This document shows positions 1-64,000 of a DNA stretch of 64,000 bases, piece by piece. Position numbers and translations under genes: made by a program. The stretch is from Escherichia phage fDHCT2: the sequence record OR427838.1. One strand, written 5' to 3'. The notes beneath the pieces are model-generated. The model was not told where the DNA came from. It ran no database searches and saw nothing but the letters and a program-made list of their open reading frames with translations. Within the stretch, counting starts at the first letter, position 1, and the number at the start of each line of letters is the position of its first letter.

Positions 1-147
1 AGACAGTATATTATTATACGAACGAGTTAAAGCAGATTTTAAAACTGAATAACTGTCCGGAAATTTACCATGCTCTTTATAATAAGCTAGAGTAAGTTCG
101 CGGACTGCCTTATCGGCAGCCTCTACATATTCTTTACGCTTTGCCAT
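1..147 (-). CDS. hypothetical protein, 3' end beyond window (starts [15 protein letters not shown])
   Basis: Open frame on minus strand from ATG at 147-145 to window edge; not in supplied track (truncated). Confidence 0.3.
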
Positions 148-355
148 TTTCGTCTCGCTCAAATCGGTGTTTACAATGACGGCATTTGTACTGAAGCGGA
201 TTGTGTCGCCAACAAGTCAATTGGACCTGTTCAGTTCCACATTCAGGACAGTTTGGAACATTCTTAGAAGCTCGTTCGCGACGTTCTACAATTTTAATAA
301 TTTGATTCCAATCAGGAATAGTTTGGTCGATATCATCGGCTAATTGGTATTTCAT
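134..355 (-). CDS. small Cys-rich zinc-ribbon-like protein (CPECG...CRHCKH)
   Basis: 73-aa ORF; two CxxC pairs; tight packing with neighbours. Confidence 0.5.
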
Positions 356-1422
356 TTCAACAGCTCCAGAGCTTGTTCAAGACGGTCTAAACGATTGGTA
401 GACTCTTCCCAAAGTTTCTTGGCGGCGGTATATTGCCCGGTCAGTTTTTTGTTAATAGCAAGGGCATCTTTATATGCTTTTTCTAAGGCAACGACTTCCG
501 GTAACTTGGATTTAGTAATTGGTGTAGGGGCCATGATAGGGCTGTTCAAGTCGTTAATCAAGTCTTCTAATGTAGCAGGCTCTTTATCAGTGTTCACAAT
601 TTCCTCACATTTTTCTTGGTAAATTTCAGCATCAGTTTTTGGAACGGGGCATTTGATTTCGCGAACTGTTACCAAAACTTCATATCCTTTCCAGCCTAAG
701 TGGTGTTTAACTTCTTGGGTCTCATATTTCTCTACTGTATCCATCAAAGCTAAGGCTTGTTCGATAGTATTCAAGGTATCGTAAGCAATATCTTGATACT
801 TTACAACTTCCGCATCATCTTTAGGTTTCCTATTAGGTGACCAAATAACAGAAATAATAGCTTTTCCTTTATAACTATTTGTTTTAATCATGCAATTAGC
901 CATCGGGTGAATAGTACGACAATCACCGGAAACTATAGTTTTAGAGGCCGCTTTGAGAATTAATGCAGAGTTAGCCTTGAATTCGGTAACCCAACGTTGC
1001 GGAAATAAACTACTAGGGTCCATACCTTTAATTTTGATATAACTTTTTATGGTATCACCAAACCATTTGTAGCTAACAGCATGGCTAGAACCCGGATATT
1101 TCTCTTTACCGAACTCAGAAAGGATGTCCTTATTGACCAGTCGAGAAAGCAGTCGAGAACCTTTAAATGTATCTACGATATCAGGAATAAACAAACGACC
1201 CGCTATCTTTTCGATTTCAGCTTTGAAACAGCGCGATAATGCATCATCAATTTGGTCGACCCATTTATTGATATTAGAAACTATTACCACATATGGGGTT
1301 AATGGAGGGGTATTGGCAGTGATATACGTAGTAAAGGCATTGATGTATTCAGTACGGGTCATGATATTCTCCTCAGCAGTTGATAAAAGGATTATACTCC
1401 ATCCGTCCTTGGATGTAAACAT
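352..1422 (-). CDS. hypothetical early protein (356 aa)
   Basis: Long ORF; start overlaps stop of upstream gene (TAATG at 1420-1424). Confidence 0.6.
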   Translation of the reverse strand: MFTSKDGWSIILLSTAEENIMTRTEYINAFTTYITANTPPLTPYVVIVSNINKWVDQIDDALSRCFKAEIEKIAGRLFIPDIVDTFKGSRLLSRLVNKDILSEFGKEKYPGSSHAVSYKWFGDTIKSYIKIKGMDPSSLFPQRWVTEFKANSALILKAASKTIVSGDCRTIHPMANCMIKTNSYKGKAIISVIWSPNRKPKDDAEVVKYQDIAYDTLNTIEQALALMDTVEKYETQEVKHHLGWKGYEVLVTVREIKCPVPKTDAEIYQEKCEEIVNTDKEPATLEDLINDLNSPIMAPTPITKSKLPEVVALEKAYKDALAINKKLTGQYTAAKKLWEESTNRLDRLEQALELLK

Positions 1423-2315
1423 TATTTTAGAGCTAATACTGCCGCGCGAAGCTTGTCACGCTGGATTTCCATATTCTTGATGCGAATCAATACGTCTTGA
1501 ATACTCTTTTTCTCATCTTCGATCTGACCATTTAAACGGTGGATTGATTCCTGGAGGTGGTCCTCATGATACTTCTCGATAGGTTTCATCGTAGGGTTAG
1601 TAACAACCAAAGAATTATCAGGTTTAATTTTCCAATGATACGGTTCTGAATTGAATGGACTCGGCACAGCCGTGGTTTTGAATTTGTCATAAGTAGCATA
1701 CTGGCCTACAGGCCCATATGACGCGGTGGAGATTCGACGTTCCATTTGTGGGTCCTTTTGTTGTGGTTGATAAGGCGCATAAGACAAAAGATATTCACGA
1801 GTTAGTTTAACATTAAAATACACTGCATCAGGCCGCCCGGAACAATCAGCATATTCATCTGTTGTAACCTTATATGATTCTACTGCCTTAATACGAGTCA
1901 TTGCCTCTCTGAATAAGGTTTCGAATGCTTCACGAAGGGCCTTATTGCCTTTTGAGGTGGGACGGAAACGAACTTGAATACCGTCAGGCAGAATATTAAT
2001 GACCAGGTTACGAGCCGTAAAATTAATATTTTTGATATTAACAGGAACCGTAGAAATACGTCCTGCAGTAGCCAAGAGGTCTTTAATATTAGCTCGTAAT
2101 GTCGCGCCAAATAAATGAGCTGGGCTACGGCAATAATCGTTCAAAGAACTAATATAAGTTCCTTTACGGCCTACGCCGTAAGTGTAGTTACCATTACGAA
2201 TCTGACCAAAGTCTGCTAACCGGTCAATAGCGATACGACGAGTAGTGTCATGGTCGTATATAGAGTATTCTTTACGCGTTTTAATGTTCATATTAAAGTC
2301 CAAATAATTTTTCAT
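1422..2315 (-). CDS. hypothetical early protein (297 aa)
   Basis: Long ORF, C-terminal coiled-coil-like segment. Confidence 0.6.
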   Translation of the reverse strand: MKNYLDFNMNIKTRKEYSIYDHDTTRRIAIDRLADFGQIRNGNYTYGVGRKGTYISSLNDYCRSPAHLFGATLRANIKDLLATAGRISTVPVNIKNINFTARNLVINILPDGIQVRFRPTSKGNKALREAFETLFREAMTRIKAVESYKVTTDEYADCSGRPDAVYFNVKLTREYLLSYAPYQPQQKDPQMERRISTASYGPVGQYATYDKFKTTAVPSPFNSEPYHWKIKPDNSLVVTNPTMKPIEKYHEDHLQESIHRLNGQIEDEKKSIQDVLIRIKNMEIQRDKLRAAVLALK

Positions 2316-2493
2316 AGAGTTTAGCTAAAGGCCAAGTCACAATAGAAACTATTCCAAATAAAGCAAGCACCGGCCAAATAAAGGTAGCGAATACTGCTTC
2401 GCCACCTGAGCTAATTTCCATATGTTTGCGGCCAATCAGAACAGTAATGAATCCTAATGCAAGGTACAGAAGAATAAAACCTGCGATTTCCAT
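2293..2493 (-). CDS. small membrane protein (two hydrophobic helices)
   Basis: 66-aa ORF, strongly hydrophobic. Confidence 0.5.
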   Translation of the reverse strand: MEIAGFILLYLALGFITVLIGRKHMEISSGGEAVFATFIWPVLALFGIVSIVTWPLAKLYEKLFGL

Positions 2494-2495
2494 AA

Positions 2496-3335
2496 TTAAT
2501 CCTTAAGAAGATTTAGGATATCGATATATTTCTGACGTTCGGCCTTAGCTTTAGCATTCAGACCAGAGAGTCGGAAAATCTCATCATCTTGTTGCTGAAT
2601 TGTAACATTCAAGCAAGTAAGCAAATTGCTAAAATACTCGATTTGAGCTTGATGTTTCTCATTGCTGCGCACTGGTACAGGTTCTGGTTTAGGAGCTTCT
2701 GGGTGCTCTTCAGCCAGGTCTTTAATTTTATAAAGTTTAATACGCTGACCTGCTCCAGTTTCGGCATCACCAAAACTAAGAACACCGCGGCATTCCAGTA
2801 CAGACAACGCCAAACGAAGATGGAATTTCCAGTTTTCGTATTGACATCCACTAAAAGAAGAAATACTGTATTCACCTTCATTTTGACCTTTAATAACATT
2901 AAATAGTTTATAATCTAAAGAATTATTGGTTTTAAATGTCATTTGTTTATCAAGACCTTTTGCAAGTCGAGCACCAAGAGCCAGTAGACGTCGTTGGTTG
3001 GCATGAAGGTCTTGAACAACTTCGTCAAATGACATCACCGGGATTAAACGACCATAAAGGTCGTAGCCTTTGTTATAATTTTTAAGAATAATTTTGGCAT
3101 TAGCACGAGACAACATACCCGTTTTACGAAGAGTTTTCATGACTCGGTCTTCTAACGTAAACGAACCTTTAGTCTTGTCAAAGATTTTAGTGAAGTCATC
3201 TTTAACAGTACAAACGTTGAACTTGTCCCACATCATATATAGAACCTTTTCAACTACTTCTTTAGAACTCGGAATACGACCAAATTTAACAACTTTTTTA
3301 ACTTCAGAACGAATTTGATTAATTGCCTGTGACAT
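2496..3335 (-). CDS. hypothetical early/middle protein (279 aa)
   Basis: ORF with GAGGAAA SD upstream; MotA-box/TATAAT promoter at 3361-3400. Confidence 0.6.
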   Translation of the reverse strand: MSQAINQIRSEVKKVVKFGRIPSSKEVVEKVLYMMWDKFNVCTVKDDFTKIFDKTKGSFTLEDRVMKTLRKTGMLSRANAKIILKNYNKGYDLYGRLIPVMSFDEVVQDLHANQRRLLALGARLAKGLDKQMTFKTNNSLDYKLFNVIKGQNEGEYSISSFSGCQYENWKFHLRLALSVLECRGVLSFGDAETGAGQRIKLYKIKDLAEEHPEAPKPEPVPVRSNEKHQAQIEYFSNLLTCLNVTIQQQDDEIFRLSGLNAKAKAERQKYIDILNLLKD

Positions 3336-3360
3336 AATAATTTCCTCAGTAAGTAATTAA

Positions 3361-3400
3361 GAACCTAGAACCATTATACCATCCTTGGTATAAAGCGTTT
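3361..3400 (-). promoter_or_regulatory. middle-type promoter (MotA-box-like CGCTTTA, -10 TATAAT)
   Basis: Minus strand: CGCTTTA-12nt-TATAAT-GGTTCTAGGTTC upstream of ORF 2496-3335. Confidence 0.45.
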
Positions 3401-3923
3401 ATGCGAGAACCGTCTTTAAACGCTCTTCAAATTTCTGAAGCAGAGCTTGGCGTTCAGCTCGTTGTGATTTGTACTGCTCGATACGACCTGAAGTGAGGGC
3501 GTACTGTTCGTTTACTGATTCCCGCATGAATTCAGGAATCTCTTTACAAGCTTTGATTTCGTCAAACTTATCAATAACAGCTTGTTGTTCAGCAATCAGA
3601 TTATCGAAATAAGCGATATCAGATTTAACGTTTGCCAGGTCGGATTCAGTAGGCATTAAACGTTTGTTACGTTCAGCTTGATAAGCTTGATTGTTTTCAC
3701 GACTCCAGTGAAGAGTACGTTTTTTGTTAGTGTTTTTATAGAGCTCTACAATACCAACTGAATCGATGACTGCAATCCAGTTCCAATGGCTTTTGTAAAT
3801 CTCTCCTCCAGATACGGTAATCTCATTACCACAAGCAACATCGTTAAAGAACTTGCTTTGTTTTTCAGATTTGAAATTACCGTTGTTGAAATTAATCAGT
3901 GAAAAAATATCTTTAGCGTTCAT
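3399..3923 (-). CDS. hypothetical early protein (174 aa)
   Basis: ORF with GGAGG SD and early promoter at 3950-3978. Confidence 0.6.
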   Translation of the reverse strand: MNAKDIFSLINFNNGNFKSEKQSKFFNDVACGNEITVSGGEIYKSHWNWIAVIDSVGIVELYKNTNKKRTLHWSRENNQAYQAERNKRLMPTESDLANVKSDIAYFDNLIAEQQAVIDKFDEIKACKEIPEFMRESVNEQYALTSGRIEQYKSQRAERQALLQKFEERLKTVLA

Positions 3924-3949
3924 GATAACCTCCAGTAGTTGATAGGTCT

Positions 3950-3978
3950 ATAGTATCATTTCTACTGGAGATGTAAAC
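3950..3978 (-). promoter_or_regulatory. early promoter (sigma70-like; -35 GTTTAC, -10 TACTAT)
   Basis: Minus-strand GTTTAC-17nt-TACTAT followed by conserved TAGACCTATCAA and GGAGG SD. Confidence 0.65.
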
Positions 3979-3980
3979 AA

Positions 3981-4322
3981 CTAATAAAAACTTTTTTCAC
4001 CTGCTTGCCCACTAAACCATGCGGATTGAGTGTTCTCTTTCCGTTGGTGTTTAATACGAATAAGGTATTCGTTCCTGATGGCGCAGAGTTCATCTCTGAA
4101 GTCGACTGCCAACTTAACCTGCTTACGGTCTAGATTTATTAAGGCCTGGGTCTTCGCGGCCAAGGCCAGTCTCTTGTAGTCTCCTTCTTCACAATCGGTT
4201 TTGTAAACCTTCTCGGCGAATTGGTGTTTAAATTCATTATCATAGTCTTCAATAGACTGTTTCATGGCATTAGAGTATTTCAACTCTGCTTTTATAAGGT
4301 CATAACTAAATTGTTCGAACAT
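3981..4322 (-). CDS. hypothetical protein (113 aa)
   Basis: ORF in compact minus-strand gene array. Confidence 0.5.
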   Translation of the reverse strand: MFEQFSYDLIKAELKYSNAMKQSIEDYDNEFKHQFAEKVYKTDCEEGDYKRLALAAKTQALINLDRKQVKLAVDFRDELCAIRNEYLIRIKHQRKENTQSAWFSGQAGEKSFY

Positions 4323-4332
4323 AATTTCACCT

Positions 4333-5313
4333 TTATTTCAGAAGTGTAACTTCAGCGATTTCGCTCCAGTCATTTTTATCGGTGGCAATGAAGTCCGCCA
4401 GATAAAGAGCCGTACGTAATGATACGTTACGAAGACGAGATACATTGGCCTTCATCCATGCTAGAGCTTGATAAGTCTCAGCATCAGTCAGACCTCGGTT
4501 TTGCATCATATCAGTGGACAGGATAACGTCTTCAACACGAACCATAATCTCTTCATTCGAGTGAACTCCGAGGTCTAAGTAAACTGAACGAGATACTAAA
4601 GCCTGGAGGTGTGGAGCAAGTTTAGTGCCACGTTCTAATTCACGGTCAATATCAACGTTGGTGATGAACACGATGGTGCCTTCATATTCGAATTCTTTAT
4701 CGATATTTTTATCATCGAGGTAAGAACTTGAAGTGCTCCAGCACACCTTACGTTTTTCACCGGTATCCAATGCCGCTTTTAACAGGTTCAGGATATCCAT
4801 ATCAGAGAATACATCGACATCATCGATAAGAAGAACACTATTAGGGCCGCGGTTATTCCAAAGCTGCTCGTAAAGACCGATTCCACTAATCTTTCCGTTG
4901 ATTGATTTATATTCGATAGTTTCATTTTCGTGGGCATTCTGTAATGCTTTATCCAAAGAATACGTTTTACCAATACCTGCGGCACCAGAGATGATAAGGG
5001 AACGAATTTTACCATCGATGATTCCGTTAGTCATCATGTTCATTACTTTAAAACGTTTGTTGATGCGGTGTTTCATTTCTTCAGCGGATTCAGTAACCAC
5101 TACAGGAGCTTCAGCACCTTCCATTTCAACATCACATTTGAACACCCATATACCACGTTCAACACCATCAATCTGTACGAATACCTTACCATCACCGAGG
5201 TGAGCTTCGGATTCATGAATTTTGTTAGGGAACCAGGTTTTACCTGAACTCATGAACGTACCAGAGATTTCATTACCGCGATAGATACCTTTGTTGATTT
5301 TGATAGTTAACAT
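4333..5313 (-). CDS. P-loop NTPase (Walker A GAAGIGKTYS, Walker B LLIDDVD)
   Basis: ORF trimmed to ATG 5313 (MLTIKINKG) with GGAG SD and early promoter 5351-5379; Walker motifs read from translation. Confidence 0.6.
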   Translation of the reverse strand: MLTIKINKGIYRGNEISGTFMSSGKTWFPNKIHESEAHLGDGKVFVQIDGVERGIWVFKCDVEMEGAEAPVVVTESAEEMKHRINKRFKVMNMMTNGIIDGKIRSLIISGAAGIGKTYSLDKALQNAHENETIEYKSINGKISGIGLYEQLWNNRGPNSVLLIDDVDVFSDMDILNLLKAALDTGEKRKVCWSTSSSYLDDKNIDKEFEYEGTIVFITNVDIDRELERGTKLAPHLQALVSRSVYLDLGVHSNEEIMVRVEDVILSTDMMQNRGLTDAETYQALAWMKANVSRLRNVSLRTALYLADFIATDKNDWSEIAEVTLLK

Positions 5314-5350
5314 TATATTCTCCGTTTCACTCAGTAGATTTGATAGGTCC

Positions 5351-5379
5351 ATAATAACATGCTCTACGAGGTTGTAAAC
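5351..5379 (-). promoter_or_regulatory. early promoter (-35 GTTTAC, -10 TATTAT)
   Basis: Same architecture as other early promoters in window. Confidence 0.6.
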
Positions 5380-5394
5380 ACTTTTTTGCACTAA

Positions 5395-5420
5395 ACCCAA
5401 AAAAGGACCCCGAAGGGTCC
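5395..5420 (-). terminator. rho-independent terminator (GGACCCTTCGGGGTCC + U-run on minus strand)
   Basis: GC hairpin with UUCG loop followed by T-run in transcript sense. Confidence 0.6.
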
Positions 5421-5644
5421 TAAATTGCGCTCCAATAATTATGGAAGCGGATATTATTGATAGCCCAGTTAATACAACGTCTTATCTGCTTAGTCGTAGG
5501 CTTGCATACGTACTTGAAATTGATTCTTCTACCGGTTTCTCTACAAACTACTTCAAGATACCAACGACAGGTTTTATGAGGTCTTCCATATGACAGGAAA
5601 ACCTTGATTTCTTCTTTAACGGTAATAAGAGTTGTGGTTGTCAA
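5420..5644 (-). CDS. small Cys-rich protein (74 aa)
   Basis: ORF between NTase gene and terminator hairpin; weak. Confidence 0.35.
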   Translation of the reverse strand: MTTTTLITVKEEIKVFLSYGRPHKTCRWYLEVVCRETGRRINFKYVCKPTTKQIRRCINWAINNIRFHNYWSAI

Positions 5645-6626
5645 GATACACCTCTTCGACGAACTTGTCCCAGAACTTCATGTCCACCTTCGCAGGCATA
5701 CCGTTCTTAGCAGCCCAGATGGCATTAGTTTCGACTTCATCAACTATAGCTTCAAGTTCAGCCTGCACATCTTTAAAAGCATGTAACCCCTGTTTGATTT
5801 CAAGGATAAATGGCGCAGTACGTAAAGGGTATTGAAGGTCACCAGTTTGATAGATTTCCTTCAACTGGTATCCGGCCCTATAAGCATGACTCAGAGCTTT
5901 CCAGTCAATACCTTCATTGGCTTCTGCCTTACGAGCACGTTCACCATATTCGGCGTCAAGCTTATTCAGAGATTGCTTGAGCTCGATTAATGACAAAGTA
6001 GTCTGATATTTACGTCCGAGAACAGTATAGAACGTTTGTGGGCCTGTTTTCTCATGGTTATGGAATACCCATTCACAGAATTCGTTTTCAGGGAGTCGAT
6101 GTTTGATATCTTCTACCTTAGTGCGACGTTGTTTAGTGGAACCATCTTCTTGATAATCGACCCACTGTTCAGGAATCTGGTTAACAATTGCCAGTACACC
6201 ACGTAAAGCGGCCAGACGAGAACCTTTAACACCATATTTAGAAGCTTGCTTACGGACGTACCCTAAATAGGCTTTCATGTTGGTTGTATAGAAACGCGAA
6301 CGGTTGTCTTGGATAAATTTCCATACGTCAGGTAAATCAGATTTAACCACCATTTCAGGTGGGGTGTGGAGCATATCCAGAGCAACGGTTTCGCCATCAG
6401 CAGCCAGTTTAAAGAAATATTTCAGGCTATAAAGCTCATGGTCAACATCATCTTTAGTGTTTTTGGAAGCAGTGTTATTCGTGTTCAGGTTGGTATGGTT
6501 CATAGCCGTACCTAACAGAATATCACGCGGATGTGGAACAAAGATTTCTTTAAAATCGATATCAGATTCCGGAGTACTTGTTCCATAAAGGTGGCTACCG
6601 AAGTAGCCTTTCATAACTGTTCTCAT
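5616..6626 (-). CDS. nucleotidyltransferase-fold protein (GSHLYGTSTPESDIDF motif)
   Basis: Pol-beta-type NTase signature GS-x9-DxD near N-terminus; start ATG 6626 overlaps upstream stop as ATGA. Confidence 0.6.
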   Translation of the reverse strand: MRTVMKGYFGSHLYGTSTPESDIDFKEIFVPHPRDILLGTAMNHTNLNTNNTASKNTKDDVDHELYSLKYFFKLAADGETVALDMLHTPPEMVVKSDLPDVWKFIQDNRSRFYTTNMKAYLGYVRKQASKYGVKGSRLAALRGVLAIVNQIPEQWVDYQEDGSTKQRRTKVEDIKHRLPENEFCEWVFHNHEKTGPQTFYTVLGRKYQTTLSLIELKQSLNKLDAEYGERARKAEANEGIDWKALSHAYRAGYQLKEIYQTGDLQYPLRTAPFILEIKQGLHAFKDVQAELEAIVDEVETNAIWAAKNGMPAKVDMKFWDKFVEEVYLDNHNSYYR

Positions 6627-7075
6627 TCTTTGTTCTCGAAGTGGATTACAGGACACATCTTAGATTTACGAGCTTTAATGTATTGAATAACGATATTTTC
6701 TTTAGTTTCTCGGCCTTCACGCTCAGCTTGAATACGTTGCCATTCCTTTTCTTCTCTACGGGCATCATACCATGCGTGTAAATTCATCGCACCAAATGCC
6801 AAACCAATGGATAGCGCAATAATAAGAGCTATTGCAATCAACCCTAAAACAAACCCTAGACTCAACAGAACAGGAGTACTTAATACAAAGAAATGCTCTA
6901 ATACACCAGCTCCTGCAACAGTTAATCCAAAAAGCGTACTACCTGCAACAACAGCACAAGCAAAACAAGCCCAAATCATTTTCCAGAAATATGCACATAA
7001 AGAGTGTGGTCGAGAATGGCTGTCATAAAAATGGTCGTGTAATTTAACGTGCCAAGAGTTTGAATTGATAATCAT
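6623..7075 (-). CDS. integral membrane protein (150 aa)
   Basis: Long hydrophobic stretches followed by basic C-terminus. Confidence 0.55.
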   Translation of the reverse strand: MIINSNSWHVKLHDHFYDSHSRPHSLCAYFWKMIWACFACAVVAGSTLFGLTVAGAGVLEHFFVLSTPVLLSLGFVLGLIAIALIIALSIGLAFGAMNLHAWYDARREEKEWQRIQAEREGRETKENIVIQYIKARKSKMCPVIHFENKE

Positions 7076-7085
7076 AATATTTTCC

Positions 7086-7646
7086 TTAAGAGTTCATAGT
7101 TGGGATAACAGAGTTCAGATAAGAGACTAAAACTTTTAGCTCGTCTTTAGTAAATACAACTTCACTTTCACCGTCATGTCTTTGGACAATGGACAACAAA
7201 TCACGACCCTGATGTTGATACACGGATAATTCGGTATCATAATCCAGTTCTTCTTCATCACCTTCAAATGTTTCACTAGAACGAATTACAGCATCTTGTC
7301 CAGGGACTTTCCATTCAACTTCTGGCTTGCATTCTTCCTGGAAGAGTTTGAAAATACATTTAAAGAAATTACTAGAATCGCTAATGCTTAGGCATTCCGT
7401 ATCAGTTTCGATATTAAACCCGTTGTCATGGTTATAAATCTGGGCCCACATATCATCATTAATATCAAATACACCTCTAAAACTACCATTAAGATATTCG
7501 TGTTTGTCCAAAACCTTTAAATCGTAAAGTGGTTTGATATCTTGGATAGTCAGTACGATTTTATCGTCTTCTTGTGAAAGCACAATTGCATTATCAACTA
7601 CTTCAGCGGTCAGGTCACCAAACAGCCCAGATGTTTCAATAATCAT
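7086..7646 (-). CDS. acidic hypothetical protein (186 aa)
   Basis: ORF, D/E-rich. Confidence 0.55.
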   Translation of the reverse strand: MIIETSGLFGDLTAEVVDNAIVLSQEDDKIVLTIQDIKPLYDLKVLDKHEYLNGSFRGVFDINDDMWAQIYNHDNGFNIETDTECLSISDSSNFFKCIFKLFQEECKPEVEWKVPGQDAVIRSSETFEGDEEELDYDTELSVYQHQGRDLLSIVQRHDGESEVVFTKDELKVLVSYLNSVIPTMNS

Positions 7647-7656
7647 TTTCCGTTCC

Positions 7657-7839
7657 TCATTTCACATTTTGTTTAATAAAATTTAACAACTCTTTAAGAG
7701 CTTCATCTTCTTCTTTAGAAAGCCTGCTGCATTCACTAGCTGGGTAATCATTGCAAAACGCAGTTTCAAATCTAGCAACTGTACCTGCATAGGCCTCGAT
7801 AAGCTCTTCAAGCTTTAAATGTTTTTCTTCGGTTTTCAT
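7657..7839 (-). CDS. small hypothetical protein
   Basis: 60-aa ORF in array. Confidence 0.4.
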   Translation of the reverse strand: MKTEEKHLKLEELIEAYAGTVARFETAFCNDYPASECSRLSKEEDEALKELLNFIKQNVK

Positions 7840-7842
7840 AAA

Positions 7843-8109
7843 TCACCGGTTATGTTTTAAAATACTATAAAGCTCTTCGACCTGGCTCGCATTCAGACAA
7901 ATCATATCATTTTCTTGTTGGAGCGTAATTCCACCTTTTTCTTCCCAATCTTTAACAAAGATGTCATCGTCAGATTCTTCAACATCTGCCAAGAGGACAA
8001 TAATACCGTCTTCAGAATTACCACTTGGGTCGTATAACATTACAGTTTCCTCGCTAACCATGAAAAGAATAAACCAATTAAAACAGGCCCTATAAGCATT
8101 GTTAACCAA
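7843..8109 (-). CDS. small acidic hypothetical protein
   Basis: 88-aa ORF; true start may be internal. Confidence 0.4.
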   Translation of the reverse strand: MVNNAYRACFNWFILFMVSEETVMLYDPSGNSEDGIIVLLADVEESDDDIFVKDWEEKGGITLQQENDMICLNASQVEELYSILKHNR

Positions 8110-8159
8110 GCCCAGGGTTCTAAGTAATAAATCATCTCATACTCCTGTGCCATCAGCCA

Positions 8160-8342
8160 TTATGCTTTCAACTCATTAAGATACTCAACCAATGCAGCTT
8201 TAGAATTAGCCAAATCTCGTTTACACTGCTCTATTCCGGAATATGAATAGCCTTCACAATATTCAACGGCCAGGTCATTGGATGCGTTTTCAATGTGCTG
8301 GGCGAGTTTAAGGATTTGTTCAATCTGTTCAGTAGTTAACAT
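8160..8342 (-). CDS. small hypothetical protein
   Basis: 60-aa ORF. Confidence 0.4.
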   Translation of the reverse strand: MLTTEQIEQILKLAQHIENASNDLAVEYCEGYSYSGIEQCKRDLANSKAALVEYLNELKA

Positions 8343-8346
8343 AATA

Positions 8347-8583
8347 TCACCAGTATTTGTTGATAGTAGAAATTAATTCTTGGGCTTGGGTGGTTTTCAG
8401 TTTACATCCACAACCCTTTAATGTGTCTTTAAGGAGCCACGGTTCCTTGAGCTCGCCCTTTTCTAGACGAATTCTGTATCCTCGATAATCAGCGAAGATA
8501 CTTCGGTCGTCGAATATCTTAATCTCAAGGATACGACCGTTGATTTCATATTCTAATGAAACCGTAGTACTTGTAAGTTTCAC
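8347..8583 (-). CDS. small hypothetical protein (GTG start)
   Basis: 78-aa ORF with GGAG SD and early promoter 8612-8640. Confidence 0.5.
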   Translation of the reverse strand: MKLTSTTVSLEYEINGRILEIKIFDDRSIFADYRGYRIRLEKGELKEPWLLKDTLKGCGCKLKTTQAQELISTINKYW

Positions 8584-8611
8584 ACCGTTCTCCTCATTAG
8601 TTGATAGGTCT

Positions 8612-8640
8612 ATAGTATCACGTTCCTAGAGGATGTAAAT
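8612..8640 (-). promoter_or_regulatory. early promoter (-35 ATTTAC, -10 TACTAT)
   Basis: Conserved module upstream of ORF 8347-8583. Confidence 0.6.
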
Positions 8641-8649
8641 ACCTAAACG

Positions 8650-8676
8650 AAAAAAGGTCCCACCGAAGTGAGACCT
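8650..8676 (-). terminator. rho-independent terminator after rI.-1
   Basis: Hairpin GGTCTCACTTCGGTGGGACC + U-run on minus strand. Confidence 0.6.
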
Positions 8677-8680
8677 TTGA

Positions 8681-9064
8681 TTATTCTAACGTTAACAAAT
8701 ATTTAGTCTGGTAAAAGACCCCAGTGATATCGTCCAAAGTCGACTGGATGGCCTTAGGAAGGGTAACATAGATTTTATCAGATGCTTTAAGAAGCTCGTC
8801 AAGGAAATCTACAGGGTCCTTAGGCAAGTCTGAAGCAGACGGTAATGATGCTTTATATTCTTTGCCACTGAATCCAAGATATTGCTCACTAAATTGGTCC
8901 AGCGGTCCTTGAACTTCTACATAATAGAAGTCATACGCTTTGTGTCTTGCATAGCTTTTGGTTTCTAAATGGGCTGACTTAAAATAGGCTAAAGAAACCA
9001 GTAGCCAACCAATATAAGAATCCACTTCAGACCCTCGACCGGGTACGAAATCATTGAACTTCAT
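8681..9064 (-). CDS. rI.-1-like protein (127 aa)
   Basis: Position immediately before rI as in T4; terminator hairpin follows at 8650-8676. Confidence 0.5.
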   Translation of the reverse strand: MKFNDFVPGRGSEVDSYIGWLLVSLAYFKSAHLETKSYARHKAYDFYYVEVQGPLDQFSEQYLGFSGKEYKASLPSASDLPKDPVDFLDELLKASDKIYVTLPKAIQSTLDDITGVFYQTKYLLTLE

Positions 9065-9344
9065 CTTCCACCTTCATTAGTTTTGCATAACGCTCTCCGA
9101 TGGCACGACCCTCAATTGAGCACGCTTCTATAGTCCGACAACTTGATATCTTCCAAGAAGCCGTAACATAGGCCCAATAGTCTTCGGAGGCCTTTATGCT
9201 AGGTCTACTCATTTGCGCATAAACAGGCATCGCACTACTAGCAAATGCATCCATCAATTTATCGTGAGTATTATTTGCTAGTGAAACTGTAGGGCTTAAA
9301 CATCCTGCCATAAGGATACAAGCCGCTGTACGGAAAATATCCAT
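9051..9344 (-). CDS. rI: lysis inhibition regulator RI-like (97 aa, N-terminal signal/anchor)
   Basis: Size, hydrophobic N-terminus, C-terminal similarity to recalled T4 RI, position next to tk. Confidence 0.6.
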   Translation of the reverse strand: MDIFRTAACILMAGCLSPTVSLANNTHDKLMDAFASSAMPVYAQMSRPSIKASEDYWAYVTASWKISSCRTIEACSIEGRAIGERYAKLMKVEDEVQ

Positions 9345-9436
9345 ACAAAAGTCCTTTGTTGTTTTATACTATTTGCCTTTCGGCCTTAACCGATAGCGAT
9401 TACCAAAAGCTAAAGCTCTACGGTTAGTATTATTAT

Positions 9437-9715
9437 TTATAGCTTTTTAAGCTTACGACAATAAGAATAGAACACGTCGTTAAAATTATGCTCAACCCAA
9501 TTCCTCTGTATAGGCGAGGTAATGGAAAGCATATAATGGGCTTTAATTAAATCCATCCCATTTTTATTAGGACATTCTTTATTATTAGCATTATACGTCG
9601 CCGCTACAACCTCTATCTCTCTTTTGTAAGCCACATCATCCATGATAGGCGAAAGAACAATATAAGAAATAGCCACAGCGAACGCTAGAATTAAAATCTT
9701 TGAATTTAGGTCCAT
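9437..9715 (-). CDS. small membrane/secreted protein (rI.1 position)
   Basis: 92-aa ORF with hydrophobic N-terminus. Confidence 0.5.
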   Translation of the reverse strand: MDLNSKILILAFAVAISYIVLSPIMDDVAYKREIEVVAATYNANNKECPNKNGMDLIKAHYMLSITSPIQRNWVEHNFNDVFYSYCRKLKKL

Positions 9716-9722
9716 AGTACCC

Positions 9723-10295
9723 TCAACTCGTTATTTCTATCCAGTGCTTCCTGCACAATGACACGTAAGAATCGTTGCCACCTATAGAAACTTGGGCTCC
9801 GTCCTTAATTGCGACACCATCTTGGACCCTAGCAGTCATAGTAGCTTTACGGCCGCAATGGCACACACCTTTGTACTCAACGAGTTTATCTGCCGTAGCG
9901 AGTAATTCAGCAGAACCAGGAAACAGTTTACCCTGAAAATCAGTTCTTAGCCCATAGCACATAACTGGAACATTATAATTGTCTACTATCTTTGCCAGTT
10001 GTTTTATCTGTGCAGGTTCTAAGAACTGCGCTTCATCCACAAATACACAGTGGATATCTTTTTGAGATTCAGCCCAACGATAGAACTCGTATAGGTCCAT
10101 ATCCGGAGTCACTGCATTAGCCTCTTGACTAATCCCTATACGAGACGAAATGGTATGGCTTGATTCTCTATTGTCTATCGCAGGCTTTAAAAGGAGCACG
10201 CCCATACCACGTTCTTTGTAGTTATGAGCTGCCGTTAGCAATGAAGCGGTCTTACCTGAGTTCATTGCCGCATAGTGAAACATCAAACTTGCCAT
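9723..10295 (-). CDS. tk: thymidine kinase
   Basis: P-loop NSGKTASLL, VFVDEAQF, C-terminal CxCG zinc motif; typical Tk length (190 aa). Confidence 0.9.
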   Translation of the reverse strand: MASLMFHYAAMNSGKTASLLTAAHNYKERGMGVLLLKPAIDNRESSHTISSRIGISQEANAVTPDMDLYEFYRWAESQKDIHCVFVDEAQFLEPAQIKQLAKIVDNYNVPVMCYGLRTDFQGKLFPGSAELLATADKLVEYKGVCHCGRKATMTARVQDGVAIKDGAQVSIGGNDSYVSLCRKHWIEITS

Positions 10296-10304
10296 ATCAC
10301 CTTC

Positions 10305-10511
10305 TTAAAGCGTATTCACATAAGCAATTAATTCGTTTTCTTTCTCATCAAATCTATTAGCAAATTCTTCCAGATGTTCGGCATCTATCGGGCCATATTC
10401 ATCGTAAAAAGCGTTTGCTTCTGTATGCTCATCCAAAAGCTCATGGATAAGCTCAAACAATTTATCTTTCTGTTCTTTACTCAGACTCATAACCATTGCA
10501 CCTTTAAGCAA
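10305..10511 (-). CDS. small acidic hypothetical protein
   Basis: 68-aa ORF. Confidence 0.45.
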   Translation of the reverse strand: MLKGAMVMSLSKEQKDKLFELIHELLDEHTEANAFYDEYGPIDAEHLEEFANRFDEKENELIAYVNTL

Positions 10512-10699
10512 TATTCTTCTACATGCTGTTTACGTTTATTTTTATCTATAAAAGTATATTCAACATATTCACCGATATACCATTTATCAGTGTTGTGTTG
10601 ACTTTTTATAGGGCATTTAGTTACTCGGGTTTCGGTCCAGCGCCGAATAATTTCAGCTTTATTTTTAGGGTCAAATGGATGCGGGTAATGTGCTTTCAT
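10487..10699 (-). CDS. small hypothetical protein
   Basis: 70-aa ORF. Confidence 0.4.
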   Translation of the reverse strand: MKAHYPHPFDPKNKAEIIRRWTETRVTKCPIKSQHNTDKWYIGEYVEYTFIDKNKRKQHVEEYCLKVQWL

Positions 10700-11150
10700 A
10701 ATCCACCACTATTAAATCAATATCAGGAGTAAACATGTCGATTAATTTAGAAACCTTGTCCCAATCGCCGCCAGCAATACCACAACCTATGCGCGGAATA
10801 TAAATTCTTGGTTTAAACAAAAGGGTTTCTGCTTGTAGATTTAATTCTATCATACAGTTTACTAAAGCACCGTAATCAAGATTAGGGCCTGGTTCGTATT
10901 GTGTGTATAAATTATAGCACATTGCAAATCCATTAGGCTTATGTTTAAAAGCAATAGACATATCACCCAATTTATCTCGAGAGCCGTATTCGGTAGTAGT
11001 CTTATCAATTTCTAAAATTTTAGGATAAGCCTTAGCCAATTGTCCAGCTACACCTGAACCCATAGTGTGAAAACAATTACACCCATGTGCAATAATATTA
11101 CCTTGGAGAAACAGGGCGACGATATCGCCCTTAATATAATCAATAATCAT
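10671..11150 (-). CDS. macro domain (ADP-ribose binding/processing) protein
   Basis: N-terminal IKGDIVALFLQGNIIAHGCNCFHTMGSGVAGQL resembles macro-domain Gly-rich ADP-ribose pocket. Confidence 0.55.
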   Translation of the reverse strand: MIIDYIKGDIVALFLQGNIIAHGCNCFHTMGSGVAGQLAKAYPKILEIDKTTTEYGSRDKLGDMSIAFKHKPNGFAMCYNLYTQYEPGPNLDYGALVNCMIELNLQAETLLFKPRIYIPRIGCGIAGGDWDKVSKLIDMFTPDIDLIVVDYESTLPASI

Positions 11151-11503
11151 TTAGAGTTTAGCCCTCGATTGTAAGAGTCAACGAGTCTGTCTACCATAGA
11201 CGCGCACATTTCTTTGTACTTTTTATCAGACGGAACACATTCAGTAACGTTTAGACGTTGCTCGTATCTTTTAGAAAGAGTTTTCTCTTTCATTCGGCGA
11301 TGCTCGACGTCGTTCTGTCCATCTTTAAAAGCAGCTGTTATTTTTGAACTGAATTCAATAATACATTCAGTATTACTAGGATGACAATAATCTTTTGCTG
11401 TACGGGTAGCATACTCGACAATTGAATTATTGCTATCATCAACTTGTGACGCTAATACTCCCGGAGCGATCAACATAAGCGCTATAGTCATCTGTTTAAT
11501 CAT
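11147..11503 (-). CDS. small secreted protein (signal peptide, several Cys)
   Basis: 118-aa ORF with N-terminal hydrophobic signal-like segment. Confidence 0.5.
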   Translation of the reverse strand: MIKQMTIALMLIAPGVLASQVDDSNNSIVEYATRTAKDYCHPSNTECIIEFSSKITAAFKDGQNDVEHRRMKEKTLSKRYEQRLNVTECVPSDKKYKEMCASMVDRLVDSYNRGLNSK

Positions 11504-12043
11504 TTAATATACCGCCTCAAACATCTTTTTAGATTTTAGGTAATTGGCCTTTTCTAGAACTTCAGAAGCATATTTACTGCCTGCTTTGACGTCCCAGCCC
11601 GCATTATAAGAAGCAATCGCTTTTCTCAGGTCACCTTTGTGAACACCAATCCAATAAGACAGTTCAATGTAGGCCCAAGAGGCACTGTTCTGTCGTTTTT
11701 GGACCATACGGATTATTTCTTTATCAGACATCTTCCAACCTACCTGTTGAACACGACTTCTTAACGTAGGCAAGTAATTTTGGAACATGCCATAAGCATG
11801 GTGCTTATCTTTATTTAAACCCTGATTAATTCCGGCGGATGATTCCTGCCATAGTAATCCGGCCATGATATATCCTAATCCTTTTTGATTAGGGTTTTCT
11901 TTGAACTTTCCCGACTTTTGGTATTGTTCACCGAAAGCATACGCATAATGTAAATTATCGAGTTGTTCATTACTGAAAGTAGGCTCTACGCTATGGGCAG
12001 ACATACTAACTGTCAATAGTAAAGTGGCTAATACTTTTTTCAT
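11504..12043 (-). CDS. secreted lytic-transglycosylase-like protein
   Basis: Signal peptide; motifs WQESSAG, YGMFQ, SYNAGW suggestive of SLT fold. Confidence 0.45.
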   Translation of the reverse strand: MKKVLATLLLTVSMSAHSVEPTFSNEQLDNLHYAYAFGEQYQKSGKFKENPNQKGLGYIMAGLLWQESSAGINQGLNKDKHHAYGMFQNYLPTLRSRVQQVGWKMSDKEIIRMVQKRQNSASWAYIELSYWIGVHKGDLRKAIASYNAGWDVKAGSKYASEVLEKANYLKSKKMFEAVY

Positions 12044-12055
12044 GAGACCTCATTA

Positions 12056-12514
12056 TTAAAGATAGATTACTTTCGTGCTGGTTTTACCTTCTAAACGTTT
12101 AGAGTTAACAAATGCCATACGACATTTTAATGAATATCCTTTATCAGGATGTTTACGATCTACGGTCATACCTAGCCATAAGGTTTTATCGGTAATTTCG
12201 AGACGCAATGGACGATACACTTTACCAGGGACAATTTCGGATTCTACATCAGGCAGAGGTTCCTGGATTAAGAATTCATGGATTTCTTTAACATGGTTAT
12301 GGAGTTGCTTGAATAAAGCAAAAACGTATTTTTCGTCGATTTCACGTTGGATAGCACGGTCCAACAAGTGATTAGAGTACTTAATAAAGAAAGCTGGGAC
12401 ACCGCTCTTGATGGCGGCTTTTTTGATGGACGCGTTAAGTTCACGAAATTCGGTTTCGAACTGACGACGTAATTTGTTGCGGCGGATGAATACTTCTGAA
12501 TTAATTTCTGACAT
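12056..12514 (-). CDS. regB: RegB endoribonuclease
   Basis: Close match to recalled T4 RegB (EVFIRRNKLRR...YSLKCRMA); start ATG 12514 with GGAG SD; early promoter 12543-12571. Confidence 0.85.
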   Translation of the reverse strand: MSEINSEVFIRRNKLRRQFETEFRELNASIKKAAIKSGVPAFFIKYSNHLLDRAIQREIDEKYVFALFKQLHNHVKEIHEFLIQEPLPDVESEIVPGKVYRPLRLEITDKTLWLGMTVDRKHPDKGYSLKCRMAFVNSKRLEGKTSTKVIYL

Positions 12515-12542
12515 TTTGTAATCTCCTGTAGTTGATAGGTTT

Positions 12543-12571
12543 ATAGTATCATGTCTACAGGAGATGTAAAC
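12543..12571 (-). promoter_or_regulatory. early promoter of regB
   Basis: GTTTAC-17-TACTAT then GGAG SD and regB ATG. Confidence 0.65.
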
Positions 12572-12575
12572 AGCT

Positions 12576-12854
12576 TTAGTACTTTTCTTCCGGTTGGAAC
12601 ACGGAACGACAAGCCCACATACTAGCTTCTTTAAGACGGTCAATTGCATTACGAATCTGGGTAATGCGTTCATGAGCCTGGTCTAGTTCTTGTTCAGAAA
12701 CCTCTTCGGTATCTAAGTTCATATAATAGGTAACATGTTCTTCTTCTAGAGCTTTAAACATCAGCCCTAACCGAACTTCAGCATCTTTAATGGCATTCAC
12801 TTTACCGATTTTATCGTCGGTATGTGGCTTGTAACCTTTGATATCTTCAATCAT
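12576..12854 (-). CDS. hypothetical protein (92 aa)
   Basis: ORF in array. Confidence 0.45.
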   Translation of the reverse strand: MIEDIKGYKPHTDDKIGKVNAIKDAEVRLGLMFKALEEEHVTYYMNLDTEEVSEQELDQAHERITQIRNAIDRLKEASMWACRSVFQPEEKY

Positions 12855-13069
12855 TTCACTTCCTCATCAGATGCAATATCATATTCTACAAAACGAAGGC
12901 CATCGTATCCACCACTAACAGAGATATACGTAGTCGGGTAAACAATTTCTTTACCATTCCATTGGCCGCCGTCCCAACATTCCAAAAAGCCTTGTTCGCC
13001 TTGTTCGTGGAACCAATCAACAAACATCTTCAGAGCTTCATCAGAGCCTTCAATTGCCAATTTAGACAT
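12851..13069 (-). CDS. small acidic hypothetical protein
   Basis: 72-aa ORF, overlapping stops and starts. Confidence 0.45.
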   Translation of the reverse strand: MSKLAIEGSDEALKMFVDWFHEQGEQGFLECWDGGQWNGKEIVYPTTYISVSGGYDGLRFVEYDIASDEEVK

Positions 13070-13358
13070 ATTTCTTCCAGCCAGAAATCATATGAATCTC
13101 TTGGTCGTATGTCAAGAGACTACGAGTTATAATACCCTTACAAGGCCCTGAGATGAACTCGAGAGTGAAGTAAGGAACCTGTTTCATTAATCGGATACTA
13201 GGAGCATGACATCTAAAACGAGAGCCCTTAAAGGGCCCTGACATGAATACATATTCTAATGGATAGAAATAAGCATATTCGAAATTTGCAGTAAGGTCCT
13301 CTCTTCGAACCTTACGTGAGAAATAACAGAACTCAAAAAGTTCTTCATCAGTCATCAT
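13062..13358 (-). CDS. hypothetical protein (98 aa)
   Basis: ORF in array. Confidence 0.45.
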   Translation of the reverse strand: MMTDEELFEFCYFSRKVRREDLTANFEYAYFYPLEYVFMSGPFKGSRFRCHAPSIRLMKQVPYFTLEFISGPCKGIITRSLLTYDQEIHMISGWKKYV

Positions 13359-13882
13359 TGCATTCCTATCACAAAGAACAGCGGCAGAGGTTTAGAACCC
13401 TGGCACATAAATTTGTTAATCATTACCTGGTAAGCTTCATAGAACTTATCCATCGATGGAAGGCGCATTGGCTCTTCGATAATAATCAATAATCGAGTAA
13501 CTGATAGACCACGATACTTATGGAAGTTATCTTCGTCTAAAAATGATCGCACGGTATCATATACAATAAACCCAGGACCTTCTACTTGAAGATGTGGATG
13601 AGCCTTAGAAACCCTTTTTATTACATTACAGATTTCGCGTGACCGGTGCGAAGAACTCGACATAACAATCACATCATTACCCTTGGAAACCCAATCAGCT
13701 GCGAACTGGGCAAGGGCACTTGTTTTACCTGTTTGGCGCCCGCCGTCAAGTCGAAGAGTACCAAACTCTTGCATTCTTGAAGTAGGTTCGTACCAGGTGT
13801 ATTGGTTTGAGTCTAAACGTTCAATGGCGCGTTCAGCGAAGGCGTGCATTAAGGTTAGATAAATGGGAGTTAAAAATTTCAT
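13355..13882 (-). CDS. small P-loop NTPase-like protein (GGRQTGKTS)
   Basis: Walker A-like motif in 175-aa ORF. Confidence 0.5.
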   Translation of the reverse strand: MKFLTPIYLTLMHAFAERAIERLDSNQYTWYEPTSRMQEFGTLRLDGGRQTGKTSALAQFAADWVSKGNDVIVMSSSSHRSREICNVIKRVSKAHPHLQVEGPGFIVYDTVRSFLDEDNFHKYRGLSVTRLLIIIEEPMRLPSMDKFYEAYQVMINKFMCQGSKPLPLFFVIGMQ

Positions 13883-14042
13883 AGTGGTCTCTTAGTTGTG
13901 GGGCCATTCCTTGGCACATAATTCATCCATGTATCCGTATGTAAACCCTTTACCGCACTTGGGCTCGACCTTATTACAGGTAGGGAAAGGTCCATCACTC
14001 AGAGGACGCGACGTTCATGAGGAGAGGGCCGGCTTGCCTTTA

Positions 14043-14342
14043 TTAGAAAGAACCAGAACCTCTAATTGTGTTCTGGCGACCTTTATTTTCCAATTCGGAA
14101 TGGTCGATTTCGTAGGCTTGTGCTACACCAAAAGCCTTTTTAACTTTAGCTAAAGAGCCTTTAGATGTAACAATATTAAAAGTATTACCTTTGGTAAAAT
14201 CAACCAAATCCACTTGTACACCTTGTTTACCGAGGCTTGCTACAATAGCATCAACATATTCTTGGTCTAAGGTGCCTTGGACGCCTATTTGGAATGCTTT
14301 AGGAGCTTTGGCTTCTGTAATAAATTCTTGATAAGTTTTCAT
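14043..14342 (-). CDS. internal-protein-like head protein with capsid targeting sequence ([10 protein letters not shown])
   Basis: N-terminal [11 protein letters not shown] matches the T4 IP capsid-targeting sequence; own promoter 14367-14396. Confidence 0.65.
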   Translation of the reverse strand: MKTYQEFITEAKAPKAFQIGVQGTLDQEYVDAIVASLGKQGVQVDLVDFTKGNTFNIVTSKGSLAKVKKAFGVAQAYEIDHSELENKGRQNTIRGSGSF

Positions 14343-14366
14343 ATTATTCCTTAAGTTGATAGAAGT

Positions 14367-14396
14367 ATTCTACCACGGATTTAATTAAGCGTAAAT
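14367..14396 (-). promoter_or_regulatory. early promoter (-35 ATTTAC, -10 TAGAAT) of IP-like gene
   Basis: Minus-strand hexamers with 18-nt spacer. Confidence 0.5.
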
Positions 14397-14801
14397 AGCC
14401 TTGCCATAGTGTTTGTACCAGGTAGGACGTTGTGCAATTTTTTCATCCAAACGGGCTTGTGAAATAGCGATAGAAGCTTCGTGAGGAACATAATCACCAC
14501 GGAATTCCTGAGGAATATCACTAATGTCCTGGACTGTAGTATCCTTGATATTAAAGCCACGTTTTAAACATTCGGTTATAAGCTCGATTTGACGCTTACG
14601 TAAAAATTCAAGCTTATCGTAAAAGAATGTAACATGGCCTGTACCAAGGATAAAAGTAGGGCTGATTTTAAAATCACGAACGCGTTTACCGTTAGCAACA
14701 TGCTTACGAACTGCACCGAAAACACGTGGTAATTCACGATATTCAGCCATTAAGTGTTGGTCAGCCAATTCAGATACTAAGGTAAGGTTGATACGAGTCA
14801 T
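14385..14801 (-). CDS. denV: endonuclease V (pyrimidine dimer DNA glycosylase)
   Basis: 138-aa protein near-identical to recalled T4 endo V ([28 protein letters not shown]...). Confidence 0.95.
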
Positions 14802-14861
14802 TTTAGTGTTCTCCGTGTTTGTATGAGAACACTATATCACAGCTATCGTAAAAGTAAACTA

Positions 14862-15164
14862 TTATTTACCTTTAATTGCTTTAGCTGCTTCGGTAGCCGC
14901 TTGCTGAAGGTCATCCATAGTCATGCCGAACTTAGAAGCAAAGTTATCAATTTTCTTTTCGACAGAATTCAAAGGCTTGGCCTGTTTACCTTCATTAGCG
15001 CCAGGAAGAGCGAGAATACGCTCTTTGTCAATATAAAGGCTTACAAGTTTCTTACGGTCTTTATCGGACAAATCATGAAATGAATGAGCCTTTTTATTTA
15101 TAGCGGCTTCTAATTTACCCGCAGTTACGCGGGCTTCAGTGATAAATTCTTGATAGGTTTTCAT
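14862..15164 (-). CDS. ipII: internal protein II-like ([13 protein letters not shown])
   Basis: CTS at N-terminus, 100 aa, position between denV and ipIII. Confidence 0.7.
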   Translation of the reverse strand: MKTYQEFITEARVTAGKLEAAINKKAHSFHDLSDKDRKKLVSLYIDKERILALPGANEGKQAKPLNSVEKKIDNFASKFGMTMDDLQQAATEAAKAIKGK

Positions 15165-15205
15165 ATGTTTCCTTTAAATGTAAATAGGCCTAAGTATCGG
15201 CCTTA

Positions 15206-15802
15206 TTAATTACCACGGGCTGCATTAGCAACGGCGTAAGCGTACTGAATATTAGCGTCTTTAAACGTACCTTTAGAGGTATCTATTTCTGCCTTAAAGC
15301 CGCCTTTAGCCATAACATCGGCAAATTCTTTACGGAAAGCCATTGCATCAAGACCTTTCCATGATGATTTGTGCTTGGCAAATTCAAGACCAGCGAAGTT
15401 GACAGCCTTAGCCAATTTATTATCAATAGTCCATTTACCTGCTTTAGGTACAACTACCGGGCCTTTTTGTTTAGAGAACAGTTTTAAATTCCAGCGACGA
15501 AGGTCGCCGTCAGCTTTAACAAAAGCTGCGTCCAAGTTACTAGCAACAACATCCTGAATATGGCCAAATTTAAGCCCATCAGCTTCAATATTTAGGTCGT
15601 TACGCCAGCGAAGTCCTTCCCAGGCGAAAGCTTTAAAGTCAGAAGCTTTTGTAGCTAAATACCGTTCAATAGGAGCTGTTTTAGCGTCAAAACCATTTCC
15701 TGGGTTGTCAACGCCGTTTCCTCGGTAGGTCCACTCATCTTTATTAATGCCTTGGACCTTTCCTACAGAAGCTTCGGCGATAAATTCTTTATACGTTTTC
15801 AT
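15206..15802 (-). CDS. ipIII: internal protein III-like (CTS MKTYKEFIAE)
   Basis: CTS at N-terminus, 198 aa, adjacent to e. Confidence 0.7.
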   Translation of the reverse strand: MKTYKEFIAEASVGKVQGINKDEWTYRGNGVDNPGNGFDAKTAPIERYLATKASDFKAFAWEGLRWRNDLNIEADGLKFGHIQDVVASNLDAAFVKADGDLRRWNLKLFSKQKGPVVVPKAGKWTIDNKLAKAVNFAGLEFAKHKSSWKGLDAMAFRKEFADVMAKGGFKAEIDTSKGTFKDANIQYAYAVANAARGN

Positions 15803-15855
15803 ACGGGTTCCTTAAAGGTAAATATTTTAATTAGTCTGTTCAAGTAACTGTATAT

Positions 15856-15884
15856 ATACTATCACAATTCTAGGAGATGTAAAC
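15856..15884 (-). promoter_or_regulatory. early promoter of ipIII
   Basis: GTTTAC-17-TAGTAT. Confidence 0.55.
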
Positions 15885-15888
15885 TGCT

Positions 15889-16377
15889 TTATCTATAAGC
15901 AGCCCAAGTACCTGTTTTAAATGTTGAAATCACGCGCTTAGCACGATTAGGAGTTTGTTTATACCAACGGGATTGAGCCAGGTTAACTGCGGCATCATCC
16001 CAACGTTTCTGTTGGAGCATACGCAGAGAGTTGGTAAATCCTGCTACACCAGCTTCGCCCATTTGGAAGACCATGTTAATTAAAGCACAACGACGAACTT
16101 CGTCCAGCACATCATAAACAGGTTTCAATTTAGGATTACGCAGAATAGCTCTACGAGCATTATCAACCGACCGGTTAAAGAGTTGTTCTGCTTCAGCCAT
16201 AGTAATACGACCATTACAAACTCGACCCATAAGCTTATCAAGTTCAGCGCGGGCAACATCTTTAGATGGGTTCTTGGTAACTAACTGGCCAATACCAATA
16301 GTCCAATAACCTTCAGTGTCTTTATAAAGATTTAAATCAAGACCTTCGTCTTGACGTAACATATCAAAAATATCCAT
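15889..16377 (-). CDS. e: endolysin, T4 lysozyme family
   Basis: [13 protein letters not shown]...[15 protein letters not shown], about 75% identity to recalled T4 lysozyme. Confidence 0.95.
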
Positions 16378-16407
16378 AATACCTCCTGAGTATAGGAGGT
16401 ATTTATA

Positions 16408-16857
16408 TCAAAAGAGCGAATCTAAAACCTTAAACATCGACGGGCCCATGACATATTTCCATTGTGGACGTTTAATCAAGGCAAAAGCATCGAATTCAGG
16501 AATCGTACGACCATCAGGGAACGTATGGTAAGCTGTACATTTGCAATCCTTGAACTGCTCGTGTTCGACAGGCACAGTATATAAGAACAGGTGTAGATTC
16601 TTATTGCTAGAATATTTGAACTCACCTAGGTCTTTCAGGAATGCAGGATCGTATGCCGTGAATCCAATCTCTTCTTCGGTTTCACGCATTGCGGCTTGAA
16701 TAGGCTCTTCGCCTGGTTCTACATGACCTTTAGGAATGTCCCATTTATGACGCATGTTCTCTGGATTACGAGAGCCTGTTACACGACCCATAACTAGTTC
16801 TTTATCAACGGTCATGAACAAAATACCGGCAGATAGTTCTTTCACTTTCTTACTCAT
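16408..16857 (-). CDS. nudE: Nudix hydrolase
   Basis: Nudix box GHVEPGEEPIQAAMRETEEEIG; start trimmed to ATG 16857 (MSKKVKEL). Confidence 0.8.
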   Translation of the reverse strand: MSKKVKELSAGILFMTVDKELVMGRVTGSRNPENMRHKWDIPKGHVEPGEEPIQAAMRETEEEIGFTAYDPAFLKDLGEFKYSSNKNLHLFLYTVPVEHEQFKDCKCTAYHTFPDGRTIPEFDAFALIKRPQWKYVMGPSMFKVLDSLF

Positions 16858-17086
16858 CGTCTCGTTTCCATGATTGGTTAAAAATATCTTGCATAATAAT
16901 TTGAAGTCTATTTTCTGATGATGGACTTTCACTATCAGACACTTGAAGCATATAGTCACCAATAGGACAGAACATATCCATATCGCTTTCTAAGTCTTCT
17001 TTAATTTTCTCTTCTGATGTTCCGGTGTCATAGGAATACAGATAAGAATCACATGACTCAGATTTAATATAAATTGCAATACTCAT
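16850..17086 (-). CDS. small acidic hypothetical protein
   Basis: 78-aa ORF. Confidence 0.45.
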   Translation of the reverse strand: MSIAIYIKSESCDSYLYSYDTGTSEEKIKEDLESDMDMFCPIGDYMLQVSDSESPSSENRLQIIMQDIFNQSWKRDDE

Positions 17087-17676
17087 TTACGGCATTCCTT
17101 AATAAACTCATTTAAATTATGTTTGTTTTTACCTTCGTCGTAAAGACGTTGTTGACGACGTAAACGCCATGGCATTTCAATAGCCAAGCACCAAATACTT
17201 AAAGCAGCGCCAGCTGTGAAAAGATTCATTAATCCGGCGCCAATAATAGTTCGTTCTAGCGCATCATTCCAGTTAGCATCGATTAAAAATGAACTCAACA
17301 CTAACATTGGAAGTAAAGTAATAAAATACGCTACAACATATCGTCCGAACGTAAGCCATTCAGTATCGATGAGCTTAGCCTTTCCATCTTGGAGACAAAT
17401 ATACTTATCGTCAGTGCGGGTGATTTTCTTTACCGGTTGCCAACCATTTACGATATAACCCATTCTGAACTCCTCAATTAAAAGCTGTTTCATTTCGGCA
17501 GTACAACCTGACCAATCTATTGTACTGGCTGAAATTCCTTCATCACCGTCATCGATATTTCGCCAGGACTTTTTAATAATCATAGTCTCACCACTTGGGA
17601 TAATAATTCCGGCATTTTCCGACCGACGGATGAAGTTTGTATCAATACCCATACAACCAGGTTCATAAAGGGCCAT
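17083..17676 (-). CDS. membrane protein (2 TM helices, basic C-terminal tail)
   Basis: 197-aa ORF, hydrophobic helices, C-terminal NEFIKECRK. Confidence 0.5.
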   Translation of the reverse strand: MALYEPGCMGIDTNFIRRSENAGIIIPSGETMIIKKSWRNIDDGDEGISASTIDWSGCTAEMKQLLIEEFRMGYIVNGWQPVKKITRTDDKYICLQDGKAKLIDTEWLTFGRYVVAYFITLLPMLVLSSFLIDANWNDALERTIIGAGLMNLFTAGAALSIWCLAIEMPWRLRRQQRLYDEGKNKHNLNEFIKECRK

Positions 17677-18362
17677 TACCAGCCCTCCATAGGAAATTCC
17701 AGATATACTTGAGCATTAACGCGGATTTCATTTGTAATCTTTTTAACACGGTCGGTATTACGAGACACACGACCAAACCAGCGCCACCCGTTACTTACTG
17801 CACGAGAACCTGTATGCCATGTTTGCCAATCAAACTGGAGTAACGTGCGGTCAGGAGCATCCCACTTGGTTAATTCATTGGACTCAATTTTTTCCAGAAC
17901 TTCTTTATGCCACTGGCGATAGATAAGTTCGCCTTCAGGAATCTGACTGAACTGTGCAGTTCCGGTTGCAAAATGAGTAGGACACACATCAGCATTAACA
18001 AGACCAAGAATATGTTCAGAATGGTATCGAGGATTATCATAATCAGGTTGCCCTGCGGTAATAAAGTGTTGACCCACCGGAATATCTGGACGTGGTACAT
18101 CATCATGGTGGAAGCCTGGAATTGCAGGGTACCAGCCGGGCATTAACATGTGTACACGGGAATCAAATACGCATTCAACGGCTTTCCACTCATCAGGGAG
18201 ATTAGTAATAAAGCTACGAGTAATAGGACCACCATTTTGTGCAGCAAAATTCAAATCACAGTTAAAGAACATAGGCTCGTTTTTAATATCATCATTAGAA
18301 ATATGACCTGCAAAACCACCTACTGCACGAGCTTTAGAATTAAAAGTTTTTGGACCGTTCAT
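17676..18362 (-). CDS. hypothetical His/Asp-rich protein, possible metal-dependent enzyme
   Basis: 228-aa ORF with FHHDD and further His clusters; function not assignable. Confidence 0.4.
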   Translation of the reverse strand: MNGPKTFNSKARAVGGFAGHISNDDIKNEPMFFNCDLNFAAQNGGPITRSFITNLPDEWKAVECVFDSRVHMLMPGWYPAIPGFHHDDVPRPDIPVGQHFITAGQPDYDNPRYHSEHILGLVNADVCPTHFATGTAQFSQIPEGELIYRQWHKEVLEKIESNELTKWDAPDRTLLQFDWQTWHTGSRAVSNGWRWFGRVSRNTDRVKKITNEIRVNAQVYLEFPMEGW

Positions 18363-18376
18363 AATATTTTCCTCAC

Positions 18377-18589
18377 TTACTTTTTATTGAAAAAGTACAT
18401 TTTACCTTTAGGAGATAAGGATACACGAAGGGCGTTACCAATACCAACTGAACATTTAACCAGGTCAGCAGATTTCAATTCACCAAATGCTTGACGAAGG
18501 TCTCCATCACGAGTGTTAACCATCAGGCATTTAGCACCAGCTGCACGAACTTCGTTTAACATGTTGATTGCTTGGTTAGAAAGTTTCAT
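18377..18589 (-). CDS. small hypothetical protein
   Basis: Trimmed to ATG 18589 (MKLSNQ) because early promoter 18626-18654 lies inside the longer track ORF. Confidence 0.5.
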   Translation of the reverse strand: MKLSNQAINMLNEVRAAGAKCLMVNTRDGDLRQAFGELKSADLVKCSVGIGNALRVSLSPKGKMYFFNKK

Positions 18590-18625
18590 TTTATTCTCCA
18601 TTTCACTCTGTTGTTTTGATAGGTC

Positions 18626-18654
18626 TATAGTATCACACCTATAGACCTTGTACA
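18626..18654 (-). promoter_or_regulatory. early promoter (-35 GTGTAC, -10 TACTAT)
   Basis: Conserved module; lies inside the long track ORF, supporting the shorter gene call. Confidence 0.55.
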
Positions 18655-18667
18655 CTGTTTTGTGCAA

Positions 18668-19627
18668 TTATTTTTCGAAAGGACGAATTAAATGATGGTT
18701 ATCTTGGAAACGCTTGATGTAGTCGTTTTCACCTAAAGTCTTATACATATTCACTACAGCTTGGTAGTTTTCCCAGGCGTACTCGCGGAACCAACCTGAA
18801 GTGATTGAGGTACACACTTTCTCAAGAGCCATATAAAAACTTAATGATGGTGAAATATTGAAGTCATTAGGAACCTGTGAACGTTCTAGTGCCAGGACAC
18901 AAGTTTCTTCATATACACCAGCCAGTTTAATAGCTTCAGGCAAAGCCTCGAACTTCTCACGAGAGGTCATGACTTCAGAACCTTCCTTCATATAAAAGGT
19001 ATATGCAGGGCGTCCAGCCAATGCTACTGCTTCATGAATAGAGTCATGGTCCAGCGTATAAATGGTATCATTAAAGAACGATGATTTGTTTACGTCCAAT
19101 TTAGGGTGAGAATAGCTCAACGTTTCTTTTTGACGTTGCAACATAATTTCCCGGAGTTCTTCGTTCAGGGTGATACCTTTATTACGAAGGTATTTGATGT
19201 GGGACATAGTTTTCAAGAAGAACGGATTATTCTTCAGGAAACGATGAGAGGTTTTGATAGCCAGACAGATATCAGGGGTTGCCCAATAGAAACCAGTAAG
19301 ACGGTCCTTTTTAATATGATTTTCAGCATATTTCAGGAGACGATAACTTGAAGTGAAATCTTCGTCTTGAAGCTCGCCAGTAATTTCTCGTACGTTAGTC
19401 AGAGCACGGACAATATAAGCTTCAAAATAGGTTTCTTTACCATTGTACATACATTTAAAGGCCTGGACATCAGGGTTATCCACAGGAACATGAGCGCCGA
19501 ACATCCGGGCTTTAAAGTGATTCCATGAGCCTTGGTCGGCAATGAAATCCCAATCAGAATTTTCGATATGCTTACTTTCAATCAGACCAGCGTGGTGCAG
19601 TGCACGAGAACCAATAACTAGCATCAT
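18668..19627 (-). CDS. hypothetical protein (319 aa)
   Basis: Long ORF. Confidence 0.55.
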   Translation of the reverse strand: MMLVIGSRALHHAGLIESKHIENSDWDFIADQGSWNHFKARMFGAHVPVDNPDVQAFKCMYNGKETYFEAYIVRALTNVREITGELQDEDFTSSYRLLKYAENHIKKDRLTGFYWATPDICLAIKTSHRFLKNNPFFLKTMSHIKYLRNKGITLNEELREIMLQRQKETLSYSHPKLDVNKSSFFNDTIYTLDHDSIHEAVALAGRPAYTFYMKEGSEVMTSREKFEALPEAIKLAGVYEETCVLALERSQVPNDFNISPSLSFYMALEKVCTSITSGWFREYAWENYQAVVNMYKTLGENDYIKRFQDNHHLIRPFEK

Positions 19628-19829
19628 AATATTTTCCTCATTAATAAAGACGAGTTACTTCATATTTACCCAGTTCAGATTTTTTTGCTTCAATACGCGT
19701 TGCGGCTAGATTAGCAGCCTCTAGTGAAGAAAATTGGACCACTTGGGAAGTATTCTGCCTTACGCCACCTTGTGGGTGAGTAACAAAAACAATAAGAACA
19801 TTATACATAATATTTTCCTCAGAGTAAAC

Positions 19830-20069
19830 TTAAATTTCAGCAACGTAATCGTTATGCAATTCCCACATATCATCAGAATTATTCTTAATGATAGGAATTA
19901 TCTCATTAGAGATTTCTTCTGCATAAGGGTCATTGATACAGTGGGCATCTTCAAAACGAACACCGTAATCAGACTTCTTATAGGCAAAGCCATAAATCTT
20001 TTTAAACTTGGCACGACTAATTCGTACCGGCTCATCAGACTTATCAGACAATGGAGAGTAATACCACAT
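19830..20069 (-). CDS. small hypothetical protein
   Basis: 79-aa ORF with GAGGAG SD. Confidence 0.45.
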   Translation of the reverse strand: MWYYSPLSDKSDEPVRISRAKFKKIYGFAYKKSDYGVRFEDAHCINDPYAEEISNEIIPIIKNNSDDMWELHNDYVAEI

Positions 20070-20112
20070 ATGTTCTCCTCATGTTTGTGTAGGGTAATAG
20101 TAACACAAGTTT

Positions 20113-20463
20113 TTAGAGTTGTACATCACTTCTGCAATATTCTAAAAATAATTTATCGTTGTCTACGGTATCCCAACGACGCCAAGATGGGTTCCAGACC
20201 AAAGCGTTGTCACCACAATCATTGAGCTTAAAATGGTCGTAGTACATAGCTATGCGTCTAGTCTCGTCACCGGAGAACCCTAGTATAGGCTCGCCGTGGG
20301 TATGATACATATGATGGTGCATTGAGAGGTCACATTTATAAAACATCTCACGTTTACCACGGACGAACAAGAAAGCTTGCCCATTCATATAGAATTCTTT
20401 ATCCGTTTTCAAAAGATATTTGAATACCGAATCTTTGTGCATAAGTCCTCCTACCACATCCAT
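20113..20463 (-). CDS. hypothetical His-rich protein
   Basis: 116-aa ORF. Confidence 0.45.
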   Translation of the reverse strand: MDVVGGLMHKDSVFKYLLKTDKEFYMNGQAFLFVRGKREMFYKCDLSMHHHMYHTHGEPILGFSGDETRRIAMYYDHFKLNDCGDNALVWNPSWRRWDTVDNDKLFLEYCRSDVQL

Positions 20464-20472
20464 GTGATTAAA

Positions 20473-20700
20473 TTATTTTCCTAACGAAATACGGGTAGGT
20501 TTTTTACCAAAATAGTCTTCATAAGAACCATCTAAACGACCTGCTTTAGACCGACAATATGAATCGTACTTTTTGTAATAAGTCATCTCAGTATTATAAC
20601 GCGGGTGTCTATCAGCCATAATAATACTTAATGGCCAACCTTTGGCATAATCGCGAAGACTGTTTATTTTACGAATGTATCTTTTCTTTAATTTTAGCAT
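20473..20700 (-). CDS. small basic hypothetical protein
   Basis: 75-aa ORF. Confidence 0.4.
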   Translation of the reverse strand: MLKLKKRYIRKINSLRDYAKGWPLSIIMADRHPRYNTEMTYYKKYDSYCRSKAGRLDGSYEDYFGKKPTRISLGK

Positions 20701-20918
20701 GAGCTCGGATACCAGATTTTACCATCAGAACGAGCAACGAAGGTTCTGCCGGCTTCTTCGCCGTAACAAGAGCTATTCAGCCAATCTTCAAGACGAACTT
20801 CACCATCATAATCATCAAGCTCAACACCAAAATCTTGTGCAGAAGCCATATCTTTTACTTTCTTATACAGCGCAGCCAGTTCAAGAGCAGCTTTTTCTAA
20901 TTCATTAATATCAGACAT
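20694..20918 (-). CDS. paralog-array member 5 (acidic, C-terminal ...WYPSSC)
   Basis: One of five tandem ORFs sharing a C-terminal aromatic-Ser-Ser-x-x-Cys tail. Confidence 0.55.
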   Translation of the reverse strand: MSDINELEKAALELAALYKKVKDMASAQDFGVELDDYDGEVRLEDWLNSSCYGEEAGRTFVARSDGKIWYPSSC

Positions 20919-20927
20919 TTTATTTCC

Positions 20928-21158
20928 TTAGCAAGACATAGAGGAGTTAAACCAGAAACCCTGGCCATCATTGATACCGTAATCACTGCGAATCCAGTCA
21001 TATTCTTCGTATTCTTCGCTAGAAGCCGGAATATAACGCTGGAAACGGTCTGCGGCGTGTAAATTAAAAATTTCGCCGGTTTTATCGGCCAGCTGCTCAC
21101 CTTCACAGATTAGTGCACGGATTTGGTCTTCGATTTCTTTAACAGTTTTAGAAGTCAT
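20928..21158 (-). CDS. paralog-array member 4 (C-terminal ...FWFNSSMSC)
   Basis: Tandem paralog with shared C-terminal motif. Confidence 0.55.
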   Translation of the reverse strand: MTSKTVKEIEDQIRALICEGEQLADKTGEIFNLHAADRFQRYIPASSEEYEEYDWIRSDYGINDGQGFWFNSSMSC

Positions 21159-21167
21159 TTTATTACC

Positions 21168-21365
21168 TTAGCATTCGTAAGAGGAGGACACCCAAGAGGT
21201 ACCACTAATTGTAATACAACCATTATAAAGCGTGATATGACGTTCCAGGTCACGAACACCGTCGATATAGATATCAGCTTCTTCGCGTTCTTCTTTACAA
21301 ATCTGGATAACGTTTTCAATAGCTGCGGCTGCAGTACGGATTGCACAATCTAGTTCACGAGACAT
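21168..21365 (-). CDS. paralog-array member 3 (C-terminal ...SWVSSSYEC)
   Basis: Tandem paralog with shared C-terminal motif. Confidence 0.55.
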   Translation of the reverse strand: MSRELDCAIRTAAAAIENVIQICKEEREEADIYIDGVRDLERHITLYNGCITISGTSWVSSSYEC

Positions 21366-21374
21366 AATAATTCC

Positions 21375-21656
21375 TTAACATTCAGAAGAAGAGGATACCC
21401 ATCCACCATTTTCTAGGCTGGTAGTGTAATCATGTTGGTTTACAATAGCGTACTGAGCTTCACCGTATTCTTCCCAGTGGGCCAGGTCAGCTTTCAAGGC
21501 GCCAGGAGAATAATAGTCACCGCCCATACCGCGAGCAGGGTATATATTAAAATGAGTCTCATATTTGTTGGCAATTTCCTCGGCACGACGAATAGCTTTA
21601 TGGATATCATTTACTGCAGCAGCCAGCTCTTTATTTTTACGGTAATCATTCATCAT
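21375..21656 (-). CDS. paralog-array member 2 (C-terminal ...GGWVSSSSEC)
   Basis: Tandem paralog with shared C-terminal motif. Confidence 0.55.
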   Translation of the reverse strand: MMNDYRKNKELAAAVNDIHKAIRRAEEIANKYETHFNIYPARGMGGDYYSPGALKADLAHWEEYGEAQYAIVNQHDYTTSLENGGWVSSSSEC

Positions 21657-21665
21657 AGCGTTTCC

Positions 21666-21956
21666 TTAGCACATTGCCGAAGAGGAGACCCAAGCACCAA
21701 CTGTAACGACGCCATTTTCAACTTCACCACCATTGTTTTCAATTTCATCTTTAAACCACTGGGAGCATTCATAACCAACAGGGTAGTATGTACGTCCTGA
21801 GCCATAATCACCTGTTCCGAATTGAATACCGTACTTATCGGCAATAGCTTCACATTTGGATTCGATGGTATCCACTTTATTCAGAAGAGCATAGATAGCC
21901 TTTTCTGCAGATTTCTCGTCATTGTATTCAGGGATTTCAATTTCAATTTTATTCAT
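21666..21956 (-). CDS. paralog-array member 1 (C-terminal ...GAWVSSSAMC)
   Basis: Tandem paralog with shared C-terminal motif. Confidence 0.55.
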   Translation of the reverse strand: MNKIEIEIPEYNDEKSAEKAIYALLNKVDTIESKCEAIADKYGIQFGTGDYGSGRTYYPVGYECSQWFKDEIENNGGEVENGVVTVGAWVSSSAMC

Positions 21957-22303
21957 GATTTACATTCCTTAATAAAGGTTTCAAGGTCATTACGTTTGGT
22001 TTGTTTTACATACTCATTATAATTAGCCATCTCTAAAGCATATCTCTTTTTACGTGGCTTGTTTATCCTATTGGTGTTGATAATATCCAAGACCAGAGGG
22101 ATAAAGTATCCTATTAAAGCTGGAACCCAAATCCAGGCAAGGTTCAATTCAAATAGGTTTTGTGTCGTATCATTAACGACTCCACCAGCAATTAGTCCAA
22201 CAAATCCGGCAATCGTACCAGTGACAAGTCCAGCGAATAAAGAAATAGCGATATCATAATCTGCTAATGCGTAACCAGGGTCGGTTTTACTAGGCTTATA
22301 CAT
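21953..22303 (-). CDS. membrane protein (2 TM helices, basic tail ...ETFIKECKS)
   Basis: Trimmed to ATG 22303 (MYKPSK); hydrophobic helices. Confidence 0.5.
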   Translation of the reverse strand: MYKPSKTDPGYALADYDIAISLFAGLVTGTIAGFVGLIAGGVVNDTTQNLFELNLAWIWVPALIGYFIPLVLDIINTNRINKPRKKRYALEMANYNEYVKQTKRNDLETFIKECKS

Positions 22304-22832
22304 TTTGGACCTCTTTGGCGTATTCGCGGCATTCAGCAATAAAACGATTAAGCTTACGTTGTTGTTTACGACTTTCTAATGTGTATTCGTTGGCTAAAAT
22401 AATAAGCTCATCTTTATCGTAGTTTTTGATATCCGAATAACTCGGACGGCGGTCGACCATTCCAAATACATCACCATTTTCTAAAGCTACATAGCATACT
22501 AAATGGTAATCATCGTCTGCCATATTAAGAAGCACACAATCAGCGCTCTCGTTTAAAGAATATACTGAATAACGTAGTCCGGCGAATTCCACTCGTTGAA
22601 TAGCCAGATTTACGTCAATAATTTCCAAAGCATCTTCAAAAGAAAGGTCTTCAGCTAAAGCAAAAATAAAAGGTAATTTGGTAGTATCGCCACGGCTAGA
22701 TGTTCTGCTTAAGAAATCGTTTGAATAGCCTAGGTCTTGGCGAATTCTATAAAGAACTGAATTGGTTTCATGGGAAAGACCACTATTTTTAAACCAATCA
22801 ATATTTGATATAAGGTTATCATATAAACTCAT
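22296..22832 (-). CDS. hypothetical protein (178 aa)
   Basis: ORF; C-terminal basic tail ...NRFIAECRE. Confidence 0.5.
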   Translation of the reverse strand: MSLYDNLISNIDWFKNSGLSHETNSVLYRIRQDLGYSNDFLSRTSSRGDTTKLPFIFALAEDLSFEDALEIIDVNLAIQRVEFAGLRYSVYSLNESADCVLLNMADDDYHLVCYVALENGDVFGMVDRRPSYSDIKNYDKDELIILANEYTLESRKQQRKLNRFIAECREYAKEVQNV

Positions 22833-22855
22833 AATATTCTCCTCTCCTCCAAATA

Positions 22856-22873
22856 GGGAGACCGAAGTCTCCC
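22856..22873 (-). terminator. hairpin GGGAGACTTCGGTCTCCC (terminator-like)
   Basis: Same hairpin sequence as the gp23 terminator, in opposite orientation. Confidence 0.45.
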
Positions 22874-22880
22874 GGTAATA

Positions 22881-23474
22881 TTACTTAAGTGAATTAATGT
22901 AGTCTTCGATATCAGCAGAAGTCGTATCCATTCCAACTTGTGGGCCTTTAAACGTTTCTACACGCATCAGAGTATCTTCAATATCAATCTTAGTCAGTGC
23001 AGCGATTTCAACAACGTCATCGGCAGTAGCAATACCCAGGGCAGCCATATTACGAGTTTCACGAATGTACTCAAGCTTAACCGCTAGTTCCTGGCGAGAG
23101 TCATCAAGTTCCTTGACCTTAAGCTTAATTTCATTACGCATTTCAACATAATCATCGGCTTTCTTACGAAGTTGAGTAGCCGTACGACGATAAAGGAGGC
23201 CAAGTTTAGCATGCACCTGAACATCAGCACCTTCTTTAATCAGTTTACGAATTTCACGTTCTTTAGAACTAGCCAGTTGGTCCTTTTCGTTAGCGAGTTC
23301 ACGAATACGTTTTTCTTCATTCACGGACTTAACATGAGCAGTCTGGAGTTCAGTGATTTTATCAATCAGAGTAGAAGCCGCTTTGGTGTATTGGTCTTCG
23401 ATTGACAGGTTCTGAGACATTGCTGTACCCAGTTTAGAACGGATGAATTCAACGATTTTCTTTAAAGTGTTCAT
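22881..23474 (-). CDS. coiled-coil hypothetical protein (197 aa)
   Basis: ORF with AAGGAA SD and consensus early promoter 23518-23547. Confidence 0.55.
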
Positions 23475-23517
23475 AGTATTTCCTTCAGTTGGTTAACGTT
23501 TTGTAATCCATGAGGAC

Positions 23518-23547
23518 ATTATACCCTGTCCTCTGAGGGATGTAAAC
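23518..23547 (-). promoter_or_regulatory. early promoter (-35 GTTTAC, extended -10 GGTATAAT)
   Basis: Near-consensus sigma70 elements on minus strand. Confidence 0.65.
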
Positions 23548-23549
23548 AT

Positions 23550-23948
23550 TTATTTCATTTTTGCGAGGCAAATTTCATTGGCTTCCCATTGAGCTTGCTT
23601 AATAATAGCTTTGGATACAGGAGCCCTTTGGCCATAAGTTTTTGACGTTGAGAGAACAATACATTTGTTTGCTTCATTATGCCAGCCCCATGATTTTTCG
23701 CCATGGGTGCCTTTAACTACAGCTGACACCTCAACAGAGCAACCACCATCAGAAATCTTGGTTTCGACAATCCATTCATTTCTCTCAGCAGCTTCAAGTT
23801 CCAATCTAGTTTTTTCTTCATACATCGCGGCCCAATCAGTTTTTGCCAAGTTGAAAGTAAGAGCTTTCTCTAATTCTTTGGCATATTTTTGTTGTTCAGG
23901 TGTTAATGAATTATACAACTCTTGCATTTCTTTATCTTCGATATTCAT
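23550..23948 (-). CDS. hypothetical protein (132 aa)
   Basis: ORF. Confidence 0.5.
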   Translation of the reverse strand: MNIEDKEMQELYNSLTPEQQKYAKELEKALTFNLAKTDWAAMYEEKTRLELEAAERNEWIVETKISDGGCSVEVSAVVKGTHGEKSWGWHNEANKCIVLSTSKTYGQRAPVSKAIIKQAQWEANEICLAKMK

Positions 23949-24006
23949 TATGATCTCCTCAAATTATGGGCTCATAATATCTTAATCATGGGCCCATGTA
24001 AACGTT

Positions 24007-24270
24007 TTATTTCATATTATTGAAATAATCTTCCGCATCAAAATCGTTATCATGATAAACTTTGGTAGACAATTTAACATAACCTTCGGCGGCGAACATA
24101 TTAACCACAACCTTTACAGTATACCATTGTCCATCATCATTACCCATTACTGCATAGGTTTCAAATATGGGATGGTCATCACCGATAACTTTAATATCGT
24201 TAACTGTAGCACCAAATTCTTCAGGAACGCATTTCATAAAGAAATTAAACAATTCACCATAATTATCCAT
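24007..24270 (-). CDS. small acidic hypothetical protein
   Basis: Trimmed to ATG 24270 (MDNYGELF) with GAAGGAG SD; early promoter 24306-24334. Confidence 0.5.
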   Translation of the reverse strand: MDNYGELFNFFMKCVPEEFGATVNDIKVIGDDHPIFETYAVMGNDDGQWYTVKVVVNMFAAEGYVKLSTKVYHDNDFDAEDYFNNMK

Positions 24271-24305
24271 TTTACTCTCCTTCACACTGTTGTTTTGATA
24301 GGTCT

Positions 24306-24334
24306 ATAGTATCATGTTCTACGAAAGAGTAAAC
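24306..24334 (-). promoter_or_regulatory. early promoter
   Basis: GTTTAC-17-TACTAT plus conserved downstream block. Confidence 0.6.
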
Positions 24335-24357
24335 ATCTTTTTTAAACTTTTTAGAAA

Positions 24358-24386
24358 CAAAAAAGGCCCAACCTTTCGGAAGGGCC
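24358..24386 (-). terminator. terminator hairpin (GGCCCTTCCGAAAGGTTGGGCC + U-run)
   Basis: Hairpin plus T-run in minus-strand sense. Confidence 0.55.
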
Positions 24387-24476
24387 TAGAATCAGTTCTT
24401 GTAGAACCGGAATGGGTTTATGTGGAAGGCTAACATAGCTTTTATTTTAAAAGTTTCATATATTTCTCTAAGTTAA

Positions 24477-24499
24477 CCAAAAAAGCCCCAGACGGGGCT
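24477..24499 (-). terminator. rho-independent terminator after IP-like gene 24504-24968
   Basis: AGCCCCGTCTGGGGCT + UUUUUU on minus strand, directly after stop. Confidence 0.7.
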
Positions 24500-24503
24500 T
24501 TCG

Positions 24504-24968
24504 TTATTTGATTTGTTTAGCAGACCAGATACGGTCTTTGATGATTTTCTGAATATCTTCAACATACTCTAAGTCGTGAGCATGCGGATTATCTTTGAAG
24601 CTATGTGCTCGTGCCAGTTTCTGGCCTTCTGTTTTGATTACTAAAAGCTCTTTAAGAATTGCTTCATACTTAGAAATGATTCCTTTAGCGATATTTTTTT
24701 CTTGAGCGGCTTTAGGGTCCGCTTTTGACGCAGGTGCTTTACCTGTAGCTTTCTGGAACAATTCACCTGATGCAGCTAGGCTTTTAAAAACTCGGCTAAC
24801 AGTATTAGCATTAGTAAAACCTTCGGCTTTAAAATCTTTAATAAAACGGAAACGTTCTTCATCAGAGGCGTCTTTGTAAGAATATTTACCTGCTTGAATT
24901 GCTGCAATCGCGGCGGCTTTTACATCTGAACTAGATTGTTCGGTCAAAAATTCATTGTAAGTTTTCAT
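24504..24968 (-). CDS. internal-protein-like head protein with CTS (MKTYNEFLTE), 154 aa
   Basis: N-terminal CTS; gene flanked by hairpin terminators at 24477-24499 and 25009-25037. Confidence 0.65.
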   Translation of the reverse strand: MKTYNEFLTEQSSSDVKAAAIAAIQAGKYSYKDASDEERFRFIKDFKAEGFTNANTVSRVFKSLAASGELFQKATGKAPASKADPKAAQEKNIAKGIISKYEAILKELLVIKTEGQKLARAHSFKDNPHAHDLEYVEDIQKIIKDRIWSAKQIK

Positions 24969-25008
24969 TATTATTTCCTAAGTTAATTAACTTATCTATT
25001 TATTATGC

Positions 25009-25037
25009 CAAAAAGCCCCAACCTTTCGGAAGGGGCT
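25009..25037 (-). terminator. terminator hairpin (AGCCCCTTCCGAAAGGTTGGGGCT + U-run)
   Basis: Near-identical to hairpin at 24358-24386. Confidence 0.55.
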
Positions 25038-25130
25038 ATGCCTTGCGGTAACCTTGTCGGGGTTCCACCTGCTAGGCAAGTGTTTGTACGAAACGCCAGG
25101 ATTCGAACCCGGTTATTAAGCAGTTGACGC
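25036..25130 (-). ncRNA. tRNA-like element or small stable RNA (T-arm CCGGG-TTCGAAT-CCTGG present, no complete cloverleaf found)
   Basis: Canonical T-loop on minus strand in a noncoding stretch next to the tRNAs; acceptor pairing not found by hand. Confidence 0.3.
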
Positions 25131-25418
25131 TACTCAATATTTTTAAAAGGCCATATCTCGACCATATCCGAACGTTCCGTCAAAAACGCTACTCGGCTTA
25201 CGGCAAAGATATTTCCTCGAATCGATAATTAGGTGCGCCGTTTCTGCTGTGATGTAAGGGGACATTAACAGATCGTAAAGATTTGTTAATGCCAGTCCTT
25301 ACTCAGGGAACATCAGTCCGACGACTTACCGGTAGCGACCCGGTTTCTTGTTTGTTGCGCCGGTGAATGCTGGTAATCAGTCTTCATACGACGGCTTGAC
25401 TATATAATAGTCTTCATT

Positions 25419-25493
25419 TGGTATCCCGCCCTGGGATCGAACCAGGACCGCAAACTTAGAAGGATCGTATGCTATCCATTACACCAGCGGGAC
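25419..25493 (-). tRNA. tRNA-Arg (anticodon UCU), CCA encoded
   Basis: Manual fold: acceptor GTCCCGC/GCGGGAT, D-loop AATGGATA, anticodon loop CTTCTAA, T-arm CCTGG-TTCGATC-CCAGG, 3' ACCA. Confidence 0.75.
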
Positions 25494-25498
25494 ATAGT

Positions 25499-25575
25499 TG
25501 GTGACCCGGACCAGATTTGAACTGGTAACCTTTCCCTTATGAGGGGACTGCTGCTAACCATTGAGCTACAGGGCC
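25499..25575 (-). tRNA. tRNA with anticodon CAU (Met or lysidine-modified Ile), CCA encoded
   Basis: Manual fold: acceptor GGCCCTG, D-loop AATGGTTAG, anticodon loop CTCATAA, T-arm ACCAG-TTCAAAT-CTGGT, 3' ACCA; one acceptor mismatch. Confidence 0.65.
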
Positions 25576-25580
25576 TTAAT

Positions 25581-25847
25581 TTAAATTACAAATCCAGCAG
25601 GGGCATTATCATCTTTAGCCATGTGCTGAATTGTATGATAAGTCATTTCTTCAGGAGCAACCAGATAAGCCGCAACGTTAACTAGTGGAATTATTTTTGG
25701 TTTAGCGAACGTGCTATCAGAAATTGCCATAAAGGGCTCGCCGTCGGTCTCAACTTCGCCAAATTGGCACTCGTAAGAAATAGAACAACGTTTGGTGGTG
25801 GTTGTCTTGGTTTTAGGGTCATAAAAAGCTAATTTTAATACTAACAT
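25581..25847 (-). CDS. hypothetical protein (88 aa) immediately upstream of the tRNAs
   Basis: ORF ending 5 nt before the tRNA 5' end. Confidence 0.45.
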   Translation of the reverse strand: MLVLKLAFYDPKTKTTTTKRCSISYECQFGEVETDGEPFMAISDSTFAKPKIIPLVNVAAYLVAPEEMTYHTIQHMAKDDNAPAGFVI

Positions 25848-26025
25848 AATACCTCAAATAAAATTAAGTAAAGTAAGTTTGATTAATAGACCTTGTCTAT
25901 TATGAAAGGCTCTTTGAGGGAAGAACCTTTGGTAATAGAGGGTTACTTAATAATGTTAGAGTAATAATATCACATTACTCTTAAAGCATATTACTATTTT
26001 TAGGAATAGTCTGGTCAAATTTGAT

Positions 26026-26316
26026 TCATTGTGGCCACATATTAATGTAATCAAGTTTAATAGAAGCAATCTTCAAAGGATTTTTAAAGATGTCGTATTC
26101 GACCAATCCATTTTCAGTTGCAGTATAAAAAGTAAAATTAACAGAATTATAACGATGACTGTTAACTTTGAGTTTAACGTCGCTTGAACTACGGCCAATA
26201 TTAACCTGTTGAACATCAAGCACGGCATCTTTGCCAAAGTTGCGAATCAGTAGCTCTGCTGCAACCTGGTCCGAATTATAGCCATTCTCTGGATTAGTAA
26301 CTTTAACGTATAGCAT
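26026..26316 (-). CDS. hypothetical protein (96 aa)
   Basis: ORF. Confidence 0.45.
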   Translation of the reverse strand: MLYVKVTNPENGYNSDQVAAELLIRNFGKDAVLDVQQVNIGRSSSDVKLKVNSHRYNSVNFTFYTATENGLVEYDIFKNPLKIASIKLDYINMWPQ

Positions 26317-26697
26317 TTAACCCTCGTCTACAATAGTGTGGGTATTGGCATTAACAATCTGCCACCAGTCAAAACGATTGGAACCATAACAAGGCTTATT
26401 CTCGTTTTCTTTAATGATATCGCGCAGTTCATCTTCAGTCGCTGCCTTTGCGATTAAGTCAGCATAACCGCCACGAGGATAATAGTTATCACCGGCAAAG
26501 AGCAAAAAGTTTGTTTTGATATTCTTGAATTCTTCAAGAGTAATAACTGTTCCGCCAGGTTGAACAATATCTATATAACTATATCCTAATTTCTGTGCTT
26601 CATTTACCGCTTCGAGCAGGGTGTCGTGTGCCCACCCAATTTGGCAATCTGGTTTTTCAGATGGATTTGCTTGATAATCCGCATACACTTTATACAT
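26317..26697 (-). CDS. hypothetical protein (126 aa)
   Basis: Trimmed to ATG 26697 (MYKVYADYQ). Confidence 0.5.
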   Translation of the reverse strand: MYKVYADYQANPSEKPDCQIGWAHDTLLEAVNEAQKLGYSYIDIVQPGGTVITLEEFKNIKTNFLLFAGDNYYPRGGYADLIAKAATEDELRDIIKENENKPCYGSNRFDWWQIVNANTHTIVDEG

Positions 26698-26698
26698 T

Positions 26699-26884
26699 TT
26701 ACTCACCTTTAGAGATTTTATCCATAACGAAAGAAATTGAACCAATTAAGAATGCCACTACTAAAGAAATTATATTCTCGGAAGTTGAAAGCATATCGAG
26801 CATGAATCCTGCAAACATACTAAAGCCGAAAGCAGTAACAGCGGCCAGTGCAGTAACATTTCTAATTAATTCACAACGTTTCAT
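26699..26884 (-). CDS. small membrane protein
   Basis: Trimmed to ATG 26884 (MKRCEL) with GGAG SD; early promoter 26921-26950. Confidence 0.5.
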   Translation of the reverse strand: MKRCELIRNVTALAAVTAFGFSMFAGFMLDMLSTSENIISLVVAFLIGSISFVMDKISKGE

Positions 26885-26920
26885 TTTATTCTCCAATCAC
26901 TCATTTGTTTTGATAGGGCT

Positions 26921-26950
26921 ATAGTATCACCACTAAAGCCCGTTGTAAAC
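26921..26950 (-). promoter_or_regulatory. early promoter
   Basis: GTTTAC-18-TACTAT plus conserved downstream block. Confidence 0.55.
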
Positions 26951-26952
26951 AC

Positions 26953-27899
<947 letters not shown>

Positions 27900-27907
<8 letters not shown>

Positions 27908-28661
27908 TTTTATTTCCTAATAATTTATCAATAGTAGTGTATAGTTCAGAAAGAGTGCCGTTATTTTCAACAACAACGTCACCAGGTAAAATTGGTAGAC
28001 CCGCTTCAGTGATGTGCGAGTCTTGTACTTGACCGGTTTCAGCGCGAACTACATGAATAATCGTAGCACCCATCGCTCTGAGCGAATCAATTTCGTGTGT
28101 TTGACGAACATCAGGTACGACATAGTATTTCGCATCAGAGTATATTTTATCAAAATAGTCTAAAGCGAACAACTTAACCCAATACATCTTATCAAATTGG
28201 TTAACAATAATATCAGTCCCAAGGGTCTGCATGAGACGACGTACTGACCAATTGTTATTTTTATTTATTACTTCAAACAGTTGGTCTTTTGTTTCTTCAG
28301 ACAGATACTGGACCGGGGTAAGACCATAATGATATGCGGTACGAACATCCATTCCTGGAATAGGAAGGATATTATTCAGTTTGACAATAGCATTTTCAAA
28401 GATATCAATCACATCATATGGTTTTAAAGGAAGGATTTCTTCACGGTCGTAACCGATACCTTCAAAACAGTTAAAATCGAGTTTAGGCATATAACTACGG
28501 TCGAATACAGGGTCATCAGAGATGTATTCATAGGCTTCAGCCAGATACTTTTTAATAGGACCTGCTAGCTGAAATTTTACCGAATCCATATTTTCGATTA
28601 CATAGTTAGCAACGGTATCCTTACCGCTACGTTTGATTCCTACAATTGATATTAGTTTCAT
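27900..28661 (-). CDS. 1: deoxynucleoside monophosphate kinase
   Basis: P-loop GIKRSGKDT, 253 aa, T4 synteny 57A-1-3-2-4. Confidence 0.8.
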
Positions 28662-29251
28662 TATTTTCTCATAGATGGATGCATAGACATACGAGCCACA
28701 CGTTGTTCGGCATACGAATCAATTTGTGGACGACCTGTAACTATTGTACCATCTATTTCTACAGCAAACGATTTGAAGTTGAATGTTGCTGTAGCGATTA
28801 TCGCAGGGTCAGAATCTTCTTTATACGAGTACTGGATTTCCGAGAGGTCAGAGGGCCAACCACCATAGTAATGAATGCTCATTACGATTTTCTGTTTGTT
28901 GTTATCAAGGATGTGGAGCGTAATTGCTTCAGGTAAGCCTTTAGGATGCCAGGCTTCTGAATCATGGGTTACGTAGTTGTTTAATGATAACATCCACTTA
29001 TAAACGTCAAGCCATGATTTCAATTCTTTGTCCACAAGAAAGTTCACGACCAATGGGTCGAATTCTACAGTAGAACCTGGCAGCTTAGCACGATGTATGC
29101 CCTGGGTCGATCCTGGGACGTCTGAGATCGGAATATGGATACCAGGTAGTGTTACATCTTGTACGTTCAATTTGAATGACTGTGTCATTCCTGAGTCACT
29201 AACCTCTAAGATAAAGTTAGTGGTGTTAGTTTGGTTAAATAAACCGTTCAT
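28661..29251 (-). CDS. 3: gp3 tail completion / sheath stabiliser
   Basis: Trimmed to ATG 29251 (MNGLFNQ); synteny between genes 1 and 2. Confidence 0.65.
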   Translation of the reverse strand: MNGLFNQTNTTNFILEVSDSGMTQSFKLNVQDVTLPGIHIPISDVPGSTQGIHRAKLPGSTVEFDPLVVNFLVDKELKSWLDVYKWMLSLNNYVTHDSEAWHPKGLPEAITLHILDNNKQKIVMSIHYYGGWPSDLSEIQYSYKEDSDPAIIATATFNFKSFAVEIDGTIVTGRPQIDSYAEQRVARMSMHPSMRK

Positions 29252-29333
29252 AAGGTTCCTATATTGCTTAAGTCCCGGACAGTGTATAATGGTCCTAGGT
29301 CTGTTCCATTCAATAACTGGCTGGGATAATAGA

Positions 29334-30170
29334 TTATGAATTCTTCCATACTTTCTGAGCTGAGTAACGCTTACCTTTAGACATAAATTGCTGAAGTGGA
29401 AGCATGACCACATTAGCCCAATCAGCAGGTTTTATCTCTACTAAAGGGCCCTTGATATTTCCAGGGATATAAGCCTTAATCATCACGTCTGCACCAGCGA
29501 ATCCTTTTACCTTACTCCAATCGATTTTTAATTTAGTCGAGTTAGTAATGATAGGCGTACTCGCGTATTGCTTCAGCAATTCTTCCAGAAATTGTTGACG
29601 TGCTTTAGGTGGAATATAGTGTAAGTTCAGTCCGTACATTAAATTATGCTTACCTAACCCAAGATAAATGATTAAAGGATATTTGTCCCAGTATGGTAGG
29701 GTATCCTTGTGCTTGGCGTCATAGATATAAGCATAAAGCTTACCAGGAGATGGTTTAGATACCTGGTGTCCACGAATTCCTTTCTTTAATGTTTCTGTAA
29801 ACCATTTAGCTGATTTATTGTTTACAGCGGCGCCTTCGTTAGCAATCTTATCACGAATACTCTTTCTAAAACTATTCACCAAAATTAATTGACGTTCGGC
29901 TTTGGTTAATTTATTGCCAGGTTTATTCTGAAGTTTTTCAACCTGTACAGCAGTTTTAATTCGACTCGAGTATCGAGACATCGCAGATGTAAAGCTAGAA
30001 TACTTAATGCCTTTATCTTCAGCGAATTTCTTAGCCGAGACACCTTTAGCCTTAGCCTTGGCATATTCAACGCCTAAAGTTATCCATTGTTGTTCTGAAC
30101 GAGTAGGCTTGGAACCTTTTGTGGTTTCAGTAGCCTCATTGATGTAGGAAAATATACTCATCCTTTCCAT
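29334..30170 (-). CDS. 2: gp2 DNA end-protector protein
   Basis: 278 aa, basic; synteny. Confidence 0.7.
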
Positions 30171-30607
30171 CCTAATTTTTTCAGTGAATGTTCGGTAATC
30201 AATCTAAAGGTGATACCCATTTTATCTGCTGTAGCTTTAGCTGCTTTCCACTTATCAGTATTAACAGACCAAGTATAGTGTTCGTTGATATATCTCTTTT
30301 TAGCAGCCGTAGTCATTTTAACAGGCACCGCAGGAGCATGGGTTTCTTTAAAAGGTTTGACTTCAAAAAAGAATTGTTGGCCTGTATCAAATTTAACCCA
30401 GAAGTCCATAAAATATCGTCTTTTCTTTCCTTCAGCATTGCAAAAGTAAGGAATGACCACCTCTTCTGAATTCCACTGGACTACATTAGGATGGTTGTCA
30501 AGCCAACGCATAAACCATGCTTCCCAAGAGGAACGATATTGGATTTTCTTCCAATCACCTTTATATTTTTGTAAGTTTGTAGGTTTAAATTTCCCTGAGT
30601 AAGCCAT
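30158..30607 (-). CDS. 4: gp4 head completion protein
   Basis: 149 aa (T4 gp4 150 aa), synteny, divergent late promoter at 30634-30641. Confidence 0.7.
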
Positions 30608-30618
30608 AGTTGCCTCCT

Positions 30619-30626
30619 TATAAATA
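30619..30626 (+). promoter_or_regulatory. late promoter TATAAATA (genes 53-5...)
   Basis: Exact T4 late promoter octamer 28 nt upstream of gp53 ATG. Confidence 0.7.
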
Positions 30627-30633
30627 TTAATAT

Positions 30634-30641
30634 TATTTATA
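30634..30641 (-). promoter_or_regulatory. late promoter TATAAATA (divergent, genes 4-2-3)
   Basis: Exact octamer on minus strand 27 nt upstream of gp4 ATG. Confidence 0.65.
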
Positions 30642-30653
30642 CTCGGAGGCCCT

Positions 30654-31256
30654 ATGCTCTTCTCATTTTTCGATCCTATCGATTACGAATCAAAAACAGT
30701 CAAGCCGGATTCGGGCTCATTAACAAATGCCGATGTACTGAGCGTGCCGATGACTGATATATTTAGAAATTATAAAGAATATTTTGATAAAGTGGCTAAA
30801 AACTATACACTAAAGACTTATTATATCAACGGGGCCCCACGCCCTGAAGAATTAGCCCATCAACTTTATGGTAATGTCCAATTATATTGGGTTTTATTGA
30901 TGTGTAATAATGTATACGACCCTTATTACGGCTGGATTACAGGCCAAGAAGTCGCATATCAAGCGGCAATCCAAAGATATTCTACTGCAGGTGGCAATCA
31001 AGTTCTTTATCATGTTAATGAAAAGGGTGAGAAATTCTGGAATCTTGTTAATACTCCAGAAAACCCATATACTTGGTATGATAAAGGTGATACAGAAAAA
31101 CGTTATCCTCAATATGAGGGCCCTTTGGCTGCAGTAGATATTTACGAGGATGCTATTCGTAAAAATGAATATAAGCGCGAAATAAAGATTGTAGACCCTA
31201 ATGATATTGAGTCCTTTATTTCTGCCCTTATTCGCGAAATGGAGAAAGCCCTCTAA
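30654..31256 (+). CDS. 53: gp53 baseplate wedge protein
   Basis: 200 aa, directly upstream of gene 5, late promoter at 30619-30626. Confidence 0.7.
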   Translation: MLFSFFDPIDYESKTVKPDSGSLTNADVLSVPMTDIFRNYKEYFDKVAKNYTLKTYYINGAPRPEELAHQLYGNVQLYWVLLMCNNVYDPYYGWITGQEVAYQAAIQRYSTAGGNQVLYHVNEKGEKFWNLVNTPENPYTWYDKGDTEKRYPQYEGPLAAVDIYEDAIRKNEYKREIKIVDPNDIESFISALIREMEKAL

Positions 31257-33043
31257 TGATTAACATGTCTGATAATGTAAGTTGGTTCGTCGGTGTAGTT
31301 GAAGACCGAATGGACCCGCTCAAACAAGGCCGAGTACGTGTACGCGTATGGGGTATGCATCCCTATGAAAAGGTACAAGGCCCTGTAAAAGGTCTTCGTA
31401 CAGAAGATTTACCATGGATGTCGGTATTAATGCCTACATCTTCGGCCTCTGTTTCAGGTATACAAACCGCTATGACCGGTATGGTCCCAGGTACACAAGT
31501 TTATGGCCACTTTCTTGATAAGTGGAAATTAAACGGACTTGTCCTCGGTACATACGGTTCTGCATCAAAACAAAAAGCAAACCCTAATGAAGGTTTTAGC
31601 GACCCAACAGGCCAATATCCACTTTATTTAGGTAACGATGCCGCTGCACTAAACCGAGGTGGTGAAGTTGGATATGATGCCACTTCTAACGTAATCCAGG
31701 ATTCTAACCTAGATTTAGGTATTAATCCTGACGGTTTAGATTTAAGTCAAGTCAAGCCTGACGATAATCCTAATTTCACAATAGAAAACATGCTTCACCG
31801 TGATGAAGGGCTTCGACTGAAGGTATATTGGGACACCGAAGGTTATCCTACTATCGGTATAGGTCACCTTATTACGCCACAACCTATTAGAGATATGAAC
31901 CAAATAAACAAAATATTGTCTAAACAAATAGGTCGAGAAGTTAAAGGTAACCCTGGTGCAATATCAATGGACGAGGCTTCTAAATTATTCCAAGAAGACC
32001 TTAAAAAAGTCCAAAGCGATATAGGTCGACATAGTGTTGTGGGTCCGGTTTACAATAAAGAAAACCGTTCAAGACAAATGGCTCTTGAAAACATGGCTTT
32101 CCAAATGGGTTTAGGTGGGCTTGCTAAATTCCGTGGTATGCTCAGTGCTATGCTAATAGGCGATTATAAAAAGGCATTTGAGGAAGCTCGTAATTCAGTG
32201 TGGTTCAACCAAACTAAGGGCCGTGCATCAAGGGTATCAATGATTATCCTTACAGGTAACATGGAATCATACGGTATTATGGCCCCTAAAGAAAGGTCAT
32301 TTAAAGGGCGTTCGTATAGAATGATTCAAACTTTTGCCGCACCTGCAAATTCAGACCCAGCCGACCCATGGACCCCAGAAGATACAAGGATTCTGTTTAA
32401 AGAGCCAGAATCAAGTTACAAGGGCGAATATCCTTACGTGCAGACAATGCAAACTGAAGGTGGGCATATCCAAGAATTCGATAACACCCCAGGGCAAGAA
32501 CGTTATCGTTTAATCCATCCTACAGGTAGTTATGAAGAAGTTGCTCCTGATGGCCGCAAAACTTCTAAGACGGTAGCCGATGGTTATTATATGACCCAAG
32601 GCGATTCTAATACTTATGTCGGCGGTAATAATAAAGTCAACATAGGCGGTGATGAAACATATTATAATATGGCTAACGTTCGCCGTCAGACCGACGGAAA
32701 CGAAAGCATTCATATTCGAGGGAATGAAACCAAAACTGTAGAAGGTAATGGAACTCTGCTTGTTAAAGGAAATGTTAAAATAGTTATTATGGGTACTGCT
32801 GATATAACTGTTGAACAAGAAGCATATATTACGGTTGAAAAAGATACAACAGTTAATGTCAACCAGAATGCAGATATAAGCGTTAAACAAAAGGCCACAA
32901 TCAATGCTCAAAATATGGATGTAAATGTCGAACAAGATTTAAATTTTGCAGCGACGAACATTAATTTAAACGCATCAAATACTGTGCATATGGATGGCGG
33001 TTCATTAGCTAAAGTATCTGGTGGCAACGTACAGGTCGGTTAA
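31256..33043 (+). CDS. 5: gp5 baseplate central spike with lysozyme domain
   Basis: Internal lysozyme motif LHRDEGLRLKVYWDTEGYPTIGIGHL and C-terminal beta-helix repeats. Confidence 0.9.
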   Translation: MINMSDNVSWFVGVVEDRMDPLKQGRVRVRVWGMHPYEKVQGPVKGLRTEDLPWMSVLMPTSSASVSGIQTAMTGMVPGTQVYGHFLDKWKLNGLVLGTYGSASKQKANPNEGFSDPTGQYPLYLGNDAAALNRGGEVGYDATSNVIQDSNLDLGINPDGLDLSQVKPDDNPNFTIENMLHRDEGLRLKVYWDTEGYPTIGIGHLITPQPIRDMNQINKILSKQIGREVKGNPGAISMDEASKLFQEDLKKVQSDIGRHSVVGPVYNKENRSRQMALENMAFQMGLGGLAKFRGMLSAMLIGDYKKAFEEARNSVWFNQTKGRASRVSMIILTGNMESYGIMAPKERSFKGRSYRMIQTFAAPANSDPADPWTPEDTRILFKEPESSYKGEYPYVQTMQTEGGHIQEFDNTPGQERYRLIHPTGSYEEVAPDGRKTSKTVADGYYMTQGDSNTYVGGNNKVNIGGDETYYNMANVRRQTDGNESIHIRGNETKTVEGNGTLLVKGNVKIVIMGTADITVEQEAYITVEKDTTVNVNQNADISVKQKATINAQNMDVNVEQDLNFAATNINLNASNTVHMDGGSLAKVSGGNVQVG

Positions 33044-33044
33044 T

Positions 33045-35108
33045 ATGAATTACTACGATAAAGTTGATGAAGTGGTAGGGACTGTAACAAGTCCCTGTGA
33101 TGACGCAGTAGGACCTGGTGAATATCGCCGGGTTAAATGGGAATTATATAACCCAACAGGTGCTTTTATTCAACCCGGGAATGGCGTTGAATGGGATACC
33201 GAGATTATTCCACTAGCTACACATTTATACACACAAAATCCATTTGGTAATAAGTCCGAAACTTTTCCTGCACCTCCCCCGCCGGAAGATGGAACAAGTC
33301 AAGGTATCTGGTGTGCTAAACTCGGAATATTCTTTATTACGCAATTGGATTTAGAAAATTATGTAGAATCGATTGGTGCAACTCTTTTGCCCGGTAATGA
33401 TTGGTACGGCGCTGATTTATCAAAATCTGTATTGTATAAAACATCTATTGAATATGATATGTATCGCATCGAAAACTGTGGCGGTGTATGGACGTCACAA
33501 GGCCCCAGAATGGACCCCAGGACGATGATTGCAGTTACGGCTGATTATCATATGTATGTCAACTTTAACGGCCTTGGTGACTCCCGCAGGGCTTATTTGA
33601 AGTACTATGAGACAAAACCTTGTACTTATGTTGGACTGGTATTAAATCTAGATGTTGATATGAGTATCCCAGGAACTCCGATTCCAGGACCGGTATCCAT
33701 CGGGTCTTTACCACCAGAAATAACCGGGCGAGCCAGGGCAATAAGCTGTGTTCCTTTTACAGCGGAATTCCCTTACAACGGATTGACCAATGCGATTATG
33801 GCTTCATGGAATACATCTAGGAATTCATTCAAATTATATTGGGATATGCTCCCTGGATGGCCATCATCTGGTGGAACCGATTGGGAAAAATTCTTCGATT
33901 CCGGTTATAGTAAGCTATCGGTCGCAATGGAAGAGCTAGGCAACTCAGCTGTTGCTATGTGTCAATATGTTCAGCAAATGGCTTTTCTTGCATTTAAAGA
34001 TGCCATATCACAGGTCTTGGATATTGTTGGTGGTGGGTGGGACTTACTTAAAAGCTTTTTACCCTCGATTACTATTATGGGCATGACTATTGACCTGGAA
34101 GACCTCTGCACTTCAGGTGATGGTGTACAGAAATTAAAAGAAGCATGGAAAAACTTTAATTTAGAAGAAACCATCCAATCGATTTATTCTGCCATTGGGT
34201 CGGCATACGATTATTCGGTTGAACGCGTCAAGATGTATTCGCGTGACCTTATTGATGCAATTACAGATTTGTATGACTGGGCCTGGTCTCAATTGCTTAT
34301 GGCTGGTGTTGCATTATCAAAACTGTGTGTAGACCTCGCTCAAATATGGAGTATGCCTCCTATAGTTCCGAACCCAGTTTGGAGCGTTATTACTGCGGTC
34401 AAGGAAATGATGAAGCAAGTTAAACCACTGGACATGATAATGAGCGGTAACTTTCCAGGATTCACAGCATCAGATGTTTATCAAATGGTTATGGAAAAGG
34501 TAGACCAGAAAATAGACGAAGCTTATGCAATGATTGAGGCTCTTAAAACCCAGGCACTCAATCTGTGGAATGAGATTAAGCTCAAAAAGCAAGAAGTACA
34601 AAAACAAGCTATTGAATTTAAACAATATCTTTCAGGAATGTACGAAAAAGTTACAGACGAGCTAACTGCTCAGAAGGAAGCCGCATTAGCACAAGCTGAA
34701 GCTGCACTTGAACTTTTAAAGAATAAATATAAACAGATTAAGAACTCTATTACCGAAAGTCAAACCTCCGTTTCTGATGTATTAGATATGGCTTTAGAAG
34801 AATTCAAAAAACTTCCTATTGTGGCTCAAATGGAAGAACTTCTCGGTATGCTCGGAGCTACTGTAGATGATATCATGGTTATATACGAGAACTCAGTAAC
34901 TAAAGCAAAATCTTTATATCACGAATTTACTGATGGTTCCAGGTCAATGAAAGACTTGTGCAAATCAATGTATAACCAAATATCAACATTATCCTTAAGT
35001 AAGGTGGTACAATGGATTAATAAGATGCTGGGAATATTCGGTTTAACGATTGCATTTCCATCCCTTTCCATTTGCATACCTTGTTTAGAATCTCCTACTA
35101 GGAATTAA
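33045..35108 (+). CDS. large hypothetical protein (687 aa) between gene 5 and gene 6
   Basis: ATG 2 nt after gp5 stop, ends 1 nt before gp6 ATG; Pro-rich N-terminal region, coiled-coil, hydrophobic Cys-containing C-terminus. Confidence 0.7.
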   Translation: MNYYDKVDEVVGTVTSPCDDAVGPGEYRRVKWELYNPTGAFIQPGNGVEWDTEIIPLATHLYTQNPFGNKSETFPAPPPPEDGTSQGIWCAKLGIFFITQLDLENYVESIGATLLPGNDWYGADLSKSVLYKTSIEYDMYRIENCGGVWTSQGPRMDPRTMIAVTADYHMYVNFNGLGDSRRAYLKYYETKPCTYVGLVLNLDVDMSIPGTPIPGPVSIGSLPPEITGRARAISCVPFTAEFPYNGLTNAIMASWNTSRNSFKLYWDMLPGWPSSGGTDWEKFFDSGYSKLSVAMEELGNSAVAMCQYVQQMAFLAFKDAISQVLDIVGGGWDLLKSFLPSITIMGMTIDLEDLCTSGDGVQKLKEAWKNFNLEETIQSIYSAIGSAYDYSVERVKMYSRDLIDAITDLYDWAWSQLLMAGVALSKLCVDLAQIWSMPPIVPNPVWSVITAVKEMMKQVKPLDMIMSGNFPGFTASDVYQMVMEKVDQKIDEAYAMIEALKTQALNLWNEIKLKKQEVQKQAIEFKQYLSGMYEKVTDELTAQKEAALAQAEAALELLKNKYKQIKNSITESQTSVSDVLDMALEEFKKLPIVAQMEELLGMLGATVDDIMVIYENSVTKAKSLYHEFTDGSRSMKDLCKSMYNQISTLSLSKVVQWINKMLGIFGLTIAFPSLSICIPCLESPTRN

Positions 35109-35109
35109 A

Positions 35110-37068
35110 ATGGCTACTCCTACGAATTACCAATTAACAAGAACCGTTAACGCTATCCCAAAAGTATTTGTGGGAGCTACGTTTGAAGAAATTAAAAAGA
35201 ATATTATAGACTGGCTTTCTAGCCAGGACGAATTTAAGGATTATGATTTCGTTGGTTCTCGAATGAATATCCTTATTGATATGCTTGCTTATAATACCCT
35301 TTATATGCAGCAATTTGCTAACACCGCTTTATACGAATCTTTTATAGGAACTGCAAACCTTCGTTCTTCGGTTGTCCAGGCTGCACAAGATAATGGATAT
35401 CTTCCTAGTTCTAAATCCGCGGCAAAAACTTCCGTAATGCTTACGTGTACTCAGGCCCTTAATGAAAAGAATATTCGTATTCCACGTGGTACTAAATTCT
35501 TGGCTTATGCTCGTGATACTTCAGCCGATCCATATGCCTTTGTGACCACTGATAACGTTATTGCAGTGCGTGACGTTAATAACCAGTACTGGCCCATTGT
35601 TTCTCTGGCTCAAGGACGTATTATTCGTACCGAACTTAAATACGACCCTAAAACTCCTATTCTTATTCGTGACCCGGATATTGATAGACAAGAAGTTAAA
35701 CTTTATGTTGATGGGGCAGAATGGATTAACTGGACCGATAAATCAATGGTTCACGCTGGTAGCACCTCGACAATTTACTATATGCGCGAAACCGTAGATG
35801 GTAATACTGAATTCTTCTTTGGTGAGGGTGAAGCCGAGAAATCTGTTGCAGGCGGAGTATTAGAAGCTAATTATATCGGCGGTCTAAAACCTGTTAAAGA
35901 TTCTACCATTGTTATAGAGTACCTTCGTACAGACGGTGAAGTTGCAAACGGTGCAGTTGACTTCAGTTATGCTGACTCCTTGGCTTATATTACTGTAGAA
36001 AAAATTACTGAAAACTATAACGACGACCCCGATTATGTGGGTGCTGACGGTGGTGGTGACCCTGAAGATATTGAACGTATTCGCGAATTAGCCGTAGTTA
36101 AGCGTGAAGCCCAGATGCGTGCTGTAACAGGAACCGACTATGATACATTCGTATCTGAACGTTTTGGCTCTATTGTACAAGCAGTACAAACCTTTACAGA
36201 CCCAAATAAACCAGGTTATGCTTTTGTCACCATTAAACCTAAATCAGGGCTATATTTGACAGCCGTCCAACGTGAAGACATCCAAGACTACCTAAAAGAA
36301 TTTAACTTAGCCCCTATTACCGCTTCTGTTATTTCTCCTGATTATTTGTTCTTAAAGCATAAAATTAAGGTATCATATGCCTTGAATAAATTACAGGAAT
36401 CTGAACAGTGGCTATCGGCTCAAATTCTTTCTCAGATAGACCGCTATTATATTAACGAAGTAGAAATTTTTAACCACGGATTCGCTAAGTCAAAAATGCT
36501 GACTTATATTGATAATGCTGACCATAGTATTTTAGGCTCCTCTGCTACCATAACAATGGTTCGTGAGGTATTGAACTTTTTCAAAACCCCTGAATCAGGT
36601 ATTAAATACTATAATCAATACACCAACCGTTCTGTGGTTTCTAGTGAATTTGAGTTTGTCCCTACTATCGTTTCTGAAGACAGTCCGGCGTATAATGTCA
36701 GAATTGCCGCTACAGATAAAGACGAACGTGGTGATGGTAAAATGGTTATTGGTCCTTTCCGACCAGGAGATGTAATTGAAAACCAATATATTAAACCATA
36801 TACAGGAAATGACTTTGATAAAATGCCTGCTCCTGCAGACCAATCCGTTTATTACGTTATAGGTGAAATTGATTATTATTCAGATTTCATTTTCTGGGAC
36901 ATTGCGGCTATCGGTTTAACGTCCGATCGTTTTGAAGTTCAATCTATAGAACTTTATGCGGGACCTGACCAAGACAACATCTTTACAAAAGACGGTTCGT
37001 TAATCGTATTTGAAGATGACCTCCGCCCTCAATACACGACCATTGAATTAGAACCTATTACAATATAA
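35110..37068 (+). CDS. 6: gp6 baseplate wedge protein
   Basis: 652 aa (T4 660), synteny. Confidence 0.8.
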   Translation: MATPTNYQLTRTVNAIPKVFVGATFEEIKKNIIDWLSSQDEFKDYDFVGSRMNILIDMLAYNTLYMQQFANTALYESFIGTANLRSSVVQAAQDNGYLPSSKSAAKTSVMLTCTQALNEKNIRIPRGTKFLAYARDTSADPYAFVTTDNVIAVRDVNNQYWPIVSLAQGRIIRTELKYDPKTPILIRDPDIDRQEVKLYVDGAEWINWTDKSMVHAGSTSTIYYMRETVDGNTEFFFGEGEAEKSVAGGVLEANYIGGLKPVKDSTIVIEYLRTDGEVANGAVDFSYADSLAYITVEKITENYNDDPDYVGADGGGDPEDIERIRELAVVKREAQMRAVTGTDYDTFVSERFGSIVQAVQTFTDPNKPGYAFVTIKPKSGLYLTAVQREDIQDYLKEFNLAPITASVISPDYLFLKHKIKVSYALNKLQESEQWLSAQILSQIDRYYINEVEIFNHGFAKSKMLTYIDNADHSILGSSATITMVREVLNFFKTPESGIKYYNQYTNRSVVSSEFEFVPTIVSEDSPAYNVRIAATDKDERGDGKMVIGPFRPGDVIENQYIKPYTGNDFDKMPAPADQSVYYVIGEIDYYSDFIFWDIAAIGLTSDRFEVQSIELYAGPDQDNIFTKDGSLIVFEDDLRPQYTTIELEPITI

Positions 37069-37096
37069 GCCTCTTAGGAGGCTTTGAGGAGATTTA

Positions 37097-40000
37097 ATGT
37101 CTGTGCAAGCGCCTTCCGTTACTAGTTTGAGAATTGATAAACTCTCGGCTAACCATGTAAGTATTCTTTGGGATGACGTAGGCGCCAATTTCTATTATTT
37201 CGTAGAACTGGCCCAAACCAAGGATGCGGGTGAATCTATACCCGATGATAAGTTATTTTGGAGAAATTTAGGTTACACCCCGAACAATAACTGGTTCGAA
37301 GAAAGATTTATTTCTCCTAATTCGTTTTATAAAATGCGTGTCGCTGTAGCTGCTCAAGGATTTGAACAATCTGAATGGGTTTATACAGAAGAATTCGAGA
37401 CATTTTCTACTAACGCATATACCTTCGAGCATATGCGTGAATTTACTTTATCCAATAAATTCATTGAAGAAAAATTTACCAAAAATAACCAGAGTTACGT
37501 GGATTTTAATAGTGACGCTATTATGGCCTCTATGATGTCCGAAGATTTTACTTGGACTCCGGCATATTCACACCTTTCTTCAATTTCTAATTATGTATTA
37601 AAGGCTGACCGCTTCCATGAGATTCAAGGAAGTATCCAAGCTGTTTGTAAAGACCCTAATCGTTCTATTTTAATGGAGCTTGGTGGTGTACTTTACCTTT
37701 TAGAAAGATTCCAGAACACAGCTAAGGTATCTAACGACAAAGCTCAAAACTGGCACTATATTCGTTTGTTTAATGACCGAGTAGGTAATCCAGTTTCACG
37801 TACGGCTCATTATCAAACAGACACCACAACTTATGTTTTAGGTTATGACCGTATATTTTACGGACGTAAATCGAGCGATATCAGATGGTCTGCTGATGAT
37901 GTACGTTTTAGCTCACAAGACGTGACATTTGCTAAAATTGGTAGTGATATCGACCTTGATTTTGAAATTGAAATTTTTGGTTCTTATGCACGTTTACCAT
38001 TAGCTATTTCTACTATCTCAGAAGCTATGTGTGCTTCGGACGATTTTATTTACGTTGCAGCCCGTGATAGAGTTTACAAAGCAAAAACTACTGACGCCCC
38101 TATTGACACCGACCCAGGTTCTCCTACTTACGGTGAGAAAATATTTGAAAGCGGATATTCGACTATAACCGGTAACCCTAAAGCAGTTTGTTATAAATTA
38201 GATTCAATCCAAGGAAATACCTTTGCCTTAATTACAGGTGAAGTTAAAGAAGAAAGAATGGACCCTACTAAAGAAGAAAACGTGGTTGATTCTGAATCTA
38301 AAGGTGTTTATTGGTTGGATGCCGAAACCGATACATGGACCAGAGTATTTGGTAACACTGAAGAAGAGAGACGTCGTATTGAGCACGGGTACACTAGCAT
38401 GTCTACCGATGGCGAAGAAATATTCTTTAGCTCAAGTAACTTCAAATATGAAGTAGAAGTTGATAACGAATTACCTTTAGAATACCCTATTGTGGCCTCA
38501 GCGGTAAAATATGTTAAGGACGAACAGTGGATTCACGATAAACATTATCTGATGATGAGCTTTAGAGCTAACAGTAAGTCAGATTTTAAAGAATTCAAAC
38601 CTGGTCGAATGGCCTATTATGCTGAACCATTCTTTAGTTGGTCTAGACGCGACGGGACCCGTTCTTGGATTACCACAAGTAATCATGCAATGGTTGTTTA
38701 TAACGATGCCTTATACCAGAAAATTATTGATTTAAACAGTGGTTCTTCTCCTGAACGTATTATTCATGAAATTTGGGATAAAGGCTTTTGTACTGTAACA
38801 TGCCCTAACATTGAATTCAGTGGATTTAAAAAATATTCCTCGGGTATCATGATTCACAAATCATCAGGTGAATTGGTTGGATATTTCGAGTTCGACTACC
38901 GAGTTCGAGATGAAGTTAGAATAATTTGGAAGCCTAAAGAAATAATGTTTACGGCTGAACTCCAAAACCAAGAGCATGAAATTCCATGGACCCCTAAAGA
39001 GGAAACTGGTGAACAAGACCCTGATTTGCGTCCTTTATTGGTTAAAATGGTTCCCGATAGTTATTTGCTTCAAGATTCTAACTTTGAAAAATTCTGCGAA
39101 TATTATCTCCAGTTTATTAGTGATGGCTCCGGTACCCATTATAATAATCTATTAAATCTTATTCGTAACCAATATCCTAGAGAAGAAGATGCATGGGAAT
39201 ACTTATGGTCTGAAATCTATAAACGCAATATCTATTTGTCTAAAGAAAAACGCGACGAAGTAGTTCGTTTCTTCCAAGCAAGACAATCGGATTTCTGGTC
39301 TACAAAAGGTACCGAAGCTTCATATAAATTCCTGTTTAAATTACTTTATAACGAAGATGTTGAAATTGACATCGAGTCCAAGAACTCGATTGAATATGAT
39401 ATCATCGTAGAATCTGACAATATCAGTGAAGATATCGTGGGCCAAACGATTTATACTCCTACAGGAAGAAGTAATGTTACTTATATAGAACGAAATTACA
39501 AAGAGGGTAAATTGCAATGGCGTTTAACCATTCACAATCTTTTAGGCCGTTTTATAGTAGGACAAGAGATTAAATCTGAACGCACCTCATTTAAAGGTAT
39601 GATAGTGCAGGGTGTACGCGGTAAAGAATTGTTAAGTAACAATATCGATTATATTAACCGTAACCGTTCTTATTATGTTATGACTATTAAATCCAACCTC
39701 CCTACTTCTCGATACCGTAATGACGTGTTGAGATTTGTCCACCCTGTAGGATTTGGCTTTATAGGGATTACGTTGCTTTCTATGTTTGTTAACGTTGGTT
39801 TGACATTAAAGCACACGGAAACCATTATTAATATACTTAAGAACTATAAGTGGGACTCAGGTCTTCCATCCGAGTGGTACGATAGAGTTGCTGTAATCGG
39901 ATTTGATGGTAATATAGAAAGAGACCCTAGAACAGGACTTCCGGTTTATAACGTTGGGCCTAAAGCAGGCGAACCGTTCCCTATTCCTAATGATTATGAT

Positions 40001-40189
40001 GCAGAAAATGATTTCTCTGTATTCCAAGGTCAATTACCTCATGAACGTATTAAAAAGCATAGTCCTTTATTTGACCAAAGTGCAGTAACATTTTCAAAAT
40101 GGCGCGCTTTAGTTGACGATAGGCTTAAAGCTGATATTGGAAACCCTAGAGACCCGCAAGACCCAACTCAGGTAAAAATTGATGATTAA
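37097..40189 (+). CDS. 7: gp7 baseplate wedge protein
   Basis: 1030 aa (T4 1032), synteny. Confidence 0.85.
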   Translation: MSVQAPSVTSLRIDKLSANHVSILWDDVGANFYYFVELAQTKDAGESIPDDKLFWRNLGYTPNNNWFEERFISPNSFYKMRVAVAAQGFEQSEWVYTEEFETFSTNAYTFEHMREFTLSNKFIEEKFTKNNQSYVDFNSDAIMASMMSEDFTWTPAYSHLSSISNYVLKADRFHEIQGSIQAVCKDPNRSILMELGGVLYLLERFQNTAKVSNDKAQNWHYIRLFNDRVGNPVSRTAHYQTDTTTYVLGYDRIFYGRKSSDIRWSADDVRFSSQDVTFAKIGSDIDLDFEIEIFGSYARLPLAISTISEAMCASDDFIYVAARDRVYKAKTTDAPIDTDPGSPTYGEKIFESGYSTITGNPKAVCYKLDSIQGNTFALITGEVKEERMDPTKEENVVDSESKGVYWLDAETDTWTRVFGNTEEERRRIEHGYTSMSTDGEEIFFSSSNFKYEVEVDNELPLEYPIVASAVKYVKDEQWIHDKHYLMMSFRANSKSDFKEFKPGRMAYYAEPFFSWSRRDGTRSWITTSNHAMVVYNDALYQKIIDLNSGSSPERIIHEIWDKGFCTVTCPNIEFSGFKKYSSGIMIHKSSGELVGYFEFDYRVRDEVRIIWKPKEIMFTAELQNQEHEIPWTPKEETGEQDPDLRPLLVKMVPDSYLLQDSNFEKFCEYYLQFISDGSGTHYNNLLNLIRNQYPREEDAWEYLWSEIYKRNIYLSKEKRDEVVRFFQARQSDFWSTKGTEASYKFLFKLLYNEDVEIDIESKNSIEYDIIVESDNISEDIVGQTIYTPTGRSNVTYIERNYKEGKLQWRLTIHNLLGRFIVGQEIKSERTSFKGMIVQGVRGKELLSNNIDYINRNRSYYVMTIKSNLPTSRYRNDVLRFVHPVGFGFIGITLLSMFVNVGLTLKHTETIINILKNYKWDSGLPSEWYDRVAVIGFDGNIERDPRTGLPVYNVGPKAGEPFPIPNDYDAENDFSVFQGQLPHERIKKHSPLFDQSAVTFSKWRALVDDRLKADIGNPRDPQDPTQVKIDD

Positions 40190-41186
40190 TTCAACAGTAA
40201 TATATCGTTCTATTGTTACTTCTAAATTTAGAACGGAAAAGATGTACAACTTTTACAGAACAATCGGTGATGGTGAAGACCAGAACACGATGTATGTATC
40301 TTTCGGGAGAGCCCAACCATGGGCTCCTAACGAAAACGACCCAGGCTTTGCTCCACCTTATCCTGTAGATGATTCTGAGGGCGTAGAAGACGTCTGGACA
40401 AACATGATGGGTTGTGTTAAGGTTTATAAGAGTATGCTGGATTGTGTTGTTCCTCGCAAAGACTGGGGCGATACCTCTTATCCTAACCCTTTCACTTTCC
40501 AAATCGGTGAAATTGTAGTGGCGAATAGTCAACCTCAAAACCGTACTGATGTTGGTGCAGGTTGGATGGTTTATCGTTGTGTAGACGTGCCTGAATCAGG
40601 AGCATGTTCTATTTTGTCCCTTGATAATAAAACCGAGTGTATTAAACTTGGCGGTAAATGGACTGCTAATGTTCCTTCAGTTAAAGCTCCAGCAGGACAA
40701 GGCGATACGGAAGGTATGGTAGACACTGGTGATGGTTACCTTTGGGAATACCTTTATGAGATTCCACCTGATGTAAGTATCAACCGTTGTACTAATGAAT
40801 ATATTGTAGTTCCATGGCCAGAAGAAATTGCTGAAGACCCTGAACGTTGGGGATACGAAAACAACTTAACTTGGCAGCAAGACGATTATGGTTTAATTTA
40901 TCGTATTAAAGGCAATACTATTCGTTTTAAAGCATTCTTAGATTCGGTTTACTTCCCTGAATTTAGTCTGCCTGGTAACAAAGGGTTTAGACAGCTTTCG
41001 ATAATTTCTAACCCGTTAGAAGCTAAAGCTCACCCATCCGATCCGATCATTAAAGCCGAAAAAGAGTACTACGATGTTATAGACCTCTCCCACCATTCAG
41101 GTGAAATGATTTATATGGAAAACCGTCCTCCGGTTATTCGTTCCATGGACCAAACAGAAGAAATTAACATTATCTTCGAATTCTAA
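40182..41186 (+). CDS. 8: gp8 baseplate wedge protein
   Basis: 334 aa; close match to recalled T4 gp8 (VIYRSIVTSKFRTEKM...MIYMENRPP). Confidence 0.9.
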   Translation: MINSTVIYRSIVTSKFRTEKMYNFYRTIGDGEDQNTMYVSFGRAQPWAPNENDPGFAPPYPVDDSEGVEDVWTNMMGCVKVYKSMLDCVVPRKDWGDTSYPNPFTFQIGEIVVANSQPQNRTDVGAGWMVYRCVDVPESGACSILSLDNKTECIKLGGKWTANVPSVKAPAGQGDTEGMVDTGDGYLWEYLYEIPPDVSINRCTNEYIVVPWPEEIAEDPERWGYENNLTWQQDDYGLIYRIKGNTIRFKAFLDSVYFPEFSLPGNKGFRQLSIISNPLEAKAHPSDPIIKAEKEYYDVIDLSHHSGEMIYMENRPPVIRSMDQTEEINIIFEF

Positions 41187-41189
41187 TAA

Positions 41190-41207
41190 GGGCCGCAAGG
41201 CCCTTTC
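41190..41207 (+). terminator. hairpin GGGCCGCAAGGCCC after gene 8
   Basis: GNRA-loop hairpin followed by TTTC; weak U-tract. Confidence 0.45.
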
Positions 41208-41212
41208 GGGGG

Positions 41213-41220
41213 TATAAATA
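41213..41220 (+). promoter_or_regulatory. late promoter TATAAATA (gene 9)
   Basis: Octamer upstream of gp9. Confidence 0.7.
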
Positions 41221-41246
41221 CAGTATATCAATAATGAGGCATACCT

Positions 41247-42107
41247 ATGATTAAGCAAACTGGTAAGTTACTAATTGACGTCGGTGAGATTGGTAATGCT
41301 AGCACCGGCGACATTCTTTATGACGGTGGCGTTAAACTGAACACCGACTTAAACAACATCTATAATACTTTTGGTGACCAACGTAAAACAGCCCTTACGG
41401 GTGAAACCACCGGTCAAAAATTACATGCCACTGGATACTATCAAAAATTCGGCGATACCGACCAAGCGGGTTCTGTTGATTTAGGCTCTTTGGTGGATGT
41501 CGATGCTTCTACCGGTTCTATAGTTTTAACAACCGTAAAAGGAGCTGTAGGTGAAGGTATTGAAATAATTAACTCTAATGGAAGTATTTCAGCTACTAAC
41601 TATCTTGAAATCCGTATATTGGATTCGTTTTTGAACCATCCTACATCAGCCTTAAGAATAGTAACTCCTTATACTCGAGTTCTTTTATGGTGTGTAAGCG
41701 ATATAAACGGTATAGCTGTATGGGATTATTCTATTGAGAGCATGTTTGGTGACAAACGAGTACCATTAAATAGAACATATAACATTTCCAACGTACCTAG
41801 AGATATACCGGTGGTTTATTCAGGTCAATATTCTTTAGTTAAGCTTTTGGTTACGGCAGTAAATGCCAATGAAACCGTTTATAAAGCTTCTGAATATCTT
41901 TTGTTTATGGATAACCAAGCTAAAAAAATATATTCCACGGAATATGCTGTTATCCGTCGTGGACAAGCCACTGATGAAGACGAAATTTACAATCTCGATT
42001 TTAAATTTGATGCATCCAACTATATAGTGGCTACGGCATCATCTGAAACCCCTATGAGATTAGCAATTAAAGTCGTAGATACCCAAACTATTGGAGTCCC
42101 AGTATAA
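41247..42107 (+). CDS. 9: gp9 baseplate wedge / long tail fibre socket
   Basis: Match to recalled T4 gp9 (LIDTGEIGNASTGDIL...), 286 aa. Confidence 0.9.
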   Translation: MIKQTGKLLIDVGEIGNASTGDILYDGGVKLNTDLNNIYNTFGDQRKTALTGETTGQKLHATGYYQKFGDTDQAGSVDLGSLVDVDASTGSIVLTTVKGAVGEGIEIINSNGSISATNYLEIRILDSFLNHPTSALRIVTPYTRVLLWCVSDINGIAVWDYSIESMFGDKRVPLNRTYNISNVPRDIPVVYSGQYSLVKLLVTAVNANETVYKASEYLLFMDNQAKKIYSTEYAVIRRGQATDEDEIYNLDFKFDASNYIVATASSETPMRLAIKVVDTQTIGVPV

Positions 42108-43918
42108 TGAAACAAGAATTAAAAATCGGCCAGGCCGTTGATGATGGCTCCGGAGATTACCTGCGCGCAGGTGGTCTAAAAATCAATAATAACTTTAATG
42201 AGTTATACTATCAATTAGGTGACGGAGATAATCCTCACGCTGCTGGTGCCTGGAAACAATATTCTACTGCAGACGGTCCTTTACTTAATGCTGTTATGGG
42301 TCATAGCTATACATTGAATACCCAAGGTGGAAGGATTAACGTTCAACTTCCTAAAGGCACTCCATCAGAATATAACTTTGTAATTCGTTTACGTGACGTT
42401 TATTCTTCTTGGCAAGCTAACCCTGTGACTATTATACCAGCCCCAGGTGATACAATTAAAGGTTCCGCTGTACAGGTTGAAATAGCTCGTAATTTTGCCG
42501 ACCTTGAACTTGTTTACTGTGCCCCGGGACGTTGGGAATATGTTGAGAACAAGCAAGTTAACCGTATTCCAAATAACGACCTCGCTACTGTAGCAACTAA
42601 ACAGTTTATTGCTACTGAAGGTCAAACTGATTTCTTGGATATTTTCCCAGGCCTAACCTATAATATTTCAAGTCTTAGCGTTATCCAACGTGGTAACACC
42701 TTGTTCTACGGTGTGGATGATATATTTGATGAAGCTACTTCTGAGTTTGGTAGCCCAGGTACAAACCCAGGCGAATTGGTTGAATTGAACGGTAAAGATA
42801 TCCGTTTGAAATATCCTTGTGAAGCCGGCGATACGGTAATTATTAAATCGTATAACGATGGATTGGCCCAATGGCGCAGTTCTTATAATCGTCGTGATAT
42901 TACTATTTTAGATACGACCCTTACCCATGAAACCACAGTTAACGGTTCTAAAGTAGTATTAGACCTTTCTACCGTACAGACTATTACATCAGCAGAATTA
43001 AATGTTTCTCCTACAAGCCCTATTAACCCTAATGCTTGTCAGGTAATGCTTAATAGTACTTTATTGCACCAAGCTGGTACTGCCGGATTCCCTGCTTTCT
43101 ATTGTGAAGGTGTTGATACGGATGATGCAGGCCTTTGTGCAGATTCAGGTGGGGTATGGACCCAATCTAAATCCGATTATATTTTGAATATTGCAGATGA
43201 CGATAAAATCGAGTCATTTGAATTTGGACGTAAACTGGAACATGGTGATATCCTTACTGTAATTTGGTATAACAATGATATTGGTACCACTATGACTATT
43301 GATGAGATTTTAGATACCACAAATGATATCTATATTTCTCAAGGTCCTTCAGTATCTTTAACCGGTCGGGTTCGTATTACTGATGTGGATAATCCATTTT
43401 CTCCTAACTTTGAACCTGTAGCAGAATCTGAAGTTTCTATTAATACGGCAGCAGTGATGTTTGATTTGTTCCACCCTATTGGAACGATTTATGAGAACAC
43501 CGTGAACCCTAATAACCCTGCAACTTATATGGGTATGGGTAGCTGGAAAAGACTGTCTGATAGTTTCCTTGTAGGTTGGTCTCCGGACGCCGATTCATTG
43601 TTCAATGCGAACAATAACGATTTAGATTCTGGCGGTGCTCCTAAATCTACTGCAGGTGGTACGGGTGGTTCTCATAATATTTCCATTAAATATGAAAACG
43701 TTCCTGAACTTAATACAGATGACAAGGTATTAGTTGCCGATGATAACGGCCCTATTGTTATTGGCGGATGTTTGGTAGACCCGGATGCCCAAGGCCCGGC
43801 TTATACAAAATATCGTGAAGATAAAGCTACGATAAACAAACAGCAATCTACAACGCCTATTCCTATTGGCACTTTGCCTCCATATACAACCGTTTATCGC
43901 TGGGTGAGGATTGCGTAA
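42107..43918 (+). CDS. 10: gp10 baseplate wedge protein
   Basis: 603 aa (T4 602), synteny. Confidence 0.85.
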   Translation: MKQELKIGQAVDDGSGDYLRAGGLKINNNFNELYYQLGDGDNPHAAGAWKQYSTADGPLLNAVMGHSYTLNTQGGRINVQLPKGTPSEYNFVIRLRDVYSSWQANPVTIIPAPGDTIKGSAVQVEIARNFADLELVYCAPGRWEYVENKQVNRIPNNDLATVATKQFIATEGQTDFLDIFPGLTYNISSLSVIQRGNTLFYGVDDIFDEATSEFGSPGTNPGELVELNGKDIRLKYPCEAGDTVIIKSYNDGLAQWRSSYNRRDITILDTTLTHETTVNGSKVVLDLSTVQTITSAELNVSPTSPINPNACQVMLNSTLLHQAGTAGFPAFYCEGVDTDDAGLCADSGGVWTQSKSDYILNIADDDKIESFEFGRKLEHGDILTVIWYNNDIGTTMTIDEILDTTNDIYISQGPSVSLTGRVRITDVDNPFSPNFEPVAESEVSINTAAVMFDLFHPIGTIYENTVNPNNPATYMGMGSWKRLSDSFLVGWSPDADSLFNANNNDLDSGGAPKSTAGGTGGSHNISIKYENVPELNTDDKVLVADDNGPIVIGGCLVDPDAQGPAYTKYREDKATINKQQSTTPIPIGTLPPYTTVYRWVRIA

Positions 43919-44583
43919 TGACTTTAACAGAAATGAAAAGCGGGTTAAAATCCCGCCTTGCCGACTTTTTAGAATTTTCTTTTACAACTAATCAACCTGC
44001 CGCAGTGGCAGGTCAACGCCCTATTGGTGGTCCATCGGCAAACCAAACCCAAAAAGGTGTTTATTACCCTACGGTCCAAAGTGCTATTGATGATATTGCT
44101 TTCCGTGCAGAACTTCCTGTCAATGCAGTGGTAACTACTACTGAAAACAGGGCACCTGGCTTTATTCAACAATCAGATAAATTAACTTTCTCCGGCTCCA
44201 TTTCTTCTGGTGGCGAATTAGGCGATACGGTTATTATTAAGGTATTCGGTTTGCCTGTTGAAGTTATTGTGGGTGATTCTTCGGTCCTGGTTGCTTCTAA
44301 AGTTAACGATGCTTTTATAAGCGCTATTGCCGATAGTTATATTTTGGCAGAAACGTCTATCGACCCTCTAGACCAGTCTACTTTAAACATTAAATATAAC
44401 GACTACCAAAACCATATTTTTGAGCCATTTAAACAAGCAGGATGCACCATTTCTCAGACTATAGTTCAACAGCCTCGCGCAGGTTATGGATACTGGGAAT
44501 ATTTAGGTTCTACTACAGAATCTATGACAGGTGGAACCGTAAATGGAACAACAACCTTATATCACTATAAGCGAGTAAGTTAA
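43918..44583 (+). CDS. 11: gp11 baseplate wedge / short tail fibre attachment
   Basis: 221 aa (T4 219), synteny. Confidence 0.85.
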   Translation: MTLTEMKSGLKSRLADFLEFSFTTNQPAAVAGQRPIGGPSANQTQKGVYYPTVQSAIDDIAFRAELPVNAVVTTTENRAPGFIQQSDKLTFSGSISSGGELGDTVIIKVFGLPVEVIVGDSSVLVASKVNDAFISAIADSYILAETSIDPLDQSTLNIKYNDYQNHIFEPFKQAGCTISQTIVQQPRAGYGYWEYLGSTTESMTGGTVNGTTTLYHYKRVS

Positions 44584-46115
44584 TGTCTACAAATACACTA
44601 AAACACATAAGTGATAAATCAGAATTTAAAACATTCGACCCTACCGGGTCGAATTTTGACCCCTCTATTACTAATGTCCAGGATGCATTGGCGTCTATTT
44701 CCGCTATAGGTGTTACAGGTAATATACCTTCGGCTTCTGAAACAGAACAGGGTATTATTAGATTAGCGACCCAACAAGAAGTTATTGATGGCACCGATAC
44801 TTTCTCTGCAGTAACTCCGGCCACTTTAAAAGGCCGTTTAGATATTCCTACTCAAGCAACAGAAACTTATGTAGGTATCACCCGTTATGCCACTAATGGT
44901 GAAGCCATTGCTGGAACAGAAACCCAGGCTGCAATCGTAGCATCGTCTTTGAAAGCTACTATAGATTATACATTCACCAATCGTTTAGCCACAGAGAACA
45001 CTACAGGCGTACTCAAGATTTCAACCCTGCCGGCCGCTCTAGCAGGTACAGATGATACGACGGCAATGACACCGCTGAAAACCGCCCAGGCAATTGGCGC
45101 TGCTACATCGGCATTACCGACTTATGCCAGTGCTACTCAAACTACTGAAGGTATTGTTAGAATCGCAACAAATGCTGAAGTGGCAAATGGCACATTGACT
45201 AATGGTGTGGCAATTTCTCCTTCTGGGTTAAAATCTTTAACTTCTACCCAAGGACGGGCAGGTATTATTAGATTAGCCACTCCACAAGAAGCTTCTGCTG
45301 GCAGTGATTCTAATATAGCTTTATCTCCTTCAACTCTTCTTTCTCGTACTGGTACTACCGGAAGAGTGGGCGTTGTTAAATTAACAACTACGGTCGGTTC
45401 TGGTGATGGAAGCACTGCATTGGCATATAATGCTAACGTTATTTCTACCACAGGCGGCACCATTAATGGTACTTTAAACGTTAACGGTACTTTACGTCGC
45501 AATGGGCGCGATGTTGTTACTATCGACCAATTAAAAGATTCTGTCCCTATCGGTACTATTGTTATGTGGGGTGGCCAGATTAATAATATCCCTGCAGGTT
45601 GGGCCGTTTGTGATGGCGGTAACTCTGGTGAACAAGGATTCCGAAATGTAGTTGGTAGTAAATGGGGTTCAACTGGAGCACGTCCTGACTTCCGTGGATT
45701 ATATCCTAGAGGTGCAAACCAGACTAACGACGGTGGATTAAGAGAATGGGATGCCAACGTTAGAATTAGAGATGCCAAAGGTAATGATGCCAAAGGTAAA
45801 CCTAAATTAGGCGTGGGTTGTGGTTCATATGGCCATGGTACTGTACAAGCCCAGCAGCTTCGTTTCCATAAACACGCTGGTGGTTTTGGCGAACACGACA
45901 ACGCAGGTGCATTTGGTAATACCGTTCGTTCCAACTTTGCCGGTACTCGTAAAGGGCTGGACTGGGATAACCGTTCCTACTTTACAAACGAAGGATATGA
46001 AATTGACGGTTCTGGTTCACGAGATTCAAGAACTACTCTAAACAGTGAAGGGTTGGTTGGTAACGAAAACCGTCCTTGGACTATGTCCATCCTATTCATT
46101 ATTAAAGTTGCTTAA
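44583..46115 (+). CDS. 12: gp12 short tail fibre
   Basis: 510 aa, repeat-rich N-terminal half, synteny. Confidence 0.85.
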   Translation: MSTNTLKHISDKSEFKTFDPTGSNFDPSITNVQDALASISAIGVTGNIPSASETEQGIIRLATQQEVIDGTDTFSAVTPATLKGRLDIPTQATETYVGITRYATNGEAIAGTETQAAIVASSLKATIDYTFTNRLATENTTGVLKISTLPAALAGTDDTTAMTPLKTAQAIGAATSALPTYASATQTTEGIVRIATNAEVANGTLTNGVAISPSGLKSLTSTQGRAGIIRLATPQEASAGSDSNIALSPSTLLSRTGTTGRVGVVKLTTTVGSGDGSTALAYNANVISTTGGTINGTLNVNGTLRRNGRDVVTIDQLKDSVPIGTIVMWGGQINNIPAGWAVCDGGNSGEQGFRNVVGSKWGSTGARPDFRGLYPRGANQTNDGGLREWDANVRIRDAKGNDAKGKPKLGVGCGSYGHGTVQAQQLRFHKHAGGFGEHDNAGAFGNTVRSNFAGTRKGLDWDNRSYFTNEGYEIDGSGSRDSRTTLNSEGLVGNENRPWTMSILFIIKVA

Positions 46116-46124
46116 GGAAATAAA

Positions 46125-47672
46125 ATGATTGACAAACTGAGTATTAAAGAACTTCCGTTTGTCGATGGTGTACCCGATGCATCCCAAGAGCGTATCCGTT
46201 GGATACGCAATGGAGAATGTATTGAAGGAGCCACGACTAAATACGGTCACGACGGTAATTTGAATGCCCCTGCTTTAGGAGTACAAACCAACGTAGTTAG
46301 ATTAGAAGAAAACAGTATAGCTTCTAAAGACAAAATTAACGAGCTTGTGGATAACGTTAATTTGATTAATGAAGCCCTAGATATTTCTACTGATACGGGC
46401 GTTATTCAGCAAATTGAAAAGAACCGAGTTGATATACTGGCTGTGGATGCAAAGGCTTCCGAAACTAAACAAGAATTAGGTGACTTAACCGTTAATTTTA
46501 ATTTTTTAGAAGAAGATGTAGGTTATTACGACCCGTCTTTAGATGGCCCATATCTCACCGTCAGAGAAAATATAAATCTTCTTAAATCTGAAATTGGTCA
46601 TTATGCGAACCAGGATATAAACAGCCAACCGCTTCCTCCAGGTGAAACTTCTGAAGCCACCGGCATGAAACGACGCATTATGGATAATACCAGTGCTATT
46701 GTCGACCATTCACAACGTATAGATACCCTTGAAAAGAATTACGAAGATTCCGATGTAGGGCAGCTCGGGCTTAAGATTAACGAAATTCGTGAAGAACTAG
46801 GTCCTCATATCGATACCGTAGGTAAACAACCAACGTATACCAGGATTTCTACTCTTGAAACTGCTGCTGTAAGCTTTAACGAATCAATAGATTCTATCAA
46901 AACCAGTATAGGTTTTAATAAAGGCCCTATTGATACAAGAGTAACCACGCTGGAAACTAAAACTTCCACTTTAGAAAACACTGTTAATAACGGTTTGACC
47001 CCTAGAGTTACTGCAGTGGAAACCGCTATCGGCGAGGCAGGTACCCCTACTTCTATTAATGGTAGATTAGGTGGCTTACGTACTGATGTTAATGAACTAA
47101 AAACTATAGTAGGTGCCAGTTCGTCTGAAGGGCTTCGTTTCCAGGTTTCTGATATTGACCGTAAAATTGGCGCCGATGTAAGTCCGGCTGCAGGAACAAT
47201 TAATAAACGTTTGAATGACCTTACGACTCAAGGTAATACTTCGGCCTCAACTATTCAGGATTTACAGGCTGAAATTGGTAATAACCAAACCGGTATTAAA
47301 GGTTCTATTCTTAAAATTACCAACCAAATTGAAGGAACAAACCCTAACGGTAGCACTGTAGAAGAACGAGGGTTAATAAACTCTGTTAAAGGCCTTGAAG
47401 CTCAAATGCCTACTAAATTGGGCGATGCCCCTGCTGATGGTAAATTGTACGGGCGTAAAGATGCTGCATGGGCTGAAATCCTTGGTGGCACTACAGAAAT
47501 TGATACGGTCAAAGCTTCTTTATTGGAGGCTGAAGGTAAAATCACTGCACTAGAAACTGAGTTGGCTAAACGCCCTCCTGTTGCTCCTGCGGCTGATGGA
47601 CTCCCGTATGTTCTGGTTGATAACGCATGGGTGCTATTGTCAGATTTTGTGACTTTAAACCCGGCACCATAA
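46125..47672 (+). CDS. wac: fibritin (whisker antigen control)
   Basis: 515-aa coiled-coil-repeat protein between 12 and 13; strong terminator after stop. Confidence 0.8.
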   Translation: MIDKLSIKELPFVDGVPDASQERIRWIRNGECIEGATTKYGHDGNLNAPALGVQTNVVRLEENSIASKDKINELVDNVNLINEALDISTDTGVIQQIEKNRVDILAVDAKASETKQELGDLTVNFNFLEEDVGYYDPSLDGPYLTVRENINLLKSEIGHYANQDINSQPLPPGETSEATGMKRRIMDNTSAIVDHSQRIDTLEKNYEDSDVGQLGLKINEIREELGPHIDTVGKQPTYTRISTLETAAVSFNESIDSIKTSIGFNKGPIDTRVTTLETKTSTLENTVNNGLTPRVTAVETAIGEAGTPTSINGRLGGLRTDVNELKTIVGASSSEGLRFQVSDIDRKIGADVSPAAGTINKRLNDLTTQGNTSASTIQDLQAEIGNNQTGIKGSILKITNQIEGTNPNGSTVEERGLINSVKGLEAQMPTKLGDAPADGKLYGRKDAAWAEILGGTTEIDTVKASLLEAEGKITALETELAKRPPVAPAADGLPYVLVDNAWVLLSDFVTLNPAP

Positions 47673-47677
47673 TAAAA

Positions 47678-47695
47678 GGGCTTCGGCCCTTTTTT
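47678..47695 (+). terminator. rho-independent terminator after wac (GGGCTTCGGCCC + TTTTTT)
   Basis: UUCG-loop GC hairpin plus T6. Confidence 0.8.
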
Positions 47696-47697
47696 GC

Positions 47698-47705
47698 TAT
47701 AAATA
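47698..47705 (+). promoter_or_regulatory. late promoter TATAAATA (gene 13)
   Basis: Octamer directly after wac terminator. Confidence 0.7.
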
Positions 47706-47726
47706 CGGTTATTAGAGGAATAAAAC

Positions 47727-48659
47727 ATGGCAAGCGAATCATTTAACCCTAAGCAACTCAAGGACGCTATTCTGCGCCGCCTGGGTGCACCGATTACAAA
47801 TATTGAAGTAACTACAGACCAAGTATACGATTGCATCCAGCGCGCTCTAGAGCTCTACGGTGAATACCATTATAACGGGTATAACAAAGGTTATCAGGCT
47901 TTTTATATCGGCCATGACGATGAAGAAAAATTCCGTAATGGTGTATTTGACCTTAAAGGCCGTAATATATTTGCGGTGACACAAATTTTGAGAACCAATG
48001 TAGGTTCTTTAACATCTATGGATGGGCAAGCAACTTATCCATGGTTTACTGATTTTGTATTAGGCTTAGCTGGTATTAATGGTGGGCTTGGGTCTTCATG
48101 TAACAGTTTTGGACCTAATGCCTTCGGCGCCGACCTTGGTTATTTTACCCAACTAATGCAATATCGTTCTATGATGCAGGACCTTTTGGTTCCACTACCT
48201 GATTATTGGTATAACGATGCCACTGAACAGTTGAAGGTAATGGGTAACTTTGTTAAAGGCGATTTTATTGTAATCGAAGTTTATACTCGTTCTTTTAATG
48301 GAGTCGATTCTATGGTAGGAAACACCGTAGGCTATGGTTATGCTTCGGCTTGTGGTGAAAACGAATGGAGCCCAGGTGCTATTTGGGATAACCCGGCGCG
48401 TCGTATTTCCGGTATGCGTGTAGGCGAGGACCTTGGTCTTCAAGACGGTGCATATAATAACCGTTGGGTTAAAGATTATGCCACGGCATTGGTTAAAGAA
48501 GTCAATGGCAATATTCTAGCCAAACACCAAGGCATGCAACTTGCAGGTGGAACCACCGTAGATGGTATTCGATTGATTGAAGAAGCTCGTTTAGAAAAAG
48601 AACGACTTCGCGAAGAATTGGATTTGCTCGACCCACCAACACCTATTTTAATTGGATAA
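47727..48659 (+). CDS. 13: gp13 neck protein
   Basis: 310 aa (T4 309), synteny, late promoter 47698-47705. Confidence 0.85.
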
Positions 48660-48661
48660 TT

Positions 48662-49435
48662 ATGGCTACTTTCGATTCGAGTTTATTCGCTAAGCTAGAA
48701 GATAATACTGGCTATGCTAACACGAACGAAACTGAAATAATGAACCCTTTCGTCAACTTTTATCGCCATGAGAATACCCAAACCTTGGCTGATGCTTTAG
48801 TTGCTGAGTCTATTCAGATGCGTGGTATTGAGCTTTATTATATACCACGTGAATATGTTAAACCGGACCAGCTATTTGGCGAAGACCTTCAGAACAAATT
48901 TACTAAAGCCTGGAAGTTTGCAGGATATTTGGATTCCTTTGAAGGTTATTCCGGTGACAATACTTATTTCAGTAAGTTCGGTATGATGGTTAATGATGAA
49001 GTAACAATCACAATTAACCCTAACCTTTTTAAACATCAATGCAATGGCACTGAACCTGTTTCAGGCGACTTGATTTATTTCCCAATGGACAACAGCCTAT
49101 TCGAAATTAACTGGGTTCAACCTTACGACCCGTTCTATCAAGTGGGTGCTAACGTCCAGCGTCGAATCACTGCTACCAAGTTCATTTACAATGGTGAAGA
49201 ACTTCGTCCTGAATTACAGAGAAATGAAGGTATTAATATTCCTGAGTTTAGTGAGCTTGATTTAATGCCTATTAAGAATATCGACGGATTGGCTGACGTC
49301 TCCGACATTCAATATGAAGAGGTCAATGAGATTAATTCTGAAGCGACGGAATTCGTACATCCTTATGTTGTGATTAATGGACGAGGAGAGGATGCTCCTC
49401 CTACAGCATTTGATGATGCTTTTTTAGATGATTAA
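48662..49435 (+). CDS. 14: gp14 neck protein
   Basis: 257 aa (T4 256), synteny. Confidence 0.85.
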
Positions 49436-49473
49436 ATAATACATGGCGCATGGTGCGCCATTTAGGAGGTTTG

Positions 49474-50336
49474 ATGTTTGGACATTGGTATAATAGTTCG
49501 CTACGTCGCTATATTGTTTTGATGGGTGATTTATTTTCCCATGTTCAAGTAGCACGTCAAAGAGAAGATACAGGACTTAAATTTATTAAGGTTCCTATTA
49601 CATATGCTTCTAAAGAAAGATTTATGGCTAACTTAGGTAAATGGACGGCAGTACAGAATATTCCAAACCCTAATATGACAGCTAAAGAACGGGCCGAACA
49701 AAAAGCTAAAGTGGAAACAGTTCTTCCGCGTATGAACCTCCAAATGGTTGATATGCTTTACAACTCACAATATAAAACGGCCCTTCAAAACAGAACACAA
49801 ATTCAATTTGAGAATGGCGACCCACGTAAGCGTGTCAGCCAATATTCTCCTACTCCGGTTAAAATGATTTTCGAACTGGGTATTTACACTAGAACCCAAG
49901 ATGATATGTTCCAAATTGTAGAACAGATTATGCCTTATTTCCAACCTCACTTCAATACAACTATCACTGAACTCTATACAAACGAAATTAAATTTGACCG
50001 TGATATCCGTATTGTGTTCCAATCTATAGCAATGGATGAACAATTAGAAGGTGATACCACTTCTAGACGTCGCTTAGAGTGGTCTATGATGTTTGAGGTT
50101 AATGGTTGGTTATATCCTCCTGTGAAGGAAATGGAAGGCGAAATTAAAACCATTTATCTTGATTTCTTTGCCAACTCAAAGGAACTCGCTCCTGAAGGTA
50201 ATTTCGAATCGGTTGATAGCGAAGTGGTTCCTAGAGGTGTAGAAGAAAAAGAATGGGATGGAAGTTCTGTTCAAACATATTCACAAGATATTCCAGTGCC
50301 TGTCGAGCCAGCGCCTCCAGCACCAAGGAGAAACCC

Positions 50337-50340
<4 letters not shown>
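49474..50340 (+). CDS. 15: gp15 tail sheath stabiliser / tail completion
   Basis: Trimmed to ATG 49474 ([13 protein letters not shown]) with AGGAGG SD; matches recalled T4 gp15 N-terminus. Confidence 0.85.
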
Positions 50341-52650
<2,310 letters not shown>

Positions 52651-52679
52651 ACAATAAAGCATAACCAAGAGGATTCAAA

Positions 52680-54662
52680 ATGTCTTTATTATCACCGGGC
52701 ATTGAGCTCAAAGAAACGTCCGTACAGAGTACTGTCGTTCGTAACGCAACGGGTCGTGCAGCGCTGGTTGGTAAATTCCAGTGGGGCCCTGCTTTCCAGG
52801 TAACTCAAATTACTAACGAAGTTGAACTGGTGGATTTGTTTGGAGGTCCTAACAACGAAGTGGCAGATTATTTTATGTCTGGTATGAACTTCCTCCAATA
52901 TGGTAACGACCTTCGTACTGTTCGTGTTGTTAACCGTGAATTCGCTAAAAACGCATCTCCTGTTGCAGGCAATATCGAAACCACTATTACTACGGCTGGT
53001 TCTAACTATGCAGTAGGCGATAAAATTAATATCAAGCACAACCAAACTGTTGTTGAATCTGAAGGTCGTGTGACTTCTGTAGATACGGATGGTAAAATTC
53101 TTTCCGTGTTTATCCCATCAGCAAAAATTATTGCTTATGCACGTTCTTTAAACCAGTATCCTACCCTGGGCCCGGCTTGGACGGCTGAAGTTACTTCCGC
53201 TTCTTCTGGTGTTTCCGGTACTATTACCGTAGGTAAAATTGTTACGGATTCAGGTATTCTTTTAACTGAAGCAGAGAACAGTGAAGAAGCTATTACTTCC
53301 CTGGAATTCCAAGCATCTCTTAAGAAATTTGCTATGCCAGGCGTAGTTGCTCTTTATCCAGGCGAAATTGGTTCCACCTTAGAAGTAGAAATCGTTTCCA
53401 AAGCCGCTTATGATGTTGGTTCTTCTAAAATGCTGGATATTTATCCGGGCGGTGGTTCTCGTGCTTCTATTGCCAAGGCGGTATTTAATTACGGGCCACA
53501 AACAGATGACCAATACGCGATTATTGTTCGTCGTGATGGCGCTATCGTAGAATCTGTCGTACTTTCTACCAAAGAAGGTGAAAAAGACGTTTACGGTAAT
53601 AACATTTATCTTGACGACTATTTCGCTAAAGGTACTTCTAACTATATTTTTGCTACCTCTTTGAACTGGCCTAAAGGCTTCAGCGGTATCATTAATCTGA
53701 TGGGTGGTGTATCTGCTAACGATAAGGTTACTGCGAGTGATTTGATGCAGGGTTGGGATTTGTTCGCCGACCGTGAAGCACTCCATATTAACCTTTTGAT
53801 TGCCGGGGCCGTTGCCGGTGAAGGTGATGAAGTTGCTTCTACCGTCCAGAAACACGTTGTTAGTATTGCTGATGAACGTCAGGATTGCTTAGCATTTATT
53901 TCTCCTCCTAAAGGACTGTTGGTTAACGTTCCATTGACTCGTGCAGTAGATAATCTTATCGACTGGCGTACCGGTGCAGGTACTTTCGATACCAACAACA
54001 TGAACATTAGCACCACTTATGCTGCTATTGACGGTAACTATAAATATCAGTATGACAAATATAATGACGTAAACCGTTGGGTGCCTCTGGCCGCTGATAT
54101 GGCTGGTTTGTGTGCGCGTACAGATGATGTTTCTCAGCCTTGGATGTCTCCGGCCGGTTATAACCGTGGTCAGATTCTTAACGTTCTGAAATTGGCAATT
54201 GAACCTCGTCAAGCTCAACGCGACCGCATGTACCAAGAAGCTATTAACCCGGTTGTTGGTTTTGCTGGTGGCGATGGTTTCGTATTGTTTGGTGATAAGA
54301 CTGCAACTAAAGTTCCATCTCCGATGGACCATATTAACGTTCGCCGTCTGTTCAATATGCTTAAGAAAAATATCGGTGATGCCTCTAAATATAAACTGTT
54401 TGAATTGAACGATAACTTCACTCGTTCAAGCTTCCGTATGGAAGTTTCTCAGTACTTAGATGGTATTAAGGCACTTGGTGGGATTTATGAAGGACGCGTG
54501 GTTTGTGATACTACAGTGAACACCCCTGCGGTTATCGACCGTAATGAGTTTATTGCTAATATCTACGTTAAACCGTCGAGATCGATAAATTACATAACTT
54601 TAAATTTCGTTGCAACGAGCACTGGTGCTGATTTTGATGAATTGATTGGACCTTTAGTATAA
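52680..54662 (+). CDS. 18: tail sheath protein
   Basis: 660 aa (T4 659), late promoter 52643-52650. Confidence 0.9.
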   Translation: MSLLSPGIELKETSVQSTVVRNATGRAALVGKFQWGPAFQVTQITNEVELVDLFGGPNNEVADYFMSGMNFLQYGNDLRTVRVVNREFAKNASPVAGNIETTITTAGSNYAVGDKINIKHNQTVVESEGRVTSVDTDGKILSVFIPSAKIIAYARSLNQYPTLGPAWTAEVTSASSGVSGTITVGKIVTDSGILLTEAENSEEAITSLEFQASLKKFAMPGVVALYPGEIGSTLEVEIVSKAAYDVGSSKMLDIYPGGGSRASIAKAVFNYGPQTDDQYAIIVRRDGAIVESVVLSTKEGEKDVYGNNIYLDDYFAKGTSNYIFATSLNWPKGFSGIINLMGGVSANDKVTASDLMQGWDLFADREALHINLLIAGAVAGEGDEVASTVQKHVVSIADERQDCLAFISPPKGLLVNVPLTRAVDNLIDWRTGAGTFDTNNMNISTTYAAIDGNYKYQYDKYNDVNRWVPLAADMAGLCARTDDVSQPWMSPAGYNRGQILNVLKLAIEPRQAQRDRMYQEAINPVVGFAGGDGFVLFGDKTATKVPSPMDHINVRRLFNMLKKNIGDASKYKLFELNDNFTRSSFRMEVSQYLDGIKALGGIYEGRVVCDTTVNTPAVIDRNEFIANIYVKPSRSINYITLNFVATSTGADFDELIGPLV

Positions 54663-54787
54663 TCTATTATCCCAGGCTGTAATATAAAGAACCTAAAACC
54701 ATTATACCATGAGTTTGGTTACAGCGTACATCACGTAGAATTGCGCCTGGGATTGATTAACTATCAGGAATATGATTTATCAACTGT

Positions 54788-54795
54788 TATAAATA
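54788..54795 (+). promoter_or_regulatory. late promoter TATAAATA (gene 19)
   Basis: Octamer upstream of gp19. Confidence 0.65.
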
Positions 54796-54835
54796 AATTA
54801 ATCAGAACGTTCCTGGTGTGTCCAGGAACTGACTT

Positions 54836-55339
54836 ATGAGGCATCCCATGGAGTTGACAGATATCACTCGTGCATTTGAGTCAGGTGACTTTGCACGCCC
54901 TAACCTTTTCGAAGTGGAAATTCCATTTCTCGGTAAAAACTTTAGCTTTAAATGTAAAGCAGCACCTATGCCGGCAGGCATTGTAGAAAAAGTACCGGTT
55001 GGCTACATGAACCGTAAAATTAACGTAGCTGGTGACCGTACGTTTGATGATTGGACAATTACCATTTATAACGATGATGCACATGACACCCGTCAAGCAA
55101 TTGTCGATTGGCAGAATCTCTGTCATGGTATGACCAATGAAATTACCGGTGCAGCACCTGCAGAATATAAGAAACAAGCAGTAGTTCGCCAGTTCCATCG
55201 TGACGGCAAGACTGTGACCAAAGAAGTTACAATTTACGGCTTATGGCCTACTAACGTTGGTGAAGTCCAGATGGATTGGGATTCGAACAACGAAGTTGAA
55301 ACGTTTGAAAGTACGTTCGCTATCGATTGGTGGGAATGA
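54836..55339 (+). CDS. 19: tail tube protein
   Basis: Match to recalled T4 gp19 (TRAFESGDFARPNLF...); start may be ATG 54848. Confidence 0.9.
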   Translation: MRHPMELTDITRAFESGDFARPNLFEVEIPFLGKNFSFKCKAAPMPAGIVEKVPVGYMNRKINVAGDRTFDDWTITIYNDDAHDTRQAIVDWQNLCHGMTNEITGAAPAEYKKQAVVRQFHRDGKTVTKEVTIYGLWPTNVGEVQMDWDSNNEVETFESTFAIDWWE

Positions 55340-55340
55340 G

Positions 55341-55348
55341 TATAAATA
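55341..55348 (+). promoter_or_regulatory. late promoter TATAAATA (gene 20), followed by 5' UTR hairpin GGAGCTTCGGCTCC
   Basis: Octamer plus UUCG-loop hairpin at 55361-55374. Confidence 0.7.
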
Positions 55349-55396
55349 GAATTATCAAGGAGCTTCGGCTCCTTATCCCATTCATCGGAGACTCTA

Positions 55397-56971
55397 ATGG
55401 CAAACTTTAATACAATATTAAGTTTTCTTAAGCCTTGGGCTAAAGAAGATGAACAAGAATATAAGCAACAAATTAATAACAATTTAGAGTCTGTCACCGC
55501 ACCTAAGCTTGATGATGGCGCTCGCGAAATTGAGACACAAGAGCAAAATATTCCTTATAATGCTCTTATGCAACAGATGTTTGGTAGTAATGAGCCTGAA
55601 GTTAAAAATACCAGGGAACTTATTGATACCTACCGTAATTTAATGAACAACTATGAAGTCGACAACGCTGTACAGGAAATTGTGTCTGACGCTATTGTCT
55701 ATGAGGATGATAAAGAAGTAGTTGCATTGAATTTAGACGGGACAGAATTTAGTCAAGCAATTAAAGATAAAATCTTGGCCGAATTCAGTGAAGTTTTAAA
55801 CCTTTTAAATTTCCAACGTAAAGGCACTGACCATTTCCAACGCTGGTATGTAGACTCAAGAATTTTCTTTCATAAAATTATAAACCCTAAAAAAATGAAA
55901 GATGGCGTACAAGAGCTTCGTCGCTTAGACCCACGCCAAGTCCAATATATTCGAGAAATCGTTACACGTATGGAAGATGGTGTTAAAGTTGTAGACGGAT
56001 ATCGCGAGTTTTTCGTTTATGATACAGGCCATGAAAGTTATTGCGCTGATGGACGCATTTATTCGGCCGGGACTAAAGTTAAAATTCCTCGTGCTGCAGT
56101 GGTTTATGCACATTCTGGATTATTAGATTGTTGTGGTAAAAACATCATTGGCTATTTGCAACGTGCTATTAAGCCTGCAAACCAGCTTAAATTGATGGAA
56201 GATGCAATGGTCATCTACCGTATTACCCGTGCTCCTGACCGTCGTGTGTTTTATATCGATACAGGTAATATGCCTTCACGTAAGGCTGCAGCACAAATGC
56301 AACATATCATGAACACGATGAAAAACCGTGTTGTGTATGATGCTTCGACAGGTAAAATTAAAAACCAACAACACAATATGTCCATGACTGAAGACTATTG
56401 GTTGCAACGTCGTGATGGTAAAGCGGTAACAGAAGTTGATACAATGCCAGGTGCTACTGGTATGAGTGATATGGATGACGTTCTTTATTTCCGCACAGCA
56501 CTTTACCGTGCGTTGCGTGTTCCTGAATCACGTATCCCTAGCGAGTCTAATTCTGGTGTTATGTTTGATGCCGGTACAGCAATCACTCGTGACGAATTAA
56601 AATTCTCTAAATGGATTCGTCAACTACAAAACAAATTTGAAGAAATTTTCCTAGACCCTTTAAAAACAAACCTCATTCTTAAAAAGATTATTACAGAAGA
56701 TGAGTGGGAAAAGGAAATAAATAATATTAAAGTTACGTTTAACCGTGATAGCTATTTCAGTGAAATGAAAGATGCTGAAATCATGGAACGCAGAATCAAT
56801 ATGCTAACGATGGCTGAACCATTTATTGGTAAGTACATTTCACATCAAACGGCTATGAAAGATTTCCTCCAAATGACTGACGAAGAAATTAATCAAGAAG
56901 CTAAGCAAATTGAAGAAGAGTCTAAAGAGGCTCGTTTCCAAAACCCAGATGAAGAAGAAGAGGATTTCTAA
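55397..56971 (+). CDS. 20: portal protein
   Basis: 524 aa, identical to T4 gp20 length; synteny. Confidence 0.9.
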
Positions 56972-57219
56972 TGGAAGATTTAATCGAAGCTATTAAATCA
57001 AACGACCTCGTAGCAGTTCGTAAAGCAGCAGCCCCGCTTATCGAATCTCGAGTAACCGCTTTGATTGAAGCCCGTAAAGCAGAAATTGCTCGCTCCGTTA
57101 TGATTGAAGGCGAAGAAGCTGACGAAGATGACGAAGACGACGAAAAATCCGATAAAGCAGATAAGAAAGACAAAAAAGAATCTGACGATGCGGATGATGA
57201 CGACGAGGACGACGAATAA
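56971..57219 (+). CDS. 67: prohead core protein gp67 (acidic C-terminus)
   Basis: 82 aa with poly-D/E tail; synteny. Confidence 0.8.
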
Positions 57220-57647
57220 TGTTCCTTATCCCTGATGATTACGAATTAACTCTAGAAAGTGTAGAGGCCAAAATTCCAGAAGCACAGGGACGTTTTGCTG
57301 CTCTTTCTGAAGCGCTCGAGAAAAGCGATATAAATAATCTTGTAGAGAACATGATTGCTGAAGGCGATATCGAATGTGCTATCGCTCTTGGTTCTTTAAA
57401 TGAATCAATGCCTCTTAACGAATTTATCGTTAAACACGTTTCCTCTAAAGGTGAGCTTACTCGTACTAAAGATATTAAAACCCGTCAACGTAACGCATTC
57501 CAAACGACCGGTTTATCTAAAGCAAAGCGCCGTCAGATTGCTCGCAAAGCATCTAAAACCAAACGTGCTAATCCATCTACTCAAGTGCGTGCTGAACGTA
57601 AGCGTAAGAAAGCCCGTTCTAAACGTAAAGCTTTTGGACTTAACTAA
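57219..57647 (+). CDS. 68: prohead core protein gp68
   Basis: 142 aa (T4 141), synteny. Confidence 0.8.
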
Positions 57648-58282
57648 TGAAACCTGAATTGCTCATCGAACATTGGGGACAACCAGGTGAAATTATCGAT
57701 GGGGTTCCTATGTTGGAATCTCATGATGGAAAAAATTCTGGGCTTGCTCCCGGCCTTTATATAGAAGGCATTTTCATGCAAGCAGAGGTAGTTAACCGTA
57801 ATAAGCGCCTTTACCCAAAACCTATTTTGGAAAAAGCCGTTGCCGATTATATGGCTGAACAGGTTGCTACTAAACAAGCTTTAGGAGAATTAAACCATCC
57901 ACCTCGTGCTAACGTTGACCCTATGCAAGCTGCTATCATTATTGAAGATATGTGGTGGAAAGGTAATGATGTTTATGGACGTGCACGTATCATCGAAGGT
58001 GACCATGGCCCGGGTGATAAACTAGCCGCAAATATTCGAGCGGGTTGGGTTCCTGGTGTTAGTTCTCGTGGTCTTGGTTCTTTAACCGAAACCAACAAAG
58101 GATATAAGCGTGTAAACGAAGGTTATAAATTAACCGTCGGTGTTGATGCAGTATGGGGACCATCTGCTCCTGATGCTTATGTAACTCCAAAGCAAATTAC
58201 AGAATCACAAACGGTAGAAACCGATACCAGTGCCGATGACGCCTTTATGGCTCTCGCAGAGGCCATGAAAAAAGCGTTATAA
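57647..58282 (+). CDS. 21: prohead protease
   Basis: 211 aa (T4 212), synteny. Confidence 0.85.
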   Translation: MKPELLIEHWGQPGEIIDGVPMLESHDGKNSGLAPGLYIEGIFMQAEVVNRNKRLYPKPILEKAVADYMAEQVATKQALGELNHPPRANVDPMQAAIIIEDMWWKGNDVYGRARIIEGDHGPGDKLAANIRAGWVPGVSSRGLGSLTETNKGYKRVNEGYKLTVGVDAVWGPSAPDAYVTPKQITESQTVETDTSADDAFMALAEAMKKAL

Positions 58283-58285
58283 ATA
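58278..58285 (+). promoter_or_regulatory. late promoter TATAAATA (genes 22-23)
   Basis: Octamer upstream of gp22. Confidence 0.7.
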
Positions 58286-58312
58286 TTATTATCTAAACAA
58301 CAGGACTACAAA

Positions 58313-59128
58313 ATGCTTAAAGAACAACTGATCGCCGAAGCACAGAATATTGATGCTTCCGTTGCTCTTGACAGTATTTTCGAATCAGTTAATATTTCTC
58401 CGGAAGCAAAAGAAACTTTCGGCACTGTATTCGAAGCTACCGTCAAGCAACACGCCGTAAAACTGGCTGAATCTCACATCGCTAAAATCGCTGAAAAAGC
58501 GGAAGAAGAAGTCGAGAAAAATAAAGAAGAAGCTGAAGAAAAAGCCGATAAGAAAATCCAAGAAGCTGCCGGTCGTTTCCTTGACCACGTTGCTAAAGAA
58601 TGGATGGCTGAAAACCAGCTGGCTGTTGATAAAGGTATTAAAGCCGAACTGTTCGAATCCATGTTGATGGGTATGAAAGAACTGTTTGTTGAACACAATG
58701 TGGTTGTTCCAGAAGAAGCAGTAGATGTTGTTGCTGAAATGGAAGAAGAACTCCAAGAGCAGAAAGATGAAACCGCTCGTCTGTTCGAAGAAGTTGGTAA
58801 GCGCGATGCGTATATTAATTACGTACAGCGTGAAGTTGCTGTTACGGAAGCAACTAAAGACCTGACTGAATCTCAAAAAGAAAAAGTTAGTTCTCTGGTA
58901 GAAGGCATGGATTATTCCGATGCATTCGGTAAAAAAATTGGCGCTATTGTTGAAATGGTTAAAGGTCAGTCTGACGTTGAAAACCCAATCACTGAAGCCG
59001 CTATAAATAAAAATGTAGACGATGCTGCGGCACTGAATTACATTTCAGAAGCAGTTGAAGAAAAAGGCGCTAAGCCTACCCTGTCCTTCGCGGACCTGTC
59101 TGCAATCGCAGCATCACGAATTTCTTAA
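58313..59128 (+). CDS. 22: prohead core scaffold protein
   Basis: 271-aa acidic coiled-coil protein; late promoter 58278-58285. Confidence 0.85.
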   Translation: MLKEQLIAEAQNIDASVALDSIFESVNISPEAKETFGTVFEATVKQHAVKLAESHIAKIAEKAEEEVEKNKEEAEEKADKKIQEAAGRFLDHVAKEWMAENQLAVDKGIKAELFESMLMGMKELFVEHNVVVPEEAVDVVAEMEEELQEQKDETARLFEEVGKRDAYINYVQREVAVTEATKDLTESQKEKVSSLVEGMDYSDAFGKKIGAIVEMVKGQSDVENPITEAAINKNVDDAAALNYISEAVEEKGAKPTLSFADLSAIAASRIS

Positions 59129-59149
59129 TTTAATAAGGTTATACAACAC

Positions 59150-60709
59150 ATGAAAAAGAATGCATTAGTTCAAAAATGGTCCGCTCTGCTGGAAAACGAA
59201 GCCCTTCCTGAAATCGTGGGTGCTTCTAAACAAGCTATCATCGCTAAAATTTTCGAAAACCAGGAACAAGACATCCTGACTGCTCCGGAATACCGTGATG
59301 AAAAAATCTCTGAAGCATTTGGTTCTTTCCTGACCGAAGCTGAAATTGGTGGTGACCACGGTTATGATGCTACCAATATCGCAGCTGGCCAGACTTCTGG
59401 TGCTGTAACTCAGATTGGGCCGGCAGTAATGGGTATGGTTCGTCGTGCTATTCCTCATCTGATTGCTTTTGATATTTGTGGTGTTCAGCCTCTGAATAAC
59501 CCTACCGGCCAGGTATTTGCCCTTCGTGCAGTTTACGGTAAAGACCCTATCGCTGCTGGCGCTAAAGAAGCTTTCCATCCGATGTATTCTCCGGACGCTA
59601 TGTTCTCTGGTCAGGGTGCTGCTAAATCTTTCGAAGCACTGGCCGCAAGCAAAGTTCTGGAAGTTGGTAAAATTTATTCCCACTTCTTCGAAGCTACCGG
59701 TGCTGCACACTTCCAGGCTGTTGAAGCTGTAACCGTTGATGCTGCTGCTACCGATGCCGCTAAACTGGATGCTGCTGTTACCGCTTTGATTGAAGCTGGT
59801 AAGTTGGCTGAATTGGCTGAAGGTATGGCTACTTCTATCGCTGAACTTCAGGAAGGCTTTAACGGTTCCCAGGATAACCCATGGAACGAAATGGGCTTCC
59901 GCATCGACAAACAAGTTATCGAAGCTAAATCCCGTCAGCTGAAAGCAAGCTACTCTATCGAACTGGCACAGGACCTTCGTGCAGTACACGGTATGGATGC
60001 AGATGCTGAACTGTCCGGTATCCTTGCTACCGAAATTATGCTCGAAATCAACCGTGAAGTTATCGATTGGATTAACTACTCTGCACAGGTCGGTAAATCT
60101 GGTATGACCAACACCGTTGGCGCTAAAGCTGGTGTGTTTGACTTCCAGGACCCGATTGATATCCGTGGTGCTCGTTGGGCCGGTGAGAGCTTTAAAGCCC
60201 TTCTGTTCCAGATTGATAAAGAAGCAGCCGAAATCGCTCGTCAGACCGGTCGTGGTGCTGGTAACTTCATCATCGCTTCCCGTAACGTAGTTAACGTACT
60301 GGCTGCAGTTGATACTTCTGTAAGTTATGCAGCTCAAGGTCTGGGTCAAGGTTTCAACGTTGACACAACCAAAGCAGTATTTGCCGGTGTTCTTGGCGGT
60401 AAATATCGCGTTTACATCGACCAGTATGCACGTTCCGATTACTTCACCATCGGTTATAAAGGCGCTAACGAAATGGACGCAGGTATCTACTATGCTCCGT
60501 ACGTTGCACTGACCCCACTGCGTGGTTCCGATCCGAAGAACTTCCAACCGGTAATGGGCTTCAAAACTCGTTACGGTATCGGTATTAACCCGTTCGCTGA
60601 CCCGTCTGCACAGGCTCCTACCAAACGTATTCAGAGCGGTATGCCTGACATCGTTAACAGCCTTGGTCTGAATGGTTACTTTAGACGTGTCTACGTTAAG
60701 GGAATTTAA
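59150..60709 (+). CDS. 23: major capsid protein
   Basis: Strong match to recalled T4 gp23 (SKQAIIAKIFENQE...GGDHGY...NIAAGQTSGAVTQIGPAVMGMVRRAIP). Confidence 0.95.
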   Translation: MKKNALVQKWSALLENEALPEIVGASKQAIIAKIFENQEQDILTAPEYRDEKISEAFGSFLTEAEIGGDHGYDATNIAAGQTSGAVTQIGPAVMGMVRRAIPHLIAFDICGVQPLNNPTGQVFALRAVYGKDPIAAGAKEAFHPMYSPDAMFSGQGAAKSFEALAASKVLEVGKIYSHFFEATGAAHFQAVEAVTVDAAATDAAKLDAAVTALIEAGKLAELAEGMATSIAELQEGFNGSQDNPWNEMGFRIDKQVIEAKSRQLKASYSIELAQDLRAVHGMDADAELSGILATEIMLEINREVIDWINYSAQVGKSGMTNTVGAKAGVFDFQDPIDIRGARWAGESFKALLFQIDKEAAEIARQTGRGAGNFIIASRNVVNVLAAVDTSVSYAAQGLGQGFNVDTTKAVFAGVLGGKYRVYIDQYARSDYFTIGYKGANEMDAGIYYAPYVALTPLRGSDPKNFQPVMGFKTRYGIGINPFADPSAQAPTKRIQSGMPDIVNSLGLNGYFRRVYVKGI

Positions 60710-60740
60710 TAACATAGGTTATTAATTCTTAAAATTATTT

Positions 60741-60770
60741 GGGAGACTTCGGTCTCCCATTCTTGTTTCT
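60741..60770 (+). terminator. terminator after gene 23 (GGGAGACTTCGGTCTCCC)
   Basis: Hairpin followed by T-rich tract. Confidence 0.65.
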
Positions 60771-60773
60771 GTA

Positions 60774-61040
60774 CTATGCAATCTTAACTCGGCGGTTGAT
60801 GATATCACGGAAGTCAATACGATTTTCTTGGATTTTCAGCCAGTTACCAAATTTGTCTTTGGTATGGGTAGAATATTCGCCGTTCCACCAGAAGTCAGTT
60901 TCATAAGCCAGAGCTTCGTATTTCTTAACCAATGCATTAACTGCATTACCGTTAGGATTGGTACCGAATTTTTCTACCAGAGTTTTGATATCTTTGTCAA
61001 GGTTAGAAAGCGTGGTACGGATAAAGTTTAATTTGTTCAT
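60774..61040 (-). CDS. small hypothetical protein, antisense-oriented insert between genes 23 and 24
   Basis: Trimmed to ATG 61040 (MNKLNFIRT) with GAGGAG SD and early-type promoter 61070-61100. Confidence 0.5.
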   Translation of the reverse strand: MNKLNFIRTTLSNLDKDIKTLVEKFGTNPNGNAVNALVKKYEALAYETDFWWNGEYSTHTKDKFGNWLKIQENRIDFRDIINRRVKIA

Positions 61041-61069
61041 TTTTAATCTCCTCATGTTTTGATAGGTCT

Positions 61070-61100
61070 ATAGTAACACGACGGCTTTTTGTGTGTAAAC
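61070..61100 (-). promoter_or_regulatory. early-type promoter inside the late region
   Basis: GTTTAC and TACTAT-type hexamers plus conserved TAGACCTATCAA block upstream of ORF 60774-61040. Confidence 0.5.
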
Positions 61101-61106
61101 CACTTT

Positions 61107-61114
61107 TATAAATA
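61107..61114 (+). promoter_or_regulatory. late promoter TATAAATA (gene 24)
   Basis: Octamer upstream of gp24. Confidence 0.7.
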
Positions 61115-61143
61115 AAATTATATTCTCAATAAGGAAAATAGCA

Positions 61144-62424
61144 ATGGCTAAAATTAACGACCTTTTAAAAGAGTCGACCATTACTTCGAGTTCTTCGATT
61201 GGTCGTCCAAATTTAGTAGCTTTAACCAGAGCTACGACCAAACTAGTTTATACCGACCTTGTAGCTCAGCAGCGTACTAACCAACCTTTGGCTGCTCTAT
61301 ACGGTGTCAAATATCTTACAGAAAAAGACGAATTATCTTTCCAGACGGGTGCTACATATTCCGGCGCAGTATCCGCTAAAGACCGTGCCACTATCCCAGT
61401 TTTCACTGCAGGCGCTGTTTATGCTAAAGATGATTTGTTCCAATTTGAAAACGTAGTTTATAAAGCTTTGGTAGCAACCCCATTTGCCGGTGCTACTGGC
61501 GATGAATACGAACAACTTCAAGAAGCTATTGTTAAGTTGACTATCCGTATTATGTCCGAAGCCGCACTGACTGAGCGTTTTGAAGGCCCTCAGGATGTAG
61601 ATATTTCTGAAGCCAAATTCGTAGTTAATAAATGGAACGCTCCAGTTAAATCCCGTAAGTTGAAGAGTACTGTTACTGTAGAATTGGCTCAAGACCTCGA
61701 AGCAAATGGTTTCGATGCCCCTAATTTCTTGGAAGACCTCCTGGCTACTGAAATGGCTGATGAAATCAACAAAGATATTCTTCAGTCCCTGGTTACGGTT
61801 TCCAAGCGTTATAAAGTTGAAGGGTTGTGTGATGATGGCTTAATTGACCTGAGTTATGCTAACTCACCGGAAGCTTCTCGCAAGCTTTATGAATTGGTGT
61901 GTGAAATGGTTTCTCATATCCAGCGCGCAACCTCTTATACGGCAACTTATGTAGTAGCGAGTACTCGTGTAGCTGCTGTTCTGGCTGGTTCCGGATGGTT
62001 AAGACATACCCCACAGAACGACAAATATCTTTCTGCAAGTGCATACGGATTCCTGGAAAACGGTTTGCCTCTGTATTGTGACACCAACACGCCTATTGAT
62101 TATGTTACTGTAGGTGTTAAAGAGGAATTTGGTGGGAAGGAAGCGGTAGGTTCTCTGTTCTATGCACCGTATACCGAAGGATTAGATTTGGCTGACCCGG
62201 AACACGTGGGTACATTTAAAGTGGTCGTTGACCCTGAAAGCCTGCAACCATCTATTGCATTAATGGTTCGATATGCACTGGCTGCTAACCCTTATACGGT
62301 TACTGCTGATGATAAACAAGCCCGTATTATTGATGCGACTAATATGGATTTGATGGCGGGACGTTCTGATATGTCTGTATTGCTTGGTGTGAAACTTCCT
62401 AAAGTTTTGACTGAATTAAATTAA
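61144..62424 (+). CDS. 24: capsid vertex protein
   Basis: 426 aa (T4 427), gp23-like fold expected; late promoter 61107-61114. Confidence 0.9.
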   Translation: MAKINDLLKESTITSSSSIGRPNLVALTRATTKLVYTDLVAQQRTNQPLAALYGVKYLTEKDELSFQTGATYSGAVSAKDRATIPVFTAGAVYAKDDLFQFENVVYKALVATPFAGATGDEYEQLQEAIVKLTIRIMSEAALTERFEGPQDVDISEAKFVVNKWNAPVKSRKLKSTVTVELAQDLEANGFDAPNFLEDLLATEMADEINKDILQSLVTVSKRYKVEGLCDDGLIDLSYANSPEASRKLYELVCEMVSHIQRATSYTATYVVASTRVAAVLAGSGWLRHTPQNDKYLSASAYGFLENGLPLYCDTNTPIDYVTVGVKEEFGGKEAVGSLFYAPYTEGLDLADPEHVGTFKVVVDPESLQPSIALMVRYALAANPYTVTADDKQARIIDATNMDLMAGRSDMSVLLGVKLPKVLTELN

Positions 62425-62425
62425 C

Positions 62426-62452
62426 AAAAAAGGGACCGTGAGGTCCCTTTAT
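62426..62452. terminator. bidirectional terminator between gene 24 and rnlB (GGGACCGTGAGGTCCC flanked by A- and T-runs)
   Basis: Hairpin with U-run in both transcript senses, between convergent genes. Confidence 0.7.
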
Positions 62453-62455
62453 CAT

Positions 62456-63463
62456 TTATTTGGATACTAGTTCAATCCATACTGCTCGTAAGGTATCTTT
62501 TACGCACTCAACGAGCTGCTTTTTAACTTCAACAGGATTTTCGGCATCAGTTAATTCTAATTCTTCGCGGGCTGCTTCTTCCAAAATATCTTGGACTGTC
62601 AGTCCCATCACCTTTCCAAAATCCTTTTTAGATACTTCACCAATCTTACTGATAACGTTGTTAATACGGTTAACAGTCACATAATCAGTGAATTGCCACA
62701 TCAAGTCCATATCGTCTTGGGATAAAACCACTGCAACTTTAATAGGCTTATCAGACTTTTTCTTCTCGCTGAATTTAGAGTTCTTACATTTAATCGCTAC
62801 ACGATTTCCGTTTGGAAGCCAGATAGGAACATCAGGTTTCAGTACAAAGCCTTCGGCGGTGAATACTTTACCTTCTACCTTAGGAATAAAATCTGTTGAG
62901 TTCGCAATAGTTAGGCCAGCATTATCCACTGCAAAATTATAATCAGGAACAACAGAATCAAAATCATTAGGAAGTTTAATAAGGTCTTCAAAGCTACCAG
63001 TGGCCAGACATGGCGCAACCTTAAACTTATGGATAATACAGAAGGCTTCCATCAATGTATCGGATAGAACAGATTCTGAGCCATCTTCCTTAGTAACTCG
63101 GATATCGAACACATAAAAGTCTTTATCACCGTAATCCACATTCTTCTGGATACCCGGCCCAGCGAATTCGCCGTAAATTTGATATGACTGATAATTAATC
63201 GATTCAATTAGATGTTGAACGGATTTAATAGAATCAGCATAATTCTTTAAAACAATTTCATAACCAAAGAAATCTTCAGCAGGGAGGATAGGGCCAGTGC
63301 GCTTGGCGCATGTGACTGCGTCACGTTCTATGATTAGACTAAAGTTGGTCCCATGAATCTTCTCACGTGCCACCCATTCACCACCAGTCAAACCGTTAGT
63401 ACGGAGTTTTTCGATAAACTTACTGTTGTAGTGGTTTTCGAGACTGCTATATTTCTTGAACAT
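62456..63463 (-). CDS. rnlB: RNA ligase 2
   Basis: Match to recalled T4 Rnl2 N-terminus ([20 protein letters not shown]...KIHGTNFS), 335 aa. Confidence 0.9.
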
Positions 63464-63537
63464 AAATCACCATAATAAATATAATTAAATAGAAGAGCTA
63501 GTAGTCTTCTGTCACCAAGCCAAATGGTTTAACGGAA

Positions 63538-63582
63538 GGACCTAGACCCATTATATCACACCTAAATTTAAAGCATATTACT
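63538..63582 (-). promoter_or_regulatory. middle promoter (MotA box ATGCTTTAAA, -10 TATAAT) for rnlB
   Basis: Minus strand ATGCTTTAAA-13nt-TATAAT-GGGTCTAGGTCC. Confidence 0.55.
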
Positions 63583-63826
63583 TTGAACCAGAACGCGCTT
63601 TGCGCCGAACCTTGTTGTTCAATCTTTTACGATAAACAACCTTTTCTTTCGCTTTAAATTTGGCCTTGGCTTGTTCTACATCAACCCATGCTTTGGCCAT
63701 ATCCTTAGCGGTCCCGCCCATTTTTTTAGCAATTTCTATAAAATTCAACCCGGATTCGTGTAAAAAATGTACTTTAACCTTGTCCATAACAATTCTCTCG
63801 TTGAGTTGGTAAACCCATCTTAACAT
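63578..63826 (-). CDS. small basic hypothetical protein (24.2/24.3 position)
   Basis: 82-aa ORF; MotA-box middle promoter overlaps its 3' end. Confidence 0.45.
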   Translation of the reverse strand: MLRWVYQLNERIVMDKVKVHFLHESGLNFIEIAKKMGGTAKDMAKAWVDVEQAKAKFKAKEKVVYRKRLNNKVRRKARSGSK

Positions 63827-63859
63827 AGGATTTTTAACTTGTAAACAGGAATTTTGTAC

Positions 63860-63886
63860 TTTAATGCAAAATGGGCCTTGCGGCCC
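63860..63886 (-). terminator. terminator-like hairpin GGGCCGCAAGGCCC + U-rich tract
   Basis: Hairpin followed by AUUUUGCAUU on minus strand. Confidence 0.45.
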
Positions 63887-64000
63887 ATAATTAGTAAACG
63901 TAATCGTATATAATACCAGCTTCTAAAGCGGTGCGATGAATAATTCGACCATTACGAGATTCTTGTACATCAACCTCTGGATAGTCGGTAATCATTTTTT

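Follow-up and report, generated by a model that had tools for sequence, protein, structure and literature searches.

A probable moron-like early accessory cassette in reversed orientation between head genes 23 and 24 of a Dhakavirus

Small early accessory genes with promoters of their own are the rule in genomes of T4-type phages. In phages RB49 and phi1, cassettes composed of a promoter-early stem-loop (PeSL) and an ORFan were described (Arbiol et al. 2010, PMC2839356). Morons of tailed phages are autonomous inserts of promoter, gene and terminator between conserved genes (PMC2839356). The third relevant precedent is segD of T4, a gene for a free-standing GIY-YIG homing endonuclease, which separates gene 23 from gene 24 and has the opposite orientation. 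[quoted passage not shown] Time-resolved omics from 2022 assigned segD to the class "early RNA / middle protein" and genes 23 and 24 to late/late, with SegD protein intensities rising from the first minutes (PMC9697503, supplements); the "early" class of that study is broad, with 215 genes of onset within 4 min (PMC9697503), and its RNA-seq may not have been strand-specific. We found no transcriptome or promoter study of Dhakavirus or Gaprivervirus in the literature that covers the 23-24 locus.

Here we analyze this locus in Escherichia phage fDHCT2 (OR427838.1). The window, i.e. the whole analyzed stretch of 64,000 nucleotides, belongs to Dhakavirus (JS98 group, T4-type), with 96% identity to Escherichia phage MX01 and 82-95% to other Dhakaviruses. 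Its late-gene block (30654-62424, 31.8 kb) is encoded on the plus strand throughout, save for one minus-strand ORF (60774-61055). The relevant features are as follows.

59150-60709, plus strand: gene 23 (gp23, major capsid protein), the left flank; 98.7% amino acid identity to the annotated MX01 major head protein
60740-60759, no strand assigned: GC-rich hairpin, 8 bp stem and tetraloop, common to the convergent gene 23 and ORF transcripts
60774 to about 61103, minus strand: whole cassette of promoter, leader, Shine-Dalgarno sequence (SD) and ORF, 330 bp, aligned to the empty gaps of ZX14, RB6 and pKp20
60774-61040, minus strand: ORF of 88 codons plus stop (stop 60774-60776), equal to JS98 orf173, MX01 ORF174, VR7ORF190c and phrog_6003
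61048-61053, minus strand: SD GAGGAG, read in the sequence 7 nt 5´ of the ATG at 61040
61059-61075, minus strand: 17-mer TACTATAGACCTATCAA, exact match of a repeated module, with the predicted -10 hexamer TACTAT (61070-61075) and start-site region
61077-61078, minus strand: TG of the predicted extended -10 (TGtTACTAT, 61070-61078), found by scan and conserved in cross-phage alignment
61094-61100, minus strand: predicted -35 element GTTTACA of T4-early type (GTTTAC at 61095-61100), found by consensus scan and kept across phages
61107-61114, plus strand: gene 24 late promoter TATAAATA, a motif match 30 nt before the gene 24 ATG
61144-62424, plus strand: gene 24 (gp24, vertex protein), single copy, the right flank; 97.4% amino acid identity to the annotated MX01 head vertex protein
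3939, 5340, 8601, 12532, 18616, 24295, 26910 and 61059, minus strand: copies of TACTATAGACCTATCAA with at most 3 mismatches

A preliminary description of this DNA had placed an 88-aa minus-strand ORF with a GAGGAG SD between the major capsid and vertex genes, in the gap that segD occupies in T4. All of this agrees with our data: the ORF and its SD are found in the sequence, both flanks match annotated MX01 head proteins, and T4 segD does reside in this gap. The further claim that the ORF lies inside the late capsid operon holds as far as strand layout is concerned, because the ORF is the sole minus-strand ORF of at least 70 aa in the late block. The word operon is overstated, since genes 23 and 24 are already divided by the gene 23 terminator hairpin and by a separate gene 24 late promoter.

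Judged by its pattern of substitutions, the ORF is a real gene under strong purifying selection. Its pairwise dN/dS within Dhakavirus is 0.06-0.14, with dS reaching 0.63, and it matches the phrog_6003 profile over the full length (E 7.6e-48, residues 1-88 on profile positions 1-88 of 90). The orthologue in JS98 (orf173, phrog_6003) has 92% amino acid identity and the same position, with no difference of substance, and annotation as hypothetical protein already exists in JS98, MX01, IME08 and VR7 and in more than 100 genomes in all. The GGAG core of the SD is kept across homologous loci. An in-frame ATG at 61055 would extend the product to 93 aa; this codon runs into the SD and is itself preceded by none, so it is an unlikely start. 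The GC content of the ORF is 38%, close to the window mean of 40%, versus 48% for gene 23 and 43% for gene 24. No paralogue of the ORF was found elsewhere in the window.

Comparison of the 23-24 gap across T4-like phages, which the preliminary description had proposed as a check, yielded the 330-bp block, alone or together with segD, empty gaps of 80-90 bp, or segD alone. In otherwise colinear relatives, the empty gap contains only the hairpin terminator and TATAAATA. Empty sites with matching flanks occur in four genera, among them Tequatrovirus (RB6, HY03, Lutter), Jiaodavirus (pKp20) and Kanagawavirus (ZX14); in Lutter the hairpin and TATAAATA are annotated as terminator and promoter. The window flanks "cattcttgtttctgta" and "tttataaata" are contiguous in ZX14, where "tgggagacttcggtctcccattcttgtttctgtag" is directly followed by "ctttataaata". 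Both halves of this ZX14 sequence match the window flanks, and the insert can thus be delimited as 60774 to about 61103, with boundaries good to about 2 nt.

The insert itself contains no terminator; this part would be played by the resident hairpin of gene 23, read from the opposite side. Presence of the hairpin in empty-site phages indicates that it is older than the insert. The hairpin (60740-60759) is called terminator-like on both strands; its plus-strand T-tail is good, that of the minus strand (AATAATTTTA) weaker. In VR7 the hairpin has T-runs on either side and is a strong terminator in both directions; the T4 hairpin receives no minus-strand terminator call. At the opposite end, the early -35 element terminates 3 nt from the right junction, so that the A/T-rich late-promoter region also serves the early promoter as its upstream region. 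As a side observation, an A/T-rich palindrome taataacataggttatta lies directly 3´ of the gene 23 stop (60709-60727, plus strand); it is present in IME08 too, not in JS98.

The arrangement is close to that of a moron: a discrete insert between adjacent conserved late genes, absent from colinear relatives, with its own predicted promoter and with expression that would be independent of its neighbors. Three differences should be mentioned. The cassette lacks its own terminator and borrows the gene 23 hairpin; the phage is virulent, so there is no prophage expression; and the promoter is of the phage's own early type, not foreign. The possibility of a moron had been raised in the preliminary description, and it gains support from the 330-bp insert of promoter, SD and ORF that relatives lack, from purifying selection and from homologues in arrays of small ORFs (see below).

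The candidate promoter of the ORF has the features of a T4-type early promoter, namely a GTTTAC(A) -35 element, a -10 of the form TAnnnT 16-18 nt downstream with TGn, and an A/T-rich upstream region. The scan calls TTTACA-18-TACTAT with the TG extension present. Upstream, an A/T-rich UP-like region at 61101-61130 (aatataattttatttataaaagtg on the minus strand) overlaps the late promoter. From these elements we infer a transcription start near 61062-61064 on the minus strand. A generic sigma-70 scan gives 10 sites versus 10.7 expected from shuffles, i.e. no enrichment, and the case for the promoter therefore rests on the repeated module and on conservation across phages.

Firstly, TACTATAGACCTATCAA with at most 3 mismatches has nine matches in the window, eight on the minus strand and one, with 3 mismatches, on the plus strand. 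The expected count is 0.18, and none of 100 shuffles reaches 9. Apart from the copy at 61059, whose nearest neighbor is at 26910, the other seven on the minus strand fall in the early region (3.9-27 kb), and all eight have a GTTTAC-like -35 upstream as well as SD and start codon some 20-30 nt downstream. The ORF is thus preceded by the same conserved module as the early region, as first proposed. Secondly, the -35 element and TGnTAnTAT are kept in the window, MX01, JS98, VR7, two metagenomic phages and T4, while the spacer sequence between them drifts. Such retention of the hexamers next to a changing spacer is the hallmark of a working promoter.

The spacer is 18 nt long here, 16 nt in the other seven modules and 17 nt in MX01 and JS98. 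With a spacer longer than those of its sister modules, this copy of the promoter may be weaker. Relative to MX01 and 04086, the spacer (61079-61094, minus strand) contains one extra C (gcc versus gc), which changes 17 to 18 nt and could be either a real weakening change or a sequencing difference.

Neither a middle promoter with MotA box (TGCTT) on the minus strand upstream of the ORF nor a late TATAAATA on the minus strand near or upstream of it was seen; rnlB, the minus-strand gene upstream, is closed off by a strong bidirectional terminator (62429-62450). Taken together, this leaves no alternative route to expression of the ORF. The early promoter and the gene 24 late promoter were described at the outset as standing back-to-back, which is accurate: 6 nt separate TATAAATA from the early -35 of the opposite strand. 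This geometry is kept in every lineage examined, T4 included.

The resemblance to T4 goes further. The junctions of segD beside the gene 23 hairpin and the gene 24 TATAAATA are the same as those of the insert. In alignment, the 90 nt before the segD ATG are colinear with the window, MX01, JS98, VR7 and two metagenomic phages, and the shared order is gene 24 start, its ribosome-binding site, TATAAATA, (A/G)TTTACA, a variable spacer of 17-19 nt, TGnTAnTAT, leader and GGAG. The segD match itself reads TTTACA-17-TATTAT with TG (TGaTATTAT), 10 of 12 positions (T4, NC_000866, 107253-107281, minus strand, equal to L008 3754-3782, minus strand). That the ORF and T4 segD would share one promoter is our own reading of the alignment rather than established annotation.

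T4 segD therefore resembles our cassette in slot, antisense orientation, junctions and colinear early-type promoter, and its RNA is classed as early. It differs in cargo, which here is an unrelated 88-aa protein without GIY-YIG domain. We considered relatedness of the ORF to SegD and rejected it, as hhalign against T4 SegD gives a probability of 0.7% and Pfam yields no GIY-YIG hit. Some Dhakaviruses carry both genes in tandem: in IME08, IME341, vB_EcoM_005 and 04086, a segD homologue follows directly 3´ of the ORF, starting 3 nt past its stop (TAA-AAT-ATG). Situated between ORF and hairpin, this tandem segD lacks its own promoter and changes the last two codons of the ORF. Three states of cargo hence occur behind one promoter, i.e. 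the ORF (window), the ORF with segD (IME08, 04086) and segD (T4).

Besides Dhakavirus, the 119 phage records in which tblastn detects the ORF belong to Gaprivervirus, at about 60-65% identity, and to a single Acinetobacter phage, at 41%. When profiles were run against 5.8 and 1.8 billion proteins, no more than about 20 further clusters came up, with proteins of 87-93 aa, and the family amounts to 22 protein clusters. An exhaustive HMM search of 1.84 billion representatives returned 12 hits, among which the long multi-stretch ones look, by eye only, like low-complexity matches and one is a chimeric contig. In the metagenomic protein P0009 (160 aa), the last 35 residues correspond to the ORF and are joined to unrelated sequence, probably through chimeric assembly. 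Homologues at 28-41% identity keep the same length, and the residues M1, K3, F6, N30-G31-N32, A45 and Q71 are invariant in the family.

The cargo diverges down to 28% identity while flanking gp23 and gp24 stay above 90%. For example, JS98 and the metagenomic phage L009 share 92% identity in gp23, 94% in gp24a and 29% in the ORF; for JS98 and VR7 the respective values are 97%, 89% and 60%. A divergent subfamily (P0018, P0013) occupies the same antisense slot beside gp23. Two explanations present themselves: exchange of alleles through recombination within the conserved flanks, or a rate of evolution of the gene far above that of its neighbors. Between the window and JS98, gp23 (97.5%) and the ORF (92%) are far more alike than gp24 (68%), which points to mosaicism with a breakpoint in or close to the promoter region. 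Concerning gene 24, the window and MX01 have a single copy with about 68% amino acid identity to gp24a of JS98, VR7 and L009; these three phages possess tandem 24a/24b paralogues.

In the Acinetobacter phage ABPH49 and the metagenomic P0021, P0015 and P0024, the homologues reside in long arrays of small same-strand ORFs of large non-T4 phages. Such surroundings in unrelated phages speak against a capsid-specific role.

The predicted protein has 88 aa, 10.4 kDa and pI 9.5, is hydrophilic and contains no cysteine. An AlphaFold2 model built on an alignment of 18 sequences (pLDDT 93, pTM 0.78) has helices 3-25 and 31-48, a beta-hairpin 52-61/67-71 and helix 77-87. The product is, as modelled, a small, basic, soluble protein of helix-helix-beta-hairpin-helix fold. 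Searches with the protein in Pfam, NCBIfam, PADLOC and by PDB sequence profile gave nothing above noise. Foldseek against PDB and BFVD, run with a first AlphaFold2 model (8 sequences, pLDDT 75), found only its own homologue from the Acinetobacter phage. The JGI name of P0018, "NADPH-dependent curcumin reductase CurA", is spurious (12.8 bits versus a cut-off of 440). The idea, also voiced initially, that the ORF encodes a regulator of late transcription finds no support, as the protein resembles no known regulator in sequence and fold searches.

We suggest, with a probability of roughly 70%, that the locus is a compact moron-like early accessory cassette, placed in reverse in a Dhakavirus, with the terminator of gene 23 on one side and the late promoter of gene 24 on the other. 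Host sigma-70 RNA polymerase would start at the T4-early-type promoter (GTTTACA, 18 nt, TGtTACTAT) in the first minutes of infection. The resulting monocistronic mRNA of about 320 nt would have a leader of about 22 nt and the GAGGAG SD; at least some of it would terminate at the hairpin of gene 23, which is older than the insert and is here approached from the opposite direction. The 88-aa protein would then act in trans as a dispensable early accessory factor in host takeover or counter-defence. Early timing of the ORF is presumed from its promoter and from the T4 analogue segD, which stands behind a colinear promoter and whose RNA is classed as early. As for its role, the early promoter, a divergence or exchange of cargo that far outpaces the flanks, and homologues among small same-strand ORFs suggest that the protein is probably directed at the host and is not a component of the capsid or of late transcription; the class is assigned from context.

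A slot and promoter common to the ORF and T4 segD would make the 23-24 gap a conserved "early-expression dock" with varying cargo. In its full form, this idea states that in T-even-type phages the late promoter of gene 24 is fused to an orthologous early promoter, that the cargo is exchanged or evolves at the pace of an arms race, that the 88-aa family is a counter-defence or host-takeover factor with a fold unseen in solved structures, and that T4 segD is expressed early through the same dock. We regard this combination as speculative and rather unlikely to hold as a whole.

Alternatively, the cassette might be part or relic of a segD element, the ORF being a promoter-proximal passenger or landing pad kept by homing. 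The promoterless homologue of T4 segD located 3 nt past the ORF stop in IME08, IME341, vB_EcoM_005 and 04086 is in line with such an origin, and T4 segD with its colinear promoter and identical junctions fits as well. Most of the 119 ORF-bearing genomes, however, are without segD, the ORF family is unlike SegD (hhalign 0.7%) and devoid of a GIY-YIG domain, homologues in unrelated phages occur without any endonuclease, and purifying selection argues for a function of the ORF itself. We consider this origin improbable.

Little credence can be given to the view that the main role of the cassette is cis-regulation and the ORF is secondary. Here, a polymerase footprint over TATAAATA, or antisense read-through into gene 23, would tune or delay genes 23 and 24. 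The back-to-back promoter geometry in every lineage examined, T4 included, is compatible with it, and the poor minus-strand U-tract (AATAATTTTA) in the window together with the T4 hairpin not called on the minus strand makes read-through plausible. On the other hand, the terminator of VR7 is strong and bidirectional, many T4-type phages run the same late genes with an empty gap, and T4 keeps early and late transcription temporally apart (PMC9697503). Strong purifying selection on the ORF, moreover, means that the protein itself matters.

A chance ORF behind a chance promoter match in the spacer, with no gene at all, is practically untenable, for although generic sigma-70 matches are as frequent as in shuffles and small ORFs are common in the window, it is excluded by selection (dN/dS of about 0.1 over dS 0.5-0.6), by distant homologues of the same length (28-41% identity), by the confident AlphaFold2 model of the protein, and by the repeated 17-mer module far above chance.

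An accessory cassette of the proposed kind does not alter the understanding of T4-type phages, and the gene was already annotated as hypothetical. It provides a base-level example of one slot in the most conserved structural module with three cargos and one conserved early promoter. It also supplies a concrete candidate promoter for T4 segD, for which the review found none, in contrast to omics data, in which its RNA is early and its protein is detected. Small, basic and with a confidently predicted fold, the 88-aa family has no structural match and diverges far faster than its neighbors; it would be a sensible choice when early phage proteins are screened for action on host or defence.

Compared with the PeSL and ORFan cassettes of RB49 and phi1, the locus shares a repeated sigma-70-type early promoter directly 5´ of an orphan ORF with SD, as well as presence or absence of the cassette between close relatives, and other modules of the window carry stem-loops. 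The stem-loop of this copy, however, is not significant (-9.2 kcal/mol, z = -1.3); the cassette is situated in the conserved head module and not in a hyperplastic region; and a second flanking PeSL for mini-circle excision is missing. It is best filed with the early-promoter ORFan cassettes of T4-type phages, as a positionally unusual member whose gene has already been catalogued.

The module appears to be common to T4-type genera, as sequences about 90% identical to its -10, leader and SD (query 61041-61079) precede unrelated small genes of other genera, e.g. beside "FRD2 protein" in phage WFbE185 and in Enterobacter phages. Within the window, the modules at 3909-3978 and 12502-12571 (both minus strand) contain 11-bp inverted repeats with RNA folding z-scores of -4.2 and -4.35, and those at 18586-18655 and 26880-26950 (minus strand) contain weaker ones. 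The 5´ arm of the repeats lies in the spacer between -35 and -10, and the 3´ arm over the SD. RNA reading through from upstream would hide the SD in this way, while RNA from the module's own promoter would be without the 5´ arm. These inverted repeats resemble PeSLs and the translational gating of the T4 e, soc and I-TevI type.
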